Source: a virus
Taxonomy: Duplodnaviria; Heunggongvirae; Uroviricota; Caudoviricetes
Strand: one strand, 5' to 3'
IMG/VR virus record: IMGVR_UViG_2718217885_000004
Span: 1-36,487 of that record
Length of the DNA: 36,487 nucleotides
Part shown: positions 1-36,487 of the stretch, piece after piece
How the letters are laid out: every line of letters begins with the position of its first letter
How positions within the stretch are numbered: position 1 is the stretch's first letter
Notes under the pieces: model-generated
The model's input: the letters and a program-made list of their open reading frames with translations, nothing else
Database searches by the model: none
Told to the model about the DNA's origin: nothing
Position numbers and translations under genes: made by a program

Positions 1-900
1 TTAACGCAATAATGGACAATCTGGTGGTAATCGACAACGCAACGCCGCCGGAAGTATTTCAATATGAAAGTTTTGTCCGCTCAACGGTTCGCCATCAAGA
101 TTAAAAGTGATTTCGTGTGGGGCTTGTATATCAAACCACGACGAAGCGCCTTCGATAATATTCGGGTTATCTTCGTCAGATTTTAAGGTTGATACGAGAG
201 CCGGAAGAATTTCATCGCCGGTAAAAATGCGCAGTTGCAGCAAGCCATCGTTAATTAACGCGTTCGGACACAATTGCTGACCGCCACCGGCCTGACGCCC
301 GTTACCAATACCAATGACCAGGGCGTCACCTTGCCAGTGAAAGTTTTCACCGCGGATTTCACAACGGTCCGGTTGCAGAGTATCCATGCGCATTAAGCCA
401 TGAATGATGTAAGAGACGCCACCCAGCGCGGCTTTTAATTTTTCCGGCGTTTCTGTGGTAATACGCGTCCCAAATCCGCCTGTCGCCATATTAATAAAAC
501 AGGTTTGTTTGTTGACCTGCGCCATATCTATCGCAATGGCGTTACCGGCAATTGCCAGTTTCAGCGCCTTATCCAGTGCCTCAGGAATCCCTACACTGGT
601 GGCAAAATCATTGGCGGTTCCTAATGGCAAAATTCCCAGCGCGGGTATGTCATCCCCCTCACACTGAATCAACGCCGTAGAAACTTCATTAATGGTGCCA
701 TCGCCACCACCGGCAATCACCGTTGCGACGCCCAACTTCCGGGCCTCCTCTACATATCGTGCGGCATCGCCTTTCTCCCAGGTGACCCGCACATGGATCG
801 TCATTCCTTCCTCACGCAACAGCATAATTGCTTCGCGCAAGGGTAGATTGTCAGTACTTTTGCCATTAAGAATCAGTAAGCTGGCGGGAAATTCTGCCAT
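1..900 (-). CDS. yegS: Lipid kinase YegS (diacylglycerol kinase catalytic-domain family), full length 299 aa
   Basis: Full ORF with stop at 1-3 and ATG at 898-900. Product begins [15 protein letters not shown] and contains the GGDGT motif typical of DAGK-family lipid kinases. Recognised as E. coli YegS from memory. Confidence 0.88.
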
Positions 901-1314
901 GATCGTATGTGCCTTTATGATTGGTCTGTAGATAGTGTAGAGCAGAAAACAAAAGGTGGAGTCAGAACAGGATGAAAGTCGGAGGATAAAAAGTCAGTTC
1001 AAGTATGGAGGATTCAGTGGTTACCACCAGGAGCTTGCAATGGGGACAGCGAATACTAACGGCTGCCACCGATAAATTTCAAAAAAGAGCATATGCCTAA
1101 TATTCAACCAAACAGTGGCATCTTAAATATACTATTCCAAATATATTAAAGCCCCCATGGAGTTACCCTGAAGGGCCTCAATGTCCGTAATTCCTACTTA
1201 TGTAGGAAATGTTGTACAGAACATTTATTATAATCCTATTCAATTATAATAATCATGCCATTATTATATTTAAACACTAGAGAGTGTCGTTGGTATTTAA
1301 TGGGGGAAGGTGAG

Positions 1315-1632
1315 ATGAAAAAGATAGCTGCTATATCATTAATTAGTATTTTTATTATGTCTGGTTGTGCTGTGCATAATGATGAGACAAGTATCGGTAA
1401 ATTTGGTCTTGCATATAAAAGTAATATTCAGCGTAAACTCGATAATCAATACTACACCGAAGCCGAAGCTTCTTTAGCCAGGGGCAGAATATCTGGTGCA
1501 GAAAATATAGTAAAAAATGATGCAGCCCATTTCTGTGTTACTCAGGGCAAAAAAATGCAGATAGTTGACCTGAAGACAGAAGGTGCAGGATTACATGGCG
1601 TCGCTCGTCTGACATTCAAATGTGGAGAGTGA
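1315..1632 (+). CDS. yegR: Small lipoprotein (105 aa) with signal peptide and lipobox, YegR-like
   Basis: ATG at 1315 preceded by a purine-rich RBS (gggggaaggtgag). N-terminus MKKIAAISLISIFIMSGC has a lipobox cysteine. AT-rich. The 125-aa track ORF starts at a non-ATG codon upstream. Name is from recalled K-12 gene order and size, not verified. Confidence 0.55.
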   Translation: MKKIAAISLISIFIMSGCAVHNDETSIGKFGLAYKSNIQRKLDNQYYTEAEASLARGRISGAENIVKNDAAHFCVTQGKKMQIVDLKTEGAGLHGVARLTFKCGE

Positions 1633-1790
1633 GAATATTTTTTGGTAAGCATCAAACATGCGCGTTCTGGTTGTGCTTAGCCGGAACCTGTGCGAGCACG
1701 ATGCCGTTACGTGAAAGGCATCGTGCTATGAAGGGAGATTCTATCGATGTGGTCAATGGAAGACGGTGACCAGGGATAGGGCTTATGCAT

Positions 1791-1817
1791 AAAAAATAAG
1801 CCCGTGTAAGGGAGATT
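1791..1817. repeat. attL core, 27-bp direct repeat aaaaaataagcccgtgtaagggagatt
   Basis: Exact 27/27 identity with 34955-34981; flanking bases diverge immediately on both sides. Lies next to the int 3' end. Length matches the 27-bp core I recall for P2. Confidence 0.8.
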
Positions 1818-1896
1818 TAGGGTGTCACCAGTAGGGGCTTTCAACGGTACAATGCGGGTTTGAGCGGCATAAATTACCACTGAAAGCCCTTAAACG

Positions 1897-2910
1897 TTAC
1901 TCTACTGTGGACACTGTGTGGACACTCTCGGCCTCAGTACCACCTCTTAACGGATTAAGAGAAATGGCGTCCTGAAGGTACTCTGGCGCAAAATGAGCGT
2001 AAACCATAGTTTGCTCAATCCGTGTGTGACCTAGTATCCGTTGTAGCGTGATAATACTTCCTCCATTAATCATGAAATGAGTGGCAAAGCTGTGCCTTAG
2101 TGCATGTGTGGCTTGCCCCATTGGCAAATCCGGTTTTATTGCTTTCATTGTTCGTCTGAAGCGAGGGTAATCAGCATCAGGGAATAAAAAACCTCGTTTG
2201 TTATCCGCGATCATTTTGGCAACAGCCTCTGAGATCGGGACGGTGCGTGGTTTGTTTGTTTTCGTTTTAACAAACGTGACGCGGTTATGGATGATATTTT
2301 CTGCTTTCAAACGAGCTGCTTCTCCCCAACGTGCTCCAGTACTCAGGCAAAGAATCGCAATCTTTTTGTTGTCGCCGTCAAGAGCCGCAAGCAGTAAGGC
2401 AATTTCTTCCTGCGTGAGATAGCCTGTGTCTGGTTTTTCCTCCTTAAGCCTTTTTGTCCCTCTGATAGGGTGCTCACCAAAGAATAACTCCGCTTCAATC
2501 AGGGCTGTAAACATGCCGCTAATACATGTCAAATCACGATTGATACTCGAAGGTTTAATACCCTGGCTTCTTCGGGTGGCGCAGTACTGGCTGATAAGCG
2601 ATTTCGTAATTTGAAATGCGCATGGGTCATTCGTTATTTTTGTGAAGATTTCAATTTTTCCAAGATTAGATTTCCCATGCTCTTCGTGTTTACCCTTTAA
2701 ATCCCACCAGATCTGTGTCAGCTCCGACAGACGTCGCTTGTCTGTTGGTTTTGATAGCCATTCTTTATTGTGGTGGTTGTACAACGTGTATTTCTCGAAA
2801 GCGACAGCTTCGCTTTTCTTATCAAACTTCCTACGGATGCGTTTTCCATTACGTCCAGTAGGGCGGATGTCCACTTCATATCGACCATCATCGAGTTTTT
2901 TGATTGCCAT
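1897..2910 (-). CDS. int: Tyrosine integrase, P2 Int-like, 337 aa
   Basis: C-terminal catalytic signature HALRHSFATHF...LGHTRIEQTMVYAH (R..H-x-x-R...Y). Adjacent to the att core. Length equals P2 Int. Confidence 0.9.
   Translation of the reverse strand: MAIKKLDDGRYEVDIRPTGRNGKRIRRKFDKKSEAVAFEKYTLYNHHNKEWLSKPTDKRRLSELTQIWWDLKGKHEEHGKSNLGKIEIFTKITNDPCAFQITKSLISQYCATRRSQGIKPSSINRDLTCISGMFTALIEAELFFGEHPIRGTKRLKEEKPDTGYLTQEEIALLLAALDGDNKKIAILCLSTGARWGEAARLKAENIIHNRVTFVKTKTNKPRTVPISEAVAKMIADNKRGFLFPDADYPRFRRTMKAIKPDLPMGQATHALRHSFATHFMINGGSIITLQRILGHTRIEQTMVYAHFAPEYLQDAISLNPLRGGTEAESVHTVSTVE
1906..1926. promoter_or_regulatory. Candidate Int arm-type binding sites (P' arm): two direct repeats tgtggacact with 11-bp period
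   Basis: Direct repeat seen in sequence about 90 bp from the core, overlapping the 3' end of int. A similar TGTGG(A/T)C pair with the same 11-bp period occurs at the other prophage end. Confidence 0.4.
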
Positions 2911-3025
2911 CAGAAAACCCTCCGAGTGGTGTGTTTTTTTGCGACTACTAATCGCTTTTTTCGTGGTGGCTGAAATTTAGCCACCAATAGTAGGCACTTG
3001 TAATGAATATATTCACGATGAATTG

Positions 3026-3325
3026 TTAACCAGTCTTTTGACCGGAGTGGGGCGACGTTGTTTCGTTTTGCCCAAAGTGTGCGAGAGCGGGCGCAATTTG
3101 CCCGGACTCAGGAGCGATCTGGTTGGTCATGAACCATAAAGTGTATTTGGTGAATTGTGGGGTCTGCAGGATGTTCATCATGACATCTGTTGGAGGTGTT
3201 GAACGACCACTTTCATAGTAACTCAGCGTGCCATACGGAACCCCTGTTAAATCAGCAAGTTGTTGTCTGCTCAAATACTCTGATTTTCGCATTAAGACTA
3301 TCTTCTCGCTTATCGTGTTTGACAT
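3026..3325 (-). CDS. C: Immunity repressor, P2 C-like, 99 aa
   Basis: HTH segment LSRQQLADLTGVPYGTLSYYESG. Divergent from cox across a short control region. 99 aa as in P2 C. Confidence 0.8.
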   Translation of the reverse strand: MSNTISEKIVLMRKSEYLSRQQLADLTGVPYGTLSYYESGRSTPPTDVMMNILQTPQFTKYTLWFMTNQIAPESGQIAPALAHFGQNETTSPHSGQKTG

Positions 3326-3439
3326 GGTGTTTAGATCTCAATAGTATTTAGTTTAGATGTAGATTGTTTAGTGCTTGGATGTGGGCACTAAAAGGCATTA
3401 TAAGGCATTAAACGCAATTCATGAGGGCTAGAGGACGAC
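3326..3439. promoter_or_regulatory. Early lysis-lysogeny switch region (divergent Pc/Pe promoters and operator)
   Basis: 114-bp AT-rich spacer between divergent C and cox. Contains direct repeats (tttag three times; agatgtag/ggatgtgg; aggcatta twice). Exact promoter and operator positions not determined. Confidence 0.5.
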
Positions 3440-3715
3440 ATGAGCAAGCAAGTAACACTCATGACTGATGCGATTCCTTATCAGGAGTTCGCAAAACTAA
3501 TAGGAAAATCGACAGGAGCGGTTCGTCGGATGATCGATAAAGGAAAGCTGCCTGTAATTGATATGACCGATCCACAATCAGCTTCAGGTCGTGCAGGTGA
3601 ATATTGGGTATACCTTCCGGCATGGAATAACGGACTAAAACTGGCTTATGAAAGCCGTCCTAAAGAGATTCGTGACGGCTGGTTGATGTGGTTAGGTCTC
3701 GGTGAACCACGTTAA
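3440..3715 (+). CDS. cox: Cox-like excisionase / early transcriptional regulator, 91 aa
   Basis: First gene of the rightward early operon opposite C. RBS gagga upstream. 91 aa as in P2 Cox. Confidence 0.75.
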   Translation: MSKQVTLMTDAIPYQEFAKLIGKSTGAVRRMIDKGKLPVIDMTDPQSASGRAGEYWVYLPAWNNGLKLAYESRPKEIRDGWLMWLGLGEPR

Positions 3716-3725
3716 GGAGAATCGT

Positions 3726-3896
3726 ATGAATGAGCCTCGTTGTATTGCTCAGTTATTGCGTAACGAAAGCCCCAGGGCGATTGACTTCACCATCACCCAC
3801 GGTAAGGGGCGTAAGGGAATCATTATCCGCACCAAAAAACAGAGTCCGTTAAAAAAGGCTCTGACCTTTCTGAAAAGCCGGAGGGTCTGGAAATGA
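3726..3896 (+). CDS. Small early-operon protein, 56 aa (P2 orf78-like)
   Basis: ATG at 3726 with aaggag RBS. Stop overlaps the B start (ATGA). The track ORF 3702-3896 starts at an upstream GTG. Confidence 0.5.
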   Translation: MNEPRCIAQLLRNESPRAIDFTITHGKGRKGIIIRTKKQSPLKKALTFLKSRRVWK

Positions 3897-4393
3897 CAGT
3901 GATGACGCTCAATCTCGTCGAAAAACAGCCAGCAGCTATGCGCCGGATAATTGGTAAGCATCTTGCCGTCCCTCGCTGGCAGGATACATGTGATTATTAT
4001 AATCAGATGATGGAGCGCGAACGGCTAACAGTTTGCTTTCATGCGCAGTTAAAACAACGTCACGCAACGATGCGTTTTGAAGAAATGAACGACGTCGAAC
4101 GTGAACGGCTGGTTTGTGCAATTGATGAACTGCGTGGGGCATTCTCAAAACGCCGTCAGGTTGGCGCAAGTGAGTATGCATATATTAGTTTTTTAACCGT
4201 CAGTCAGCGCCGTACTTTATTTATGCACGCACGACTGACAGAAAAAGAATTTAACCAGCCATACTGGCGAATTAATGAAGAATCATGTTACTGGCGTGAT
4301 GCTTTATTCCGTGCATTACGTGAATTATTCAGCCTGTTTGAGTATGCGCCGACAATTCTGACGTCGGTAAAACCAGAGCAATATCTGCATTAA
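3893..4393 (+). CDS. B: Replication protein B-like, 166 aa
   Basis: Position after cox and 166-aa length match P2 B. RBS ggaggg upstream. Confidence 0.65.
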   Translation: MTVMTLNLVEKQPAAMRRIIGKHLAVPRWQDTCDYYNQMMERERLTVCFHAQLKQRHATMRFEEMNDVERERLVCAIDELRGAFSKRRQVGASEYAYISFLTVSQRRTLFMHARLTEKEFNQPYWRINEESCYWRDALFRALRELFSLFEYAPTILTSVKPEQYLH

Positions 4394-4456
4394 GTAATTA
4401 ACCAGAGTTTTTAACGCACTTAATTGTGCGGGGCTTCTTTTTGCCTGGAGAAAGTC

Positions 4457-4681
4457 ATGCATACAGTTTCTGAAAATCAGTGCGGTATATACGCATTACT
4501 GCTGCAACAGGCCAGAACCGAAGCACAGGCCGACGCTGCGACGCGCTTTTCTTCTCATCTTGACGCCATGATTCGCCACATCACAAAGGCGGAGTTATCC
4601 CGCGTGGAGATAGTCGAGCTGCTCAGTCAGGAGTCGGAAAAATTTCACAATATCGGATTGTCTCGCGGGGAGGTACTTTGA
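4457..4681 (+). CDS. Small early protein, 74 aa (P2 orf80-like)
   Basis: ATG at 4457 with ggagaaag RBS. Translationally coupled to the next ORF (ATGA overlap). Confidence 0.5.
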
Positions 4682-4983
4682 TGTCTTGTTCTCGTTCGGT
4701 TGTATTACTGAATAACGCCTTAAAAATCGCCGTTATGAAAAATGGTGATTTGTCTCTTATTCAACTTGGTATTGATAAAGAGAAGCGCGAAATAACTGAA
4801 TCTGTTATCGCAATTTATCAGAGTGAATTAAACCTCCTGTCTGATGTGGTCAATTTACTTGTTAAACGCGCTGTATTCCACAAGCAAGTTTCCTCAGTGG
4901 ATGAACTGACAAAATTAATGACAGAACTCGCCAGTTATTGCGCTGATGAATTTAAGAAGCTGAACGACAAAAGGAGCTGGTAA
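4681..4983 (+). CDS. Small early protein, 100 aa (P2 orf81-like)
   Basis: ATG at 4681 with ggggagg RBS. Overlaps neighbouring ORFs on both sides. Confidence 0.5.
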   Translation: MSCSRSVVLLNNALKIAVMKNGDLSLIQLGIDKEKREITESVIAIYQSELNLLSDVVNLLVKRAVFHKQVSSVDELTKLMTELASYCADEFKKLNDKRSW

Positions 4984-5207
4984 TGCCGGACAACGTAGAT
5001 TTTATTCAGGAACAACAGGCTGAATTACTGGAGCGCCAGATTAACGCGGCAAGGGTAAAACATTGCTGTGCTTCTGCGCTGGTTTGCGAAGAGTGTGACG
5101 CGCCAATACCTGCTGCCCGTCGTGCGGCTTATCCGTCAGCCACGCGTTGTGTTTCCTGTCAGTCAGTCTTTGAAGCAAAAAACAAACATTACCGGAGAAC
5201 GGCATGA
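4983..5207 (+). CDS. TraR/DksA-type C4 zinc-finger protein, 74 aa (P2 orf82-like)
   Basis: CEEC-x17-CVSC cysteine pattern. Sits in the coupled early operon. Confidence 0.6.
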   Translation: MPDNVDFIQEQQAELLERQINAARVKHCCASALVCEECDAPIPAARRAAYPSATRCVSCQSVFEAKNKHYRRTA

Positions 5208-5479
5208 GTATTCGTATTGAAATTGGCGAACGTTATGTCGTTACCAGTGACAGCTTTCAGTTTATTCTCCACGAGAAAAAGAGAGCGGAAAGCGGTAAAA
5301 ACGCCGGTCAGGAATGGCTGGCGGTGGTTGGTTATTACCCGAAATTAAGCCAGCTCGTTTCCGGCCTGATGCATCACGATATTCTGACCGGAAGCGCAAA
5401 GTCTTTTGCTGATTTAAACGCGCAGGTTGAGCAACTCAGCAGGCGTTGTTCAGAGGCTTTTGGCTCATATGGCCGTTAA
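5204..5479 (+). CDS. Small early protein, 91 aa (P2 orf83-like)
   Basis: ATG at 5204 with ggagaa RBS. Overlaps the A start. Confidence 0.5.
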   Translation: MSIRIEIGERYVVTSDSFQFILHEKKRAESGKNAGQEWLAVVGYYPKLSQLVSGLMHHDILTGSAKSFADLNAQVEQLSRRCSEAFGSYGR

Positions 5480-7742
5480 AGCCTCCGGGCGTTTTGTCCC
5501 TCCGTCAGCATTTGCCGCAGGCACCGGTAAGACGTTTGCCGGTGCTTATGCATGGAACGCGCCACGCGAGGCTGTCGGGCGCGAAAGACCCCTTACACGT
5601 GATGAGATGCGTCAGGTGCAAGGTGTTTTATCCACGATTAACCGCCTGCCTTACTTTTTGCGCTCGCTGTTTACTTCACGCTATGACTACATCCGGCGCA
5701 ATAAAAGCCCGGTGCACGGGTTTTATTTCCTCACATCCACTTTTCAGCGTCGTTTATGGCCGCGCATTGAGCGTGTGAATCAGCGCCATGAAATGAACAC
5801 CGACGCGTCGTTGCTGTTTCTGGCAGAGCGCGACCAGTATGCGCGTCTGCCGGGGATGAATGACAAGGAGCTGAAAAAGTTTGCCGCCCGTATCTCATCG
5901 CAGCTTTTCATGATGTATGAGGAACTCTGCGATGCCTGGGTGGATGCGCATGGCGAAAAAGAATCGCTGTTTACGGATGAGGCGCAGGATCATCTGTATG
6001 GTCATGTTGCTGGCGCTGCACGTGCTTTCAATATTTCCCCGCTCTACTGGAAAAAATACCGTAAAGGACAGATAACCACGAGGCAGGCATATTCTGCCAT
6101 TGCCCGTCTGTTTAACGATGAGTGGTGGACTCATCAGCTTAAAGGCCAGCGTATGCGCTGGCATGAGGCGTTACTGATTGCTGTCGGGGAGGTGAATAAA
6201 GACCGTTCTCCTTATGCCAGTAAACATGCCATTCGTGATGTACGTGCACGCCGCCAGGCAAATCTGGAATTTCTTAAATCGTGTGACCTTGAAAACAGGG
6301 AAACCGGCGAGCGCATCGACCTTATCAGTAAGGTGATGGGCAGTATTTCTAATCCTGAAATTCGCCGGATGGAGCTGATGAACACCATTGCCGGTATTGA
6401 GCGTTACGCCGCCGCAGAGGGTGATGTGGGGATGTTTATCACGCTGACCGCGCCGTCAAAGTATCACCCGACACGTCAGGTCGGAAAAGGCGAAAGTAAA
6501 ACCGTTCAGCTTAATCACGGCTGGAACGATGAGGCATTTAATCCAAAGGATGCGCAGCGTTATCTCTGCCGTATCTGGAGCCTGATGCGGACGGCATTCA
6601 AGGATAATGATTTACAGGTCTACGGTTTGCGTGTCGTTGAGCCACACCACGACGGAACGCCGCACTGGCATATGATGCTTTTTTGTAATCCACGCCAGCG
6701 TAACCAGATTATCGAAATCATGCGTCGCTATGCGCTCAAAGAGGATGGTGACGAAAGAGGCGCTGCGCGAAACCGTTTTCAGGCAAAACACCTTAACCGG
6801 GGCGGTGCTGCGGGATATATCGCGAAATACATCTCAAAAAACATCGACGGCTATGCACTGGATGGTCAGCTCGATAACGATACTGGCAGGCCGCTGAAAG
6901 ATACTGCCGCGGCTGTTACCGCATGGGCGTCAACGTGGCGCATTCCGCAATTTAAAACGGTTGGCCTGCCGACAATGGGGGCTTACCGTGAACTACGCAA
7001 ATTGCCTCGCGGCGTCAGCATTGCTGATGAGTTTGACGAACGCGTCGAGGCTGCACGCGCCGCCGCAGACAGTGGTGATTTTGCGTTGTATATCAGCGCG
7101 CAGGGTGGGGCAAATGTCCCGCGCGATTGTCAGACTGTCAGGGTCGCCCGTAGCCCGTCGGATGACGTTAACGAGTATGAGGAAGAAGTCGAGAGAGTGG
7201 TCGGCATTTACGCGCCGCATCTCGGCGCGCGTCATATTCATATCACCAGAACGACGGACTGGCGCATTGTGCCGAAAGTTCCGGTCGTTGAGCCTTTGAC
7301 TTTAAAAAGCGGCATCGCCGCGCCTCGGAGTCCTGTCAATAACTGTGGAAAGCTCACCGGTGGTGATACTTCGTTACCGGCTCCCACGCCTTCTGAGCAC
7401 GCCGCAGCAGTGCTTAATCTGGTTGATGACGGTGTTATCGAATGGAATGACCCGGAGGTCGTGAGGGCGCTCAGAAGCGCATTAAAACACGGCCTGAGAA
7501 GACCAAACCGTCAGCAAAGAAACGGAAGCCCGTTAAAACCGCATGAAATAGCGCCATCGGCCAGACTTACCCGGTCGGAACGAATGCAAATTACCCGTAT
7601 CCGCGTTGACCTTGCTCAGAACGGTATCAGGCCGCAGCGATGGGAGCTTGAGGCGCTGGCGCGTGGGGCAACCGTAAATTATGACGGGAAAAAATTCACG
7701 TATCCGATTGCTGAAGAGTGGTCGGGATTTTCCTCAAACTAA
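5469..7742 (+). CDS. A: Rolling-circle replication initiator, P2 gpA-like (HUH endonuclease)
   Basis: HUH motif in GTPHWHMMLF and tyrosine motif YIAKYISK. Likely ATG at 5469 (MAVKASG); the track ORF starts at an upstream TTG at 5427. Confidence 0.85.
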   Translation: MAVKASGRFVPPSAFAAGTGKTFAGAYAWNAPREAVGRERPLTRDEMRQVQGVLSTINRLPYFLRSLFTSRYDYIRRNKSPVHGFYFLTSTFQRRLWPRIERVNQRHEMNTDASLLFLAERDQYARLPGMNDKELKKFAARISSQLFMMYEELCDAWVDAHGEKESLFTDEAQDHLYGHVAGAARAFNISPLYWKKYRKGQITTRQAYSAIARLFNDEWWTHQLKGQRMRWHEALLIAVGEVNKDRSPYASKHAIRDVRARRQANLEFLKSCDLENRETGERIDLISKVMGSISNPEIRRMELMNTIAGIERYAAAEGDVGMFITLTAPSKYHPTRQVGKGESKTVQLNHGWNDEAFNPKDAQRYLCRIWSLMRTAFKDNDLQVYGLRVVEPHHDGTPHWHMMLFCNPRQRNQIIEIMRRYALKEDGDERGAARNRFQAKHLNRGGAAGYIAKYISKNIDGYALDGQLDNDTGRPLKDTAAAVTAWASTWRIPQFKTVGLPTMGAYRELRKLPRGVSIADEFDERVEAARAAADSGDFALYISAQGGANVPRDCQTVRVARSPSDDVNEYEEEVERVVGIYAPHLGARHIHITRTTDWRIVPKVPVVEPLTLKSGIAAPRSPVNNCGKLTGGDTSLPAPTPSEHAAAVLNLVDDGVIEWNDPEVVRALRSALKHGLRRPNRQQRNGSPLKPHEIAPSARLTRSERMQITRIRVDLAQNGIRPQRWELEALARGATVNYDGKKFTYPIAEEWSGFSSN

Positions 7743-7914
7743 TAATGATGTTTGACAAAGAGATGTTGATGAGACTAAAAATTTTATTTGTCTGTATAAC
7801 CATTCGGTTAGAGTACAATAGTTCCGAGTGATAGGAATACAAATAATGACTAAGTTTTCAATATGCGATTGTTATGGGTTGAATTAAAGGTAAATAACTA
7901 TGTTAAATAATATA

Positions 7915-7947
7915 GGGCAAGAGGGGGTTCTTGCCCTTTGTTTATTT
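7915..7947. terminator. Candidate bidirectional intrinsic terminator between convergent A operon and SIR2 cargo gene
   Basis: Hairpin gggcaaga / tcttgccc with loop ggggt, followed by tttgtttattt on plus and an A/T-rich run on minus. Confidence 0.5.
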
Positions 7948-10540
7948 AAGCGGCGATTTCAATGTTGCTTTTATATTTTAAGAGGGCGTTTTTGGGAACT
8001 GCTGGCCAGGCTGAGTATCTATAATAGTTCATATAATCTTTCTCTATCAGTGTTTTTAGCTGTTTGTTAGCTTGAACTTCATCACCAAGTAAAAAGAATG
8101 CACACATGGCCGTAGCCCCTTTTGAATTGTTATGTGCTAAAACTGAATTTATCTCATTCTTTTTAATGTCTTGCCCTTCTTTTTTCTTGGCAACTTCTCT
8201 ATTGATTATTAAAACATCTTTTTCCCTGTAATCTTTAATTTTTTCAAGGTTTTCATTAGCGATTTTAATTGTTTCTTTATAGTTTCCTGCAAGAAGATTG
8301 GTATAAGATTTTCCTAAGATATAATCACTAAACCCGTAACCTTTTTCATAAGCTTCATCAAGAAGAACTATCGCTTTATCATAATCGCCGTTTAAAGATG
8401 CAATATCAGATTTTAATTTTAAAATGGTGATTTCTGATTTGTTTCTTGGCAGGCTATCAATAAACTCCTCTGCCAATTTGATGTTGTTTTTATCAATTAG
8501 TAATATGTCTACAATACTGTTTGTATGATTATTTTTCCACGGGCAGTTCATGGCTTCTTTGACTAATTCAATACCAGCTTTGATGTCCCTGTTGCAGCCT
8601 ATCTCATATCGAGCTTTAAATATAATGAAAGGAGCAATTCTTGCAATGTCGCTCTCTTCTTCATATTTATCAATAAAGCCTTTCATCAGGTTGGGAGTGT
8701 TTTCATCGAAGTCTGTTTCAAATAAAGATAGATGCAGTTGTGTTAAATATTTTAATATGTTTCTTTTTTTATTTTTTGATGATGTTTTGTAAGCGTTGGA
8801 TAATGTATCTATGCATAATAATGTATCTTCTTTCTTTTGCAATGCGCAGGTGAAATCAGTATATAACGACAAATATGTATCGTGAGTAGGGTTGACCTCT
8901 TTTATTTTGTCAAGAAGTTCTTGTATTAATTTATTACAATCTTTCTTATCATGGCTTGATTGATGTTTTGTCTTTATTGCGTCATATTTTATTCTCCATG
9001 CAATATTATCCAGATCACTGCTTTGGAGTAAGCTTTTATCAATTAAATCATGTATTTCATCAAAGGTTATTAATTCTTCATCATTATTTTCTAGATGTAG
9101 AATAGCAATTCTGCTTAAATGATTCTTAAGATTTATGCTATATGGGAATTTTTCAAGCAATCCCTTAAGGTAATGTATTTTTGCCTTTAGATCTGTGAAT
9201 ATGTTTGCCCTTGAAAGGGCGTAATTTATATTAAATTCATCAAGAGCTATAAGATTATCACTAATTTCTAATGCTGACTTTGTGTCTTTTTGTTCTTCTT
9301 TTATTTCAATTAGCCTACGCAGATATTTAGACTTTATATTGTCACTATCAGCGTTATTGATTAATTCATTCAGTTTTGACTCTGCGTTTAAATAATTTTT
9401 ATTTCTAATGAGGTTGTCAATGTATAACAAATTCTTAAAATCTTCTTCGGGGATCTTTTGATCGTCTAAATCACTTTGGGATAGCTCGTTTATTAATGAC
9501 GATATGTCATGTGTTAGAGTGTGTTTTTTTAATTTTGAGAGATCAGATTTGATAATGCCATTTTTAGATAAGTTGTACTCATCTGTTATAAAGTTTTGGA
9601 TCATCATCTCTCTTTTTGTGGATTTTTGATTCCCTCCAAAAGAGAGTGCGCAGCCTAATTCTAGGGCTAGTTCTGCCATCAATTCATCAAAACCTTCTAT
9701 TTCTACCCAATAAACTTTATCTTGACCTAGAAGCCTAATAAGTTCTGGTGGGATGGAGTCATTTTTTCTAACGCACCAGTATACTCCATTTCTTAGGTAA
9801 TCGTCCTGTTTTAATAAATGTTTTAAAACATCCATGATAGAGCTGTCATTGCCAGCATAACCAACAAAAATAATCCCGTATTCTTTAGTGAATTCAGTTA
9901 GTTTTTCACGAGTGTTACCTTCTAATGACTCGGTTTCTTTTAAAGAGCTTTTTATGCTATCAAATAAATAATCACCATGTAATTTTATTATTTTTGGCCT
10001 TGAAGAAGTAATTGAGACGCCTTTAATTGATGAATCATGTGCACATAATAATGGTCTGTCAGAAGAAAATTGATAAAATGCTTCATTTATTAAATCGTCA
10101 AAATTTGTTGTGAAGACAGTATCAAAAAACTTTGATTCAAATAGTTCAACGAGATAAGCATATCCAATTGAAGGTAATTTTTTGTCTACTTGAAGCTCAA
10201 CAAATCTTCTGCGTTGAGATGGAAGATCAAATTTCTTTTCAAAAAGAGATGAGTATTCATTGTTTGGGTCGTACCAGACTGGATGGTTTTTGGATAGCCA
10301 TTTTTTAGCTTCTTCGGCATCGACATATTCTTGATTGGATAGTCTTGTGTATATCTCTTCTCTCCATTTCGCTACTAACTCTTGACCAGTTTTTATTCCA
10401 GATGTAACGGATGCGCCAGCACCAAGAAAAAGTGAATAGTTAGGTGATGTACCTGATTTGATTTTTATATAATCAGCTAAATCTTTAATGGTTCTTTTTT
10501 TGGCAACCAGTTGTTCCTTGGTAGTATCACGATCAGACAT
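7946..10540 (-). CDS. SIR2-like (sirtuin-fold NADase) domain protein with long helical C-terminal region, 864 aa; candidate defense-associated sirtuin
   Basis: N-terminal roughly 300 aa carry four SIR2-like hallmarks in order: LFLGAGAS, TTNFDDL, KIIKLHGD, FVGYAGNDSS. C-terminal roughly 550 aa are K/N/D/L-rich with no Walker motif. GGAGGG RBS upstream of ATG at 10538-10540. Very AT-rich. Occupies the A-to-cos variable locus. Confidence 0.8.
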   Translation of the reverse strand: MSDRDTTKEQLVAKKRTIKDLADYIKIKSGTSPNYSLFLGAGASVTSGIKTGQELVAKWREEIYTRLSNQEYVDAEEAKKWLSKNHPVWYDPNNEYSSLFEKKFDLPSQRRRFVELQVDKKLPSIGYAYLVELFESKFFDTVFTTNFDDLINEAFYQFSSDRPLLCAHDSSIKGVSITSSRPKIIKLHGDYLFDSIKSSLKETESLEGNTREKLTEFTKEYGIIFVGYAGNDSSIMDVLKHLLKQDDYLRNGVYWCVRKNDSIPPELIRLLGQDKVYWVEIEGFDELMAELALELGCALSFGGNQKSTKREMMIQNFITDEYNLSKNGIIKSDLSKLKKHTLTHDISSLINELSQSDLDDQKIPEEDFKNLLYIDNLIRNKNYLNAESKLNELINNADSDNIKSKYLRRLIEIKEEQKDTKSALEISDNLIALDEFNINYALSRANIFTDLKAKIHYLKGLLEKFPYSINLKNHLSRIAILHLENNDEELITFDEIHDLIDKSLLQSSDLDNIAWRIKYDAIKTKHQSSHDKKDCNKLIQELLDKIKEVNPTHDTYLSLYTDFTCALQKKEDTLLCIDTLSNAYKTSSKNKKRNILKYLTQLHLSLFETDFDENTPNLMKGFIDKYEEESDIARIAPFIIFKARYEIGCNRDIKAGIELVKEAMNCPWKNNHTNSIVDILLIDKNNIKLAEEFIDSLPRNKSEITILKLKSDIASLNGDYDKAIVLLDEAYEKGYGFSDYILGKSYTNLLAGNYKETIKIANENLEKIKDYREKDVLIINREVAKKKEGQDIKKNEINSVLAHNNSKGATAMCAFFLLGDEVQANKQLKTLIEKDYMNYYRYSAWPAVPKNALLKYKSNIEIAA

Positions 10541-10852
10541 TTTCCCTCCATAAATTATGTGTGAGAAGTGAGAATAATCCTAGGTGTGGTTATTTTTACA
10601 TGAAATTCAATGGGTTTTCGTTTTTCTTACATGCGTTTTGTGACTGAGATCAAGCTATGAGGGAGGAATGTTCTTTTATTGTTCGCTAGAGGCTAATTGG
10701 CTAATAAGCTTTTACTAATCGTTTATGATGTACCATAGCGTTGAATGATTTTGCATGCATTTGTCAGATGTTTACTGATGTTGTTATGTCAGAGCTGGTG
10801 CGCTTTAGGTTATTTCATGCAACTGCATTAAAACCACCACATGAAGCGGGCG

Positions 10853-10871
10853 GGCGAGGCGGGGAAAGCAC
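10853..10871. other. cos site, 19-nt cohesive-end sequence ggcgaggcggggaaagcac
   Basis: Matches the P2 cohesive-end sequence as I recall it. Lies in the GC-rich spacer just upstream of portal gene Q, as expected for P2. Confidence 0.55.
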
Positions 10872-11038
10872 TGCGCGCTGGCGGTGGTGCTGATTTTATT
10901 TTTTCAGCGTCTGAGCGCGTCGTGATGGCGTTTAGATTGTTAGCCGGGGCGTTTGTGTCTGCGGGCTGTTTTGTGCGGTGGTGAGCGTGTGAGGGCGTGA
11001 TGGCGGGTTGTAAAAAAGCCGCCCGCAGGCGGCGATGT

Positions 11039-12073
11039 TCAGCCGTTGTCAGTGTCCAGTGAGTAGTTTTTAAAGCGGATGACCTCCTGACCGAGCCAGC
11101 CGTTTATCTCGCGGATCCTGTCCTGTAACGGGATAAGCTCATTGCGGACAAAGACCTTTGCCACTTTCTCAATATCACCCAGCGACCCGACGTTCTCCGG
11201 CTTGCCGCCCATCAACTGAAAGGGGATGCGGTGCGCGTCCAGCAGGTCAGCGGCGCTGGCTTTTTTGATATTAAAAAAATCGTCCTTCGTTGCCACTTCA
11301 CTGAGCGGGATAATTTTAATGCCGTCGGCTTTCCCCTGCGGGGCATAGAGAAACAGATTTTTAAAGTTGTTGCGGCCTTTCGACTTCACCATGTTTTCGC
11401 GAAGCATTTCGATATCGTTGCGATCCTGCACGGCATCAGTGACGTACATGATGTATCCGGCATGTGCGCCGTTTTCGTAATACTTGCGGCGAAACAGCGT
11501 GGCCGACTCATTCAGCCAGGCAGAATTAAGGGCGCTGAGATATTCCGGCAGGCCGTACAGCTCCTGATTAATATCCGGCTCCAGCAGGTGAAACACGGAG
11601 CCGGGCGTGAAGGCTGTCGGCTCGTTGAAGGACGGCACCCACCAGTAAACATCCTCTTCCACACCACGGCGGGTATATTTTGCCGGTGAGGTTTCCAGTC
11701 TGATGACCTTACCGGTGGTGCTGTATCGCTTTTCCAGAAACGCATTACCGAACACCAGAAAATCCAGCACAAAGCGGCTGAAATCCTGTTGCGAAAGCCA
11801 CGGGTGCGGGATAAACGTTGAAGCCAGAATATTGCGTTTGACGTAAATCGGTGAGCTGTGATGCACGGCAGCACGCAGGCTTTTTGCCAGACCGGTAAAG
11901 CTGACCGGTGGCTCATACCATCTGCCGTTACTGATACACTCGACGTAATCCAGAATGTCACGGCGGTCGAGTACCGGCACCGGCTCACCAAAGGTGAATG
12001 CCTCCATTTTCGGGGCGCTGGCGGTCATTGTTTTTGCCGCAGGTTGCGGTGTTTTCCCTTTTTTCTTGCTCAT
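11039..12073 (-). CDS. Q: Portal protein, P2 gpQ-like, 344 aa
   Basis: Position next to cos, length equal to P2 Q, start overlaps the P stop (ATGA). Confidence 0.85.
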   Translation of the reverse strand: MSKKKGKTPQPAAKTMTASAPKMEAFTFGEPVPVLDRRDILDYVECISNGRWYEPPVSFTGLAKSLRAAVHHSSPIYVKRNILASTFIPHPWLSQQDFSRFVLDFLVFGNAFLEKRYSTTGKVIRLETSPAKYTRRGVEEDVYWWVPSFNEPTAFTPGSVFHLLEPDINQELYGLPEYLSALNSAWLNESATLFRRKYYENGAHAGYIMYVTDAVQDRNDIEMLRENMVKSKGRNNFKNLFLYAPQGKADGIKIIPLSEVATKDDFFNIKKASAADLLDAHRIPFQLMGGKPENVGSLGDIEKVAKVFVRNELIPLQDRIREINGWLGQEVIRFKNYSLDTDNG

Positions 12074-13845
12074 CAGTAAAACTCCAGAATGGTGGATGTC
12101 AGCGGGGTGCTGATACCGGCGGTGAGTGGCTCATTTAACAGGGCGTGCATGGTCGCCCAGGCGAGGTCGGCGTGGCTGGCTTCCTCGCTGCGGCTGGCCT
12201 CATAGGTGGCGCTGCGTCCGCTGCTGGTCATGGTCTTGCGGATAGCCATAAACGAGCTGGTGATGTCGGTGGCGCTGACGTCGTATTCCAGACAGCCACG
12301 GCGGATAACGTCTTTTGCCTTGAGCACCATTGCGGTTTTCATTTCCGGCGTGTAGCGGATATCACGCGCGGCGGGATAGAACGAGCGCACGAGCTGGAAC
12401 ACGCCGACACCGAGGCCGGTGGCATCAATTCCGATGTATTCGACGTTGTATTTTCCGGTGAGTTTGCGGATGGATTCAGCCTGGGTGGCAAAGTCCATGC
12501 CTTTCCACTGGTGACGCTCAAGTATTCTGAATTTGCCACCGGCCACCACCGGCGGTGCCAGTACCACGCATCCGGCGCTGTCGCCACGGTGTGACGGGTC
12601 GTAACCAATCCATACCGGGCGGGAGCCGAACGGATTCGCGGCAAACGGCGCATAGTCTTCCCATTCTTCCAGCGTGTCGACCATGCAGCGTTGCAGCTCC
12701 TCGAACGGGAACACCGACGCCTTGTCGTCAACAAATTCACACATGAACAGGTTTTTAAAATCGTCGGCGCTGTTTTCACGTTTGAGCTGCTCAATGTCGA
12801 ACAGTGTGCAGCCACCTTTCAGGGCATCTTCAATGGTGACAATCTGCCGCCACTGACCGTCCGCACAGAGAAGACCTCCGGCAAGGGCGTTATGACTGAC
12901 GTCGATTTCCACGCGTTCGGCGGCGCTGGCGCGTCCCCGGTTGAACAGTTCACCTGACCAGAACGGGTAGGCGTCGTGCGCCAGCGTGGACGGGGTGGAG
13001 AAATAGGTCGAGCGCAGGTGACTCTGTGAGGCCATACCTGATGCCACCTTACGCAGTACCTGAAAATTCGGGATCCAGAAAATCTCGTCGACGTACAGGT
13101 CGCCGTTATGGCTCTGCGCGGTGTTGGAGTTGGTGCCGAGAAAAATCAGTTTTGCGCCGTTATTGCCCAGGACAATCGGGTCACCGGTCAGGTCAACATC
13201 AACCAGACGGGCAAAGGCGATGATGTATTCACGGAACACATACGCCTGCGTTTTACTGGCCGACAGAAAAATCTGGTTATGACCGGTTTTCAGGGCGCGC
13301 AGCAGCGCCTCGCGGGAAAAATAAAACGTCGCGCCAATCTGGCGGGATTTCAGGATATCGCGGATGCGGTGCTCAAGCCCGGCGCGATACCAGTGCAACT
13401 GATAGTCGAAAGACTGCTCAAAGAAAATCTGCTCCAGCTTTTCGATGGCCTCGTCACTGAAAAAATTCTTTTTCGGTTTGCGACGCCCGCCTTTGTTGCG
13501 GTTAGCGACGTTCGGATTAAGGTCTGCCTCGTTGCCGGTCTGACTGTAGCGGTTTACCCGTGCCAGTCGTTCAATCTGGCGTCCCAGCAGGTCAATTTCC
13601 TTGAAGTCACCGCCGGTTTTCTGCGGTTTGATGATGAGCTGGGTCAGTCGCGCTTCCAGACTCATTTCGACACGGCTGATGGGGGCAACGCTGTCCCAGC
13701 CGTCGCGCTGTTTCCAGCTCTGCACCGTCGGACGTTTCATCTGCAACATGGCGGCAATCTGCGGCACGGAAAACCCCTGCCAGTACAGCAGCGCCGCCTG
13801 ACGACGCGGGTCGTGTAAAAGAGTGGTGTCTGTGGTGATGGTCAT
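12073..13845 (-). CDS. P: Terminase large (ATPase) subunit, P2 gpP-like, 590 aa
   Basis: Likely start at the ATG giving MTITTDTTLL (590 aa, as in P2 P). The track ORF extends 10 codons further upstream. Confidence 0.85.
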   Translation of the reverse strand: MTITTDTTLLHDPRRQAALLYWQGFSVPQIAAMLQMKRPTVQSWKQRDGWDSVAPISRVEMSLEARLTQLIIKPQKTGGDFKEIDLLGRQIERLARVNRYSQTGNEADLNPNVANRNKGGRRKPKKNFFSDEAIEKLEQIFFEQSFDYQLHWYRAGLEHRIRDILKSRQIGATFYFSREALLRALKTGHNQIFLSASKTQAYVFREYIIAFARLVDVDLTGDPIVLGNNGAKLIFLGTNSNTAQSHNGDLYVDEIFWIPNFQVLRKVASGMASQSHLRSTYFSTPSTLAHDAYPFWSGELFNRGRASAAERVEIDVSHNALAGGLLCADGQWRQIVTIEDALKGGCTLFDIEQLKRENSADDFKNLFMCEFVDDKASVFPFEELQRCMVDTLEEWEDYAPFAANPFGSRPVWIGYDPSHRGDSAGCVVLAPPVVAGGKFRILERHQWKGMDFATQAESIRKLTGKYNVEYIGIDATGLGVGVFQLVRSFYPAARDIRYTPEMKTAMVLKAKDVIRRGCLEYDVSATDITSSFMAIRKTMTSSGRSATYEASRSEEASHADLAWATMHALLNEPLTAGISTPLTSTILEFY

Positions 13846-13914
13846 GAATACCTCGCCGTGATGAATACACGGCAAGGCTACTGAGTCGCGCCCCGCGATT
13901 CGCTAAGGTGCTGT

Positions 13915-13932
13915 TGTGTCAGTGATAAGCCA
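13915..13932. promoter_or_regulatory. Possible Ogr-type activator site (imperfect TGT-N12-CCA) in the divergent P/O late promoter region
   Basis: One mismatch to the TGT-N12-ACA dyad recalled for P2 late promoters. Spacing to both divergent start codons is plausible for a -55 centred site. Confidence 0.3.
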
Positions 13933-14018
13933 TCCGGGACTGATGGCGGAGGATGCGCATCGTCGGGAAACTGATGCCGACATGTGACTCCTCTAATCAC
14001 TATTCAGGACTCCTGACA

Positions 14019-14873
14019 ATGGCAAAAAAAGTCTCAAAATTCTTTCGTATCGGCGTTGAGGGTGACACCTGTGACGGGCGTGTCATCAGTGCGCAGGATA
14101 TTCAGGAAATGGCCGAAACCTTTGACCCGCGAGTCTATGGTTGCCGCATTAACCTGGAACATCTGCGCGGCATCCTGCCTGACGGTATTTTTAAGCGTTA
14201 TGGCGATGTGGCCGAACTGAAGGCCGAAAAGATTGACGATGATTCGGCGCTGAAAGGCAAATGGGCGCTGTTTGCGAAAATCACCCCGACCGATGACCTT
14301 ATCGCGATGAACAAGGCCGCGCAGAAGGTCTACACCTCAATGGAAATTCAGCCGAACTTTGCCAACACCGGCAAATGTTATCTGGTGGGTCTGGCCGTCA
14401 CCGATGACCCGGCAAGCCTCGGCACGGAATACCTGGAATTCTGCCGCACGGCAAAACACAACCCCCTGAACCGCTTCAAATTAAGCCCTGAAAACCTGAT
14501 TTCAGTGGCAACGCCTGTTGAGCTGGAATTTGAAGACCTGCCTGAAACCGTGTTCACCGCCCTGACCGAAAAGGTGAAATCCATTTTTGGCCGCAAACAG
14601 GCCAGCGATGACGCCCGTCTGAATGACGTGCATGAAGCGGTGACCGCTGTTGCTGAACATGTGCAGGAAAAACTGAGCGCCACTGAGCAGCGCCTCTCTG
14701 AGATGGAAACCGCCTTTTCTGCACTTAAGCAGGAGGTGACTGACAGGGCGGATGAAACCAGCCAGGCATTCACCCGCCTGAAAAACAGTCTCGACCACAC
14801 CGAAAGTCTGACCCAGCAGCGCCGCAGCAAGGCCACCGGTGGTGGCGGTGACGCCCTGATGACGAACTGCTGA
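14019..14873 (+). CDS. O: Capsid scaffolding protein, P2 gpO-like, 284 aa
   Basis: ATG at 14019 (MAKKVSKFFRIGVEGD). Length equals P2 O; precedes the major capsid gene. Confidence 0.85.
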   Translation: MAKKVSKFFRIGVEGDTCDGRVISAQDIQEMAETFDPRVYGCRINLEHLRGILPDGIFKRYGDVAELKAEKIDDDSALKGKWALFAKITPTDDLIAMNKAAQKVYTSMEIQPNFANTGKCYLVGLAVTDDPASLGTEYLEFCRTAKHNPLNRFKLSPENLISVATPVELEFEDLPETVFTALTEKVKSIFGRKQASDDARLNDVHEAVTAVAEHVQEKLSATEQRLSEMETAFSALKQEVTDRADETSQAFTRLKNSLDHTESLTQQRRSKATGGGGDALMTNC

Positions 14874-14931
14874 CCGGCGTCAGTCAGTCCGGGAAAACCT
14901 TCACGATTAACTCTTAATTTCAGGAAAAACT

Positions 14932-16005
14932 ATGCGCCAGGAAACCCGCTTTAAATTTAATGCTTACCTGTCCCGTGTTGCCGAACTGAACGGCATCGAC
15001 GCCGGTGATGTGTCGAAAAAATTCACCGTTGAACCGTCGGTCACCCAGACCCTGATGAACACCATGCAGGAGTCCTCTGACTTTCTGACCCGCATCAACA
15101 TTGTGCCGGTCAGCGAAATGAAAGGGGAAAAAATTGGCATCGGTGTCACCGGCTCCATCGCCAGCACCACCGACACCGCCGGTGGCACCGAGCGTCAGCC
15201 GAAGGACTTCTCGAAGCTGGCGTCAAACAAGTACGAATGCGACCAGATTAACTTCGATTTTTATATCCGCTACAAAACGCTGGACCTGTGGGCGCGTTAT
15301 CAGGATTTCCAGCTCCGTGTCCGTAACGCCATTATCAAACGCCAGTCCCTTGATTTAATCATGGCCGGTTTTAACGGCGTGAGGCGTGCCGAAACCTCTG
15401 ACCGCAGCAGTAACCCGATGCTGCAGGATGTGGCGGTCGGCTGGCTGCAGAAATACCGCAATGAAGCCCCGGCGCGCGTGATGAGCAAGGTTACTGACGA
15501 GGAAGGTCACACGACCTCTGAGGTCATCCGCGTGGGTAAGGGCGGTGATTATGCCAGCCTCGATGCACTGGTGATGGATGCGACCAACAACCTGATTGAG
15601 CCGTGGTATCAGGAAGACCCTGACCTTGTGGTGATTGTGGGGCGTCAGCTACTGGCGGACAAGTATTTCCCCATCGTTAACAAGGAGCAGGACAACAGCG
15701 AAATGCTGGCCGCTGACGTCATCATCAGTCAGAAACGCATCGGTAACCTGCCGGCGGTACGCGTCCCGTACTTCCCGGCGGATGCGATGCTCATCACGAA
15801 GCTGGAAAACCTGTCCATCTACTACATGGATGACAGCCATCGCCGCGTGATTGAGGAAAACCCGAAACTCGACCGCGTGGAGAACTACGAGTCAATGAAC
15901 ATTGATTACGTGGTGGAAGACTACGCCGCCGGTTGTCTGGTGGAAAAAATTAAGGTCGGTGATTTTTCCACACCGGCCAAAGTGACCGCAGAGCCGGGAG
16001 CGTAA
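14932..16005 (+). CDS. N: Major capsid protein, P2 gpN-like, 357 aa
   Basis: Length and position match P2 N. Confidence 0.88.
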   Translation: MRQETRFKFNAYLSRVAELNGIDAGDVSKKFTVEPSVTQTLMNTMQESSDFLTRINIVPVSEMKGEKIGIGVTGSIASTTDTAGGTERQPKDFSKLASNKYECDQINFDFYIRYKTLDLWARYQDFQLRVRNAIIKRQSLDLIMAGFNGVRRAETSDRSSNPMLQDVAVGWLQKYRNEAPARVMSKVTDEEGHTTSEVIRVGKGGDYASLDALVMDATNNLIEPWYQEDPDLVVIVGRQLLADKYFPIVNKEQDNSEMLAADVIISQKRIGNLPAVRVPYFPADAMLITKLENLSIYYMDDSHRRVIEENPKLDRVENYESMNIDYVVEDYAAGCLVEKIKVGDFSTPAKVTAEPGA

Positions 16006-16008
16006 CCG

Positions 16009-16752
16009 ATGACGAGTCCCGCACAGCGCCACATGATGCGGGTCTCGGCAGCGATGACCGCGCAGCGGGAAGCCGCCCCGCTGCGACATGCAACTGTCTA
16101 TGAGCAGATGCTGGTCAAGCTGGCCGCAGACCAGCGCACACTGAAAGCGATTTATTCAAAAGAGCTTAAGGCCGCGAAAAAACGCGAACTGCTGCCGTTC
16201 TGGTTGCCGTGGGTGAACGGCGTGCTGGAGCAGGGCAAAGGTGCACAGGATGACATTCTGATGACGGTCATGCTGTGGCGTCTGGATACCGGCGATATTG
16301 CCGGTGCGCTGGAGATTGCCCGTTATGCCCTGAAGTACGGTCTGACCATGCCGGGTAAACACCGCCGCACCCCGCCGTACATGTTCACCGAGGAGGTGGC
16401 GCTCGCGGCCATGCGTGCTCACGCTGCCGGTGAGTCTGTGGATACCCGCCTGCTGACGGAGACCCTTGAACTGACCGCCACGGCTGACATGCCTGATGAA
16501 GTGCGCGCAAAGCTGCACAAAATCACAGGTCTGTTTCTGCGTGATGGTGGTGATGCCGCCGGTGCGCTGGCTCACCTGCAACGTGCGACACAGCTCGACT
16601 GTCAGGCAGGTGTCAAAAAAGAGATTGAACGACTGGAGCGGGAGCTGAAACCGAAGCCGGAGCCGCAGCCCAAAGCGGCCACCCGTACCCCGCGTAAGAG
16701 CCGGAGCGTGACACCGGCAAAACGTGGACGCCCGAAAAAGAAAGCCAGTTAA
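16009..16752 (+). CDS. M: Terminase small / endonuclease subunit, P2 gpM-like, 247 aa
   Basis: Length and position match P2 M; basic C-terminal tail. Confidence 0.85.
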   Translation: MTSPAQRHMMRVSAAMTAQREAAPLRHATVYEQMLVKLAADQRTLKAIYSKELKAAKKRELLPFWLPWVNGVLEQGKGAQDDILMTVMLWRLDTGDIAGALEIARYALKYGLTMPGKHRRTPPYMFTEEVALAAMRAHAAGESVDTRLLTETLELTATADMPDEVRAKLHKITGLFLRDGGDAAGALAHLQRATQLDCQAGVKKEIERLERELKPKPEPQPKAATRTPRKSRSVTPAKRGRPKKKAS

Positions 16753-16851
16753 CAACCGAATGCGCCCCGCGCCAGGGCGGCACGCCGGTCAGTGAGGGTG
16801 AATCACCTGACGCTGTACCGGCGTCCACCGCCCGACTTTTCAGAGGTAGTC

Positions 16852-17361
16852 ATGATGACGCTGATTATTCCGCGAAAGGAGGCTCCCGTGTCCGGTGAGG
16901 GTACGGTGGTCATCCCGCAACCGGCAGGCGACGAGCCGGTGATTAAAAACACGTTCTTTTTTCCCGATATCGACCCGAAGCGCGTCCGGGAACGTATGCG
17001 CCTTGAGCAGACCGTCGCCCCCGCCCGTCTGCGTGAGGCCATCAAGTCAGGCATGGCGGAGACGAATGCGGAGCTGTACGAGTACCGCGAACAGAAAATT
17101 GCCGCCGGTTTTACGCGTCTGGCGGACGTCCCGGCGGACGACATTGACGGTGAAAGCATCAGAGTTTTTTACTACGAGCGCGCCGTGTGCGCGATGGCGA
17201 CCGCGTCGCTTTATGAGCGTTATCGCGGCGTGGATGCCAGTGCGAAAGGCGACAAGAAGGCTGACAGCATTGACAGCACCATCGATGAACTGTGGCGGGA
17301 TATGCGCTGGGCGGTGGCGCGTATCCAGGACAAGCCGCGCTGCATCGTGAGTCAAATCTGA
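16852..17361 (+). CDS. L: Head completion protein, P2 gpL-like, 169 aa
   Basis: ATG at 16852 with gaggtag RBS gives 169 aa. The track ORF starts at an upstream non-ATG codon. Confidence 0.8.
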   Translation: MMTLIIPRKEAPVSGEGTVVIPQPAGDEPVIKNTFFFPDIDPKRVRERMRLEQTVAPARLREAIKSGMAETNAELYEYREQKIAAGFTRLADVPADDIDGESIRVFYYERAVCAMATASLYERYRGVDASAKGDKKADSIDSTIDELWRDMRWAVARIQDKPRCIVSQI

Positions 17362-17564
17362 TGAAGACCTTTGCGCTACAGGGCGACACGCTCGACGCCA
17401 TTTGTGTCCGGTATTACGGGCGCACTGAGGGCGTGGTTGAGACCGTGCTCGCCGCAAATCCGGGACTGGCTGAACTGGGTGCGGTGCTGCCACACGGCAC
17501 CGCCGTCGAACTGCCCGACGTTCAGACCGCGCCCGTGGCTGAAACTGTCAATCTGTGGGAGTAA
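17361..17564 (+). CDS. X: Tail protein X-like, 67 aa
   Basis: ATG at 17361 overlaps the L stop (ATGA). 67 aa as in P2 X. Confidence 0.75.
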   Translation: MKTFALQGDTLDAICVRYYGRTEGVVETVLAANPGLAELGAVLPHGTAVELPDVQTAPVAETVNLWE

Positions 17565-17567
17565 CGC

Positions 17568-17849
17568 ATGACAGCAGAAGAAAAAAGCGTCCTGTCGCTT
17601 TTCATGATTGGGGTGCTGATTGTTGTCGGCAAGGTGCTTGCCGGTGGTGAACCCATCACCCCGCGTCTGTTTATCGGGCGCATGTTGCTCGGTGGTTTTG
17701 TTTCGATGGTTGCCGGTGTTGTTCTGGTGCAGTTTCCTGACCTGTCACTGCCTGCGGTGTGCGGCATCGGCTCCATGCTGGGTATCGCCGGTTATCAGGT
17801 GATTGAGATTGCCATTCAGCGCCGCTTTAAGGGCAGGGGGAAACCGTAA
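17568..17849 (+). CDS. Y: Holin, P2 gpY-like, 93 aa
   Basis: Two hydrophobic helices followed by a charged C-terminus (RRFKGRGKP). Sits just upstream of the endolysin gene. Confidence 0.8.
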   Translation: MTAEEKSVLSLFMIGVLIVVGKVLAGGEPITPRLFIGRMLLGGFVSMVAGVVLVQFPDLSLPAVCGIGSMLGIAGYQVIEIAIQRRFKGRGKP

Positions 17850-18346
17850 TGCCGGTAATTAACACGCATCAGAATATCGCCGCCTTTCTCGACATGCTGG
17901 CGGTGTCCGAAGGGACGGCGAATCACCCGCTGACGAAAAACCGGGGCTATGACGTGATAGTCACCGGACTGGACGGAAAGCCGGAAATCTTCACCGACTA
18001 CAGTGACCACCCGTTCGCGCATGGCCGACCGGCGAAGGTGTTTAACCGTCGCGGTGAAAAATCCACGGCTTCCGGTCGCTATCAGCAGCTTTACCTGTTC
18101 TGGCCGCATTACCGCAAACAGCTTGCCCTGCCGGATTTCAGTCCGTTGTCACAGGACAGACTTGCCATTCAGTTGATCCGCGAACGCGGTGCACTGGATG
18201 ACATCCGGGCGGGACGCATTGAGCGCGCCATTTCACGCTGTCGCAATATCTGGGCGTCCCTGCCGGGTGCCGGTTACGGTCAGCGTGAGCATTCACTGGA
18301 AAAACTGGTCACCGCCTGGCGTACCGCTGGCGGCGTACCGGCTTAA
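17849..18346 (+). CDS. K: Endolysin, P2 gpK-like, 165 aa
   Basis: Position in the lysis cassette and 165-aa length match P2 K. Confidence 0.8.
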   Translation: MPVINTHQNIAAFLDMLAVSEGTANHPLTKNRGYDVIVTGLDGKPEIFTDYSDHPFAHGRPAKVFNRRGEKSTASGRYQQLYLFWPHYRKQLALPDFSPLSQDRLAIQLIRERGALDDIRAGRIERAISRCRNIWASLPGAGYGQREHSLEKLVTAWRTAGGVPA

Positions 18347-18360
18347 ACGGAGTAAACACC

Positions 18361-18786
18361 ATGAAGAAATTATCCCTTTCACTGATGCTGAACGTGTCGC
18401 TGGCGCTGATGCTGGCACTGTCCCTGATTTACCCGCAGAGCGTGGCCGTCAATTTTGTCGCCGCCTGGGCGATTCTGGCGACGGTTATCTGTGTGGTTGC
18501 CGGCGGTGTCGGCGTGTATGCCACAGAGTATGTACTGGAACGCTACGGGCGGGAGCTGCCGCCGGAATCGCTGGCCGTGAAGATTGTCACGTCGCTGTTT
18601 TTGCAGCCGGTGCCGTGGCGCAGACGGGCAGTAGCTCTGGTGGTGATGGTGGCGACGTTTATCTCGCTGGTCGCTGCCGGGTGGATTTTTACCGCACTGA
18701 TTTATCTCGTGGCATCGCTGTTATTCCGGCTGATACGTACGGCCTGTCGTCAGCGTTTTGAGGGGCGGGAACCATGTCAAAGCTGA
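18361..18786 (+). CDS. lysA: Lysis regulator membrane protein LysA-like, 141 aa
   Basis: Multi-pass hydrophobic protein after the endolysin. 141 aa as in P2 LysA. Confidence 0.7.
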   Translation: MKKLSLSLMLNVSLALMLALSLIYPQSVAVNFVAAWAILATVICVVAGGVGVYATEYVLERYGRELPPESLAVKIVTSLFLQPVPWRRRAVALVVMVATFISLVAAGWIFTALIYLVASLLFRLIRTACRQRFEGREPCQS

Positions 18787-19199
18787 TGATTGTGCTGGTC
18801 GTGTTGTTATCGCTGGCGGTGGCGGGACTGTTTCTGGTGAAGCATGAAAACGCCAGCCTGCGCGTCTCGCTGGACAGGGCAAACAATGTCGCCAGCGGGC
18901 AGCAGACGACCATCACCATGCTGAAAAACCAGCTTCATGTTGCCCTTACCAGGGCAGACAAAAACGAGCTGGCGCAGGTGGCACTGCGTCAGGAGCTGGA
19001 GAACGCCGCGAAGCGTGAAGCACAGCGCGAGAAAACCATCACGAGGTTACTGAATGAAAACGAAGATTTTCGCCGCTGGTACGGCGCTGACCTGCCTGAT
19101 GCTGTGCGCCGGTTGCACCAGCGCCCGGCCTGCACTGACGCCAGTGATTGTCCACAACGCCTGCCCGAAAGTGAGCCTTTGCCCGATGCCGGGCAGTGA
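18774..19199 (+). CDS. lysB: i-spanin (Rz-like) LysB, 141 aa
   Basis: N-terminal transmembrane helix followed by a coiled-coil-like region. Its 3' end hosts the embedded lysC gene. Confidence 0.75.
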   Translation: MSKLMIVLVVLLSLAVAGLFLVKHENASLRVSLDRANNVASGQQTTITMLKNQLHVALTRADKNELAQVALRQELENAAKREAQREKTITRLLNENEDFRRWYGADLPDAVRRLHQRPACTDASDCPQRLPESEPLPDAGQ

Positions 19200-19344
19200 C
19201 CCGGAGACGAACGGTGATTTAAGTGCCGATATCCGGCAGCTTGAGAACGCGCTGGCACGCTGTGCCAGCCAGGTAAAAATGATTAAACACTGTCAGGACG
19301 AAAACGATGCTCAAACCCGACAGCCTGCGCAGGGCGCTGACTGA
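19054..19344 (+). CDS. lysC: o-spanin (Rz1-like) lipoprotein LysC, 96 aa, nested in the +1 frame of lysB
   Basis: Signal peptide with lipobox (LCAGC). Starts inside lysB in another frame and extends past it. Confidence 0.7.
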   Translation: MKTKIFAAGTALTCLMLCAGCTSARPALTPVIVHNACPKVSLCPMPGSDPETNGDLSADIRQLENALARCASQVKMIKHCQDENDAQTRQPAQGAD

Positions 19345-19774
19345 TGCCGTCACGGTGCTGAAAACCAGTCCCGAGATGCTGCGGATATTCGTGGATAACG
19401 GGAGTATTGCCTCCACACTGGCGACGTCGCTGTCATTTGAAAAGCGTTACACGCTCAATGTCATTGTGACCGACTTTACCGGTGATTTTGACCTGCTCAT
19501 CGTGCCGGTGCTGGCGTGGCTGCGGGAAAATCAGCCCGACATCATGACCACGGACGCAGGCCAGAAAAAGGGCTTCACGTTTTATGCAGACATCAACAAT
19601 GACAGCAGCTTTGATATCAGCATCAGCCTGATGCTGACCGAGCGCACGCTGGTCAGTGAGGTTGACGGCGCACTGCATGTGAAGAATATCCCGGAACCTC
19701 CGCCGCCGGAGCCGGTCACCCGCCCGATGGAGCTGTATATCAATGGCGAACTGGTGAGCAAGTGGGATGAATGA
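19307..19774 (+). CDS. R: Tail completion protein R-like, 155 aa
   Basis: Length and position match P2 R. Confidence 0.8.
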   Translation: MLKPDSLRRALTDAVTVLKTSPEMLRIFVDNGSIASTLATSLSFEKRYTLNVIVTDFTGDFDLLIVPVLAWLRENQPDIMTTDAGQKKGFTFYADINNDSSFDISISLMLTERTLVSEVDGALHVKNIPEPPPPEPVTRPMELYINGELVSKWDE

Positions 19775-20216
19775 GTTTAAGCGTTTTGAAGACCGGCTGA
19801 CCGGACTGATTGAGTCGCTGTCACCGTCAGGGCGTCGGCGACTGGCGGTAGATATTGCGAAGAAACTGCGCCAGCGCCAGCAGCAGCGAATTAAATTACA
19901 AAAAGGCCCGGATGGTACGCCGTATGTACCGAGAAAAAACCAACCAGTGCGAAATAAGAAAGGCCGGATAAAGCGGGAAATGTTTGTGAAATTACGCACT
20001 AACCGGTTTATGAAAGCAACAGCTAGCGAGAGTGCGGCGGTGGTGGAGTTTACTGGTAAGGTTGAGTGTATTGCGAGAGTACATCAATTTGGGTTGGCTG
20101 ATAAGCCTAGTTACAACAGTAAGGCTGTGGTTTATCCTGTTCGTATACTTATGGGAATCTCAGAGCGTGATACGAAATTTGTTGAAGAAGTTATTATTCG
20201 CTACCTATCTCATTAG
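19767..20216 (+). CDS. S: Tail completion protein S-like, 149 aa, with AT-rich 3' end
   Basis: Position after R. The last roughly 200 nt are markedly lower in GC than the rest of the gene. Confidence 0.75.
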   Translation: MNEFKRFEDRLTGLIESLSPSGRRRLAVDIAKKLRQRQQQRIKLQKGPDGTPYVPRKNQPVRNKKGRIKREMFVKLRTNRFMKATASESAAVVEFTGKVECIARVHQFGLADKPSYNSKAVVYPVRILMGISERDTKFVEEVIIRYLSH

Positions 20217-20266
20217 GGACGATGAAAATATAGTTTCATCAGCTATATTCTAGTATATAAAATACT

Positions 20267-20291
20267 AAGGCTACACTAGCCGTGTAGCCTT
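20267..20291. terminator. Candidate bidirectional terminator hairpin between S and the convergent ATPase cargo gene
   Basis: Perfect 10-bp stem aaggctacac / gtgtagcctt with loop tagcc. A/T-rich on both sides but no strong U-tract. Confidence 0.4.
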
Positions 20292-20316
20292 GGTATATGT
20301 TTGGGATATTATATAA

Positions 20317-21561
20317 CTAAATCCAGCGGAGGTAGAATAGTAAGTAAGGATCTCTGATGTCTAATACATCGCTTTCTTGATCCCACTCGATAATACTGCT
20401 ATTTGCAGCATCGTTGGCAATAGCAGTTGAGTGCTGACATGCACTGGTTATACTAGAACCGCTTGGGCTATCGCCATGACATAACGAGGTCACTCGAGAT
20501 ACTAAGTCAGAATAACGAAATGTCAGCGTCGGAGGATTAGAAGCAATGGCTTTTAATAAAAAGACATAAACATCGCCTTGCCAGCCATCTTTTGATATAT
20601 ATGATTTTCTATCAGAACCACGCACTTTAGGTCCTTCGCGCATTTTATCCACAATCGTGCTGTAATCTGCTGACTGAAGTGTACGTTTGCACACTCTTTG
20701 CAATGTGGCAATATCTTTTTGATATTTTATTGAAGTATCAGAAGTCTCTCTGACATTCATTTCAAAACAAGAGTTTAAGCATAAATATTGCATTAGTTGT
20801 GGTGAGCCTGCGGACTCTTTTACTAACTCACTTATAACTTCATCAGAGGCATCTATATTGAGTAGTTTGAATCCTTTCTGGGCAATAATTTTTAAGGTTG
20901 ATTCATCCCAATAATCAAAATCAATATTAAATATCCGACCTCGTAAGTCAGAGTTACCCCGAAGAACATCATCAGAATGATATGGCACTGATGCACAAAT
21001 AAATTTGCAGCCATTAGCTATGGCATCTTTTATTTGTCGTGATAGTTCGGCTTGAGCTTCTTTAGCAATATAGTGAAAATCATCGATAAAGATAACATAA
21101 TCTGTGTTTGCGATTTCTCGCTTCATTAGTTGAAAGAGATCTATCGCAAATGATTCTGAGGTTTGATCTGCTGTACTATAACCAGCGGATGCAGACCCTT
21201 TAAGACTACCTTTTGCTAAAATTACACCAGCTTGGGCAGATAATTCTCCTGTACCTGAAAATGATGAGGTGCCAGTTTTACTTTGAACTTGGGTTACTGG
21301 TACACCAAGTATGTCGAAAACGCGCTTCCATAAATCATTAGCAGATTGAACCCCTGCTCCAGTTACTTCGATTAGCCTCTGGGTTCCAAGTACTTTCTTA
21401 ACAAAGACAGTTTTTCCTGATTTTGATGGGCCAGAGATAGAAATCAGCATGGTGCCCATCTCAAGTGTATCGATTAACTGTTGCTGTTTGGATACTAGGT
21501 GATCCTCAACCAGTGTGTGGTTGGGATAACCGCCTGGGATAAAAACCTCTGTCGCCTTCAT
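20317..21561 (-). CDS. P-loop NTPase of uncertain family, 414 aa; cargo gene between S and V
   Basis: Walker A GPSKSGKT and Walker B-like YVIFIDDFHY. Antisense to the late operon. Lower GC than neighbours. No adjacent partner ORF. Confidence 0.7.
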   Translation of the reverse strand: MKATEVFIPGGYPNHTLVEDHLVSKQQQLIDTLEMGTMLISISGPSKSGKTVFVKKVLGTQRLIEVTGAGVQSANDLWKRVFDILGVPVTQVQSKTGTSSFSGTGELSAQAGVILAKGSLKGSASAGYSTADQTSESFAIDLFQLMKREIANTDYVIFIDDFHYIAKEAQAELSRQIKDAIANGCKFICASVPYHSDDVLRGNSDLRGRIFNIDFDYWDESTLKIIAQKGFKLLNIDASDEVISELVKESAGSPQLMQYLCLNSCFEMNVRETSDTSIKYQKDIATLQRVCKRTLQSADYSTIVDKMREGPKVRGSDRKSYISKDGWQGDVYVFLLKAIASNPPTLTFRYSDLVSRVTSLCHGDSPSGSSITSACQHSTAIANDAANSSIIEWDQESDVLDIRDPYLLFYLRWI

Positions 21562-21602
21562 ATATCAACGCCAACATTATTAATGGTATGCCAATTTTAC
21601 GT

Positions 21603-21620
21603 TGTAAGAGGATCAATACA
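21603..21620. promoter_or_regulatory. Candidate Ogr-dependent late promoter element upstream of V (perfect TGT-N12-ACA dyad)
   Basis: tgt aagaggatcaat aca, centred about 56 bp upstream of the V start codon. Dyad consensus recalled from P2 late promoters. Confidence 0.45.
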
Positions 21621-21667
21621 AGTTCCATTTATTGCCTGTGAGTGCTGAAAAATTCAATATTTGAAAA

Positions 21668-22303
21668 ATGAATATAAATCACTCATTACAAGAGCTTGCG
21701 CGTGCACTGCGCAACATGATCCGCACCGGTATTATTGTCGAAACCGACCTTAACGCCGGTCGCTGCCGTGTGCAGACCGGCGGCATGTGCACTGACTGGC
21801 TTCAGTGGCTGACCCATCGTGCTGGACGTTCACGCACATGGTGGGCACCTTCGGTGGGGGAACAGGTGCTGATTCTGGCCGTGGGCGGTGAACTCGACAC
21901 GGCGTTCGTTCTGCCGGGGATTTATTCCGGCGATAACCCCGCGCCGTCTGCGTCGGCGGATGCCCTGCATATCCGTTTCCCTGACGGGGCGGTGATTGAG
22001 TATGAACCTGAAACCAGCGCACTCACGGTAAGCGGAATTAAAACGGCCAGCGTGACGGCTTCTGATTCTGTTACTGCCACGGTGCCGGTGGTCATGGTGA
22101 AAGCATCAACCCGCATCACCCTGGACACACCGGAGGTGGTCTGCACCAACAGGCTGATTACCGGCACGCTGGAAGTGCAGAAGGGCGGGACGATGCGCGG
22201 CAACATTGAACACACCGGCGGTGAACTCTCATCAAACGGTAAGGTATTGCATACCCATAAACACCCCGGCGACAGCGGCGGCACAACCGGGAGTCCTCTA
22301 TGA
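21668..22303 (+). CDS. V: Baseplate spike protein, P2 gpV-like, 211 aa
   Basis: Length and position match P2 V. C-terminal His-rich apex (HTHKHPGDSGG). Confidence 0.85.
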   Translation: MNINHSLQELARALRNMIRTGIIVETDLNAGRCRVQTGGMCTDWLQWLTHRAGRSRTWWAPSVGEQVLILAVGGELDTAFVLPGIYSGDNPAPSASADALHIRFPDGAVIEYEPETSALTVSGIKTASVTASDSVTATVPVVMVKASTRITLDTPEVVCTNRLITGTLEVQKGGTMRGNIEHTGGELSSNGKVLHTHKHPGDSGGTTGSPL

Positions 22304-22647
22304 CAGCGCGTTATCTCGGAATGAATCGCAGTGATGGCCTGACTGTCACTGACCTTGAGCATATCAGCCAGAGTATCGGCGATATCCTGCGTACACCGGT
22401 CGGCTCACGGGTGATGCGTCGTGATTACGGCTCGTTGCTGGCGTCAATGATTGACCAGCCGCAGACTCCGGCGCTTGAGTTGCAGATTAAGGTCGCCTGT
22501 TACATGGCGGTGCTGAAATGGGAACCCCGCGTCACCCTGTCATCCGTCACCACGGCGCGCAGCTTTGACGGTCGAATGACAGTTACGTTAACCGGCCAGC
22601 ATAACGACACCGGCCAGCCACTTTCGTTAACCATCCCTGTGAGTTGA
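22300..22647 (+). CDS. W: Baseplate wedge protein, P2 gpW-like (gp25-like), 115 aa
   Basis: Length and position match P2 W; overlaps the V stop. Confidence 0.85.
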   Translation: MTARYLGMNRSDGLTVTDLEHISQSIGDILRTPVGSRVMRRDYGSLLASMIDQPQTPALELQIKVACYMAVLKWEPRVTLSSVTTARSFDGRMTVTLTGQHNDTGQPLSLTIPVS

Positions 22648-22651
22648 AACC

Positions 22652-23560
22652 ATGCCGATTATCGACCTGAACCAGCTACCCGCACCGGATGTGGTTGAGG
22701 AGCTGGACTTTGAAACCATTCTCGCCGAACGCAAGGCGACACTGATTTCCCTTTACCCGGAAGACCAGCAGGAGGCGGTCGCCCGTACCCTGACGCTGGA
22801 ATCTGAGCCTCTCGTCAAACTGCTGGAGGAAAATGCTTATCGTGAGCTTATCTGGCGTCAGCGTGTGAATGAGGCCGCACGGGCGGTAATGCTGGCCTGT
22901 GCCGCCGGTAATGACCTTGATGTGATTGGTGCCAATTACAACACCACGCGCCTGACTATCACCCCGGCAGATGATTCGACTATCCCGCCGACACCGGCAG
23001 TGATGGAGTCTGACACGGATTATCGTCTGCGTATTCAGCAGGCGTTTGAAGGCTTAAGCGTCGCCGGGTCGGTGGGAGCCTATCAGTATCATGGTCGCAG
23101 TGCTGACGGGCGTGTCGCGGATATCTCTGTCACCAGTCCGTCTCCGGCCTGCGTCACTATCTCCGTGCTGTCACGTGAAAATAACGGCGTCGCATCCGAA
23201 GACCTGCTGGCCGTGGTGCGTAACGCCCTTAATGGCGAGGACGTCAGGCCGGTGGCCGACCGCGTGACCGTGCAGTCTGCCGCCATTGTTGAATATCAGA
23301 TAAACGCCACACTTTACCTTTACCCAGGTCCCGAAAGCGAACCCATCCGCGCTGCTGCCGTGAAAAAACTGGAAGCGTATATCACGGCACAGCACCGGCT
23401 GGGGCGCGACATCCGTCTGTCTGCCATTTATGCCGCTTTGCATGTGGAAGGCGTGCAGCGTGTCGAACTGACTGCACCGCTGGCCGACATCGTGCTCAAC
23501 AGTACGCAGGCGTCTTTCTGTACCGAATACCGCGTCGTGACCGGAGGCTCGGATGAGTGA
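22652..23560 (+). CDS. J: Baseplate protein, P2 gpJ-like, 302 aa
   Basis: Length and position match P2 J. Confidence 0.85.
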   Translation: MPIIDLNQLPAPDVVEELDFETILAERKATLISLYPEDQQEAVARTLTLESEPLVKLLEENAYRELIWRQRVNEAARAVMLACAAGNDLDVIGANYNTTRLTITPADDSTIPPTPAVMESDTDYRLRIQQAFEGLSVAGSVGAYQYHGRSADGRVADISVTSPSPACVTISVLSRENNGVASEDLLAVVRNALNGEDVRPVADRVTVQSAAIVEYQINATLYLYPGPESEPIRAAAVKKLEAYITAQHRLGRDIRLSAIYAALHVEGVQRVELTAPLADIVLNSTQASFCTEYRVVTGGSDE

Positions 23561-24083
23561 TTCGCGACTGCTGCCGACCGGCTCATCACCGCTTGAAGTT
23601 GCTGCCGCAAAAGCCTGTGCGGAAATTGAAAAAACGCCGGTCAGGATTCGTGAACTGTGGAACCCGGATACCTGTCCGGCAAATCTGCTGCCGTGGCTGG
23701 CGTGGGCGTTTTCGGTCGACAGGTGGGATGAAAAGTGGCCGGAAGCGACAAAACGCGCCGTTATCCGCGATGCCTATTTCATCCACTGTCATAAAGGCAC
23801 TATTGGCGCAATCCGGCGTGTGGTGGAGCCGCTCGGCTATCTCATCAACGTGACGGAGTGGTGGGAAAACAGTGACCCGCCCGGCACCTTCCGGCTTGAT
23901 ATTGGTGTACTGGAAAGCGGCATCACAGAGGCAATGTATCAGGAAATGGAACGGCTGATTGCTGATGCCAAACCTGCAAGCCGCCATCTTATTGGCCTGA
24001 ACATTACCCGGGACATTCCCGGCTACCTGTTCGCCGGTGGTGTGGCTTACGACGGCGATGTAATTACGGTTTACCCCGGATAA
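23553..24083 (+). CDS. I: Baseplate protein, P2 gpI-like, 176 aa
   Basis: Length and position match P2 I. Confidence 0.85.
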   Translation: MSDSRLLPTGSSPLEVAAAKACAEIEKTPVRIRELWNPDTCPANLLPWLAWAFSVDRWDEKWPEATKRAVIRDAYFIHCHKGTIGAIRRVVEPLGYLINVTEWWENSDPPGTFRLDIGVLESGITEAMYQEMERLIADAKPASRHLIGLNITRDIPGYLFAGGVAYDGDVITVYPG

Positions 24084-24093
24084 GTGAGGAATA

Positions 24094-26388
24094 ATGAGCA
24101 CAAAATTCAGAACCGTTATCACCACTGCCGGTGCAGCAAAGCTGGCAGCGGCAACCGCACCGGGAGGGCGGAAGGTCAACATTACCACGATGGCCGTCGG
24201 GGATGGCGGTGGTAAATTGCCTGTCCCGGATGCCGGACAGACCGGGCTTATCCACGAAGTCTGGCGACATGCGCTGAACAAAATCAGCCAGGACAAACGA
24301 AACAGTAATTATATTATCGCAGAGCTGGTTATTCCGCCGGAGGTGGGCGGTTTCTGGATGCGTGAACTTGGCCTGTACGATGATGCGGGAACGCTAATTG
24401 CCGTGGCGAACATGGCCGAAAGTTATAAGCCAGCCCTTGCCGAAGGCTCAGGGCGTTCGCAGACCTGCCGCATGGTCATCATCGTCAGCAGTGTGGCCTC
24501 AGTGGAGCTGACCATTGACACCACAACGGTGATGGCAACGCAGGATTACGTTGATGACAAAATTGCAGAACATGAACAGTCACGACGTCACCCTGACGCC
24601 TCGCTGACCGCAAAAGGTTTTACTCAGTTAAGCAGTGCGACCAACAGCACGTCTGAAACACTGGCTGCAACGCCGAAAGCGGTAAAGACCGCCTATGACC
24701 TTGCTAACGGGAAATATACCGCGCAGGATGCCACCACCGCGCGAAAAGGCCTTGTTCAGCTCAGTAGTGCGACTAACAGCACGTCTGAAACGCTCGCCGC
24801 AACGCCGAAAGCGGTAAAGGCCGCGTATGACCTTGCTAACGGGAAATATACCGCACAGGACGCCACCACAGCGCGAAAAGGTCTTGTCCAGCTCAGTAGC
24901 GTCACCAACAGCGATTCTGAAACGCTTGCGGCAACACCAAAGGCGGTTAAGACAGCGTATGACCTTGCTAACGGGAAATACACTGCACAGGATGCCACCA
25001 CGGCGCGAAAAGGTCTTGTCCAGCTCAGTAGCGCCACCAACAGTGATTCTGAAACCCTCGCGGCAACGCCAAAAGCAGTGAAGTCTGCCTATGACAATGC
25101 TGAAAAACGTCTTCAGAAAGATCAGAACGGTGCGGATATTCCGGGAAAGGATACCTTCACGAAAAATATCGGTGCCTGTCGTGCTTATAGCGGCGCTTTG
25201 AGCACTGAAGCCGGAAACTGGACAACCGCTCAGTTTATTGAATGGCTGGATTCCCGTGGTGCATTTAATCATCCGTACTGGATGTGCAAAGGCTCCTGGT
25301 CATATGCAAATAACAAAATCATTACGGATACCGGATGTGGTGATATCCACCTGGCTGGTTGTGTCGTCGAGGTCATGGGAACAAAATCTGCAATCACCAT
25401 CCGAGTGACAACGCCGACAACATCAAGTGGTGGCGGTACAACCAGCGCGCAATTCACTTACATTAATCATGGGGACGGCTACTCCCCCGGCTGGCGTCGT
25501 GACTGGAATCGTCAGGGCGACGCAATGACCGGAACGATTAATCAGGACGGCGGAAGCCAGAATACCTATATGTCTACGGCCTTATGTTCAGGCACCAGAG
25601 GCGGCAAAAAATATCTCAGAAAGTTTCGTGGTGGAGAAGGAGACACTATCTGGCATGAAACAGTACAGGGCGGGGTTGTTCGCTGGGCGACTGGTAATAC
25701 TGATGCTCAGGAAGAATTATCACTCAGCTCCGCTTATGGTCTCCGTTCAAGAGGTGAGATTACATCAAGCAGTGCTAATGGTCTGCGCATTGCTTATGGC
25801 AATTATGGATTCTTTATCAGGAATGATGGCAGCAGCACTTATTTTATGTTGACTAAATCAGGTGACAGATTAGGCACTTATAATAATTTAAGACCACTGA
25901 TTATAAATGATGCCACGGGTGCTGTATCAATGGGGCATGGCCTGAGTGTTACTGGTGATATTGTCTCAAGTACCAAAGTACGTGCCGGTAGCGGGAAAAA
26001 ATTCACGGTCAGCAGCAGTAATACATCCACGAAGGAAGCCGCATTCAATTTGTGGGGAAACTCAAGTCGTCCGGTGGTGGCTGAATTAGGTGATGATGCA
26101 GGCTGGCATTTTTACAGTCAGAGAAATACAGATAACAGCATCACTTTTGCTGTTAACGGTCAGGTATCACCATCTAACTATAGTAATTTTGATTCCCGTT
26201 ATGTACGCGATATCCGGCTTGGGACTCGAGTTGTCCAGACCATGCAGAAAGGGGTGATGTATGAGAAAGCAGGGCACGTAATTACCGGGCTTGGTATTGT
26301 CGGTGAAGTCGATGGTGATGATCCCGCAGTATTCAGACCAATACAAAAATACATCAATGGCACATGGTATAACGTCGCACAGGTGTAA
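24094..26388 (+). CDS. H: Tail fiber protein, P2 gpH-like, 764 aa, with internal tandem repeats
   Basis: Conserved N-terminal part follows I; contains four 44-aa repeats. Longer than the 669 aa I recall for P2 H. Confidence 0.85.
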   Translation: MSTKFRTVITTAGAAKLAAATAPGGRKVNITTMAVGDGGGKLPVPDAGQTGLIHEVWRHALNKISQDKRNSNYIIAELVIPPEVGGFWMRELGLYDDAGTLIAVANMAESYKPALAEGSGRSQTCRMVIIVSSVASVELTIDTTTVMATQDYVDDKIAEHEQSRRHPDASLTAKGFTQLSSATNSTSETLAATPKAVKTAYDLANGKYTAQDATTARKGLVQLSSATNSTSETLAATPKAVKAAYDLANGKYTAQDATTARKGLVQLSSVTNSDSETLAATPKAVKTAYDLANGKYTAQDATTARKGLVQLSSATNSDSETLAATPKAVKSAYDNAEKRLQKDQNGADIPGKDTFTKNIGACRAYSGALSTEAGNWTTAQFIEWLDSRGAFNHPYWMCKGSWSYANNKIITDTGCGDIHLAGCVVEVMGTKSAITIRVTTPTTSSGGGTTSAQFTYINHGDGYSPGWRRDWNRQGDAMTGTINQDGGSQNTYMSTALCSGTRGGKKYLRKFRGGEGDTIWHETVQGGVVRWATGNTDAQEELSLSSAYGLRSRGEITSSSANGLRIAYGNYGFFIRNDGSSTYFMLTKSGDRLGTYNNLRPLIINDATGAVSMGHGLSVTGDIVSSTKVRAGSGKKFTVSSSNTSTKEAAFNLWGNSSRPVVAELGDDAGWHFYSQRNTDNSITFAVNGQVSPSNYSNFDSRYVRDIRLGTRVVQTMQKGVMYEKAGHVITGLGIVGEVDGDDPAVFRPIQKYINGTWYNVAQV
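24607..25095 (+). repeat. In-frame tandem repeat inside H: about 3.7 copies of a 132-bp (44-aa) unit
   Basis: Period of 132 bp measured between unit starts at 24607, 24739, 24871 and 25003. Units are near-identical at protein level with synonymous differences. Confidence 0.85.
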
Positions 26389-26391
26389 TTT

Positions 26392-26919
26392 ATGCAGCAT
26401 TTAAAAAATATTACTGCGGGTAATCCAAAAACTGTTGCCCAATATCAACTGACAAAAAATTTTGATGTTATCTGGTTATGGTCCGAAGAGGGAAAAAACT
26501 GGTATGAGGAAGTAAGTAATTTTCAGGAAGACACGATAAAGATTGTTTACGACGAGAATAATATAATTGTCGGCATCACCAGAGATGCTTCAACGCTCAA
26601 CCCTGAAGGTTTTAGCGTTGTCGAGGTTCCTGATATTACCGCCAACCGACGTGCTGATGACTCAGGTAAATGGATGTTTAAGGATGGTGCCGTGATTAAG
26701 AGGATTTATACGGCAGACGAACAGCAACAACAGGCAGAATCACAAAAGGCCGCGTTACTTTCCGAAGCGGAAAGCGTTATTCAGCCACTGGAGCGCGCTG
26801 TCAGGCTGAACATGGCAACAGATGAGGAGCGTAGCCGACTGGAAGCATGGGAACGCTACAGTGTTCTGGTCAGCCGTGTGGATCCTGCAAATCCTGAATG
26901 GCCGGAAATGCCGCAATAA
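26392..26919 (+). CDS. G: Tail fiber assembly chaperone, gpG-like, 175 aa
   Basis: Immediately follows H. AT-rich compared with the backbone. Confidence 0.75.
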
Positions 26920-27070
26920 GTTGTATGAGCTGACATATCTATAGCACAGAGTAAAGCCTAATCTGACAGTCCGCTCTGTGCAAGGAGCGGACATTACCTA
27001 ACACATTGGTAACCTTCACAGATTTACGCGTTCTACATAGTTAGCATTGTATCTGATGAGTTATCATGTT

Positions 27071-27850
27071 TTAAAATATCCAACTGATAAATCCACCTGA
27101 ATACTTTTCACTAATTTTGATTGCATAAAGATCATGAAGAGTTATAAATAAATCATTATCTTCTTTGAAAATTAACTCCTCATATTCTGCCATTATCAAA
27201 TTATGCTGTGTTGTTAGTTTAGATATGTTATCTATTTCACTGGCAAGCATGGATTTGTTTACATTGGTGTGTGGATCCATGGCAATATATTTCCGCATCA
27301 ATGGAATTAGTTGATCAGGGTCTATATTTTTTGCATTTTCCTTTGCTTTTTTTTGTCTTTCTGAATAGATGGAGTTAATTGTGTCAGTGTGTTTTTTCGC
27401 CAGTCTCTTAAACTCTGGATATGAACCAGTAACTAATGCAAGCTCTTCGTACTTAAGGAATAAATCGATATTGCATTTTTTTACCGTCATTTCAAGATCT
27501 TCAACTCTTTTTTTTAACTCTTCATTTGTTTTAATAAGAGACATCGGGAGAACTTCATAATGTTGTCCTAATTCTGAATCAGGGCTCATTGCCATATGTA
27601 CTATTTCATTATACATGAGCTGATAAGAAGCAGATAACTCTCCATACTTTAGAAATAGTTCATTATGTGAAGATGAACAAGAACTTTGTAATTTCATCAT
27701 TGGTCTAAAGTAATCCTTTATAAACTCCTCCTGAAGATCTTGGTCTTTTTTGTAGCTCTCTAGGATTCCAGCAAAAAGAAATGACCCTAAAGATATAGAG
27801 ATTATGGATATTAGCAATTGACTAAGGAATGATTGTGTTTCATTACTCAT
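27071..27850 (-). CDS. Membrane-anchored protein of unknown function, 259 aa; cargo gene between G and FI
   Basis: Single N-terminal transmembrane helix (LLISIISISLGSFLFAGIL) followed by a charged helical domain. Very AT-rich. Antisense to the late operons. Confidence 0.65.
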   Translation of the reverse strand: MSNETQSFLSQLLISIISISLGSFLFAGILESYKKDQDLQEEFIKDYFRPMMKLQSSCSSSHNELFLKYGELSASYQLMYNEIVHMAMSPDSELGQHYEVLPMSLIKTNEELKKRVEDLEMTVKKCNIDLFLKYEELALVTGSYPEFKRLAKKHTDTINSIYSERQKKAKENAKNIDPDQLIPLMRKYIAMDPHTNVNKSMLASEIDNISKLTTQHNLIMAEYEELIFKEDNDLFITLHDLYAIKISEKYSGGFISWIF

Positions 27851-28126
27851 AAAACATCCTTAAAAAATAACACGAAAAGTGACTCCTGACAGGGAAGAAA
27901 CGACAGGTCGGAAACAAACTTAACTGATGAGTTAGCCGTAGTCCAGAACCTTGTTTGAACACTTAGTGTGACTGTTTGCATCTCAGGAATTTGTGCCAAT
28001 AACATTTGAATCCTTATAATTTATTTAAATCAAATTTAGTTACTCGCTCAAAGCAGGCTGTCAGATTTGATAGCATTTGGGCTATGTAAATTGTCAGGCG
28101 GAAAATGAGTGAGTACAAATCAGGAC

Positions 28127-28154
28127 AGGCGGGCGAATTGCCCGCCTTTTCTTT
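28127..28154 (+). terminator. Intrinsic terminator upstream of FI
   Basis: Stem aggcgggc / gcccgcct with loop gaatt, followed by ttttcttt. Confidence 0.55.
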
Positions 28155-28160
28155 ATCTGT

Positions 28161-28178
28161 TGTTTCATCCACTGACCA
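28161..28178. promoter_or_regulatory. Possible Ogr-type activator site (imperfect TGT-N12-CCA) for the FI late promoter
   Basis: One mismatch to the recalled dyad, centred about 80 bp upstream of the FI start codon. Confidence 0.3.
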
Positions 28179-28250
28179 GCCAGGTCAAATAGCGTCTCAT
28201 GCTCTGCACAACAGAAAATAGTTGCACCCATTAACCACGGAGTTAAACGG

Positions 28251-29441
28251 ATGAGTGACTATCATCACGGCGTGCAGGTGCTGGAGATTAACGACGGCAC
28301 CCGCGTCATTTCCACCGTATCCACTGCCATTGTCGGCATGGTCTGCACGGCCAGCGATGCGGATGCGGAAACTTTCCCCCTCAATAAACCTGTGTTGATT
28401 ACCAATGTGCAGAGCGCAATTGCAAAGGCCGGTAAAAAAGGCACGCTGGCGGCATCGTTGCAGGCCATCGCCGACCAGTCAAAACCGGTCACCGTTGTCG
28501 TGCGTGTGGAAGACGGCACCGGCGACGACGAGGAAACGAAACTTGCGCAGACCGTTTCCAATATCATCGGCACCACCGACGAAAACGGTCAGTACACCGG
28601 ACTGAAAGCCCTGCTGGCGGCGGAGTCGGTAACCGGTGTTAAACCGCGTATTCTCGGTGTGCCGGGACTGGATACCAAAGAGGTGGCTGTTGCACTGGCA
28701 TCCGTCTGTCAGAAGCTGCGCGCTTTCGGATATATCAGCGCATGGGGCTGTAAGACCATTTCCGAGGTGAAAGCCTACCGCCAGAATTTCAGCCAGCGTG
28801 AGCTGATGGTCATCTGGCCGGATTTCCTCGCATGGGATACGGTCACCAGTACCACCGCCACCGCGTATGCCACCGCCCGTGCGCTGGGTCTGCGCGCTAA
28901 AATCGACCAGGAGCAGGGCTGGCATAAAACGCTGTCCAATGTCGGGGTAAACGGTGTTACCGGCATCAGCGCCTCTGTATTCTGGGATTTGCAGGAGTCC
29001 GGCACCGATGCTGACCTGTTGAACGAGTCAGGTGTCACAACGCTGATTCGCCGTGACGGTTTCCGCTTCTGGGGTAACCGTACCTGCTCTGATGACCCAC
29101 TGTTCCTCTTTGAAAACTACACCCGCACCGCGCAGGTGCTGGCCGACACGATGGCTGAGGCGCACATGTGGGCGGTGGATAAGCCCATCACCGCAACGCT
29201 GATTCGCGACATCGTTGACGGCATCAATGCCAAATTCCGTGAGCTGAAAACAAACGGCTATATCGTGGATGCGACCTGCTGGTTCAGCGAAGAATCCAAC
29301 GATGCGGAAACCCTCAAGGCCGGAAAACTGTATATCGACTATGACTATACCCCGGTGCCTCCTCTCGAAAACCTGACCCTGCGCCAGCGTATTACTGATA
29401 AATATCTGGCAAATCTGGTCACCTCGGTTAACAGCAATTAA
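28251..29441 (+). CDS. FI: Tail sheath protein, P2 gpFI-like, 396 aa
   Basis: Length and position match P2 FI. Confidence 0.88.
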   Translation: MSDYHHGVQVLEINDGTRVISTVSTAIVGMVCTASDADAETFPLNKPVLITNVQSAIAKAGKKGTLAASLQAIADQSKPVTVVVRVEDGTGDDEETKLAQTVSNIIGTTDENGQYTGLKALLAAESVTGVKPRILGVPGLDTKEVAVALASVCQKLRAFGYISAWGCKTISEVKAYRQNFSQRELMVIWPDFLAWDTVTSTTATAYATARALGLRAKIDQEQGWHKTLSNVGVNGVTGISASVFWDLQESGTDADLLNESGVTTLIRRDGFRFWGNRTCSDDPLFLFENYTRTAQVLADTMAEAHMWAVDKPITATLIRDIVDGINAKFRELKTNGYIVDATCWFSEESNDAETLKAGKLYIDYDYTPVPPLENLTLRQRITDKYLANLVTSVNSN

Positions 29442-29453
29442 GGAGCCTGACCG

Positions 29454-29972
29454 ATGGCAATGCCGCGCAAACTCAAGTTAATGAACGTCTTTCTGAACGG
29501 CTACAGCTATCAGGGCGTTGCAAAGTCCGTCACGCTGCCAAAACTGACCCGTAAGCTCGAAAACTATCGCGGTGCGGGGATGAACGGCAGCGCACCGGTA
29601 GACCTCGGCCTTGATGACGATGCGCTGTCAATGGAGTGGTCGCTCGGGGGCTTCCCGGATTCGGTTATCTGGGAACTTTACGCCGCAACCGGTGTGGATG
29701 CCGTACCGATTCGTTTTGCAGGCTCTTACCAGCGCGACGATACCGGCGAAACGGTGGCCGTCGAGGTGGTCATGCGTGGACGTCAGAAAGAAATCGACAC
29801 CGGCGAGGGGAAACAGGGAGAAGATACCGAGTCGAAAATCTCCGTGGTCTGCACTTATTTCCGGCTGACGATGGACGGTAAGGAGCTGGTCGAAATTGAC
29901 ACCATCAACATGATTGAGAAGGTGAACGGCGTCGACCGGCTGGAGCAACACCGCCGCAATATCGGCCTGTGA
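29454..29972 (+). CDS. FII: Tail tube protein, P2 gpFII-like, 172 aa
   Basis: Length and position match P2 FII. Confidence 0.88.
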   Translation: MAMPRKLKLMNVFLNGYSYQGVAKSVTLPKLTRKLENYRGAGMNGSAPVDLGLDDDALSMEWSLGGFPDSVIWELYAATGVDAVPIRFAGSYQRDDTGETVAVEVVMRGRQKEIDTGEGKQGEDTESKISVVCTYFRLTMDGKELVEIDTINMIEKVNGVDRLEQHRRNIGL

Positions 29973-30028
29973 TTTTCATCCGGTCAGCCAGGCTGACCGG
30001 TTAACCCCGATTCAGAAGTGAGAAAACC

Positions 30029-30304
30029 ATGAACAAAGAAAATGTGATTACCCTGGACAATCCGGTCAAGCGTGGTGAGCAGGTTATCGAACAGGTCACG
30101 CTGATGAAACCCAATGCCGGGACGCTGCGCGGTGTCAGTCTGGCAGCGGTCGCGAACTCCGAAGTCGATGCACTGATTAAGGTGCTGCCGCGCATGACGG
30201 CACCGATGCTGACCGAGCAGGAAGTCGCCGCGCTGGAACTGCCTGACCTTGTGGCGCTGGCCGGTAAGGTGGTCGGTTTTTTGTCGCCGAACTCGGTGCA
30301 GTGA
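30029..30304 (+). CDS. E: Tail assembly chaperone E, 91 aa
   Basis: Position before the tape-measure gene; contains a T6G slippery run near its 3' end. Confidence 0.8.
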   Translation: MNKENVITLDNPVKRGEQVIEQVTLMKPNAGTLRGVSLAAVANSEVDALIKVLPRMTAPMLTEQEVAALELPDLVALAGKVVGFLSPNSVQ

Positions 30305-30456
30305 CGTTTCCGAAAAACCTCTCGGTCGATGACCTGATGGCGGATGTGGCAGTGATATTTCACTGGCCGCCATCAGAACTGTATCCCATGAGCCTGACCG
30401 AACTCATCACATGGCGCGAAAAGGCGCTCCGGCGAAGCGGAAACACGAATGAGTAA
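30029..30456 (+). CDS. E+E': Tail assembly chaperone E+E' made by programmed -1 frameshift, about 142 aa
   Basis: Slippery run tttttt-g at 30277-30283. The -1 frame stays open to a TAA at 30454-30456, overlapping the T start. Confidence 0.65.
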
Positions 30457-32896
30457 CAATGTAAAATTACAGGTATTGCTCAGGGCTGTTGACAAGGCAT
30501 CCCGCCCGTTTAAATCCATCCGTACAGCGAGCAAGTCGCTGTCGGGGGATATCCGGGAAACACAAAAATCACTGCGCGAGCTGAACGGTCACGCATCCCG
30601 TATTGAGGGGTTCCGCAAGACCAGTGCACAGCTCGCCGTGACTGGTCATGCACTTGAAAAGGCGCGGCAGGAAGCCGAAGCCCTTGCCACACAGTTTAAA
30701 AATACCGAACGACCGACCCGTGCTCAGGCGAAAGTGCTGGAATCCGCAAAGCGTGCGGCGGAGGACTTACAGGCGAAATATAACCGCCTGACGGATTCCG
30801 TTAAACGCCAGCAGCGGGAACTGGCCGCTGTGGGAATTAATACCCGCAATCTTGCACATGATGAGCAGGGACTGAAAAACCGTATCAGTGAAACCACCGC
30901 ACAGCTTAACCGTCAGCGCGACGCGCTGGCGCGTGTCAGTGCGCAACAGGCAAAACTTAACGCAGTCAAACAGCGTTATCAGGCCGGAAAGGAACTGGCC
31001 GGAAATATGGCCTCAGTGGGCGCTGCCGGTGTGGGGATTGCGGCGGCGGGAACGATGGCCGGTGTTAAGCTACTGATGCCCGGTTATGAGTTTGCGCAGA
31101 AAAACTCAGAATTGCAGGCCGTGCTAGGTGTGGCAAAAGACTCCGCCGAAATGGCCGCACTCCGCAAGCAGGCGCGCCAGCTCGGCGACAATACCGCCGC
31201 CTCGGCAGATGATGCAGCCGGTGCGCAGATTATTATTGCGAAAGCCGGTGGGGATGTTGATGCCATTCAGGCGGCAACGCCGGTCACGCTGAACATGGCG
31301 CTGGCGAACCGCCGCACGATGGAAGAAAACGCCGCCCTGTTGATGGGGATGAAATCCGCCTTTCAGCTTTCAAACGATAAGGTCGCTCATATCGGGGATG
31401 TTCTCTCCATGACGATGAACAAAACCGCCGCCGATTTTGACGGCATGAGCGATGCGCTGACCTATGCCGCACCTGTGGCAAAAAATGCCGGTGTCAGCAT
31501 TGAAGAAACCGCCGCAATGGTCGGGGCGCTGCATGATGCAAAAATTACCGGTTCAATGGCGGGGACGGGAAGCCGTGCCGTGTTAAGCCGCCTGCAGGCA
31601 CCGACGGGAAAAGCATGGGATGCACTGAAAGAGCTTGGTGTGAAAACCTCAGACAGCAAGGGAAACACCCGGCCAGTATTTACCATTCTGAAAGAAATGC
31701 AGGCCAGTTTTGAGAAAAACCGGCTCGGTACTGCCCAGCAGGCTGAATACATGAAAACCATTTTCGGGGAGGAGGCCAGCTCAGCCGCCGCCGTGCTGAT
31801 GACTGCCGCCTCAACCGGAAAGCTGGACAAACTGACCGCTGCGTTTAAAGCCTCAGACGGGAAGACCGCCGAGCTGGTAAATATCATGCAGGACAACCTC
31901 GGCGGTGACTTTAAGGAGTTTCAGTCCGCTTATGAGGCGGTGGGGACAGACCTGTTTGACCAGCAGGAAGGCGCACTGCGTAAGCTTACGCAGACGGCCA
32001 CAAAGTATGTGTTAAAACTCGACGGCTGGATACAGAAAAACAAATCACTGGCGTCAACCATCGGCCTCATTGTCGGTGGCGCACTGGCGCTGACTGGCAT
32101 CATCGGTGCCATTGGTCTTGTAGCCTGGCCGGTTATCACCGGCATTAATGCCATCATCGCGGCAGCAGGCGCAATGGGGGCAATTTTCACGACGGTTGGC
32201 AGTGCTGTTATGACCGCCATCGGGGCGATTAGCTGGCCGGTTGTGGCCGTGGTGGCCGCCATTGTCGCCGGGGCGTTACTTATCCGTAAATACTGGGAGC
32301 CTGTCAGCGCATTCTTTGGCGGTGTGGTGGAAGGGCTGAAAGCGGCATTTGCGCCGGTGGGGGAGCTGTTCACGCCACTGAAACCGGTGTTTGACTGGCT
32401 GGGCGAAAAGTTACAGGCTGCGTGGCAGTGGTTTAAAAGCCTGATTGCCCCGGTCAAAGCCACTCAGGACACCCTGAACAGTTGCCGTGACACGGGTGTC
32501 ATGTTCGGGCAGGCACTGGCTGACGCGCTGATGCTGCCGCTTAATGCGTTCAACAAACTGCGCAGCGGTATTGACTGGGTACTGGAAAAACTCGGGGTTA
32601 TCAACAAAGAGTCAGACACACTTGACCAGACCGCCGCAAGGACTCATGCCGCCACGTATGGCACCGGTGGTTATATTCCGGCGACCAGCTCTTATGCAGG
32701 TTATCAGGCTTATCAGCCGGTTACGGCACCGGCTGGCCGCTCTTATGTGGACCAGAGTAAAAACGAATATCACATCAGCCTGACGGGTGGTACTGCGCCG
32801 GGGACACAGCTTGACCGCCAGTTACAGGATGCGCTCGAAAAATACGAGCGGGATAAACGTGCGCGCGCCCGTGCCAGCATGATGCATGACGGTTAA
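30449..32896 (+). CDS. T: Tail tape-measure protein, P2 gpT-like, 815 aa
   Basis: Length and position match P2 T. Ala/Gly-rich hydrophobic segment in the C-terminal half. Confidence 0.88.
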   Translation: MSNNVKLQVLLRAVDKASRPFKSIRTASKSLSGDIRETQKSLRELNGHASRIEGFRKTSAQLAVTGHALEKARQEAEALATQFKNTERPTRAQAKVLESAKRAAEDLQAKYNRLTDSVKRQQRELAAVGINTRNLAHDEQGLKNRISETTAQLNRQRDALARVSAQQAKLNAVKQRYQAGKELAGNMASVGAAGVGIAAAGTMAGVKLLMPGYEFAQKNSELQAVLGVAKDSAEMAALRKQARQLGDNTAASADDAAGAQIIIAKAGGDVDAIQAATPVTLNMALANRRTMEENAALLMGMKSAFQLSNDKVAHIGDVLSMTMNKTAADFDGMSDALTYAAPVAKNAGVSIEETAAMVGALHDAKITGSMAGTGSRAVLSRLQAPTGKAWDALKELGVKTSDSKGNTRPVFTILKEMQASFEKNRLGTAQQAEYMKTIFGEEASSAAAVLMTAASTGKLDKLTAAFKASDGKTAELVNIMQDNLGGDFKEFQSAYEAVGTDLFDQQEGALRKLTQTATKYVLKLDGWIQKNKSLASTIGLIVGGALALTGIIGAIGLVAWPVITGINAIIAAAGAMGAIFTTVGSAVMTAIGAISWPVVAVVAAIVAGALLIRKYWEPVSAFFGGVVEGLKAAFAPVGELFTPLKPVFDWLGEKLQAAWQWFKSLIAPVKATQDTLNSCRDTGVMFGQALADALMLPLNAFNKLRSGIDWVLEKLGVINKESDTLDQTAARTHAATYGTGGYIPATSSYAGYQAYQPVTAPAGRSYVDQSKNEYHISLTGGTAPGTQLDRQLQDALEKYERDKRARARASMMHDG

Positions 32897-32910
32897 GGAG
32901 GTGACGAAAA

Positions 32911-33390
32911 ATGATGCTCGCGTTAGGTATGTTTGTTTTTATGCGCCAGACGCTGCCACACCAGACCATGCAGCGTGAATCAGATTATCGCTGGCCGTCA
33001 AATTCCCGTATCGGTAAACGGGACGCTTTTCAGTTTCTCGGTGTGGGTGAGGAAAACATCACGCTGGCCGGTGTGCTTTATCCCGAACTGACCGGCGGAA
33101 AGCTGACGATGACCACGCTCAGGATGATGGCAGAGGAAGGCCGGGCGTGGCCGTTGCTGGATGGCACCGGCATGATTTACGGCATGTATGTCATCAGCAG
33201 GGTAAGTGAAACAGGGAGTATTTTCTTTGCAGACGGCACACCCCGGAAAATTGATTTTACGCTGTCGCTCACCCGCGTTGATGAATCACTGGCCGCGCTT
33301 TATGGCGATATCGGTAAACAGGCGGAATCGCTCATCGGTAAAGCTGGCAGTATGGCGACCAGATTCACGGGGATGACGGGGGCGGGATAA
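32911..33390 (+). CDS. U: Tail protein, P2 gpU-like, 159 aa
   Basis: Length and position match P2 U. Confidence 0.85.
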   Translation: MMLALGMFVFMRQTLPHQTMQRESDYRWPSNSRIGKRDAFQFLGVGEENITLAGVLYPELTGGKLTMTTLRMMAEEGRAWPLLDGTGMIYGMYVISRVSETGSIFFADGTPRKIDFTLSLTRVDESLAALYGDIGKQAESLIGKAGSMATRFTGMTGAG

Positions 33391-34553
33391 TGCTGGATGC
33401 ACTGACATTTGATGCAGGCAGTACGCTGACGCCGGATTACATGCTGATGCTCGACAGCAGGGATATTACCGGCAATATCAGCGACCGTCTGATGAGCATG
33501 ACCCTGACGGATAACCGGGGCTTTGAGGCTGACCAGCTTGATATTGAACTGAACGATGCCGACGGGCAGGTCGGGCTACCGGTTCGTGGCGCTGTCCTGA
33601 CGGTGTATATCGGCTGGAAAGGTTTTGCCCTGGTATGCAAAGGGAAATTCACCGTTGATGAGGTTGAACACCGGGGCGCGCCGGATGTGGTCACCATCCG
33701 CGCCCGGAGTGCAGATTTTCGCGGGACGCTCAATTCCCGCCGGGAAGGCTCCTGGCATGACACCACACTCGGTGCGATTGTTGAAGCGATAGCCTCCCGT
33801 AACAGGCTGGAAGCCAGTGTCGCTCCGTCACTGGCCGGAATTAAAATCCCGCACATCGACCAGTCGCAGGAGTCTGATGCGAAATTCCTGACCCGTCTTG
33901 CAGAACGCAACGGCGGTGAGGTGTCGGTAAAAATGGGAAAACTGTTGTTTCTCAAAGCGGGGCAGGGGGTGACGGCCAGCGGTAAAAAAATCCCGCAGAT
34001 TACCATCACCCGCAGCGACGGCGACCGTCATCATTTTGCGATTGCTGACCGTGGAGCTTACACCGGCGTAACGGCAAAGTGGTTACACACCAAAGACCCG
34101 AAGCCGCAAAAGCAGAAGGTAAAACTGAAACGCAAAAAGAAAGAAAAACACCTGCGCGCACTGGAGCACCCGAAAGCGAAACCGGTCACGCAGAAGAAAG
34201 CGCCAAAAGTACCGGAAGCGCGCGAAGGTGAATACATGGCCGGTGAGGCTGACAACGTTTTTGCCCTGACTACGGTATATGCCACGAAAGCGCAGGCCAT
34301 GCGCGCCGCTCAGGCGAAGTGGGATAAACTGCAACGGGGTGTGGCGGAGTTCTCCATCAGCCTGGCTACCGGTCGGGCAGATATTTACACGGAAACACCG
34401 GTTAAAGTGTCAGGCTTTAAGCGCGTCATAGACGAGCAGGACTGGACAATCACTAAGGTGACACATTTTCTGAATAATAGCGGCTTCACGACGTCCTTAG
34501 AGCTTGAGGTCAGGCTTTCTGATGTGGAGTACGAAACAGAAGATGATGAGTGA
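33390..34553 (+). CDS. D: Tail protein, P2 gpD-like, 387 aa
   Basis: Length and position match P2 D. Internal lysine-rich linker. Confidence 0.85.
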   Translation: MLDALTFDAGSTLTPDYMLMLDSRDITGNISDRLMSMTLTDNRGFEADQLDIELNDADGQVGLPVRGAVLTVYIGWKGFALVCKGKFTVDEVEHRGAPDVVTIRARSADFRGTLNSRREGSWHDTTLGAIVEAIASRNRLEASVAPSLAGIKIPHIDQSQESDAKFLTRLAERNGGEVSVKMGKLLFLKAGQGVTASGKKIPQITITRSDGDRHHFAIADRGAYTGVTAKWLHTKDPKPQKQKVKLKRKKKEKHLRALEHPKAKPVTQKKAPKVPEAREGEYMAGEADNVFALTTVYATKAQAMRAAQAKWDKLQRGVAEFSISLATGRADIYTETPVKVSGFKRVIDEQDWTITKVTHFLNNSGFTTSLELEVRLSDVEYETEDDE

Positions 34554-34634
34554 TGTTTTTATTTTATCTGTTTGTTTTATAAGGATAAATTAACTAAAAT
34601 GGCACCATCAATAAAACCGGAAGAGGTGCTCGCG

Positions 34635-34853
34635 ATGTTTCATTGTCCTTTATGCCAGCATGCCGCACATGCGCGTACAAGCCGCTATATCACTGACACG
34701 ACAAAAGAGCGTTATCACCAGTGTCAGAACGTGAATTGCAGCGCCACGTTCATCACTTATGAGTCGGTACAGCGATACATCGTGAAGCCGGGAGAAGTCC
34801 ACGCCGTAAGGCCACACCCGTTGCCGTCAGGGCAGCAAATTATGTGGATGTAA
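34635..34853 (+). CDS. ogr: Late-gene transcriptional activator Ogr, C4 zinc finger, 72 aa
   Basis: MFHCPLCQ...CQNVNC cysteine pattern. ATG at 34635 with aagagg RBS. The track ORF starts at an upstream non-ATG codon. Confidence 0.88.
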   Translation: MFHCPLCQHAAHARTSRYITDTTKERYHQCQNVNCSATFITYESVQRYIVKPGEVHAVRPHPLPSGQQIMWM

Positions 34854-34863
34854 TTACAAACAG

Positions 34864-34890
34864 AAAGCCCCTCAGTCGAGGGGCTTTTTT
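34864..34890 (+). terminator. Rho-independent terminator after ogr
   Basis: Stem aaagcccctc / gaggggcttt with loop agtc, followed by a six-T run. Confidence 0.75.
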
Positions 34891-34895
34891 GTCGA

Positions 34896-34915
34896 TGTGG
34901 TCAATGTGTGGACGT
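34896..34915. promoter_or_regulatory. Candidate Int arm-type binding sites (P arm): tgtggtca and tgtggacg with 11-bp period
   Basis: Direct repeats of TGTGG(A/T)C with the same 11-bp spacing as the pair at 1906-1926. Confidence 0.4.
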
Positions 34916-34954
34916 GACCAGAAATAAATCCTTTTATTTCAATTTGTTGTACGT

Positions 34955-34981
34955 AAAAAATAAGCCCGTGTAAGGGAGATT
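34955..34981. repeat. attR core, 27-bp direct repeat aaaaaataagcccgtgtaagggagatt
   Basis: Exact copy of 1791-1817; lies after the ogr terminator. Confidence 0.8.
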
Positions 34982-35125
34982 ACACAGGCTAAGGAGGTGG
35001 TTCCTGGTACAGCTAGCATTTTATGGGTTATGTTTTTCAGCGAAACGGATGATAACCTTAATAAATGCAGCTGTATGTGATCGGTTTCTAAGAATTTTCC
35101 ATCCGGGAAAAATAATCGAAATTAA

Positions 35126-36487
35126 TCACTTACCGTGGGGATTACGCGTGGTTTCCCCGGAGAAATTACGCATCAGCAGCGCGTAATTGAGCTCAAGATC
35201 CTGCGGGACCGGGAGCCACACAGTATAACCATCGCCTGGTGCTATCGGCATAGCTTCGCCTTTGGCGTTTTCCATGTGCTCAAGGGTAAAATTAATGTTG
35301 CCTTGCGGCGTCATCAGCTCAAGGCTGTCGCCAACGGAGAATTTATTTTTCACCGCTACCGCCGCGAGGTCCCCCTTGCGCTCACCGGTAAACTCACCAA
35401 CAAACTGCTGGCGGTCAGAAACTGAATAACCGTATTCGTAGTTCTGATAATCGTCGTGAGTATGACGACGCAGGAAACCTTCGGTATAGCCACGATGCGC
35501 CAGACCTTCCAGAGTTTCCAGCAGGCTGGTATCGAACGGTTTTCCCGCAGCGGCGTCATCGATAGCTTTGCGGTAAACCTGTGCGGTGCGTGCACAATAG
35601 TAGAAAGATTTGGTACGACCTTCGATTTTCAGCGAATGCACGCCCATTTTGGTCAGGCGTTCTACATGGGCGATGGCGCGCAGATCTTTCGAGTTCATGA
35701 TGTAAGTGCCGTGCTCATCTTCAAACGCGGTCATATACTCGCCCGGACGCTGGGCCTCTTCGATCATAAACACTTTGTCGGTTGGTGCGCCGATACCCAG
35801 CGTCGGCTCAACATTTTGCACCGGAATCGGCTCGTACTTGTGTACGATGTTGCCAACATCATCTTCTTTCCCTTCCTGGACGTTGTACTCCCAGCGGCAG
35901 GCGTTGGTGCAGGTGCCCTGGTTCGGGTCGCGCTTGTTGATATAGCCAGAGAGCAGGCAGCGACCGGAGTAGGCCATGCACAGCGCGCCGTGAACGAAGA
36001 TCTCGATCTCCATATCCGGCACCTGATTGCGGATCTCTTCAATCTCTTCCAGCGACAGCTCGCGAGAGAGGATCACGCGGGTCAGGCCCATTTGCTGCCA
36101 GAATTTCACCGTCGCCCAGTTCACGGCGTTAGCCTGCACCGAAAGGTGGATCGGCATTTCAGGGAAGTGCTCACGCACCAGCATAATCAGCCCTGGATCG
36201 GACATAATCAGCGCATCCGGCCCCATTTCCACCACCGGTTTCAGGTCACGGATAAAGGTTTTCAGCTTGGCGTTGTGCGGTGCAATGTTGACCACGACAT
36301 AAAACTTTTTCCCCAGCGCGTGGGCTTCATTGATGCCGAGCTGAAGATTTTCGTGGTTGAATTCGTTGTTGCGCACACGCAGGGAATAACGCGGCTGGCC
36401 CGCATAAACAGCATCTGCGCCATAAGCGAAAGCGTAACGCATATTTTTCAGCGTTCCCGCCGGGGAAAGGAGTTCCGGTTTAAACAT
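35126..36487 (-). CDS. yegQ: Peptidase U32-family protein YegQ (tRNA hydroxylation protein), 453 aa
   Basis: Complete ORF whose ATG is the last three bases of the window. Product begins MFKPELLSPAG. Recognised as E. coli YegQ from memory. Confidence 0.85.
   Translation of the reverse strand: MFKPELLSPAGTLKNMRYAFAYGADAVYAGQPRYSLRVRNNEFNHENLQLGINEAHALGKKFYVVVNIAPHNAKLKTFIRDLKPVVEMGPDALIMSDPGLIMLVREHFPEMPIHLSVQANAVNWATVKFWQQMGLTRVILSRELSLEEIEEIRNQVPDMEIEIFVHGALCMAYSGRCLLSGYINKRDPNQGTCTNACRWEYNVQEGKEDDVGNIVHKYEPIPVQNVEPTLGIGAPTDKVFMIEEAQRPGEYMTAFEDEHGTYIMNSKDLRAIAHVERLTKMGVHSLKIEGRTKSFYYCARTAQVYRKAIDDAAAGKPFDTSLLETLEGLAHRGYTEGFLRRHTHDDYQNYEYGYSVSDRQQFVGEFTGERKGDLAAVAVKNKFSVGDSLELMTPQGNINFTLEHMENAKGEAMPIAPGDGYTVWLPVPQDLELNYALLMRNFSGETTRNPHGK

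Follow-up and report, generated by a model that had tools for sequence, protein, structure and literature searches.

We consider it probable, at roughly 80%, that positions 986–1790 of the window (the whole 36,487-nt stretch of DNA analysed here, IMG/VR record IMGVR_UViG_2718217885_000004) are the eroded remnant of an older P2-like integrated element, made up of an AT-rich stretch, the gene yegR and the flank that follows it. The resident prophage would thus sit in the attachment site of a decayed relative, as a preliminary description of the sequence had proposed, and the proposal now draws on related species that have no counterpart of 986–1790 and on an apparent decayed attL at the left end of this segment. 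Since no phage gene was found within 1044–1743, the label 'P2-like' is derived only from its two ends, with about 60 nt on the left and 30 nt on the right.

The ogr–attP region of the resident prophage is 99.3% identical to that of P2 (AF063097), and the P2 core corresponds to the loop, the 3′ stem half and the T-tail of the terminator of cyaR, a small RNA gene. This core, which we take to be 'locI', the primary attB of P2, behaves as expected of that site, being identical to the P2 core at 27 of 27 positions and serving P2-type phages at the 3′ end of cyaR; in strains with an empty site, the same 27 nt double as the right-hand core of the ancient element. Rfam searches (the whole window at the gathering threshold, and 1000–2000 at E ≤10) returned cyaR as the sole match and nothing in the flank. 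Within the prophage, 24612–25101 consists of three overlapping copies of a 226-nt unit spaced by 132 nt and 80–85% identical, probably a repeat within a structural gene.

Table 1. Features of the window relevant to the left junction, in order of position.
Feature	Position	Strand	Remarks
yegS	1–900	−	Leftmost gene of the window
Ancestral yegS–cyaR spacer	901–985		Base-for-base alignment with the 85-nt spacer of E1V33; yegS upstream region
Putative decayed left core	986–1014	+	20/29 match to 1789–1817; starts exactly at the insertion boundary
Putative decayed P′ arm, start	1015–1043	+	21/30 alignment columns match 1818–1847
AT-rich non-coding interior	1044–1314		GC 30–41%; upstream of yegR
yegR	1315–1632	+	Stop codon 1630–1632; RefSeq annotation; 105-aa predicted lipoprotein
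Flank between yegR and core	ends 1790		158 nt
Proximal flank	1633–1694		Holds the 1637/1638 point and the 12-nt lipobox repeat
Hairpin	1695–1727		11-bp perfect stem, 1695–1705 pairing with 1717–1727; 11-nt loop
Core fragment (aagggagatt)	1731–1740	+	Identical to the last 10 nt of the core (1808–1817, 34972–34981)
Decayed P arm	1744–1773	+	Distal Int arm-type repeat intact (aTGTGGTCA), proximal repeat degraded
IHF-region replacement	1774–1790		17 unrelated nt in place of the arm's last 33 nt
attL core of resident prophage	1791–1817	+	27 nt; identical to 34955–34981 and to the annotated P2 attP core
ogr terminator	34864–34887	+	Feature transferred from P2 AF063097
Int P-arm site	34892–34919	+	Feature transferred from P2 AF063097
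IHF site	34923–34956	+	Feature transferred from P2 AF063097
attR core of resident prophage	34955–34981	+	Feature transferred from P2 AF063097
cyaR (RyeE) small RNA	34958–35043	−	Rfam RF00112, 100.7 bits against a gathering score of 47
yegQ	35126–36487	−	Rightmost gene of the window

Within E. coli the flank is host-side DNA, as had been described: window positions 1300–1817 are covered over at least 80% of their length in 5381 of the 5426 complete genomes. Junction queries of these genomes found an empty site, with the flank continuing straight into cyaR, in 4207 (78%) and a P2-type attL junction in 816 (15%); strain 158274-3 has such an empty site, its flank being 100% identical to that of the window and running directly into cyaR. 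The AT-rich interior (1044–1314) occurs in 5323/5426 genomes, at 91–100% identity in the records listed, and 25 records fall in the 80–90% identity band. The preliminary description had left its proposal to be judged on whether an empty site would show 1744–1775 to be ordinary host sequence unrelated to phage arms; the segment is indeed ordinary conserved E. coli sequence, but it is neither unrelated to phage arms nor ancestral to the locus.

A blastn search of the flank against phages gave real matches only to records that include host flank, namely AY639599 ('Phage TP'), which is a remnant of the K-12 type, and ON470606, in which yegS and yegR are attached to a prophage. A scan of IMG/VR for the host variant of the arm returned 115 matches, and most of the 80 listed lie within ~450 nt of the locus end; we read these as prophage calls with host flank, and hence as uninformative.

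For the state of the locus in related species we used one genome per species with YegQ, which gave 80 loci among the matches listed; non-coli Escherichia are represented there by two genomes, with E. fergusonii and most cryptic clades outside the set. The start of yegS follows cyaR within 74–144 nt in at least 45 species among these 80 loci, in Klebsiella, Kosakonia, Phytobacter, Citrobacter, Enterobacter, Atlantibacter and other genera as well as in Escherichia sp. E1V33 (locus L123), where the gap is 85 nt and both yegR and the flank are missing. YegR is encoded in none of the 80 related-species loci listed, nor was a flank of the E. coli type found outside E. coli in this set. An orthologous site without the segment is present in E1V33 and 44 other species. 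Homology to E1V33 stops at 985/986, after which E1V33 enters the cyaR 3′ end and E. coli continues into 800 nt found nowhere else. The outgroups without the segment, together with this boundary, identify 986–1790 as an insertion exactly at the P2 core, and the spacer at 901–985 was the B arm of the ancient integration. On grounds of parsimony, the distribution points to gain in E. coli rather than loss elsewhere.

The cyaR–yegS junction also holds inserts of 0.5–4.4 kb in many genera (loci L122, L140, L141, L146, L148, L149, L158, L162, L163 and L166, and further L178, L181, L183, L187, L189, L191, L193–L195 and L197), several with a partial second cyaR 3′ end beside yegS. This second copy lies 78–87 nt from yegS in the inserts of L124, L149, L178, L183, L189 and L194. 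Judged by eye, the insert ORFs appear to encode toxin–immunity pairs, a HigB/HigA-like pair, and HicB-like and DUF523-like proteins. Those of L158, L183 and L194 keep a P2-type P arm and terminator without P2 backbone genes, and across the small inserts found in the other genera, a search for P2 backbone proteins gave one weak match only. Such related arms-plus-cargo inserts could be cassettes moved in trans by P2-type integrases, a reading that we think unlikely. At L122 (CP169086.1, labelled Enterobacter hormaechei), YegQ is 100% identical to that of the window and YegS 74%, and the insert after cyaR matches those of other Enterobacter species; the YegQ identity is either an artefact of the best-segment figure or the mark of a recombinant yegQ.

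The left end of the insertion, which the preliminary description had overlooked, appears from its sequence to be a decayed attL comprising a core and the start of a P′ arm. Without any anchoring, the best local alignment of 901–1314 with the attL region pairs 986–1043 with 1789–1847. Anchored at the boundary, 986–1043 scores 20 against −5.6 ± 3.75 for controls, a value reached by none of 5000 shuffles and none of 6078 real 60-mers, and the P′ part taken separately scores 8 against −3.0 ± 2.7 (reached by 3/5000 shuffles and 3/6240 real 33-mers). The putative left core is 86 nt from the yegS ATG, compared with the 78–87 nt of the second core copy in other genera. Duplication of cyaR was considered as a source of the left relic and rejected: the P′ stretch scores −2 against the cyaR body and 8 against the P′ arm, and because 1015–1043 has no similarity to the cyaR body, the copy is of the attL type and not a duplicated piece of cyaR. 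Beyond 1043, P′ homology is not significant against either P2 (p = 0.27) or E. albertii. The segment is thus bounded by direct repeats of the core at the attachment site, perfect on the right and matching at 20 of 29 positions on the left, and the arms are placed as expected, P′ beside the left core and P beside the right one.

At the right end, the 15-mer tcgatgtggtcaatg occurs both at 1744–1758 and at 34892–34906 next to attR, identical at 15/15 positions, and it runs on into a degenerate second half (gaagacggtgaccag at 1759–1773 against tgtggacgtgaccag at 34907–34921), just as first described. A repeat search of the window aligned 1730–1778 with 34878–34926 at 71% identity without gaps, and with two 1-nt gaps the alignment of 1744–1773 to 34892–34921 scores 38, whereas flank shuffles score 14.7 ± 2.2 and none of 2000 reaches 38. 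Its counterpart in P2 is the protein_bind feature 'Int, P arm' (AF063097 24293–24320, tcgatgtggtcaatgtgtggacgtgacc), a site that carries two TGTGGnC-type repeats. No counterpart of the P2 IHF feature (AF063097 24324–24357) was found in the host flank, and the interval from arm to core is 16 nt shorter than in the phage (the alignment needs a 16-nt gap); the intact arm-type repeat lies about 33–47 nt from the core. The idea that the left junction resembles attP, and so is more than an attB half, does not hold: with one of two Int repeats intact, the IHF site absent and the shortened core interval, the flank lacks what an intasome-capable attP has, and the site, empty in 4207/5426 genomes, works as a plain attB.

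The flank positions 1779–1786 (GGGCTTAT) are complementary to ATAAGCCC at 1796–1803 inside the core and form an 8-bp stem in the predicted fold, which is no more stable than those of shuffles (z = −0.78). In a transcript reading through cyaR, this predicted stem would compete with the 3′ stem half of the cyaR terminator.

The hairpin noted earlier between yegR and the arm is present, with its perfect 11-bp stem; it has a folding energy of −24.6 kcal/mol (z = −4.35, with 0/200 shuffles as stable), and across 13 E. coli alleles the stem is kept (with one G–C to G–T change) and the loop is variable. Its proposed role as counterpart of the ogr terminator did not survive comparison: neither strand has a T-tract beside it, its sequence does not resemble the ogr terminator, and it stops 16 nt upstream of the arm site as against 4 nt for the ogr terminator. 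A terminator scan of 900–1900 returned no matches, and the hairpin is not a canonical terminator. Elsewhere in the flank, a 12-nt direct repeat, tctggttgtgct, is shared by the lipobox codons of yegR (1360–1371) and 1666–1677, with an estimated chance expectation of about 0.02 within 800 nt; in FDAARGOS_1077, the 306 bp between the two copies, amounting to most of yegR, are deleted (L211 3960–4010).

The two ends of the older element have decayed unevenly, the left core being 69% identical to its counterpart and the distal arm repeat intact at 15/15. Under a uniform divergence of 31%, the calculated probability of a clean 15-mer is about 0.4%, and a single event followed by uniform decay therefore fits poorly. 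One way to account for this is with at least two layers: a first element would have left the attL relic, and perhaps yegR, and a later P2-like prophage the P-arm relic, having integrated at the cyaR-proximal core and been deleted from its attL core to its own P arm. Such a deletion would leave a core fragment where aagggagatt is found, at 1731–1740 and 3 nt upstream of the arm, exactly at the expected junction (p about 0.004), and K-12 has a layered deletion product of this kind at the same site. The core-end repeat itself had already been reported and its identity is exact, but its standing as a copy of the core is only nominal, since 85 of 20000 flank shuffles match the core over 10 nt or more in one orientation or the other and the test is post hoc. 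Moreover, just upstream of the fragment, where the rest of the core should lie, 5/17 positions agree with it (counted by eye), so that an extra deletion or replacement would be needed, and 1633–1743 compared with D, ogr, the terminator, the arm and the core gave nothing above shuffles (p about 0.1). We regard layering as possible but rather unlikely.

A second alternative gives the arm repeat a function: bound by the arm-binding domain of P2 Int and kept by selection or repeated conversion, it would help to make the site the preferred attB or alter excision from attL. The repeat is identical at every position to an annotated Int site despite the decay around it, it is invariant in 13 diverse E. 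coli alleles, and P2-type junctions occur here in 816/5426 genomes. The invariant run over the repeat, however, is 26 nt, about what chance predicts by our estimate for ~20 variable sites per 158 nt, and carries no sign of selection; neither the second repeat nor the IHF site survives, and the spacing is shifted by 16 nt; and the same core serves phages with this arm in genera where the B arm lacks such a motif. P2 reportedly uses secondary sites too, and its preference is, according to work by Haggard-Ljungquist, conventionally put down to core identity, which also counts against a functional repeat. That P2 Int binds the repeat in the B arm, so adding to site preference or tuning attL excision, thus seems doubtful to us, and the arm relic is most likely inert for recombination; were it bound, a natural attB would not be 'simple'.

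The direction of transfer bears on a third alternative, in which an ancestor of P2 took up the E. coli flank by imprecise excision and the P arm is host-derived. Phage att cores are generally derived from the host, and homology alone gives no direction. The arm, however, is found identical but joined to an unrelated core in Yersinia phage YpM46, its repeats are kept in Wphi, and it adjoins cyaR in P2-like elements of Trabulsiella, Citrobacter, Scandinavium and Enterobacter, and these occurrences with another core, in Wphi and in several genera indicate that it passed from phage to host. In addition, the repeat motif of the P arm matches the P′-arm repeats, the E. coli-type flank is confined to E. 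coli among the loci sampled, and the P′-like sequence at 1015–1043 would be left without explanation, so that we consider a host origin highly improbable. We give next to no credence to chance resemblance in ordinary intergenic DNA, which the conservation of the flank as host sequence in nearly all E. coli might suggest, since shuffle and real-sequence controls at both ends rule it out and the two matches, themselves collinear, fall on insertion boundaries that were defined independently.

Between its ends, the older element has an atypical composition, with a GC content of 30–40% over 1100–1600 against 43–56% in yegS. Comparison of 1044–1700 with the resident prophage gave scores of 28–29, within those of shuffles (29.2 ± 2.3); no phage genes or gene fragments were found within 1044–1743, and the yegR loci of other taxa show nothing significantly similar to 1044–1314. 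Relatives of YegR number 83 among 5.8 billion proteins, nearly all of them from E. coli or Shigella. A tblastn search with YegR against 50,697 phage records found only two, both including host flank, and records of this kind probably account for its strong PHROG match; no free phage carries homologues, contrary to what would be expected of a phage moron or cargo gene.

Outside E. coli, yegR homologues occupy four other chromosomal contexts. In an Enterobacter, a divergent homologue next to an MFS transporter is flanked by IS elements; other divergent ones have a UDG gene on one side and a dehydrogenase on the other, or adjoin a MerR regulator, and homologues at 76–81% identity lie between a glutaminase gene and nitroreductase–ivy–acs in another enterobacterial group. 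P2 arms were found in none of the four, contrary to the suggested consistent linkage of yegR homologues to P2-like att sites. The view of yegR as relic cargo is accordingly borne out in part: it lies inside the older element as we delimit it, but its homologues are never linked to P2 or to any phage. YegR at 78–88% identity on two long contigs (P0016 and P0043) was considered as evidence of a sister species and rejected, these being E. coli loci with many split genes, which we take for error-prone assemblies.

The homologues at 76–81% identity are followed by a second lipoprotein gene, of 108–110 aa (L218–L220, L224), a rare orphan with 11 clusters that is absent from phages and from IMG/VR. 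Three E. coli alleles (L003, L214 and L005) have 170 extra bp after the yegR stop (L003 2839–3008), at window position 1637/1638, and these encode a decayed N-terminus of the partner lipoprotein, with the lipobox Cys changed to Tyr (tblastn E = 2e-6 in a small search space). This remnant and the partner gene together imply that the ancestral insert contained a two-gene cassette, of which the window allele has lost most of the second gene. A partner-gene remnant was also sought in the window's own flank and rejected, the match being of five residues ('RHRAM', E = 0.44). We infer that yegR and its partner are best read as stranded cargo of the older element or as a later passenger in it.

For 986–1790 read as an eroded P2-like remnant, the order of events that we infer would start from yegQ–cyaR followed, after ~85 nt, by yegS. 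A P2-like element would have entered the cyaR 3′ end in the E. coli lineage, leaving attL (B arm, core and P′ arm) by yegS and attR (P arm and core) by cyaR, and its phage backbone would subsequently have been lost. The P arm would have retained its distal Int repeat while the proximal one degraded and the IHF site disappeared. The left core and P′ arm could drift because neither was under selection, and the right core owes its perfect state to its role as the cyaR terminator. The attR of the older element would in this way have become the preferred attB of present-day P2, and in a lysogen such as that of the window its P arm would now serve as the B arm of the new attL.

If so, P2 in E. coli prefers a site that is not pristine host DNA but an older element's right junction, and yegR, present in nearly every E. 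coli, lies inside that element. The locus would then record serial occupancy of a single att site linked to a small RNA, in three layers (the older element, the ogrK–D′ remnant of K-12 and intact prophages), with cargo genes that have persisted longer than the element that carried them. In practice, tools that call prophage boundaries, and annotations of att sites at cyaR, should allow for arm-like sequence on the host side. No new mechanism is revealed here; this is ordinary genome archaeology, albeit a neat case.

The segment belongs to a familiar class, as a further and older cryptic P2-like prophage remnant. A full-text literature search, with older key papers beyond its reach, yielded no paper in which the yegR segment is interpreted as what is left of a prophage. 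The nearest known case in E. coli is the P2 remnant of K-12 (ogrK and yegZ, ogr–D′), said to have been originally described by Barreiro and Haggard-Ljungquist in 1992, which derives from the same phage family at the same cyaR/locI site and likewise reflects an internal deletion that left att-proximal pieces. Read from the flank, its parts are a truncated attL core, the D′ fragment, ogrK, the P arm and an intact core. In K-12 the truncation of the attL core falls after ...cccgtgta, where the D′ fragment begins, and the A-run before the core in K-12-type flanks has seven A's, not six (L002 2985–3012; also L212). The K-12 remnant is young, being about 95–99% identical to P2, strain-specific and equipped with recognisable genes, whereas the older element lies outside it, is fixed in about 98–99% of E. 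coli and has no phage genes, only ~90 nt of arm and core being recognisable. An earlier paper names cyaR as a P2 insertion site, occupied by 'ogr-D′' in K-12, and scores strain Crooks as having no mobile element there (PMC3032704); Crooks carries only the older element at this site.

Two general classes offer further comparison. CIMEs are att-flanked remnants of integrative elements that keep functional att sites and can be mobilised in trans. The older element is like them in being a short cargo that lies between the attL and attR of a tyrosine-recombinase element and has lost that element's integrase, but its left core is 31% diverged and its arms are fragmentary, and by analogy its mobilisation seems unlikely on both counts. 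The textbook attB of the lambda type has core-type sites only; the cyaR site is used as an attB in the same manner, but with one intact arm-type repeat beside it.

The arrangement is matched in E. albertii NBRC 107761 (L124 11534–14990), which, like the older element, has an attL by yegS, cargo, and a truncated P arm and core by cyaR. Its cargo comprises cdtA, cdtB and cdtC (ORFs 12509–14651), located between the P2-type attL and the truncated P arm, together with IS debris; the P arm is cut after the IHF site and one Int repeat, with cyaR following, and no phage genes were found in the insert. This attL abuts the ancestral spacer directly, from which it follows that the E. albertii insert was acquired independently. 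It is also much better preserved than the E. coli element, with 3 mismatches in the 28 positions of its second cyaR 3′ end and a P′ arm that is almost identical to P2 over ~55 nt, and by analogy it may serve as a precedent for reading 986–1790 as the eroded remnant of a P2-like element.

What the first reader, a model, noticed from the sequence alone, without database searches (positions are those of the whole stretch)
7946..10540. SIR2-like NADase with a helical C-terminal domain in the A/cos variable locus: candidate single-gene abortive-infection system
The 864-aa product carries, in order, the four hallmarks of the defense-type SIR2-like domain: GAGAS, TTNFD (putative catalytic Asn), KLHGD (putative catalytic His) and GYAGND. 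The remaining roughly 550 residues are helical and low-complexity, with no Walker A and no second enzymatic motif. That rules out a STAND/Avs-type SIR2 fusion and fits a sensor domain. The gene is far more AT-rich than the prophage backbone, has its own strong RBS, and is transcribed antisense to the A operon. It sits where P2 carries the nonessential tin/old cargo. No partner ORF is present, so it would act alone, like defense-associated sirtuins that deplete NAD+ when the C-terminal domain recognises a phage protein.
Basis: partly seen in the sequence, partly recalled or inferred. Interest (0 to 1): 0.88.

Follow-up and report, generated by a model that had tools for sequence, protein, structure and literature searches.

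The report
Prophage SIR2–TPR candidate phage-defence gene
A P2-like prophage of E. coli carries, in its known cargo hotspot, one gene that fuses an intact NAD-cleaving sirtuin-type domain to a long helical-repeat domain; it is very probably an untested relative of the known one-protein "defence-associated sirtuin" phage-defence systems, and a 2022 survey already listed it as a likely NADase.

Summary
Window 7946..10540 (-) is an 864-aa ORF with GAGAS, TTNFD, KLHGD and GYAGND. It has 32% GC against 53-57% in the flanks, a GGAGG ribosome-binding site and a hairpin terminator. It sits alone between P2 gpA and cos/portal Q.

Residues ~30-295 are a SIR2_2 domain. Their closest relative is the SIR2 module of short-Argonaute (SPARSA) systems, and the experimentally defined catalytic Asn and His of that module align to N146 and H188, both invariant in 44 homologues. 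Residues ~365-856 fold, at high predicted confidence, as a TPR-like solenoid. It is not low-complexity, has no P-loop and has no second enzyme.

The protein does not match the PADLOC Dsr1, Dsr2, ThsA or SIR2-HerA models, and it has no APAZ domain and no pAgo, HerA or TIR partner. The gene travels as a singleton in other genera. Its C-terminal domain evolves about three times faster than the SIR2 domain, and two E. coli alleles recombine at the domain boundary.

The best reading is a single-protein, DSR-like NADase switched on when the TPR domain binds a phage protein. This is inferred, not shown.

Rousset et al. 2022 already list this protein as P2-hotspot system 60, "Likely a NADase", untested. 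It is a new variant of a known kind, of moderate interest.

The parts
7946..10540 (-). Complete 864-aa SIR2-TPR gene (WP_065275714.1 in E. coli GB089, annotated 'SIR2 family protein')
   Evidence: ORF list. 100% match to NZ_CP013663.1. Full-length match to PHROG 14359, function unknown. dN/dS 0.04-0.15 between alleles.
9656..10453 (-). SIR2 (SIR2_2/SIRim-type) Rossmann domain, aa ~30-295, carrying GAGAS, TTNFD, KLHGD and GYAGND
10103..10105 (-). Codon of Asn146 (TTNFD), predicted catalytic Asn
   Evidence: Aligns to GsSir2 N142, which is required for NADase activity (PMC11452484). Invariant in 44 homologues.
9977..9979 (-). Codon of His188 (KLHGD), predicted catalytic His
   Evidence: Aligns to GsSir2 H186. 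Invariant in 44 homologues.
9449..9655 (-). Helical linker, aa 296-364, partly shared with the region that follows SIR2 in Sir2-APAZ proteins
   Evidence: AF2 helices 308-319 and 328-355. PADLOC pAgo/Aga models align up to aa 352-381. An inter-allele recombination breakpoint lies near codon 300.
7973..9448 (-). TPR-like alpha-solenoid, aa 365-856, about 24 helices; the putative sensor
10545..10549 (-). Shine-Dalgarno GGAGG, 4 nt upstream of the ATG
   Evidence: Read directly from the sequence. Purine-rich and conserved in four other alleles.
7914..7937 (.). Hairpin terminator shared by the convergent gpA and SIR2 transcripts
   Evidence: Terminator scan, both strands.
7743..10738 (.). Approximate extent of the AT-rich cargo insert in the gpA-cos hotspot
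   Evidence: GC profile. Backbone identity with another allele's locus ends about 115 bp past cos, near 10738.
10853..10871 (+). P2-type cos cohesive-end sequence GGCGAGGCGGGGAAAGCAC (context, not part of the system)
   Evidence: One exact match, 0 expected by chance. The sequence was recalled from my own knowledge of P2.

Best explanation
The gene encodes a self-contained, one-protein anti-phage sensor-effector of the defence-associated-sirtuin type, carried as cargo by a P2-like prophage. The N-terminal SIR2 domain is an NAD+ glycohydrolase held inactive in uninfected lysogens. The C-terminal TPR-like solenoid binds a protein made by an infecting phage, most plausibly an abundant structural protein, as is the case for DSR2 (tail tube) and Dsr1 (major capsid). 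Binding releases or reorganises the SIR2 domains into an oligomer that positions His188 next to Asn146. NAD+ is then hydrolysed to ADP-ribose and nicotinamide, the cell's NAD+ pool collapses, and the phage cannot complete replication, with or without death of the host.

Shown here: domain identities, intact catalytic residues, absence of an NTPase or a partner gene, hotspot location, purifying selection, faster evolution of the C-terminal domain, and recombination at the domain boundary.

Inferred only: NADase activity, activation by oligomerisation, a protein trigger, and protection or abortive infection.
For: SIR2 identity:
- Pfam SIR2_2 is above its gathering score.
- The best PADLOC hits are SIR2 modules of short-pAgo defence systems (2e-59), followed by candidate PDC-S65.
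- The closest solved relative is the SPARSA Sir2-APAZ NADase.
- GsSir2 N142 and H186, shown experimentally to be needed for NAD+ hydrolysis after tetramerisation, align to N146 and H188, which are invariant across 44 homologues down to 38% identity.

Sensor domain:
- The confident AF2 model has a ~490-residue TPR-like solenoid, with TPR matches by profile and by fold.
- There is no Walker A.
- The overall SIR2 plus solenoid layout retrieves DSR2 by Foldseek at E about 1e-8.

Modularity:
- SIR2 stays 64-95% identical while the C-terminal domain falls to 25-84%.
- dN/dS is 0.04 for SIR2 and 0.10-0.15 for the C-terminal domain.
- Alleles H6 and H8 are 98-100% identical up to codon ~300 and 84-94% after it.
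- Viral contigs carry the same SIR2 module on a different, shorter C-terminus.

Stand-alone gene: it is the only shared gene between the P2 hotspot in E. coli and other P2-likes and the singleton insertions in Pectobacterium, Aeromonas, Vibrio and Cedecea.

Defence context: the gpA-Q locus is an experimentally validated defence hotspot, and its curators listed this protein as 'Likely a NADase'. Relatives are cargo next to the integrase in a Vibrio 186-like phage and a Haloferax pleolipovirus.
Against: - No experiment on this family was found in the searchable literature. Rousset et al. did not clone it.
- Outside phages, the four contexts inspected are housekeeping neighbourhoods, not defence islands.
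- No promoter could be assigned, so expression in the lysogen is assumed.
- The Tyr168 contact that SPARSA uses for tetramerisation aligns to Ile172 here, so the activation geometry may differ.
- Dsr1 in B. subtilis depleted NAD+ only transiently and without growth arrest, so 'abortive infection' does not follow automatically.
- The C-terminal domain shows no detectable sequence relationship to the Dsr1/Avs7 or DSR2 sensors, so the trigger cannot be transferred from them.
Confidence: 0.65

Rival explanations
1. It is a defence NADase, but the TPR domain does not bind a phage protein directly. It guards a host component, or needs a host cofactor encoded elsewhere, and fires when phage infection alters that component.
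For: SeAvs7, whose TPR sensor is shared with Dsr1, co-purified with host EF-Tu as well as the phage capsid protein. TPR domains are generic protein-protein scaffolds. The family sits among housekeeping genes in several genera. Purifying selection on the C-terminal domain (dN/dS about 0.1) is compatible with a conserved host ligand.
Against: The C-terminal domain diverges to 25-29% identity within Gammaproteobacteria and is swapped by recombination between alleles in one species. That pattern fits a fast-moving phage target better than a conserved host protein. No conserved neighbour gene exists.
Confidence: 0.15
2. The SIR2 domain does not deplete NAD+. It uses NAD+ to modify a specific target (ADP-ribosylation or deacylation of a protein or nucleic acid), as a prophage lysogenic-conversion or regulatory factor rather than an abortive-infection effector.
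Against: The sequence falls in the SIR2_2/SIRim branch, whose characterised bacterial members (ThsA, DSR1/2, SIR2-HerA, SPARSA, Avs5) are NADases. The nearest relative by a wide margin is the SPARSA NADase. The SIR2 region has only two cysteines, C166 and C256, so it lacks the four-Cys zinc module of canonical deacylases. Its location is a defence hotspot.
Confidence: 0.08
3. It is a passenger gene with no benefit to host or phage under normal conditions: a decaying or silent AT-rich insert that H-NS probably silences.
For: GC is very low (0.32) and no recognisable promoter was found. It occurs in only 45 of 5426 complete E. coli genomes. One carrier prophage has a frameshifted gpA.
Against: The 864-aa frame is intact in every allele examined, with dN/dS 0.04-0.15 at dS up to more than 1.5. 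Full-length homologues of ~860-890 aa occur across Enterobacterales, Vibrio, Aeromonas and Shewanella, with invariant catalytic residues. The gene holds the same hotspot in P2-like phages whose portal is only 75-81% identical.
Confidence: 0.05

Closest known systems
P2 gpA-gpQ hotspot system no. 60 'SIR2_2' of Rousset et al. 2022 (PMC9122126, Table S5B)
   Same: It is the same protein family at the same locus. The listed sequence (MSDRDTTKEQLVAKKRTVKDL...) differs from this one by scattered substitutions. It has 68 occurrences and the curators' comment 'Likely a NADase'.
   Different: Nothing structural. That entry is a catalogue line without domain analysis of the C-terminus and without any experiment. 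The only lone SIR2 the authors cloned (pFR88, from the P4 hotspot) is a different, ThsA/PDC-S25-like protein.
SPARSA (short pAgo with Sir2-APAZ; Geobacter sulfurreducens, PDB 8jkz/8in8/8y80)
   Same: It is the closest SIR2 module by sequence (1e-23, or 3.5e-29 with the profile), by PADLOC models (2e-59) and by Foldseek. The catalytic N142 and H186 are conserved as N146 and H188, and homology runs a little past the Rossmann core, to about aa 350-380.
   Different: There is no APAZ domain and no Argonaute gene. A ~490-residue TPR solenoid takes their place, so a protein ligand would replace guide-RNA/target-DNA sensing. The Tyr168 tetramer contact is not conserved (Ile172).
DSR2 (Bacillus subtilis defence-associated sirtuin 2)
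   Same: It is also a single protein with an N-terminal SIR2 NADase and a C-terminal alpha-solenoid sensor. The whole-length Foldseek match has E about 1e-8. Its mechanism (sensor binds the phage tail tube, then NAD+ is depleted) is the template for the proposal here.
   Different: There is no hit to the PADLOC Dsr2 model at E<=1 (the model is present in the library). Identity is 12-14% and TM about 0.2. The protein is 864 aa against ~1000 aa, the SIR2 subtype differs, the repeats are TPR-like rather than HEAT-like, and the trigger is unknown.
Dsr1 (E. coli WP_029488749.1; SIR2 plus the TPR sensor shared with Avs7)
   Same: It is a single protein with a SIR2 effector and a TPR-repeat sensor and no NTPase. 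EcDsr1 is triggered by a phage major capsid protein and depends on its effector.
   Different: There is no hit to the PADLOC Dsr1 model (1227 positions) at E<=1. The protein is about 360 residues shorter. A C-terminal-domain-only search of 1.84 billion representatives found only 124 proteins, all 929 aa or shorter, and those scanned carry SIR2 or no Pfam effector domain; none of the STAND or other-effector proteins that share the Avs7/Dsr1 sensor appeared.
Avs5 / SIR2-STAND
   Different: There is no NTPase: no Walker A, no AAA/NACHT Pfam hit, and no room for one between aa 296 and 364.

Membership tests
SIR2_2 / 'SIRim' branch of the sirtuin superfamily | Significant match to the SIR2_2 profile and a Rossmann-type SIR2 fold | tested here: met
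SIR2_2 / 'SIRim' branch of the sirtuin superfamily | Catalytic Asn and His present | tested here: met
   N146 and H188 align to GsSir2 N142 and H186 and are invariant in 44 sequences.
SIR2_2 / 'SIRim' branch of the sirtuin superfamily | NAD+ glycohydrolase activity | not testable with these tools
   This needs an enzyme assay or LC-MS of infected cells.
Rousset 2022 P2-hotspot system 60 (SIR2_2) | Same protein sequence family located between gpA and gpQ/cos of a P2-like prophage | tested here: met
   Three 12-17-residue peptides of this protein occur in the Table S5B entry, and its N-terminus is near-identical. The gene order gpA - gene - cos - Q is confirmed.
SPARSA / short pAgo with Sir2-APAZ | SIR2 module of the pAgo-associated clade | tested here: met
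   The best PADLOC hits are Aga_SIR2 models at 2e-59 to 4e-37. The best PDB hit is the SPARSA Sir2.
SPARSA / short pAgo with Sir2-APAZ | APAZ domain C-terminal to SIR2 | tested here: not met
   Alignments to the 524-1030-position models stop at aa 292-381. The rest of the protein is a TPR solenoid.
SPARSA / short pAgo with Sir2-APAZ | Adjacent short Argonaute gene | tested here: not met
   The neighbours are gpA and cos/portal. No ORF longer than 56 aa lies in the gaps. No pAgo is present in five other contexts.
DSR2 | Match to the Dsr2 family profile | tested here: not met
   There is no PADLOC Dsr2 hit at E<=1. The model PDLC02184 is in the library.
DSR2 | SIR2 plus alpha-solenoid single-chain architecture | tested here: inconclusive
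   Foldseek gives E about 1e-8 over about 950 columns, but TM is only 0.2 and identity 12-14%. The layout is the same; homology of the sensor is not shown.
DSR2 | Activation by phage tail tube protein | not testable with these tools
   This needs co-expression or binding assays.
Dsr1 | Match to the Dsr1 family profile (~1200 aa) | tested here: not met
   There is no PADLOC Dsr1 hit at E<=1. The model PDLC04166, with 1227 positions, is in the library. The protein is 864 aa.
Dsr1 | Sensor homologous to the Avs7 TPR sensor, which is shared with STAND and other effectors | tested here: not met
   A phmmer search with the C-terminal domain alone against 1.84 billion representatives returned 124 proteins, none longer than 929 aa. 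Those scanned carry SIR2 or no Pfam effector domain, and no STAND protein appeared. A structural comparison with EcDsr1 could not be run.
Avs5 / SIR2-STAND | Central STAND NTPase with a Walker A motif | tested here: not met
   No Walker A, strict or loose. No NTPase Pfam hit. The AF2 model goes from the Rossmann domain through a linker directly into helical repeats.
Thoeris ThsA | SLOG or Macro ligand-binding domain and a TIR (ThsB) partner | tested here: not met
   No ThsA model hit. The C-terminus is TPR. No TIR gene is nearby.
SIR2-HerA (Nezha) | Adjacent HerA ATPase gene | tested here: not met
   No such ORF exists in the 3-kb insert.
PADLOC candidate PDC-S65 | Full-length match to the 592-position model | tested here: inconclusive
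   The match at 7e-26 covers only model positions 32-341, i.e. the SIR2 part. The 630-680-aa viral relatives give the same partial pattern.

The most novel reading that the evidence does not exclude
This family (~860-890 aa, Gammaproteobacteria and their temperate phages) would be a third, independent class of single-protein defence sirtuin. Here the NADase module of Argonaute-guided SPARSA systems has been re-wired from nucleic-acid sensing (APAZ plus pAgo) to protein sensing through a private TPR solenoid. That solenoid recognises a phage component not yet known as a trigger, and its specificity is reshuffled among P2 prophages by recombination exactly at the effector/sensor junction.
Probability: 0.35. 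Interest if true: 0.55.

Novelty: new variant of a known kind. Interest (0 to 1): 0.38.

Why it matters
If it is active, it adds a validated system to the P2 cos-proximal defence hotspot. It would also show that the SPARSA-type SIR2 effector works without an Argonaute, driven instead by a repeat-protein sensor. Together with the 630-680-aa relatives that carry another C-terminus, and the allele mosaics that break at the domain boundary, this would be a clean natural example of mixing effector and sensor modules. It would also supply a set of naturally diverged sensors (25-95% identical) on a near-constant effector for mapping trigger specificity. A further question is how a P2-like prophage avoids setting off its own sensor during induction. 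None of this would overturn current views: single-protein SIR2 plus repeat-sensor NADases are established, and this gene was already flagged as a likely NADase.

Tried and rejected
- **NCBIfam** gave no hit, and the full-length PHROG match has unknown function, so neither adds functional information.
- **Getting an EcDsr1 sequence** for a direct comparison failed. Gao 2020 is not held, and the Avs7/Dsr1 preprint has no supplements held. The PADLOC Dsr1/Dsr2 models were used instead, after a control showed that they are in the library.
- **Searching for other effectors on the same C-terminal domain** found only SIR2 or truncated proteins. Effector swapping on this sensor is therefore not shown; only sensor swapping on this effector is shown.
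- **Promoter search** by consensus scan and by five-allele alignment found conserved AT-rich blocks but no convincing -35/-10 pair.
- **Rfam** found nothing near the gene.
- **Small ORFs in the gaps** were rejected as partners: 7900..8070 (+), 10741..10893 (+) and 10841..10984 (+), of 47-56 aa. They overlap the terminator or cos backbone, and no counterpart is called in three of the four other-genus loci. The 74-aa ORF called next to the P0004 allele is absent here.
- **A second profile search of the 5.8-billion-protein database** with the C-terminal domain was considered and not run, because generic TPR hits and same-family members would have filled the list.
- **Literature searches** for PDC-S65, Dsr3 or SIR2-TPR names found nothing relevant.
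Full report
**Observation**

The stated ORF exists: 7946..10540 on the minus strand, ATG start, 864 aa. The four motifs occur once each and in the stated order: GAGAS at residue 40, TTNFD at 144, KLHGD at 186 and GYAGND at 227. Neither a strict nor a loose Walker A pattern is present.

The gene has 32% GC (GC3 27%), against 53% for gpA, 53% for Q and 57% for P. GGAGG lies 4 nt before the ATG. A G+C-rich hairpin at 7914-7937, usable on both strands, follows the stop codon.

The window is identical to a P2-like prophage of E. coli GB089, where the product is annotated only as 'SIR2 family protein'. The gene lies between the replication gene gpA (ends at 7742, + strand) and the P2 cos sequence (10853-10871), followed by portal Q and terminase P on the minus strand. 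It therefore occupies the tin/old position of P2.

- The gene is convergent with gpA and does not overlap it, so it is not antisense.
- The C-terminal part is not low-complexity (see below).

**What the protein is**

*SIR2 domain.* Pfam places a SIR2_2 domain at residues 141-261, at 56.6 bits against a cut-off of 24.5. In PADLOC, the strongest matches by far are the SIR2 modules of short-Argonaute systems: Aga_SIR2 models at 2e-59 to 4e-37, and a SIR2-APAZ-pAgo fusion model at 4e-46. They cover only residues ~27-381. Candidate PDC-S65 follows at 7e-26, again on the SIR2 part only.

There is no hit at E<=1 to the Dsr1, Dsr2, ThsA or SIR2-HerA models. A control scan of a different SIR2 protein showed that those models are present in the library.

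The only solved relative found by sequence is the Sir2-APAZ subunit of the Geobacter SPARSA complex, at 1e-23, or 3.5e-29 with a family profile. In that alignment, GsSir2 N142 and H186 pair with N146 and H188 here. Those two residues are needed for NAD+ hydrolysis once the Sir2 domains tetramerise (PMC11452484). Both are invariant in an alignment of 44 homologues that reaches 38% identity.

*Structure model.* An AlphaFold2 model built on that alignment has mean pLDDT 85. It shows three parts:
- a Rossmann-type domain, residues ~30-295;
- a helical linker, residues ~296-364;
- about 24 regularly paired helices, residues 365-856, with pLDDT mostly 88-96.

Foldseek against the PDB ranks SPARSA Sir2 first. 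It then ranks dozens of DSR2 chains over the whole length at E about 1e-8, though with TM only 0.2.

The protein is therefore SIR2 (pAgo-associated subtype) plus linker plus a TPR-like solenoid. It has no NTPase and no second catalytic domain.

**Does it act alone?**

Within the ~3.0-kb AT-rich insert (about 7743-10738) there is no other ORF above 56 aa.

All five E. coli alleles examined, at 100, 95, 92, 87 and 77% nucleotide identity, lie between gpA and the portal gene. One of these loci also carries two unrelated small ORFs.

In IMG/VR, 12 of 40 related viral loci are P2-like, with the gene between Q and gpA. These include phages whose portal is only 75-81% identical.

In Pectobacterium the gene sits alone beside smpB. 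In Aeromonas, Vibrio and Cedecea it is a singleton between housekeeping genes.

Nothing is conserved next to it, so it is a self-contained unit.

**Evolutionary behaviour**

Across the family, the SIR2 domain keeps 64-95% identity to the window protein, while the solenoid falls to 25-84%.

Between E. coli alleles, dN/dS is about 0.04 for SIR2 and 0.10-0.15 for the solenoid, with dS up to more than 1.5. Both parts are under purifying selection, so this is a working gene, and the solenoid changes about three times faster.

Alleles H6 and H8 are 98-100% identical up to about codon 300 and only 84-94% identical after it. This places a recombination junction at the effector/sensor boundary.

The solenoid alone, searched against 1.84 billion representative proteins, finds only 124 relatives. 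Nearly all are ~860-890 aa with the same layout, and the odd-sized ones scanned are SIR2-bearing or truncated.

Conversely, 18 viral contigs encode 630-680-aa proteins with the same SIR2 module and a different C-terminus. Relatives also sit next to the integrase of a Vibrio 186-like phage and of a Haloferax pleolipovirus.

The picture is a conserved effector with exchangeable, fast-evolving C-terminal domains, as expected for an immune sensor-effector.

**Most likely mechanism**

By analogy with characterised relatives, the TPR solenoid is the sensor and the SIR2 domain the effector. Binding of a phage-made protein would relieve inhibition and drive SIR2 oligomerisation. NAD+ would then be cleaved to ADPR and nicotinamide, and phage replication would fail.

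The supports are as follows:
- SPARSA shows that this SIR2 subtype is an oligomerisation-gated NADase.
- DSR2 shows that a single chain with SIR2 plus a solenoid can sense a tail tube protein.
- Dsr1 shows that SIR2 plus a TPR sensor can sense a major capsid protein.
- The gpA-Q locus is an experimentally validated defence hotspot.

Everything from 'binds a phage protein' onward is inference. The trigger is unknown. The SPARSA tetramer contact Tyr168 is Ile here. Whether the outcome is abortive infection or a transient NAD+ dip, as reported for DSR1 in B. subtilis, cannot be told. I put about 0.65 on this explanation.

The rivals are a guard or host-cofactor version of the same system (0.15), a target-modifying sirtuin rather than an NAD+ depleter (0.08), and a silent passenger gene (0.05).

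**Comparison with what is known**

The gene is not new to the literature as a sequence. Rousset et al. 2022 list it in Table S5B as P2-hotspot system 60: 'SIR2_2', 68 occurrences, 'Likely a NADase'. They did not clone it. The lone SIR2 they did clone (pFR88, from the P4 hotspot) is a different, ThsA/PDC-S25-like protein.

No paper in the searchable library reports an experiment on this family.

It works like the DSR proteins but fails the membership tests for Dsr1 and Dsr2: no profile match, different length, and a private sensor. It shares its effector with SPARSA but lacks APAZ and Argonaute. It lacks the NTPase of Avs5, the SLOG/Macro domain and TIR partner of Thoeris, and the HerA partner of SIR2-HerA.

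I therefore file it as a new variant of a known kind: a single-protein SIR2 plus repeat-sensor NADase.

**Verdict**

Interest is moderate (0.38). It is a good, cheap experimental target with a natural series of sensor variants, but it does not challenge current understanding.

Noticed in passing
window 20317-21561 (-): A second AT-rich cargo gene in the same prophage (GC about 0.36-0.41), 414 aa. It has weak AAA_22/AAA_16 Pfam hits and a solid match to PADLOC candidate defence family PDC-S59 (1.5e-31). It lies between the lysis/tail-completion block and the baseplate genes, the P2 orf30 position (position recalled from my own knowledge of P2).
   Followed up: partly
window 27071-27850 (-): A third AT-rich minus-strand insert (GC about 0.32-0.34) encoding a 259-aa protein with no Pfam or PADLOC hit. 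It lies after the tail-fibre genes, where P2 carries Z/fun (position recalled from my own knowledge of P2). It may be another exclusion or defence cargo gene.
   Followed up: partly
window 34958-35043 (-): The CyaR/RyeE sRNA gene (Rfam, 100.7 bits) lies at the far end of the prophage. The other end abuts yegR/yegS. This marks the chromosomal insertion site.
   Followed up: no
L015 (NZ_CP055048.1) position 1; also hits H2-H4 and H14: In five complete E. coli genome records this gene sits at 2478-5072 or 2504-5084. In the one record checked, base 1 is the start of the P2 gpA replication gene. These assemblies seem to have been rotated automatically to a prophage replication gene instead of dnaA.
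   Followed up: partly
L015 4553-5285 (+): The 95%-identity allele's locus carries two extra small hypothetical ORFs (89 and 156 aa) between the SIR2-TPR gene and the portal gene. They are absent from the window, so hotspot content varies even among carriers of this gene.
   Followed up: no
L039-L057 (IMG/VR); L016 2977-4815; L017 2062-3729: Proteins of 555-680 aa share the same pAgo-type SIR2 module but have a different, shorter C-terminus. They occur in viral contigs, in a Vibrio 186-like temperate phage (between cI and int) and in a Haloferax pleolipovirus (annotated as a TPR protein). One of them (L057) aligns to a pAgo-fusion model up to position 511 and may retain an APAZ-like region.
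   Followed up: partly
L013 1-1271 (NZ_CP060979.1): In strain EC3, the gpA gene next to the 87%-identity allele is annotated as frameshifted. That prophage is probably defective, while its SIR2-TPR gene remains intact.
   Followed up: no
window 10560-10740 (-), alignment A3: The ~200 bp upstream of the start codon contain blocks conserved down to the 77%-identity allele (GAACAATAAAA, TGATCTnAnTCACAAAAnGC, TAnGATTAnTCTnACTT). They do not form a recognisable sigma-70 promoter, so the transcription signal and any regulation remain unexplained.
   Followed up: partly

Follow-up and report, generated by a model that had tools for sequence, protein, structure and literature searches.

Introduction

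Between the tail genes S and V of a P2-type prophage of Escherichia coli there sits, antisense to the late genes, a gene for an ATPase (RefSeq entry WP_000648253.1, 'ATP-binding protein', E. coli GB089), and the question that I will consider here is what such a gene does in this place and whom it benefits. The window, by which I mean the whole stretch of DNA that was analysed, comprises all 36,487 nt of the IMG/VR record IMGVR_UViG_2718217885_000004, and the features of interest are collected in Table 1. The reading frame of the ATPase runs from an ATG to a TAG and is the sole one of at least 60 aa within its span; its GC content is 39.7% (GC3 29.9%) compared to 58.3% (GC3 63.2%) for gene V and approximately 58% for the flanks. 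The antisense frame with its Walker A and B motifs and the GC content lower than that of its neighbours had already been reported in a preliminary description of this DNA and hold up on closer inspection; the key residues of both motifs are invariant in 34 homologues. The same description placed the gene inside a tail operon. In P2, the O operon ends with S and the V operon begins with V, which places the slot between two operons; the earlier wording, although correct that the gene lies between two tail genes, was imprecise.

Table 1. Features of the S-V slot and of the ATPase encoded in it (positions are those of the window; aa, residues of the ATPase).
Feature	Position	Strand	Basis or remark
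Tail-completion gene S, variant allele	19767..20216	+	Differs from P2/L-413C gpS from approximately residue 26 on
Exchanged cassette	19992..21688	.	Loss of DNA homology
Intrinsic-terminator-like hairpin	20267..20291	-	10-bp stem, 5-nt loop, RNA dG -19.6 kcal/mol, z -4.55
CDS, 414-aa AAA+ ATPase WP_000648253.1	20317..21561	-	ORF and RefSeq
AAA+ core (NBD) aa 1-215; lid aa 216-270; basic linker aa 271-329; winged helix aa 330-414			
C-terminal winged helix (aa 330-414), acidic (pI 4.5)	20320..20574	-	Wing motif EWD...D.DIRDPY..F..RW invariant
Basic linker (aa 271-329), pI 9.7, with invariant loop GPK.RG..R	20575..20751	-	Alignment of homologues
Walker B VIFIDDFHY (aa 156-164)	21070..21096	-	D160, D161, F162, H163 and Y164 invariant (34 homologues)
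Ser/Gly/Ala/Thr-rich 53-aa insertion in the ATPase core (aa 88-140)	21142..21300	-	Predicted disordered
Walker A GPSKSGKT (aa 44-51)	21409..21432	-	Invariant among 34 homologues
Divergent intergenic region, 106 bp, ATPase start to V start	21562..21667	.	TGT-N12-ACA dyad inside
Baseplate spike gene V, opens the next late operon and anchors the slot on the right	21668..22303	+	ORF and annotation

A variable slot and an exchanged cassette

When the S-V junction is compared across the P2-like prophages of E. coli, it proves to be a variable and mostly empty slot, in which the ATPase gene occupies 12 of 1,853 junctions and no cargo at all is found in approximately 37 of 60 sampled prophages. Other tenants include P2 orf30, two hypotheticals of 246 and 347 aa, and a toxSAS-type gene of the RelA/SpoT kind, and the slot has at least five alternative cargoes in addition to the empty state. 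The junction is the recognised orf30 moron site (PMC6823313) and the tail-gene region has been reported as a P2 defence hotspot. The S-V slot is not treated in the iLund4u and Rousset papers, and PDC systems go unmentioned in the NAR P2/P4 paper. The accessory, moron-like position suggested in the preliminary description is supported, the gene not being conserved across P2-like phages. A structural or assembly protein of the P2 virion was also considered as a candidate role and was rejected, since the gene is absent from P2, L-413C, R18C and approximately 99% of the E. coli P2-like prophages.

The edges of the unit can be traced in the neighbouring genes. DNA homology to L-413C stops at 19991 and that to R18C at 20144, and from 21689 on, 21 nt into gene V, all compared phages are homologous again; this pattern indicates that a cassette was exchanged, and the gene brought in, through breakpoints within S and V. 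Since the low-GC tract begins within gene S (the last 150 nt of S have 38.7% GC), the exchanged unit is larger than the ATPase ORF. The variant S allele travels with the ATPase gene, and copies of the cassette agree at 99.5-99.7% identity in E. coli backbones whose flanks are 1-4% different. No conserved partner gene is found beside the copies in the P2 slot. Decayed P2 remnants in Pantoea and Enterobacter still have the ORF intact, with S split and both V and J truncated.

Signals at the two ends of the gene

The hairpin noted earlier on the S side is real and lies 25 nt downstream of the ATPase stop and 51 nt after the S stop; because it is followed by a U-rich tract on the ATPase strand, it looks like a terminator of the ATPase gene. 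At the other end, the preliminary description had predicted a V promoter, and there is an exact TGT-N12-ACA dyad of the type of Ogr-dependent late promoters at 21603-21620, with its centre 57 nt ahead of the ATG of V, and found at the same position in an Enterobacter phage carrying a homologous gene. However, the window contains five such dyads, which is no more than chance expectation, and the V promoter is therefore plausible and not more than that. A promoter of the ATPase gene would also have to lie in this intergenic region, where a scan of the 106 bp upstream found no sigma-70 consensus site on the ATPase strand; a TTGTAT-16-TAAAAT arrangement upstream of the gene, spotted by eye, is a weak promoter candidate. 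Rfam returned no match within 19700-21800.

A putative nucleotide switch lacking a recognisable effector

The protein had been described as one that could not be assigned to a family, with a C-terminal half devoid of recognisable motifs and a Gly/Ser/Thr stretch serving as a linker after Walker A, and these three statements need to be revised. The overall fold resembles Orc1/Cdc6 and archaeal Walker-type ATPases, with an AAA+ core, a helical lid and a winged helix; the C-terminal half holds the lid, a basic linker and the winged helix; and the supposed linker is an insertion within the ATPase core itself, placed between helix 2 and the Walker B strand. The arrangement of NBD, helical domain and winged helix is also the NOD core of STAND immune receptors, and STAND proteins were matched in the fold search at lower Z than Orc/Cdc6-type proteins. 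Among the sequence profiles, Pfam scores fall below their cut-offs (AAA_22 24.1 bits against 27, AAA_16 19.3 against 32.6, ATPase_2 18.2 against 33.2), the NCBIfam search gave noise only, PHROGs, Pfam and NCBIfam together yielded nothing beyond these sub-threshold AAA matches or a family of unknown function, and a PDB sequence search with either the single protein or the family profile had no meaningful match.

The insertion is the most variable part of the protein (mean pairwise identity 0.32, compared to 0.56-0.75 elsewhere) and its dN is 2-4 times that of the rest; positive selection on the loop is not supported, as the raised dN does not exceed dS. Its length is nevertheless 53 aa in all 34 sequences, with a conserved AKG motif at the centre, and pLDDT is below 50 for aa 93-136. 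Elsewhere, the arginine finger or sensor residues may lie in a conserved motif, DDV.R.N.DLRGR (aa 197-209). The acidity of the winged helix argues against a classical DNA-binding surface. Neither Pfam nor the fold search detected an enzymatic effector domain, and the chain ends at the winged helix, at residue 414, with no sensor repeats or sensor domain beyond it.

A large and scattered family

Far from being an orphan, as it was first called, the ATPase belongs to a family of approximately 2,200 clusters (at 50% identity) distributed across bacterial phyla, with stand-alone chromosomal copies in many of them. The best 150 relatives are 400-450 aa long; a 630-aa relative (P0245) has an N-terminal extension, for which Pfam gives no match. 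The phyletic pattern is patchy, with horizontal transfer, and the phage-slot copies group together in a tree that carries no support values. Between these phage-slot copies dN is 0.18-0.21 and, since dS is saturated, no omega value can be given; internal stops occur in none, and the comparison indicates that the gene is under purifying selection. The purifying selection, the intact ORF of the decayed prophages and the stand-alone chromosomal copies speak for a benefit that does not depend on the making of virions.

In all 28 viral loci the gene is richer in AT than its flanks. Recent acquisition was rejected as the explanation of the low GC, because a GC content of approximately 40% is kept across the E. 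coli, Enterobacter, Serratia and Pantoea phage copies, whose proteins are 25-43% diverged.

Relatives with an attached effector form a large sister family of proteins of approximately 490 aa, annotated 'TIR domain-containing protein' and found mostly in Actinomycetota, of which WP_222657429 from the Curtobacterium plasmid pTCL is an example. The two families align over 332 columns (hhalign probability 99.3%, E = 3.6e-20), and share the N-terminal strand, Walker A and B, the lid motif GS..Q.LC, the basic G.K.R...R..Y loop (the invariant GPK.RG..R loop of the ATPase linker being conserved there too) and the C-terminal DP.L.FYLR.W. They differ in that the sister-family proteins bear a TIR_2 effector domain at the C-terminus, whereas the ATPase ends at its winged helix, and in that the 53-aa Ser/Gly/Thr loop is absent from the sister family.

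Links to defence

Among the defence-specific profiles of PADLOC-DB v2.0.0 the sole strong match is PDC-S59 (E = 1.5e-31, 107.9 bits), which all 34 homologues also match, and no validated defence family is matched by the ATPase. PDC-S59 is itself only a candidate defence family, likewise single-gene and of similar length (the profile has 428 positions). The alignment joins aa 37-296 of the protein with profile positions 37-292, and since it is restricted to 60% of the profile, the ATPase would represent a divergent branch; a distant family member (P0160) aligns to positions 5-404, end to end. A search of the accessible literature found no mention of PDC-S59 or of three protein accessions.

The genomic surroundings of the relatives point the same way at a handful of loci. 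An Acidithiobacillus homologue adjoins a SIR2-nSTAND protein, an MNT/HepT pair and Tn7-like genes, and a Chloroflexi homologue sits among toxin-antitoxin genes; other homologues adjoin housekeeping genes. A 300-aa neighbour of a marine homologue has no PADLOC match and was not seen elsewhere. The prophage of the window itself bears a SIR2-domain gene in its tin/old slot, a further link to defence.

The ATPase gene is probably one for anti-phage defence, and it is a good, well-supported candidate in a known type of locus and not a new principle or a new kind of system. As to the earlier proposal of an accessory defence or superinfection-exclusion gene, the accessory nature, the variable slot and the PDC-S59 match agree with it, whereas the defence function is still inferred, from a family that is only a candidate. 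The protein shows no recognisable effector domain, partner gene or toxin, an observation that counts against a role in defence, as do the missing sigma-70 consensus site upstream of the gene, the alignment to no more than 60% of the PDC-S59 profile, the absence of a match to any validated defence family and the housekeeping neighbours of other homologues.

What the gene may do

The explanation that I favour, to which I would give about an even chance, is that the ATPase gene is a moron in the orf30 slot between the late operons that most likely protects the lysogen against other phages, through either defence or superinfection exclusion. In the lysogen a promoter of its own would drive leftward transcription, which would run antisense to the late genes and end at the hairpin, and the protein at rest would be a monomer, inactive and with nucleotide bound. 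Some component of an infecting phage would then trigger nucleotide exchange and oligomerisation, sensed perhaps by the hypervariable Ser/Gly/Thr loop in the ATPase core, by the conserved basic loop or by the winged helix. Since no effector is attached, I propose that the output would be the assembly itself. It may form a coat or clamp on DNA, in the manner of Orc1/Cdc6, MuB and TnsC, and thereby prevent the invading phage from being replicated or packaged; alternatively, the assembly may sequester or recruit another protein. A bolder form of this idea, which I regard as rather unlikely, is that the bare NOD module would be a complete anti-phage system in which the hypervariable loop senses the phage and the ATP-driven assembly, for instance as a filament or ring on the DNA of the invader or by trapping a phage protein, is the effector. 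Were this so, STAND- or ORC-like proteins would have a minimal mode of defence that has so far not been described for them.

Several other roles have to be weighed against protection of the lysogen. One is that the protein is a DNA-handling AAA+ ATPase, for example of the Orc1/Cdc6, MuB or TnsC kind, which would serve the mobile element and not defence, by marking or organising DNA when the cassette or the prophage replicates, partitions, recombines or chooses a target. This is improbable considering that there is no transposase, recombinase or origin-like repeat beside the gene in the P2 slot, that some 99% of E. coli P2-like prophages manage without it and that most family members stand alone beside unrelated genes; the acidic winged helix is a further obstacle, and the TIR domain of the sister family acts in immunity or as an NADase effector and is no DNA-transaction partner. 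Quite improbable, too, is a benefit to the host unrelated to phages, with the protein acting through its winged helix as an ATP-dependent transcription regulator or stress-response switch and the gene being lysogenic-conversion cargo. Transcription regulators do occur among winged-helix domains and STAND-like ATPases (AfsR is among the winged-helix matches), the gene is kept in decayed prophages, some chromosomal copies adjoin housekeeping genes and P2 hotspots are known to bear non-defence cargo such as cytolethal distending toxin. However, no neighbouring target gene is conserved, the gene is patchy, horizontally transferred and AT-rich everywhere, and the PADLOC candidate match, the TIR-fused sister family and the co-occurrence with defence-type genes all pull in the other direction.

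The missing effector also admits an opposite reading, in which a phage-encoded copy of an immune NOD, homologous to the TIR-fused family, would poison a related host receptor by co-assembly and so aid the phage or prophage. Such an anti-defence decoy is very improbable: the TIR-fused relatives are found mostly in Actinomycetota and not among the enterobacteria that P2-like phages infect, the gene runs antisense to the late operons and is not an early gene, it is intact in dead prophages and widespread as a stand-alone chromosomal gene, and the strict conservation of Walker A and B would be needless for a passive decoy. What could tie the gene to the virion is its linkage to the variant S allele, with which it moves as a unit that is 99.5-99.7% identical, the 3' end of S belonging to the AT-rich tract, and the ATPase might accordingly be a tail-assembly helper, a chaperone ATPase required by that gpS allele. 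This is the least credible of these proposals, and hardly to be expected, as R18C pairs a very similar S allele (94.6% identical in DNA up to 20144) with a different neighbouring gene, the ATPase gene is on the strand opposite to the late operons, it is intact where S is broken, most family members occur in non-phage contexts, and linkage is expected from adjacency alone.

Comparison with known systems

If the gene does protect against phages, then a widespread single-gene system, the approximately 2,200 clusters in many phyla, would join the defence catalogue, and one would have to ask how an effector-less NOD-type ATP switch stops a phage, for which the TIR sister family offers the natural comparison. 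The archaeal Walker-type ATPases PAB2304 (PDB 2qen) and SSO1545 (2fna) and Orc1/Cdc6 share the fold at a sequence identity of only 12-20%, and the ATPase differs from them in its extra disordered loop and acidic winged helix. The STAND or NLR-like defence proteins Avs and bNACHT are approximately 1,000-2,000 aa long as against 414 aa, and the ATPase has neither their N-terminal effector nor their C-terminal sensor repeats and no Pfam STAND match.

In genomic terms the closest parallels are the P2 morons orf30, tin, old, Z/fun and the CapRel-like toxSAS gene, each of which, like the ATPase gene, is a single AT-rich gene in a variable slot with conserved phage flanks. The ATPase gene shares the slot of orf30, and most of these genes are likewise antisense to the late genes, but its sequence is unrelated to any of them. 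Old of P2 is an ATPase-nuclease, and tin and fun encode unrelated proteins. If the ATPase is protective, the S-V (orf30) slot, which has received little study, would join tin/old and Z/fun as a third slot that supplies defence genes.

The S-V slot and its cargo

The E. coli GB089 prophage that makes up the window is a complete P2-like (Peduovirus) element integrated between yegQ and yegR, and the ATPase gene lies between its tail genes S and V (see the table below). The preliminary description of an ORF with both Walker motifs, on the minus strand of this interval and with low GC content, agrees with the coordinates and composition found here (39.7% GC and 29.9% GC3 vs 58.3% and 63.2% for gene V), and there is no second ORF of at least 60 aa within the span of the gene. 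The hairpin reported on the S side is likewise present and looks like the ATPase gene terminator. As for the predicted V promoter, an exact TGT-N12-ACA dyad does exist and occupies the identical position in an Enterobacter phage with a homologous ATPase gene, but because the count of this motif in the window is not above chance, it can be taken only as a plausible V promoter. No consensus sigma-70 promoter for the ATPase gene was found by scanning the upstream region, nor any known RNA family within the cassette.

Features of the ATPase gene, its flanks and its protein
Feature	Position	Strand	Details
ATPase CDS	20317-21561	-	414-aa ORF; RefSeq WP_000648253.1 'ATP-binding protein'
Tail-completion gene S	19767-20216		one flank of the ATPase gene
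Baseplate-spike gene V	21668-22303		other flank of the ATPase gene
Hairpin	20267-20291		10-bp stem, dG -19.6 kcal/mol, z -4.55; then U-rich tract on the ATPase strand
ATPase start to V start	106 bp		exact TGT-N12-ACA dyad at 21603-21620
Helical lid	aa 216-270		AGSPQ motif
Basic linker	aa 271-329		pI 9.7; invariant GPK.RG..R
Acidic winged helix	aa 330-414		pI 4.5

In P2, S ends the O operon and V opens the next one, the V operon, which places the slot in an inter-operon gap and accounts for its tolerance of cargo. The flanks of the slot are 96-97% identical to P2, L-413C, R18C and many more Peduovirus genomes, and the flank-to-flank distance varies: the slot is empty in L-413C (S-V gap 66 bp), holds the antisense orf30 (261 aa) in P2 and a 246-aa hypothetical in R18C. 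When 5,426 complete E. coli genomes were surveyed, 1,853 S-V junctions were recovered from 1,596 of them and only 12 carry the ATPase gene; among 60 evenly spaced junction records, the slot is empty in about 37, of orf30 type in 11 (plus 3 truncated prophages), of R18C type in 3, and occupied once each by a 359-aa RelA/SpoT gene, a 347-aa hypothetical and the ATPase gene. Across E. coli P2-like prophages the slot is thus variable and mostly empty, and the ATPase gene is an accessory one. The RelA/SpoT-domain protein (Pfam 1.8e-21; PADLOC phage defence candidate PDC-S33), encoded antisense in E. coli strain 317 (NZ_CP023357.1; locus L015, 1101-2180) and annotated 'GTP pyrophosphokinase', is similar to fused toxSAS defence proteins, CapRel among them. 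In the literature, S-V (orf30) already counts as one of three regions where P2-like phages carry morons (PMC6823313), and a recent survey reported a defence hotspot inside P2 tail genes; the main hotspot papers cover other slots.

An effector-less ATPase with TIR-fused relatives

The label of orphan does not hold, since a word-indexed search returned 1,710 related clusters at 90% identity and an exhaustive profile search 2,219 at 50% identity (E <=0.001; 526 at E <=1e-30). The best word-search matches are all full length (414-420 aa) and 54-59% identical, from Aeromonas, Serratia, Acidithiobacillus, Chloroflexi, Pelagicoccus and Desulfuromonas, and the best 150 of the 2,219 clusters are almost all stand-alone proteins of 400-450 aa. 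Curated family libraries gave just sub-threshold AAA matches, the PHROG match is to a group with unknown function, and no solved structure related by sequence was found.

The predicted fold is clear. Walker A (GPSKSGKT) and Walker B (VIFIDDFHY) are intact, with key residues invariant in 34 homologues, and the C-terminal half, previously thought to lack recognisable motifs, resolves into a helical lid, a basic linker and an acidic winged helix, with no effector domain or sensor repeat region in the protein. What had been read as a Gly/Ser/Thr-rich linker is instead a 53-aa insertion within the ATPase core, constant in length in 34/34 sequences and composed to 56% of Ser, Gly, Ala and Thr; it is poorly conserved (mean pairwise identity 0.32 vs 0.56-0.75 in other regions), and dN there is 2-4 times as high as in the remainder of the protein, yet not above dS.

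In PADLOC-DB the protein matches PDC-S59, a single-gene phage defence candidate (E = 1.5e-31, aa 37-296), as do 34/34 homologues, one distant member covering the profile end to end, and neither the protein nor its homologues match a validated defence system there; it is therefore a divergent branch of this candidate family. One remote relative, encoded on a Curtobacterium plasmid, has a C-terminal TIR_2 domain and caspase-family and TIR genes as neighbours, and belongs to a large sister family of TIR-fused proteins (1,874 clusters, ~490 aa, mainly Actinomycetota) that lacks the Ser/Gly/Thr loop. Profile-profile comparison aligns the two families over 332 columns (99.3% probability, E = 3.6e-20), beginning at the N-terminal strand and ending at the C-terminal DP.L.FYLR.W motif, so in other proteins this module forms the nucleotide switch for a TIR effector.

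Retention, selection and exchange

P2-like prophages from Serratia and Enterobacter have 57-75% identical homologues in the equivalent antisense position, as do 9 of the 28 IMG/VR loci with a homologue. These phage-slot copies form one clade (in a neighbour-joining tree without support values), are about as diverged as the neighbouring tail genes and all have ~40% GC vs 55-62% in their flanks; the low GC content therefore belongs to the gene as a lasting trait and does not indicate recent arrival. On a distant P2-related viral contig (L057, 4001-5233) a 39% identical homologue lies directly upstream of a V homologue (45%) on the same strand, a hint that remoter phage lineages also use the position before V.

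The gene is under purifying selection (dN 0.18-0.21, dS saturated, a stop codon in no copy) and is retained in dead prophages: in Pantoea and at one Enterobacter locus the ORF is intact where S is split and V and J are truncated. These remnants (L023-L025 in Pantoea septica, L020 in Enterobacter) sit between housekeeping genes, and the full-length homologue in them suggests host domestication. Outside phages the homologue stands alone: in Acidithiobacillus it adjoins Tn7-like genes, an MNT/HepT pair and a SIR2-nSTAND protein, in one Chloroflexi genome it is surrounded by toxin-antitoxin genes, and in Aeromonas and a marine gammaproteobacterium its neighbours are housekeeping genes. In marine gammaproteobacterial loci (L006-L010, 7004-7906) a 300-aa gene lies 95 bp upstream on the same strand; it has no Pfam or PADLOC match, was not seen in other homologue contexts, and could be a lineage-specific partner.

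Homology to P2-like phage DNA stops inside S, at 19991 (L-413C) or 20144 (R18C), and is regained 21 nt into V. Variant S and the ATPase gene form a segment (19767-21688) that is 99.5-99.7% identical among four other E. coli carriers. In these, R, V, W and J show 96-99% identity and the tail-fibre region is unrelated, a pattern that shows recent spread of a ~1.9 kb cassette over diverged backbones by homologous exchange. The co-inherited gpS allele is a mosaic, identical to P2 gpS over its first ~25 residues, R18C-like to about residue 125 and unique thereafter; GC content is 38.7% over the final 150 nt of S.

Possible function

The observations agree best with accessory cargo of benefit to the lysogen, most probably through exclusion of other phages, a reading to which I give about an even chance. 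The gene would be expressed in the lysogen, and its product would sense a phage component and oligomerise in an ATP-dependent manner, the assembly itself being the output; it might act on DNA, as with Orc1/Cdc6, MuB and TnsC, or alternatively trap another protein or serve as a platform for it. Simple DNA binding through the winged helix is made less likely by the acidity of that domain, and the basic loop, conserved in both sister families, is a better candidate for nucleic acid or nucleotide contact. A DNA-transaction role serving the mobile element itself, a host function unrelated to defence, an anti-defence decoy and a tail-assembly helper each fit fewer of the observations than phage exclusion does.

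P2 moron slots as a type of locus were already on record, and so was the protein family, as a PADLOC candidate; added here are the whole-protein fold assignment, the sister relationship to the TIR-fused family, evidence for phage-independent selection and the definition of the exchanged cassette, linked S allele included. The gene is a good candidate for plaque-assay testing and, if it is active, how an effector-less NOD module (AAA+ core, lid and winged helix) stops a phage is a question worth pursuing.

Other cargo of this prophage

One 864-aa 'SIR2 family protein' (7946-10540, minus strand, 32% GC) fills the tin/old slot, which lies between portal gene Q and replication gene A. Its match to PADLOC, namely to the Argonaute-associated SIR2 models (E = 2e-59) and candidate PDC-S65, is confined to the N-terminal SIR2 domain (aa 33-293), and the other ~570 aa have no assignment. 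Between tail-fibre assembly gene G and sheath gene FI, the Z/fun slot is occupied by one antisense 259-aa hypothetical (27071-27850, minus strand, 32% GC) with no PADLOC match. With one AT-rich gene each in S-V, tin/old and Z/fun, all three classical P2 moron slots are therefore filled. The tail-fibre protein encoded by gene H (24094-26388) contains a 44-aa repeat in four tandem copies, with ATPKAVK at aa 192, 236, 280 and 324.

Follow-up and report, generated by a model that had tools for sequence, protein, structure and literature searches.

In phage P2, the slot between the tail genes G and FI is occupied by fun(Z), a lysogenic-conversion gene which blocks phage T5 and also confers sensitivity to FUdR. 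Membrane-anchored superinfection-exclusion proteins, such as HK97 gp15, T4 Imm and Sp, lactococcal Sie2009 and P22 SieA, are encoded by temperate as well as virulent phages. As regards defence proteins in general, most of those known sense infection in the cytoplasm. The Z/fun locus has been described as a hotspot (PMC13586616; bioRxiv 10.1101/2024.10.15.618418), and the prophage hotspot is well known (PMC9122126); the assays of Rousset 2022 covered the gpA-Q hotspot only. In P2-like prophages, the Z/fun slot is well established as a store of anti-phage genes, and most of its cargo is unannotated.

The window studied here, i.e. the whole stretch of 36,487 nt, is a P2-like prophage (layout in Table 1). 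Its cargo ORF of 259 codons is present exactly where the first-pass annotation had placed it. It starts with ATG and is antisense to the late operons, and its position in the interval from G to FI matches that of fun(Z) in P2 (NC_001895). The AT-richness claimed at that stage is also evident, the GC content being 0.317 in the coding sequence and 0.30-0.36 over approximately 26950-28100, as against 0.51-0.60 in the flanking late genes.

Table 1. Coordinates of the prophage genes, of the cargo gene and its cassette, and of the caspase-fused relatives
Feature	Position	Strand	Remarks
int	1897-2910		window layout
C, then A	A at 5427-7742		window layout
Q/P	11039-13875		followed by capsid, lysis and tail genes
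H (tail fibre)	24094-26388		
G	26392-26919	+	left neighbour of the cargo gene
Left arm of imperfect inverted repeat, 25 nt	26960..26984	.	80% complementary to the right arm
Mobile cassette, ~1.09 kb	26969..28054	.	88% match to the phage-free Enterobacter chromosomal copy
GC-rich hairpin, 8-bp stem (GTCCGCTC-N8-GAGCGGAC)	26969..26992	.	77 nt past the stop codon
Cargo CDS, 259 aa, 30.1 kDa, pI 5.4	27071..27850	-	ATG start; predicted bitopic membrane protein, all-helical bundle
Aromatic C-terminal tail, codons 250-259 and stop (K-Y-S-G-G-F-I-S-W-I-F)	27071..27103	-	model confidence low
Cys126 codon	27473..27475	-	90% conserved
Cys58 codon	27677..27679	-	best-conserved column in the family (92%)
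TM helix, codons 12-30 (LLISIISISLGSFLFAGIL)	27761..27817	-	unusually well conserved (G22, F26, G28)
Upstream part of the cassette	27851..28054	-	presumed own promoter (position predicted) and ~150-nt leader
Block containing the ribosome-binding site (GTTATTTTTTAAGGAT)	27856..27871	-	kept in 9/10 aligned homolog loci
Right arm of inverted repeat	28043..28067	.	coincides with the resumption of P2 backbone homology
FI	28251-29441	+	right neighbour of the cargo gene; followed by FII, E, T, U, D
Genes of P0161 and P0176	locus L041, 6001-7539; locus L042, 3593-5131		

The likeness to fun(Z) concerns the locus: both genes are AT-rich, non-essential cargo, placed between G and FI in the antisense orientation with respect to the late operons, and both cassettes are bounded by the same backbone sequences and by inverted repeats, a feature which the P2-EC67 Z-region record (AJ512685) also annotates. 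The proteins, however, show no sequence relation. Fun(Z) of P2 (NP_046777.1) has 528 aa, against 259 aa for the cargo protein, and homology between them, a question which the first-pass annotation had left to alignment, was rejected by BLASTP (best E 0.42 over 14 residues) and by profile comparison (hhalign probability 0.39%). The cargo protein being unrelated to Fun(Z), there is no ground to expect a block of T5 in particular, and nothing predicts T5 specificity. The earlier proposal of a Fun-like protein or a new membrane-associated exclusion or abortive-infection (Abi) factor has therefore lost its Fun-like part, while the exclusion or Abi part stands as the best reading, by association.

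The ORF is a real gene under purifying selection and not a chance ORF, since its dN/dS is low (0.09-0.32 in pairwise comparisons of nine gap-free orthologs), its length is kept across homologs (45 homolog clusters were recovered from 5.8 billion proteins, almost all of exactly 259 aa, at 37-98% identity) and the block around its ribosome-binding site is conserved. This block (GTTATnTTTTAAGGA), with an AAGGA ribosome-binding site 6 nt 5' of the ATG, at 27857-27861, is conserved in nine of the ten loci compared, including those of Vibrio, Teredinibacter and Thiodiazotropha; the exception is the Marinomonas copy, which diverges inside the block (TTTCGTGGA).

The gene entered GenBank with the deposit of the L-413C genome, and the hotspot is known; the family itself is uncharacterised. 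An identical protein is recorded in E. coli (ANO78562.1), while L-413Cp20 (NP_839869.1) of Yersinia phage L-413C is 99.6% identical, lies in the same slot and is annotated as "hypothetical". The L-413C cassette has 99% DNA identity to that of the window, and L-413C was the only match in a tblastn search over 50,697 phage records. The sole family match of the cargo protein was PHROG 7729, of unknown function (HMM E 1.7e-126, aa 79-259); L-413Cp20 and PHROG 7729 represent the same protein in the same slot, annotated only as hypothetical or unknown. Since the PHROG model spans aa 79-259 only, at least some of the deposited gene calls begin too far downstream, so that the TM helix and the first cysteine are left out. 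The absence of any recognisable motif, remarked on from the sequence, was borne out, as searches in Pfam, including its immunity families, NCBIfam and PDB sequences gave nothing significant, and none of the 5027 defence protein models of PADLOC-DB v2.0.0 matched at E up to 10. Moreover, fold or sequence similarity was absent in Pfam, PHROGs of known function, BFVD and PDB, the similarity returned by structure searches being that of a generic helical bundle, which is the fold of the cargo protein; ClyA-type alpha pore-forming toxins gave no significant fold match (Foldseek E 0.19, TM-score 0.22). The literature searched by accession contained no mention of the family accession numbers, and those DefensePredictor supplements which are available as text contained no accession match. 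The cargo thus defines a compact, rare family without catalogued relatives.

As regards the cassette, homology to the P2 backbone stops at 26996 and resumes at 28043. The mobile unit has been delimited at approximately 1.09 kb from the limits of the match with an Enterobacter chromosomal copy (locus L016, 5793-6882) which has no phage genes nearby, its ends overlapping the backbone by 28 and 12 nt. Such ends suggest that short shared end sequences accompany the cassette when it moves, or act as its sites of recombination. The flanking 25-nt inverted repeat belongs to the P2 backbone, and the phage-free Enterobacter copy retains these ends together with their 8-bp hairpin. The hairpin, common to P2 and Enterobacter, may act as a bidirectional terminator; it lacks a U-tract.

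On the other side of the gene, approximately 170-200 nt of upstream DNA, with the core AAGGTTCTGGACTATGGCTAACC, are kept in the Enterobacterales copies (E. coli, Enterobacter, Phytobacter, Citrobacter and two from Pectobacterium) and may serve as a promoter, operator or leader. The possibility that this DNA specifies a riboswitch or other structured leader RNA was rejected, as there is no Rfam match and the consensus fold reaches only -9.9 kcal/mol, with almost no covariation. Likewise rejected was the idea of a two-gene operon with a 52-aa ORF (27847-28005, minus strand) which shares an ATGA overlap with the start codon of the gene: in the Enterobacter copy a stop interrupts this ORF, in others its ATG is absent, and the region contains indels. 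A sigma-70-like match facing FI (27993-28020, plus strand, GTGCCA-16-TATAAT, 10/12) also lies within the upstream region. It may be due to chance in AT-rich DNA, and the region as a whole is poorer in promoter-like sites than shuffled controls.

The gene is mobile and solitary. Among 5426 complete E. coli genomes it was found in 12, one copy being split by a frameshift, while the flanking G/FI sequences were found in 1647, otherwise with other cargo. The family is small: 1.84 billion representatives, searched exhaustively with a profile, yielded only 91 members, nearly all being standalone proteins of 245-300 aa. Their hosts are marine, plant-associated, gut and metagenome-derived Proteobacteria, together with one Nitrospirota MAG, in a sporadic and patchy pattern. 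In all 18 hosts checked, the GC content of the gene is 4-19 points under that of its surroundings, and no conserved partner gene emerged across 17 loci from an all-against-all BLASTP comparison of the neighbours. One homolog lies next to an IS110 transposase and another on a Burkholderia conjugative plasmid. In two Pseudomonas loci (L031, 7121-7483; L033, 537-1145), the gene just downstream encodes a related unknown protein with the shared motif EPRLGAVFVAPYS…HDNKYYPMVAL, without a Pfam match and absent from other lineages, which could be a lineage-specific partner.

Such a distribution effectively refutes a phage-intrinsic role, as an accessory of tail fibre, lysis or morphogenesis, or a spurious ORF: the gene does sit between tail genes, but it is antisense to the late operons and under purifying selection, is missing from more than 99% of the P2-like prophages with the same flanks and occurs on its own in chromosomal islands outside phages and on the conjugative plasmid.

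Several of the contexts outside P2 are occupied by known or candidate defence genes. The homolog of Vibrio sagamiensis lies directly 3' of a Type I restriction-modification (RM) operon, with an HNH gene nearby; that of Enterobacter directly follows an Mrr_cat gene; in Phytobacter it is convergent with a full-length PDC-S06 ATPase gene; in Thiodiazotropha AbiEi/AbiEii are 0.6 kb away; and in another Vibrio it is placed directly after a PDC-S31/DUF2971 gene. In a Kangiellaceae genome the homolog is located between PD-Lambda-1 (E 1e-165) and a DUF4132 protein, and a gene further out gives a weak, sub-cutoff NACHT match (23.9 bits, the cutoff being 26.7). Altogether, of about 17 distinct contexts and the P2 hotspot apart, 7 have defence genes within approximately 3 kb, which is a raw, qualitative count. 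Other copies are associated with interbacterial conflict loci: a Pectobacterium copy lies inside an Rhs-Imm26-DUF4303 orphan array, that of P. parmentieri in an integrase island adjoining Hcp-VgrG-Rhs, and P0134 adjoins T6SS core genes. At the Bordetella, Pseudomonas, Marinomonas and Superficieibacter loci the neighbours are only of the housekeeping type or uninformative.

The single N-terminal TM helix followed by a charged helical remainder, as read in the first-pass annotation, was recovered both from hydropathy and from an AlphaFold2 model. The sole hydrophobic segment comprises aa 12-30 (Kyte-Doolittle 19-mer mean 2.36), no window outside aa 4-34 exceeding 1.0, and the residues outside the TM helix include 29 K+R and 36 D+E. 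The model is an all-helical bundle (pLDDT 82.7, pTM 0.72). Directly after the TM helix there is an invariant juxtamembrane E31-x-Y-K motif, and besides the Cys pair, the residues conserved at the TM end and the start of the bundle are G28, E31, Y33, K34, R49, P50, Y134, E136, T141 and G142. A C-terminal aromatic tail (I246-S247...G-F-x-S-W-x-F) is also conserved across the family; going by the helix lengths of the model, it would lie at the membrane surface beside the juxtamembrane motif.

An N-in/C-out topology, with the helical bundle in the periplasm, is predicted on the basis of four features. Firstly, the net charge of 15 residues averages +1.2 before the TM helix and -0.4 after it, the N flank being the more positive in 46 of 60 members. 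Secondly, the N-terminal tail of several members is long (35-50 aa) and highly charged. Thirdly, a caspase domain precedes the TM helix in two remote relatives. Fourthly, the family has a coupled pair of cysteines. Taken alone, the K+R counts of the close E. coli-type members (N flank 0-2, C flank 3-4) point weakly to the opposite topology. With N-in/C-out the bundle would be periplasmic and the Cys pair most simply a disulfide, so that the cargo product is most likely a membrane-anchored periplasmic helical protein.

In an alignment of 61 diverged members, which were no more than 50% identical to each other, no columns of the protein are better conserved than those of C58 and C126. Both are missing in five members and only one member has lost a single cysteine (C126), and being lost together they behave as a unit. 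An antiparallel hairpin would give an i + j sum of approximately 188, and C58/C126 give 184, i.e. they lie within a turn of each other. From the helix register and the joint loss, a Cys58-Cys126 disulfide probably staples the bundle. Candidate metal ligands are poorly kept (H62 in 56%, H85 in 26%), and a cytoplasmic metal site formed by C58, H62 and C126 was rejected since the histidines are not conserved. Similarly, a hemerythrin-like metal-binding four-helix bundle found no support in conserved H/E/D ligands or in a model score above the cutoff.

The caspase-fused relatives, P0161 and P0176 (512-515 aa), consist of an N-terminal Peptidase_C14 caspase domain, a TM helix and the bundle. The caspase domain is signal-less and a K-rich linker precedes the TM helix, while the C-terminal half is homologous to the family (hhalign probability 96%, E 4.6e-9), and its two cysteines align with those of the other members. 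The gene of P0161 immediately follows HsdR-HsdS-AAA_13-HsdM, a Type I RM operon whose embedded AAA_13 gene is PrrC/RloC-like. Such fusions are rare, as a second profile search with the remote members added only one more. Judging from them, the bundle may be able to act as an input domain outside the cytoplasm. The coupled Cys pair, the evidence for an N-in/C-out arrangement and these caspase-fused relatives are the features newly found here.

On these grounds, the cargo protein is tentatively regarded as a candidate envelope-acting anti-phage factor, a reading whose probability we place somewhat short of even. It is based on the known hotspot, the candidate conflict genes in the other two cargo slots of the prophage, the defence-gene neighbours in unrelated genomes and the caspase-fused relatives, one of which is beside Type I RM genes. 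With the bundle placed in the periplasm, exclusion or sensing at the envelope is favoured over a classical Abi sensor of the cytoplasm. The gene would be a functional single-gene "moron" cassette in the hypervariable Z/fun slot of a P2-like prophage, presumably transcribed in the lysogen from its own promoter, against the late operons. Its bitopic inner-membrane product would comprise a short cytoplasmic N-terminus, the TM helix, a stalk and a periplasmic helical bundle of approximately 200 aa stapled by the Cys58-Cys126 disulfide, with the aromatic C-tail returning to the membrane surface beside the E-x-Y-K motif. In the preferred version, genome entry of a superinfecting phage would be blocked at the inner membrane (superinfection exclusion). 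In the alternative one, a periplasmic stage of infection would be sensed and answered through the TM helix, in an abortive-infection-like response with membrane permeabilisation. Exclusion is preferred because there is no cytoplasmic domain for sensing or signalling. Against an anti-phage role in general, a lone TM helix without a cytoplasmic domain offers no obvious mechanism for killing or signalling, and the three T6SS/Rhs contexts fit equally well with an immunity protein. The lack of a PADLOC match and of an accession match in the DefensePredictor texts, and the loci with housekeeping-type neighbours only, also count against it.

Superinfection-exclusion proteins provide the closest functional parallel. 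They share with the cargo gene the condition of single phage-borne morons with their own expression signals and no enzymatic motif, and they are likewise small bitopic or membrane proteins with the bulk outside the cytoplasm, a topology that is predicted for the cargo product; as a phage-encoded membrane protein with a putative extracytoplasmic domain, the latter agrees with the class in architecture. In contrast, it is larger than most Sie proteins and its family is also common outside prophages. A further comparison is with the periplasmic four-helix-bundle sensor domains of transmembrane receptors (Tar/Tsr, QseE) and with caspase-containing bacterial conflict proteins; the likeness is generic to helical bundles, designed bundles scoring higher, and the cargo protein lacks a cytoplasmic output domain and a second TM helix. 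A broader proposal, judged unlikely, is that the TM helix and periplasmic bundle constitute a hitherto unrecognised "outside-in" module by which Gram-negative immunity senses or excludes phages, acting at the inner membrane when standalone and wired to an executing cytoplasmic caspase-like protease in the rare relatives. Such a module would detect or obstruct the insertion of the tail tip or tape measure, or the transit of the genome.

The first of the alternatives, although unlikely, is another lysogenic-conversion function of the envelope outside conflict, such as stress tolerance, colonisation, serum resistance or the modulation of an inner-membrane or periplasmic machine. Lambda Bor and Lom exemplify lysogenic conversion at the envelope. 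Depositors have labelled relatives as "putative lysogenic conversion protein", several chromosomal copies have no defence neighbours, and a generic helical-bundle fold leaves the function unconstrained. The recurrence beside RM, Abi and PD systems and the caspase-fused relatives nevertheless count against it, and the patchy spread over diverse hosts argues against a niche-specific virulence role.

Next in order, and likewise judged unlikely, comes orphan immunity or protection against a periplasm-acting interbacterial toxin (T6SS/Rhs effector or bacteriocin), in which the bundle would neutralise the effector and the host would be shielded from other bacteria. Immunity proteins to periplasmic effectors are typically periplasmic, disulfide-containing and membrane-anchored, which is also the architecture predicted for the cargo protein, and the gene is solitary, as orphan immunity genes are. 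Moreover, the Pectobacterium array, the P. parmentieri island and the T6SS core next to P0134 would be suitable settings. At no locus, however, is a cognate toxin gene kept directly upstream, no known Imm family was recognised in Pfam, and most of the informative contexts contain anti-phage genes rather than toxin loci. Fusion to a cytoplasmic caspase domain, as in the caspase-fused relatives, is not a known architecture of immunity proteins.

Less probable still is a classical Abi protein facing the cytoplasm, whose bundle would recognise a phage protein and whose TM helices would permeabilise the membrane. Its case is built on the K+R counts of the close homologs, on the conserved small TM residues G22, S23, A27 and G28, which could mediate oligomerisation, and on the fact that many defence effectors are TM proteins (PMC9122126). 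The net-charge bias, the long charged N-tails and the caspase fusions, on the contrary, place the N-terminus inside, and a pair of coupled cysteines, metal ligands not being conserved, is in keeping with an oxidising compartment.

The envelope-acting anti-phage reading therefore remains the preferred one, and the gene is a well-delimited candidate, not a discovery. A periplasmic, disulfide-stapled bundle on one TM helix, as predicted here, would be unusual among known defence proteins, and the test is cheap since a single gene is concerned. If protection against phages is true, an envelope-level mechanism would be added to the P2 repertoire, and the caspase-fused relatives would point to immune signalling from periplasm to cytoplasm. 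If protection against an interbacterial toxin is true instead, the phage hotspot would also carry anti-bacterial immunity genes.

Further cargo was observed in the other slots of the same prophage. In the gpA-Q (old/tin) hotspot, an AT-rich gene of 864 aa (7946-10540, minus strand, GC 0.32) is probably a SIR2-type defence gene, given its matches to the SIR2_2 domain (E 4e-15), to PADLOC Aga_SIR2, the SIR2 part of pAgo-associated proteins (E 2e-59), and to PDC-S65. The position of P2 orf30, between the lysis/S genes and V, is taken by an antisense gene of 414 aa (20317-21561, minus strand, GC 0.40), which gives a weak AAA_22 match and a PADLOC match to PDC-S59, an ATPase (E 1.5e-31). With the SIR2 and PDC-S59 matches, all three cargo slots of the prophage hold candidate conflict genes. 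Finally, the tail-fibre gene H contains a 132-nt tandem repeat (24640-25095, plus strand; 3.5 copies, 87% matches), which encodes units of approximately 44 aa (…SSATNSTSETLAATPKAVK.AYDLANGKYTAQDATTARKGLVQL…) in the tail fibre shaft.
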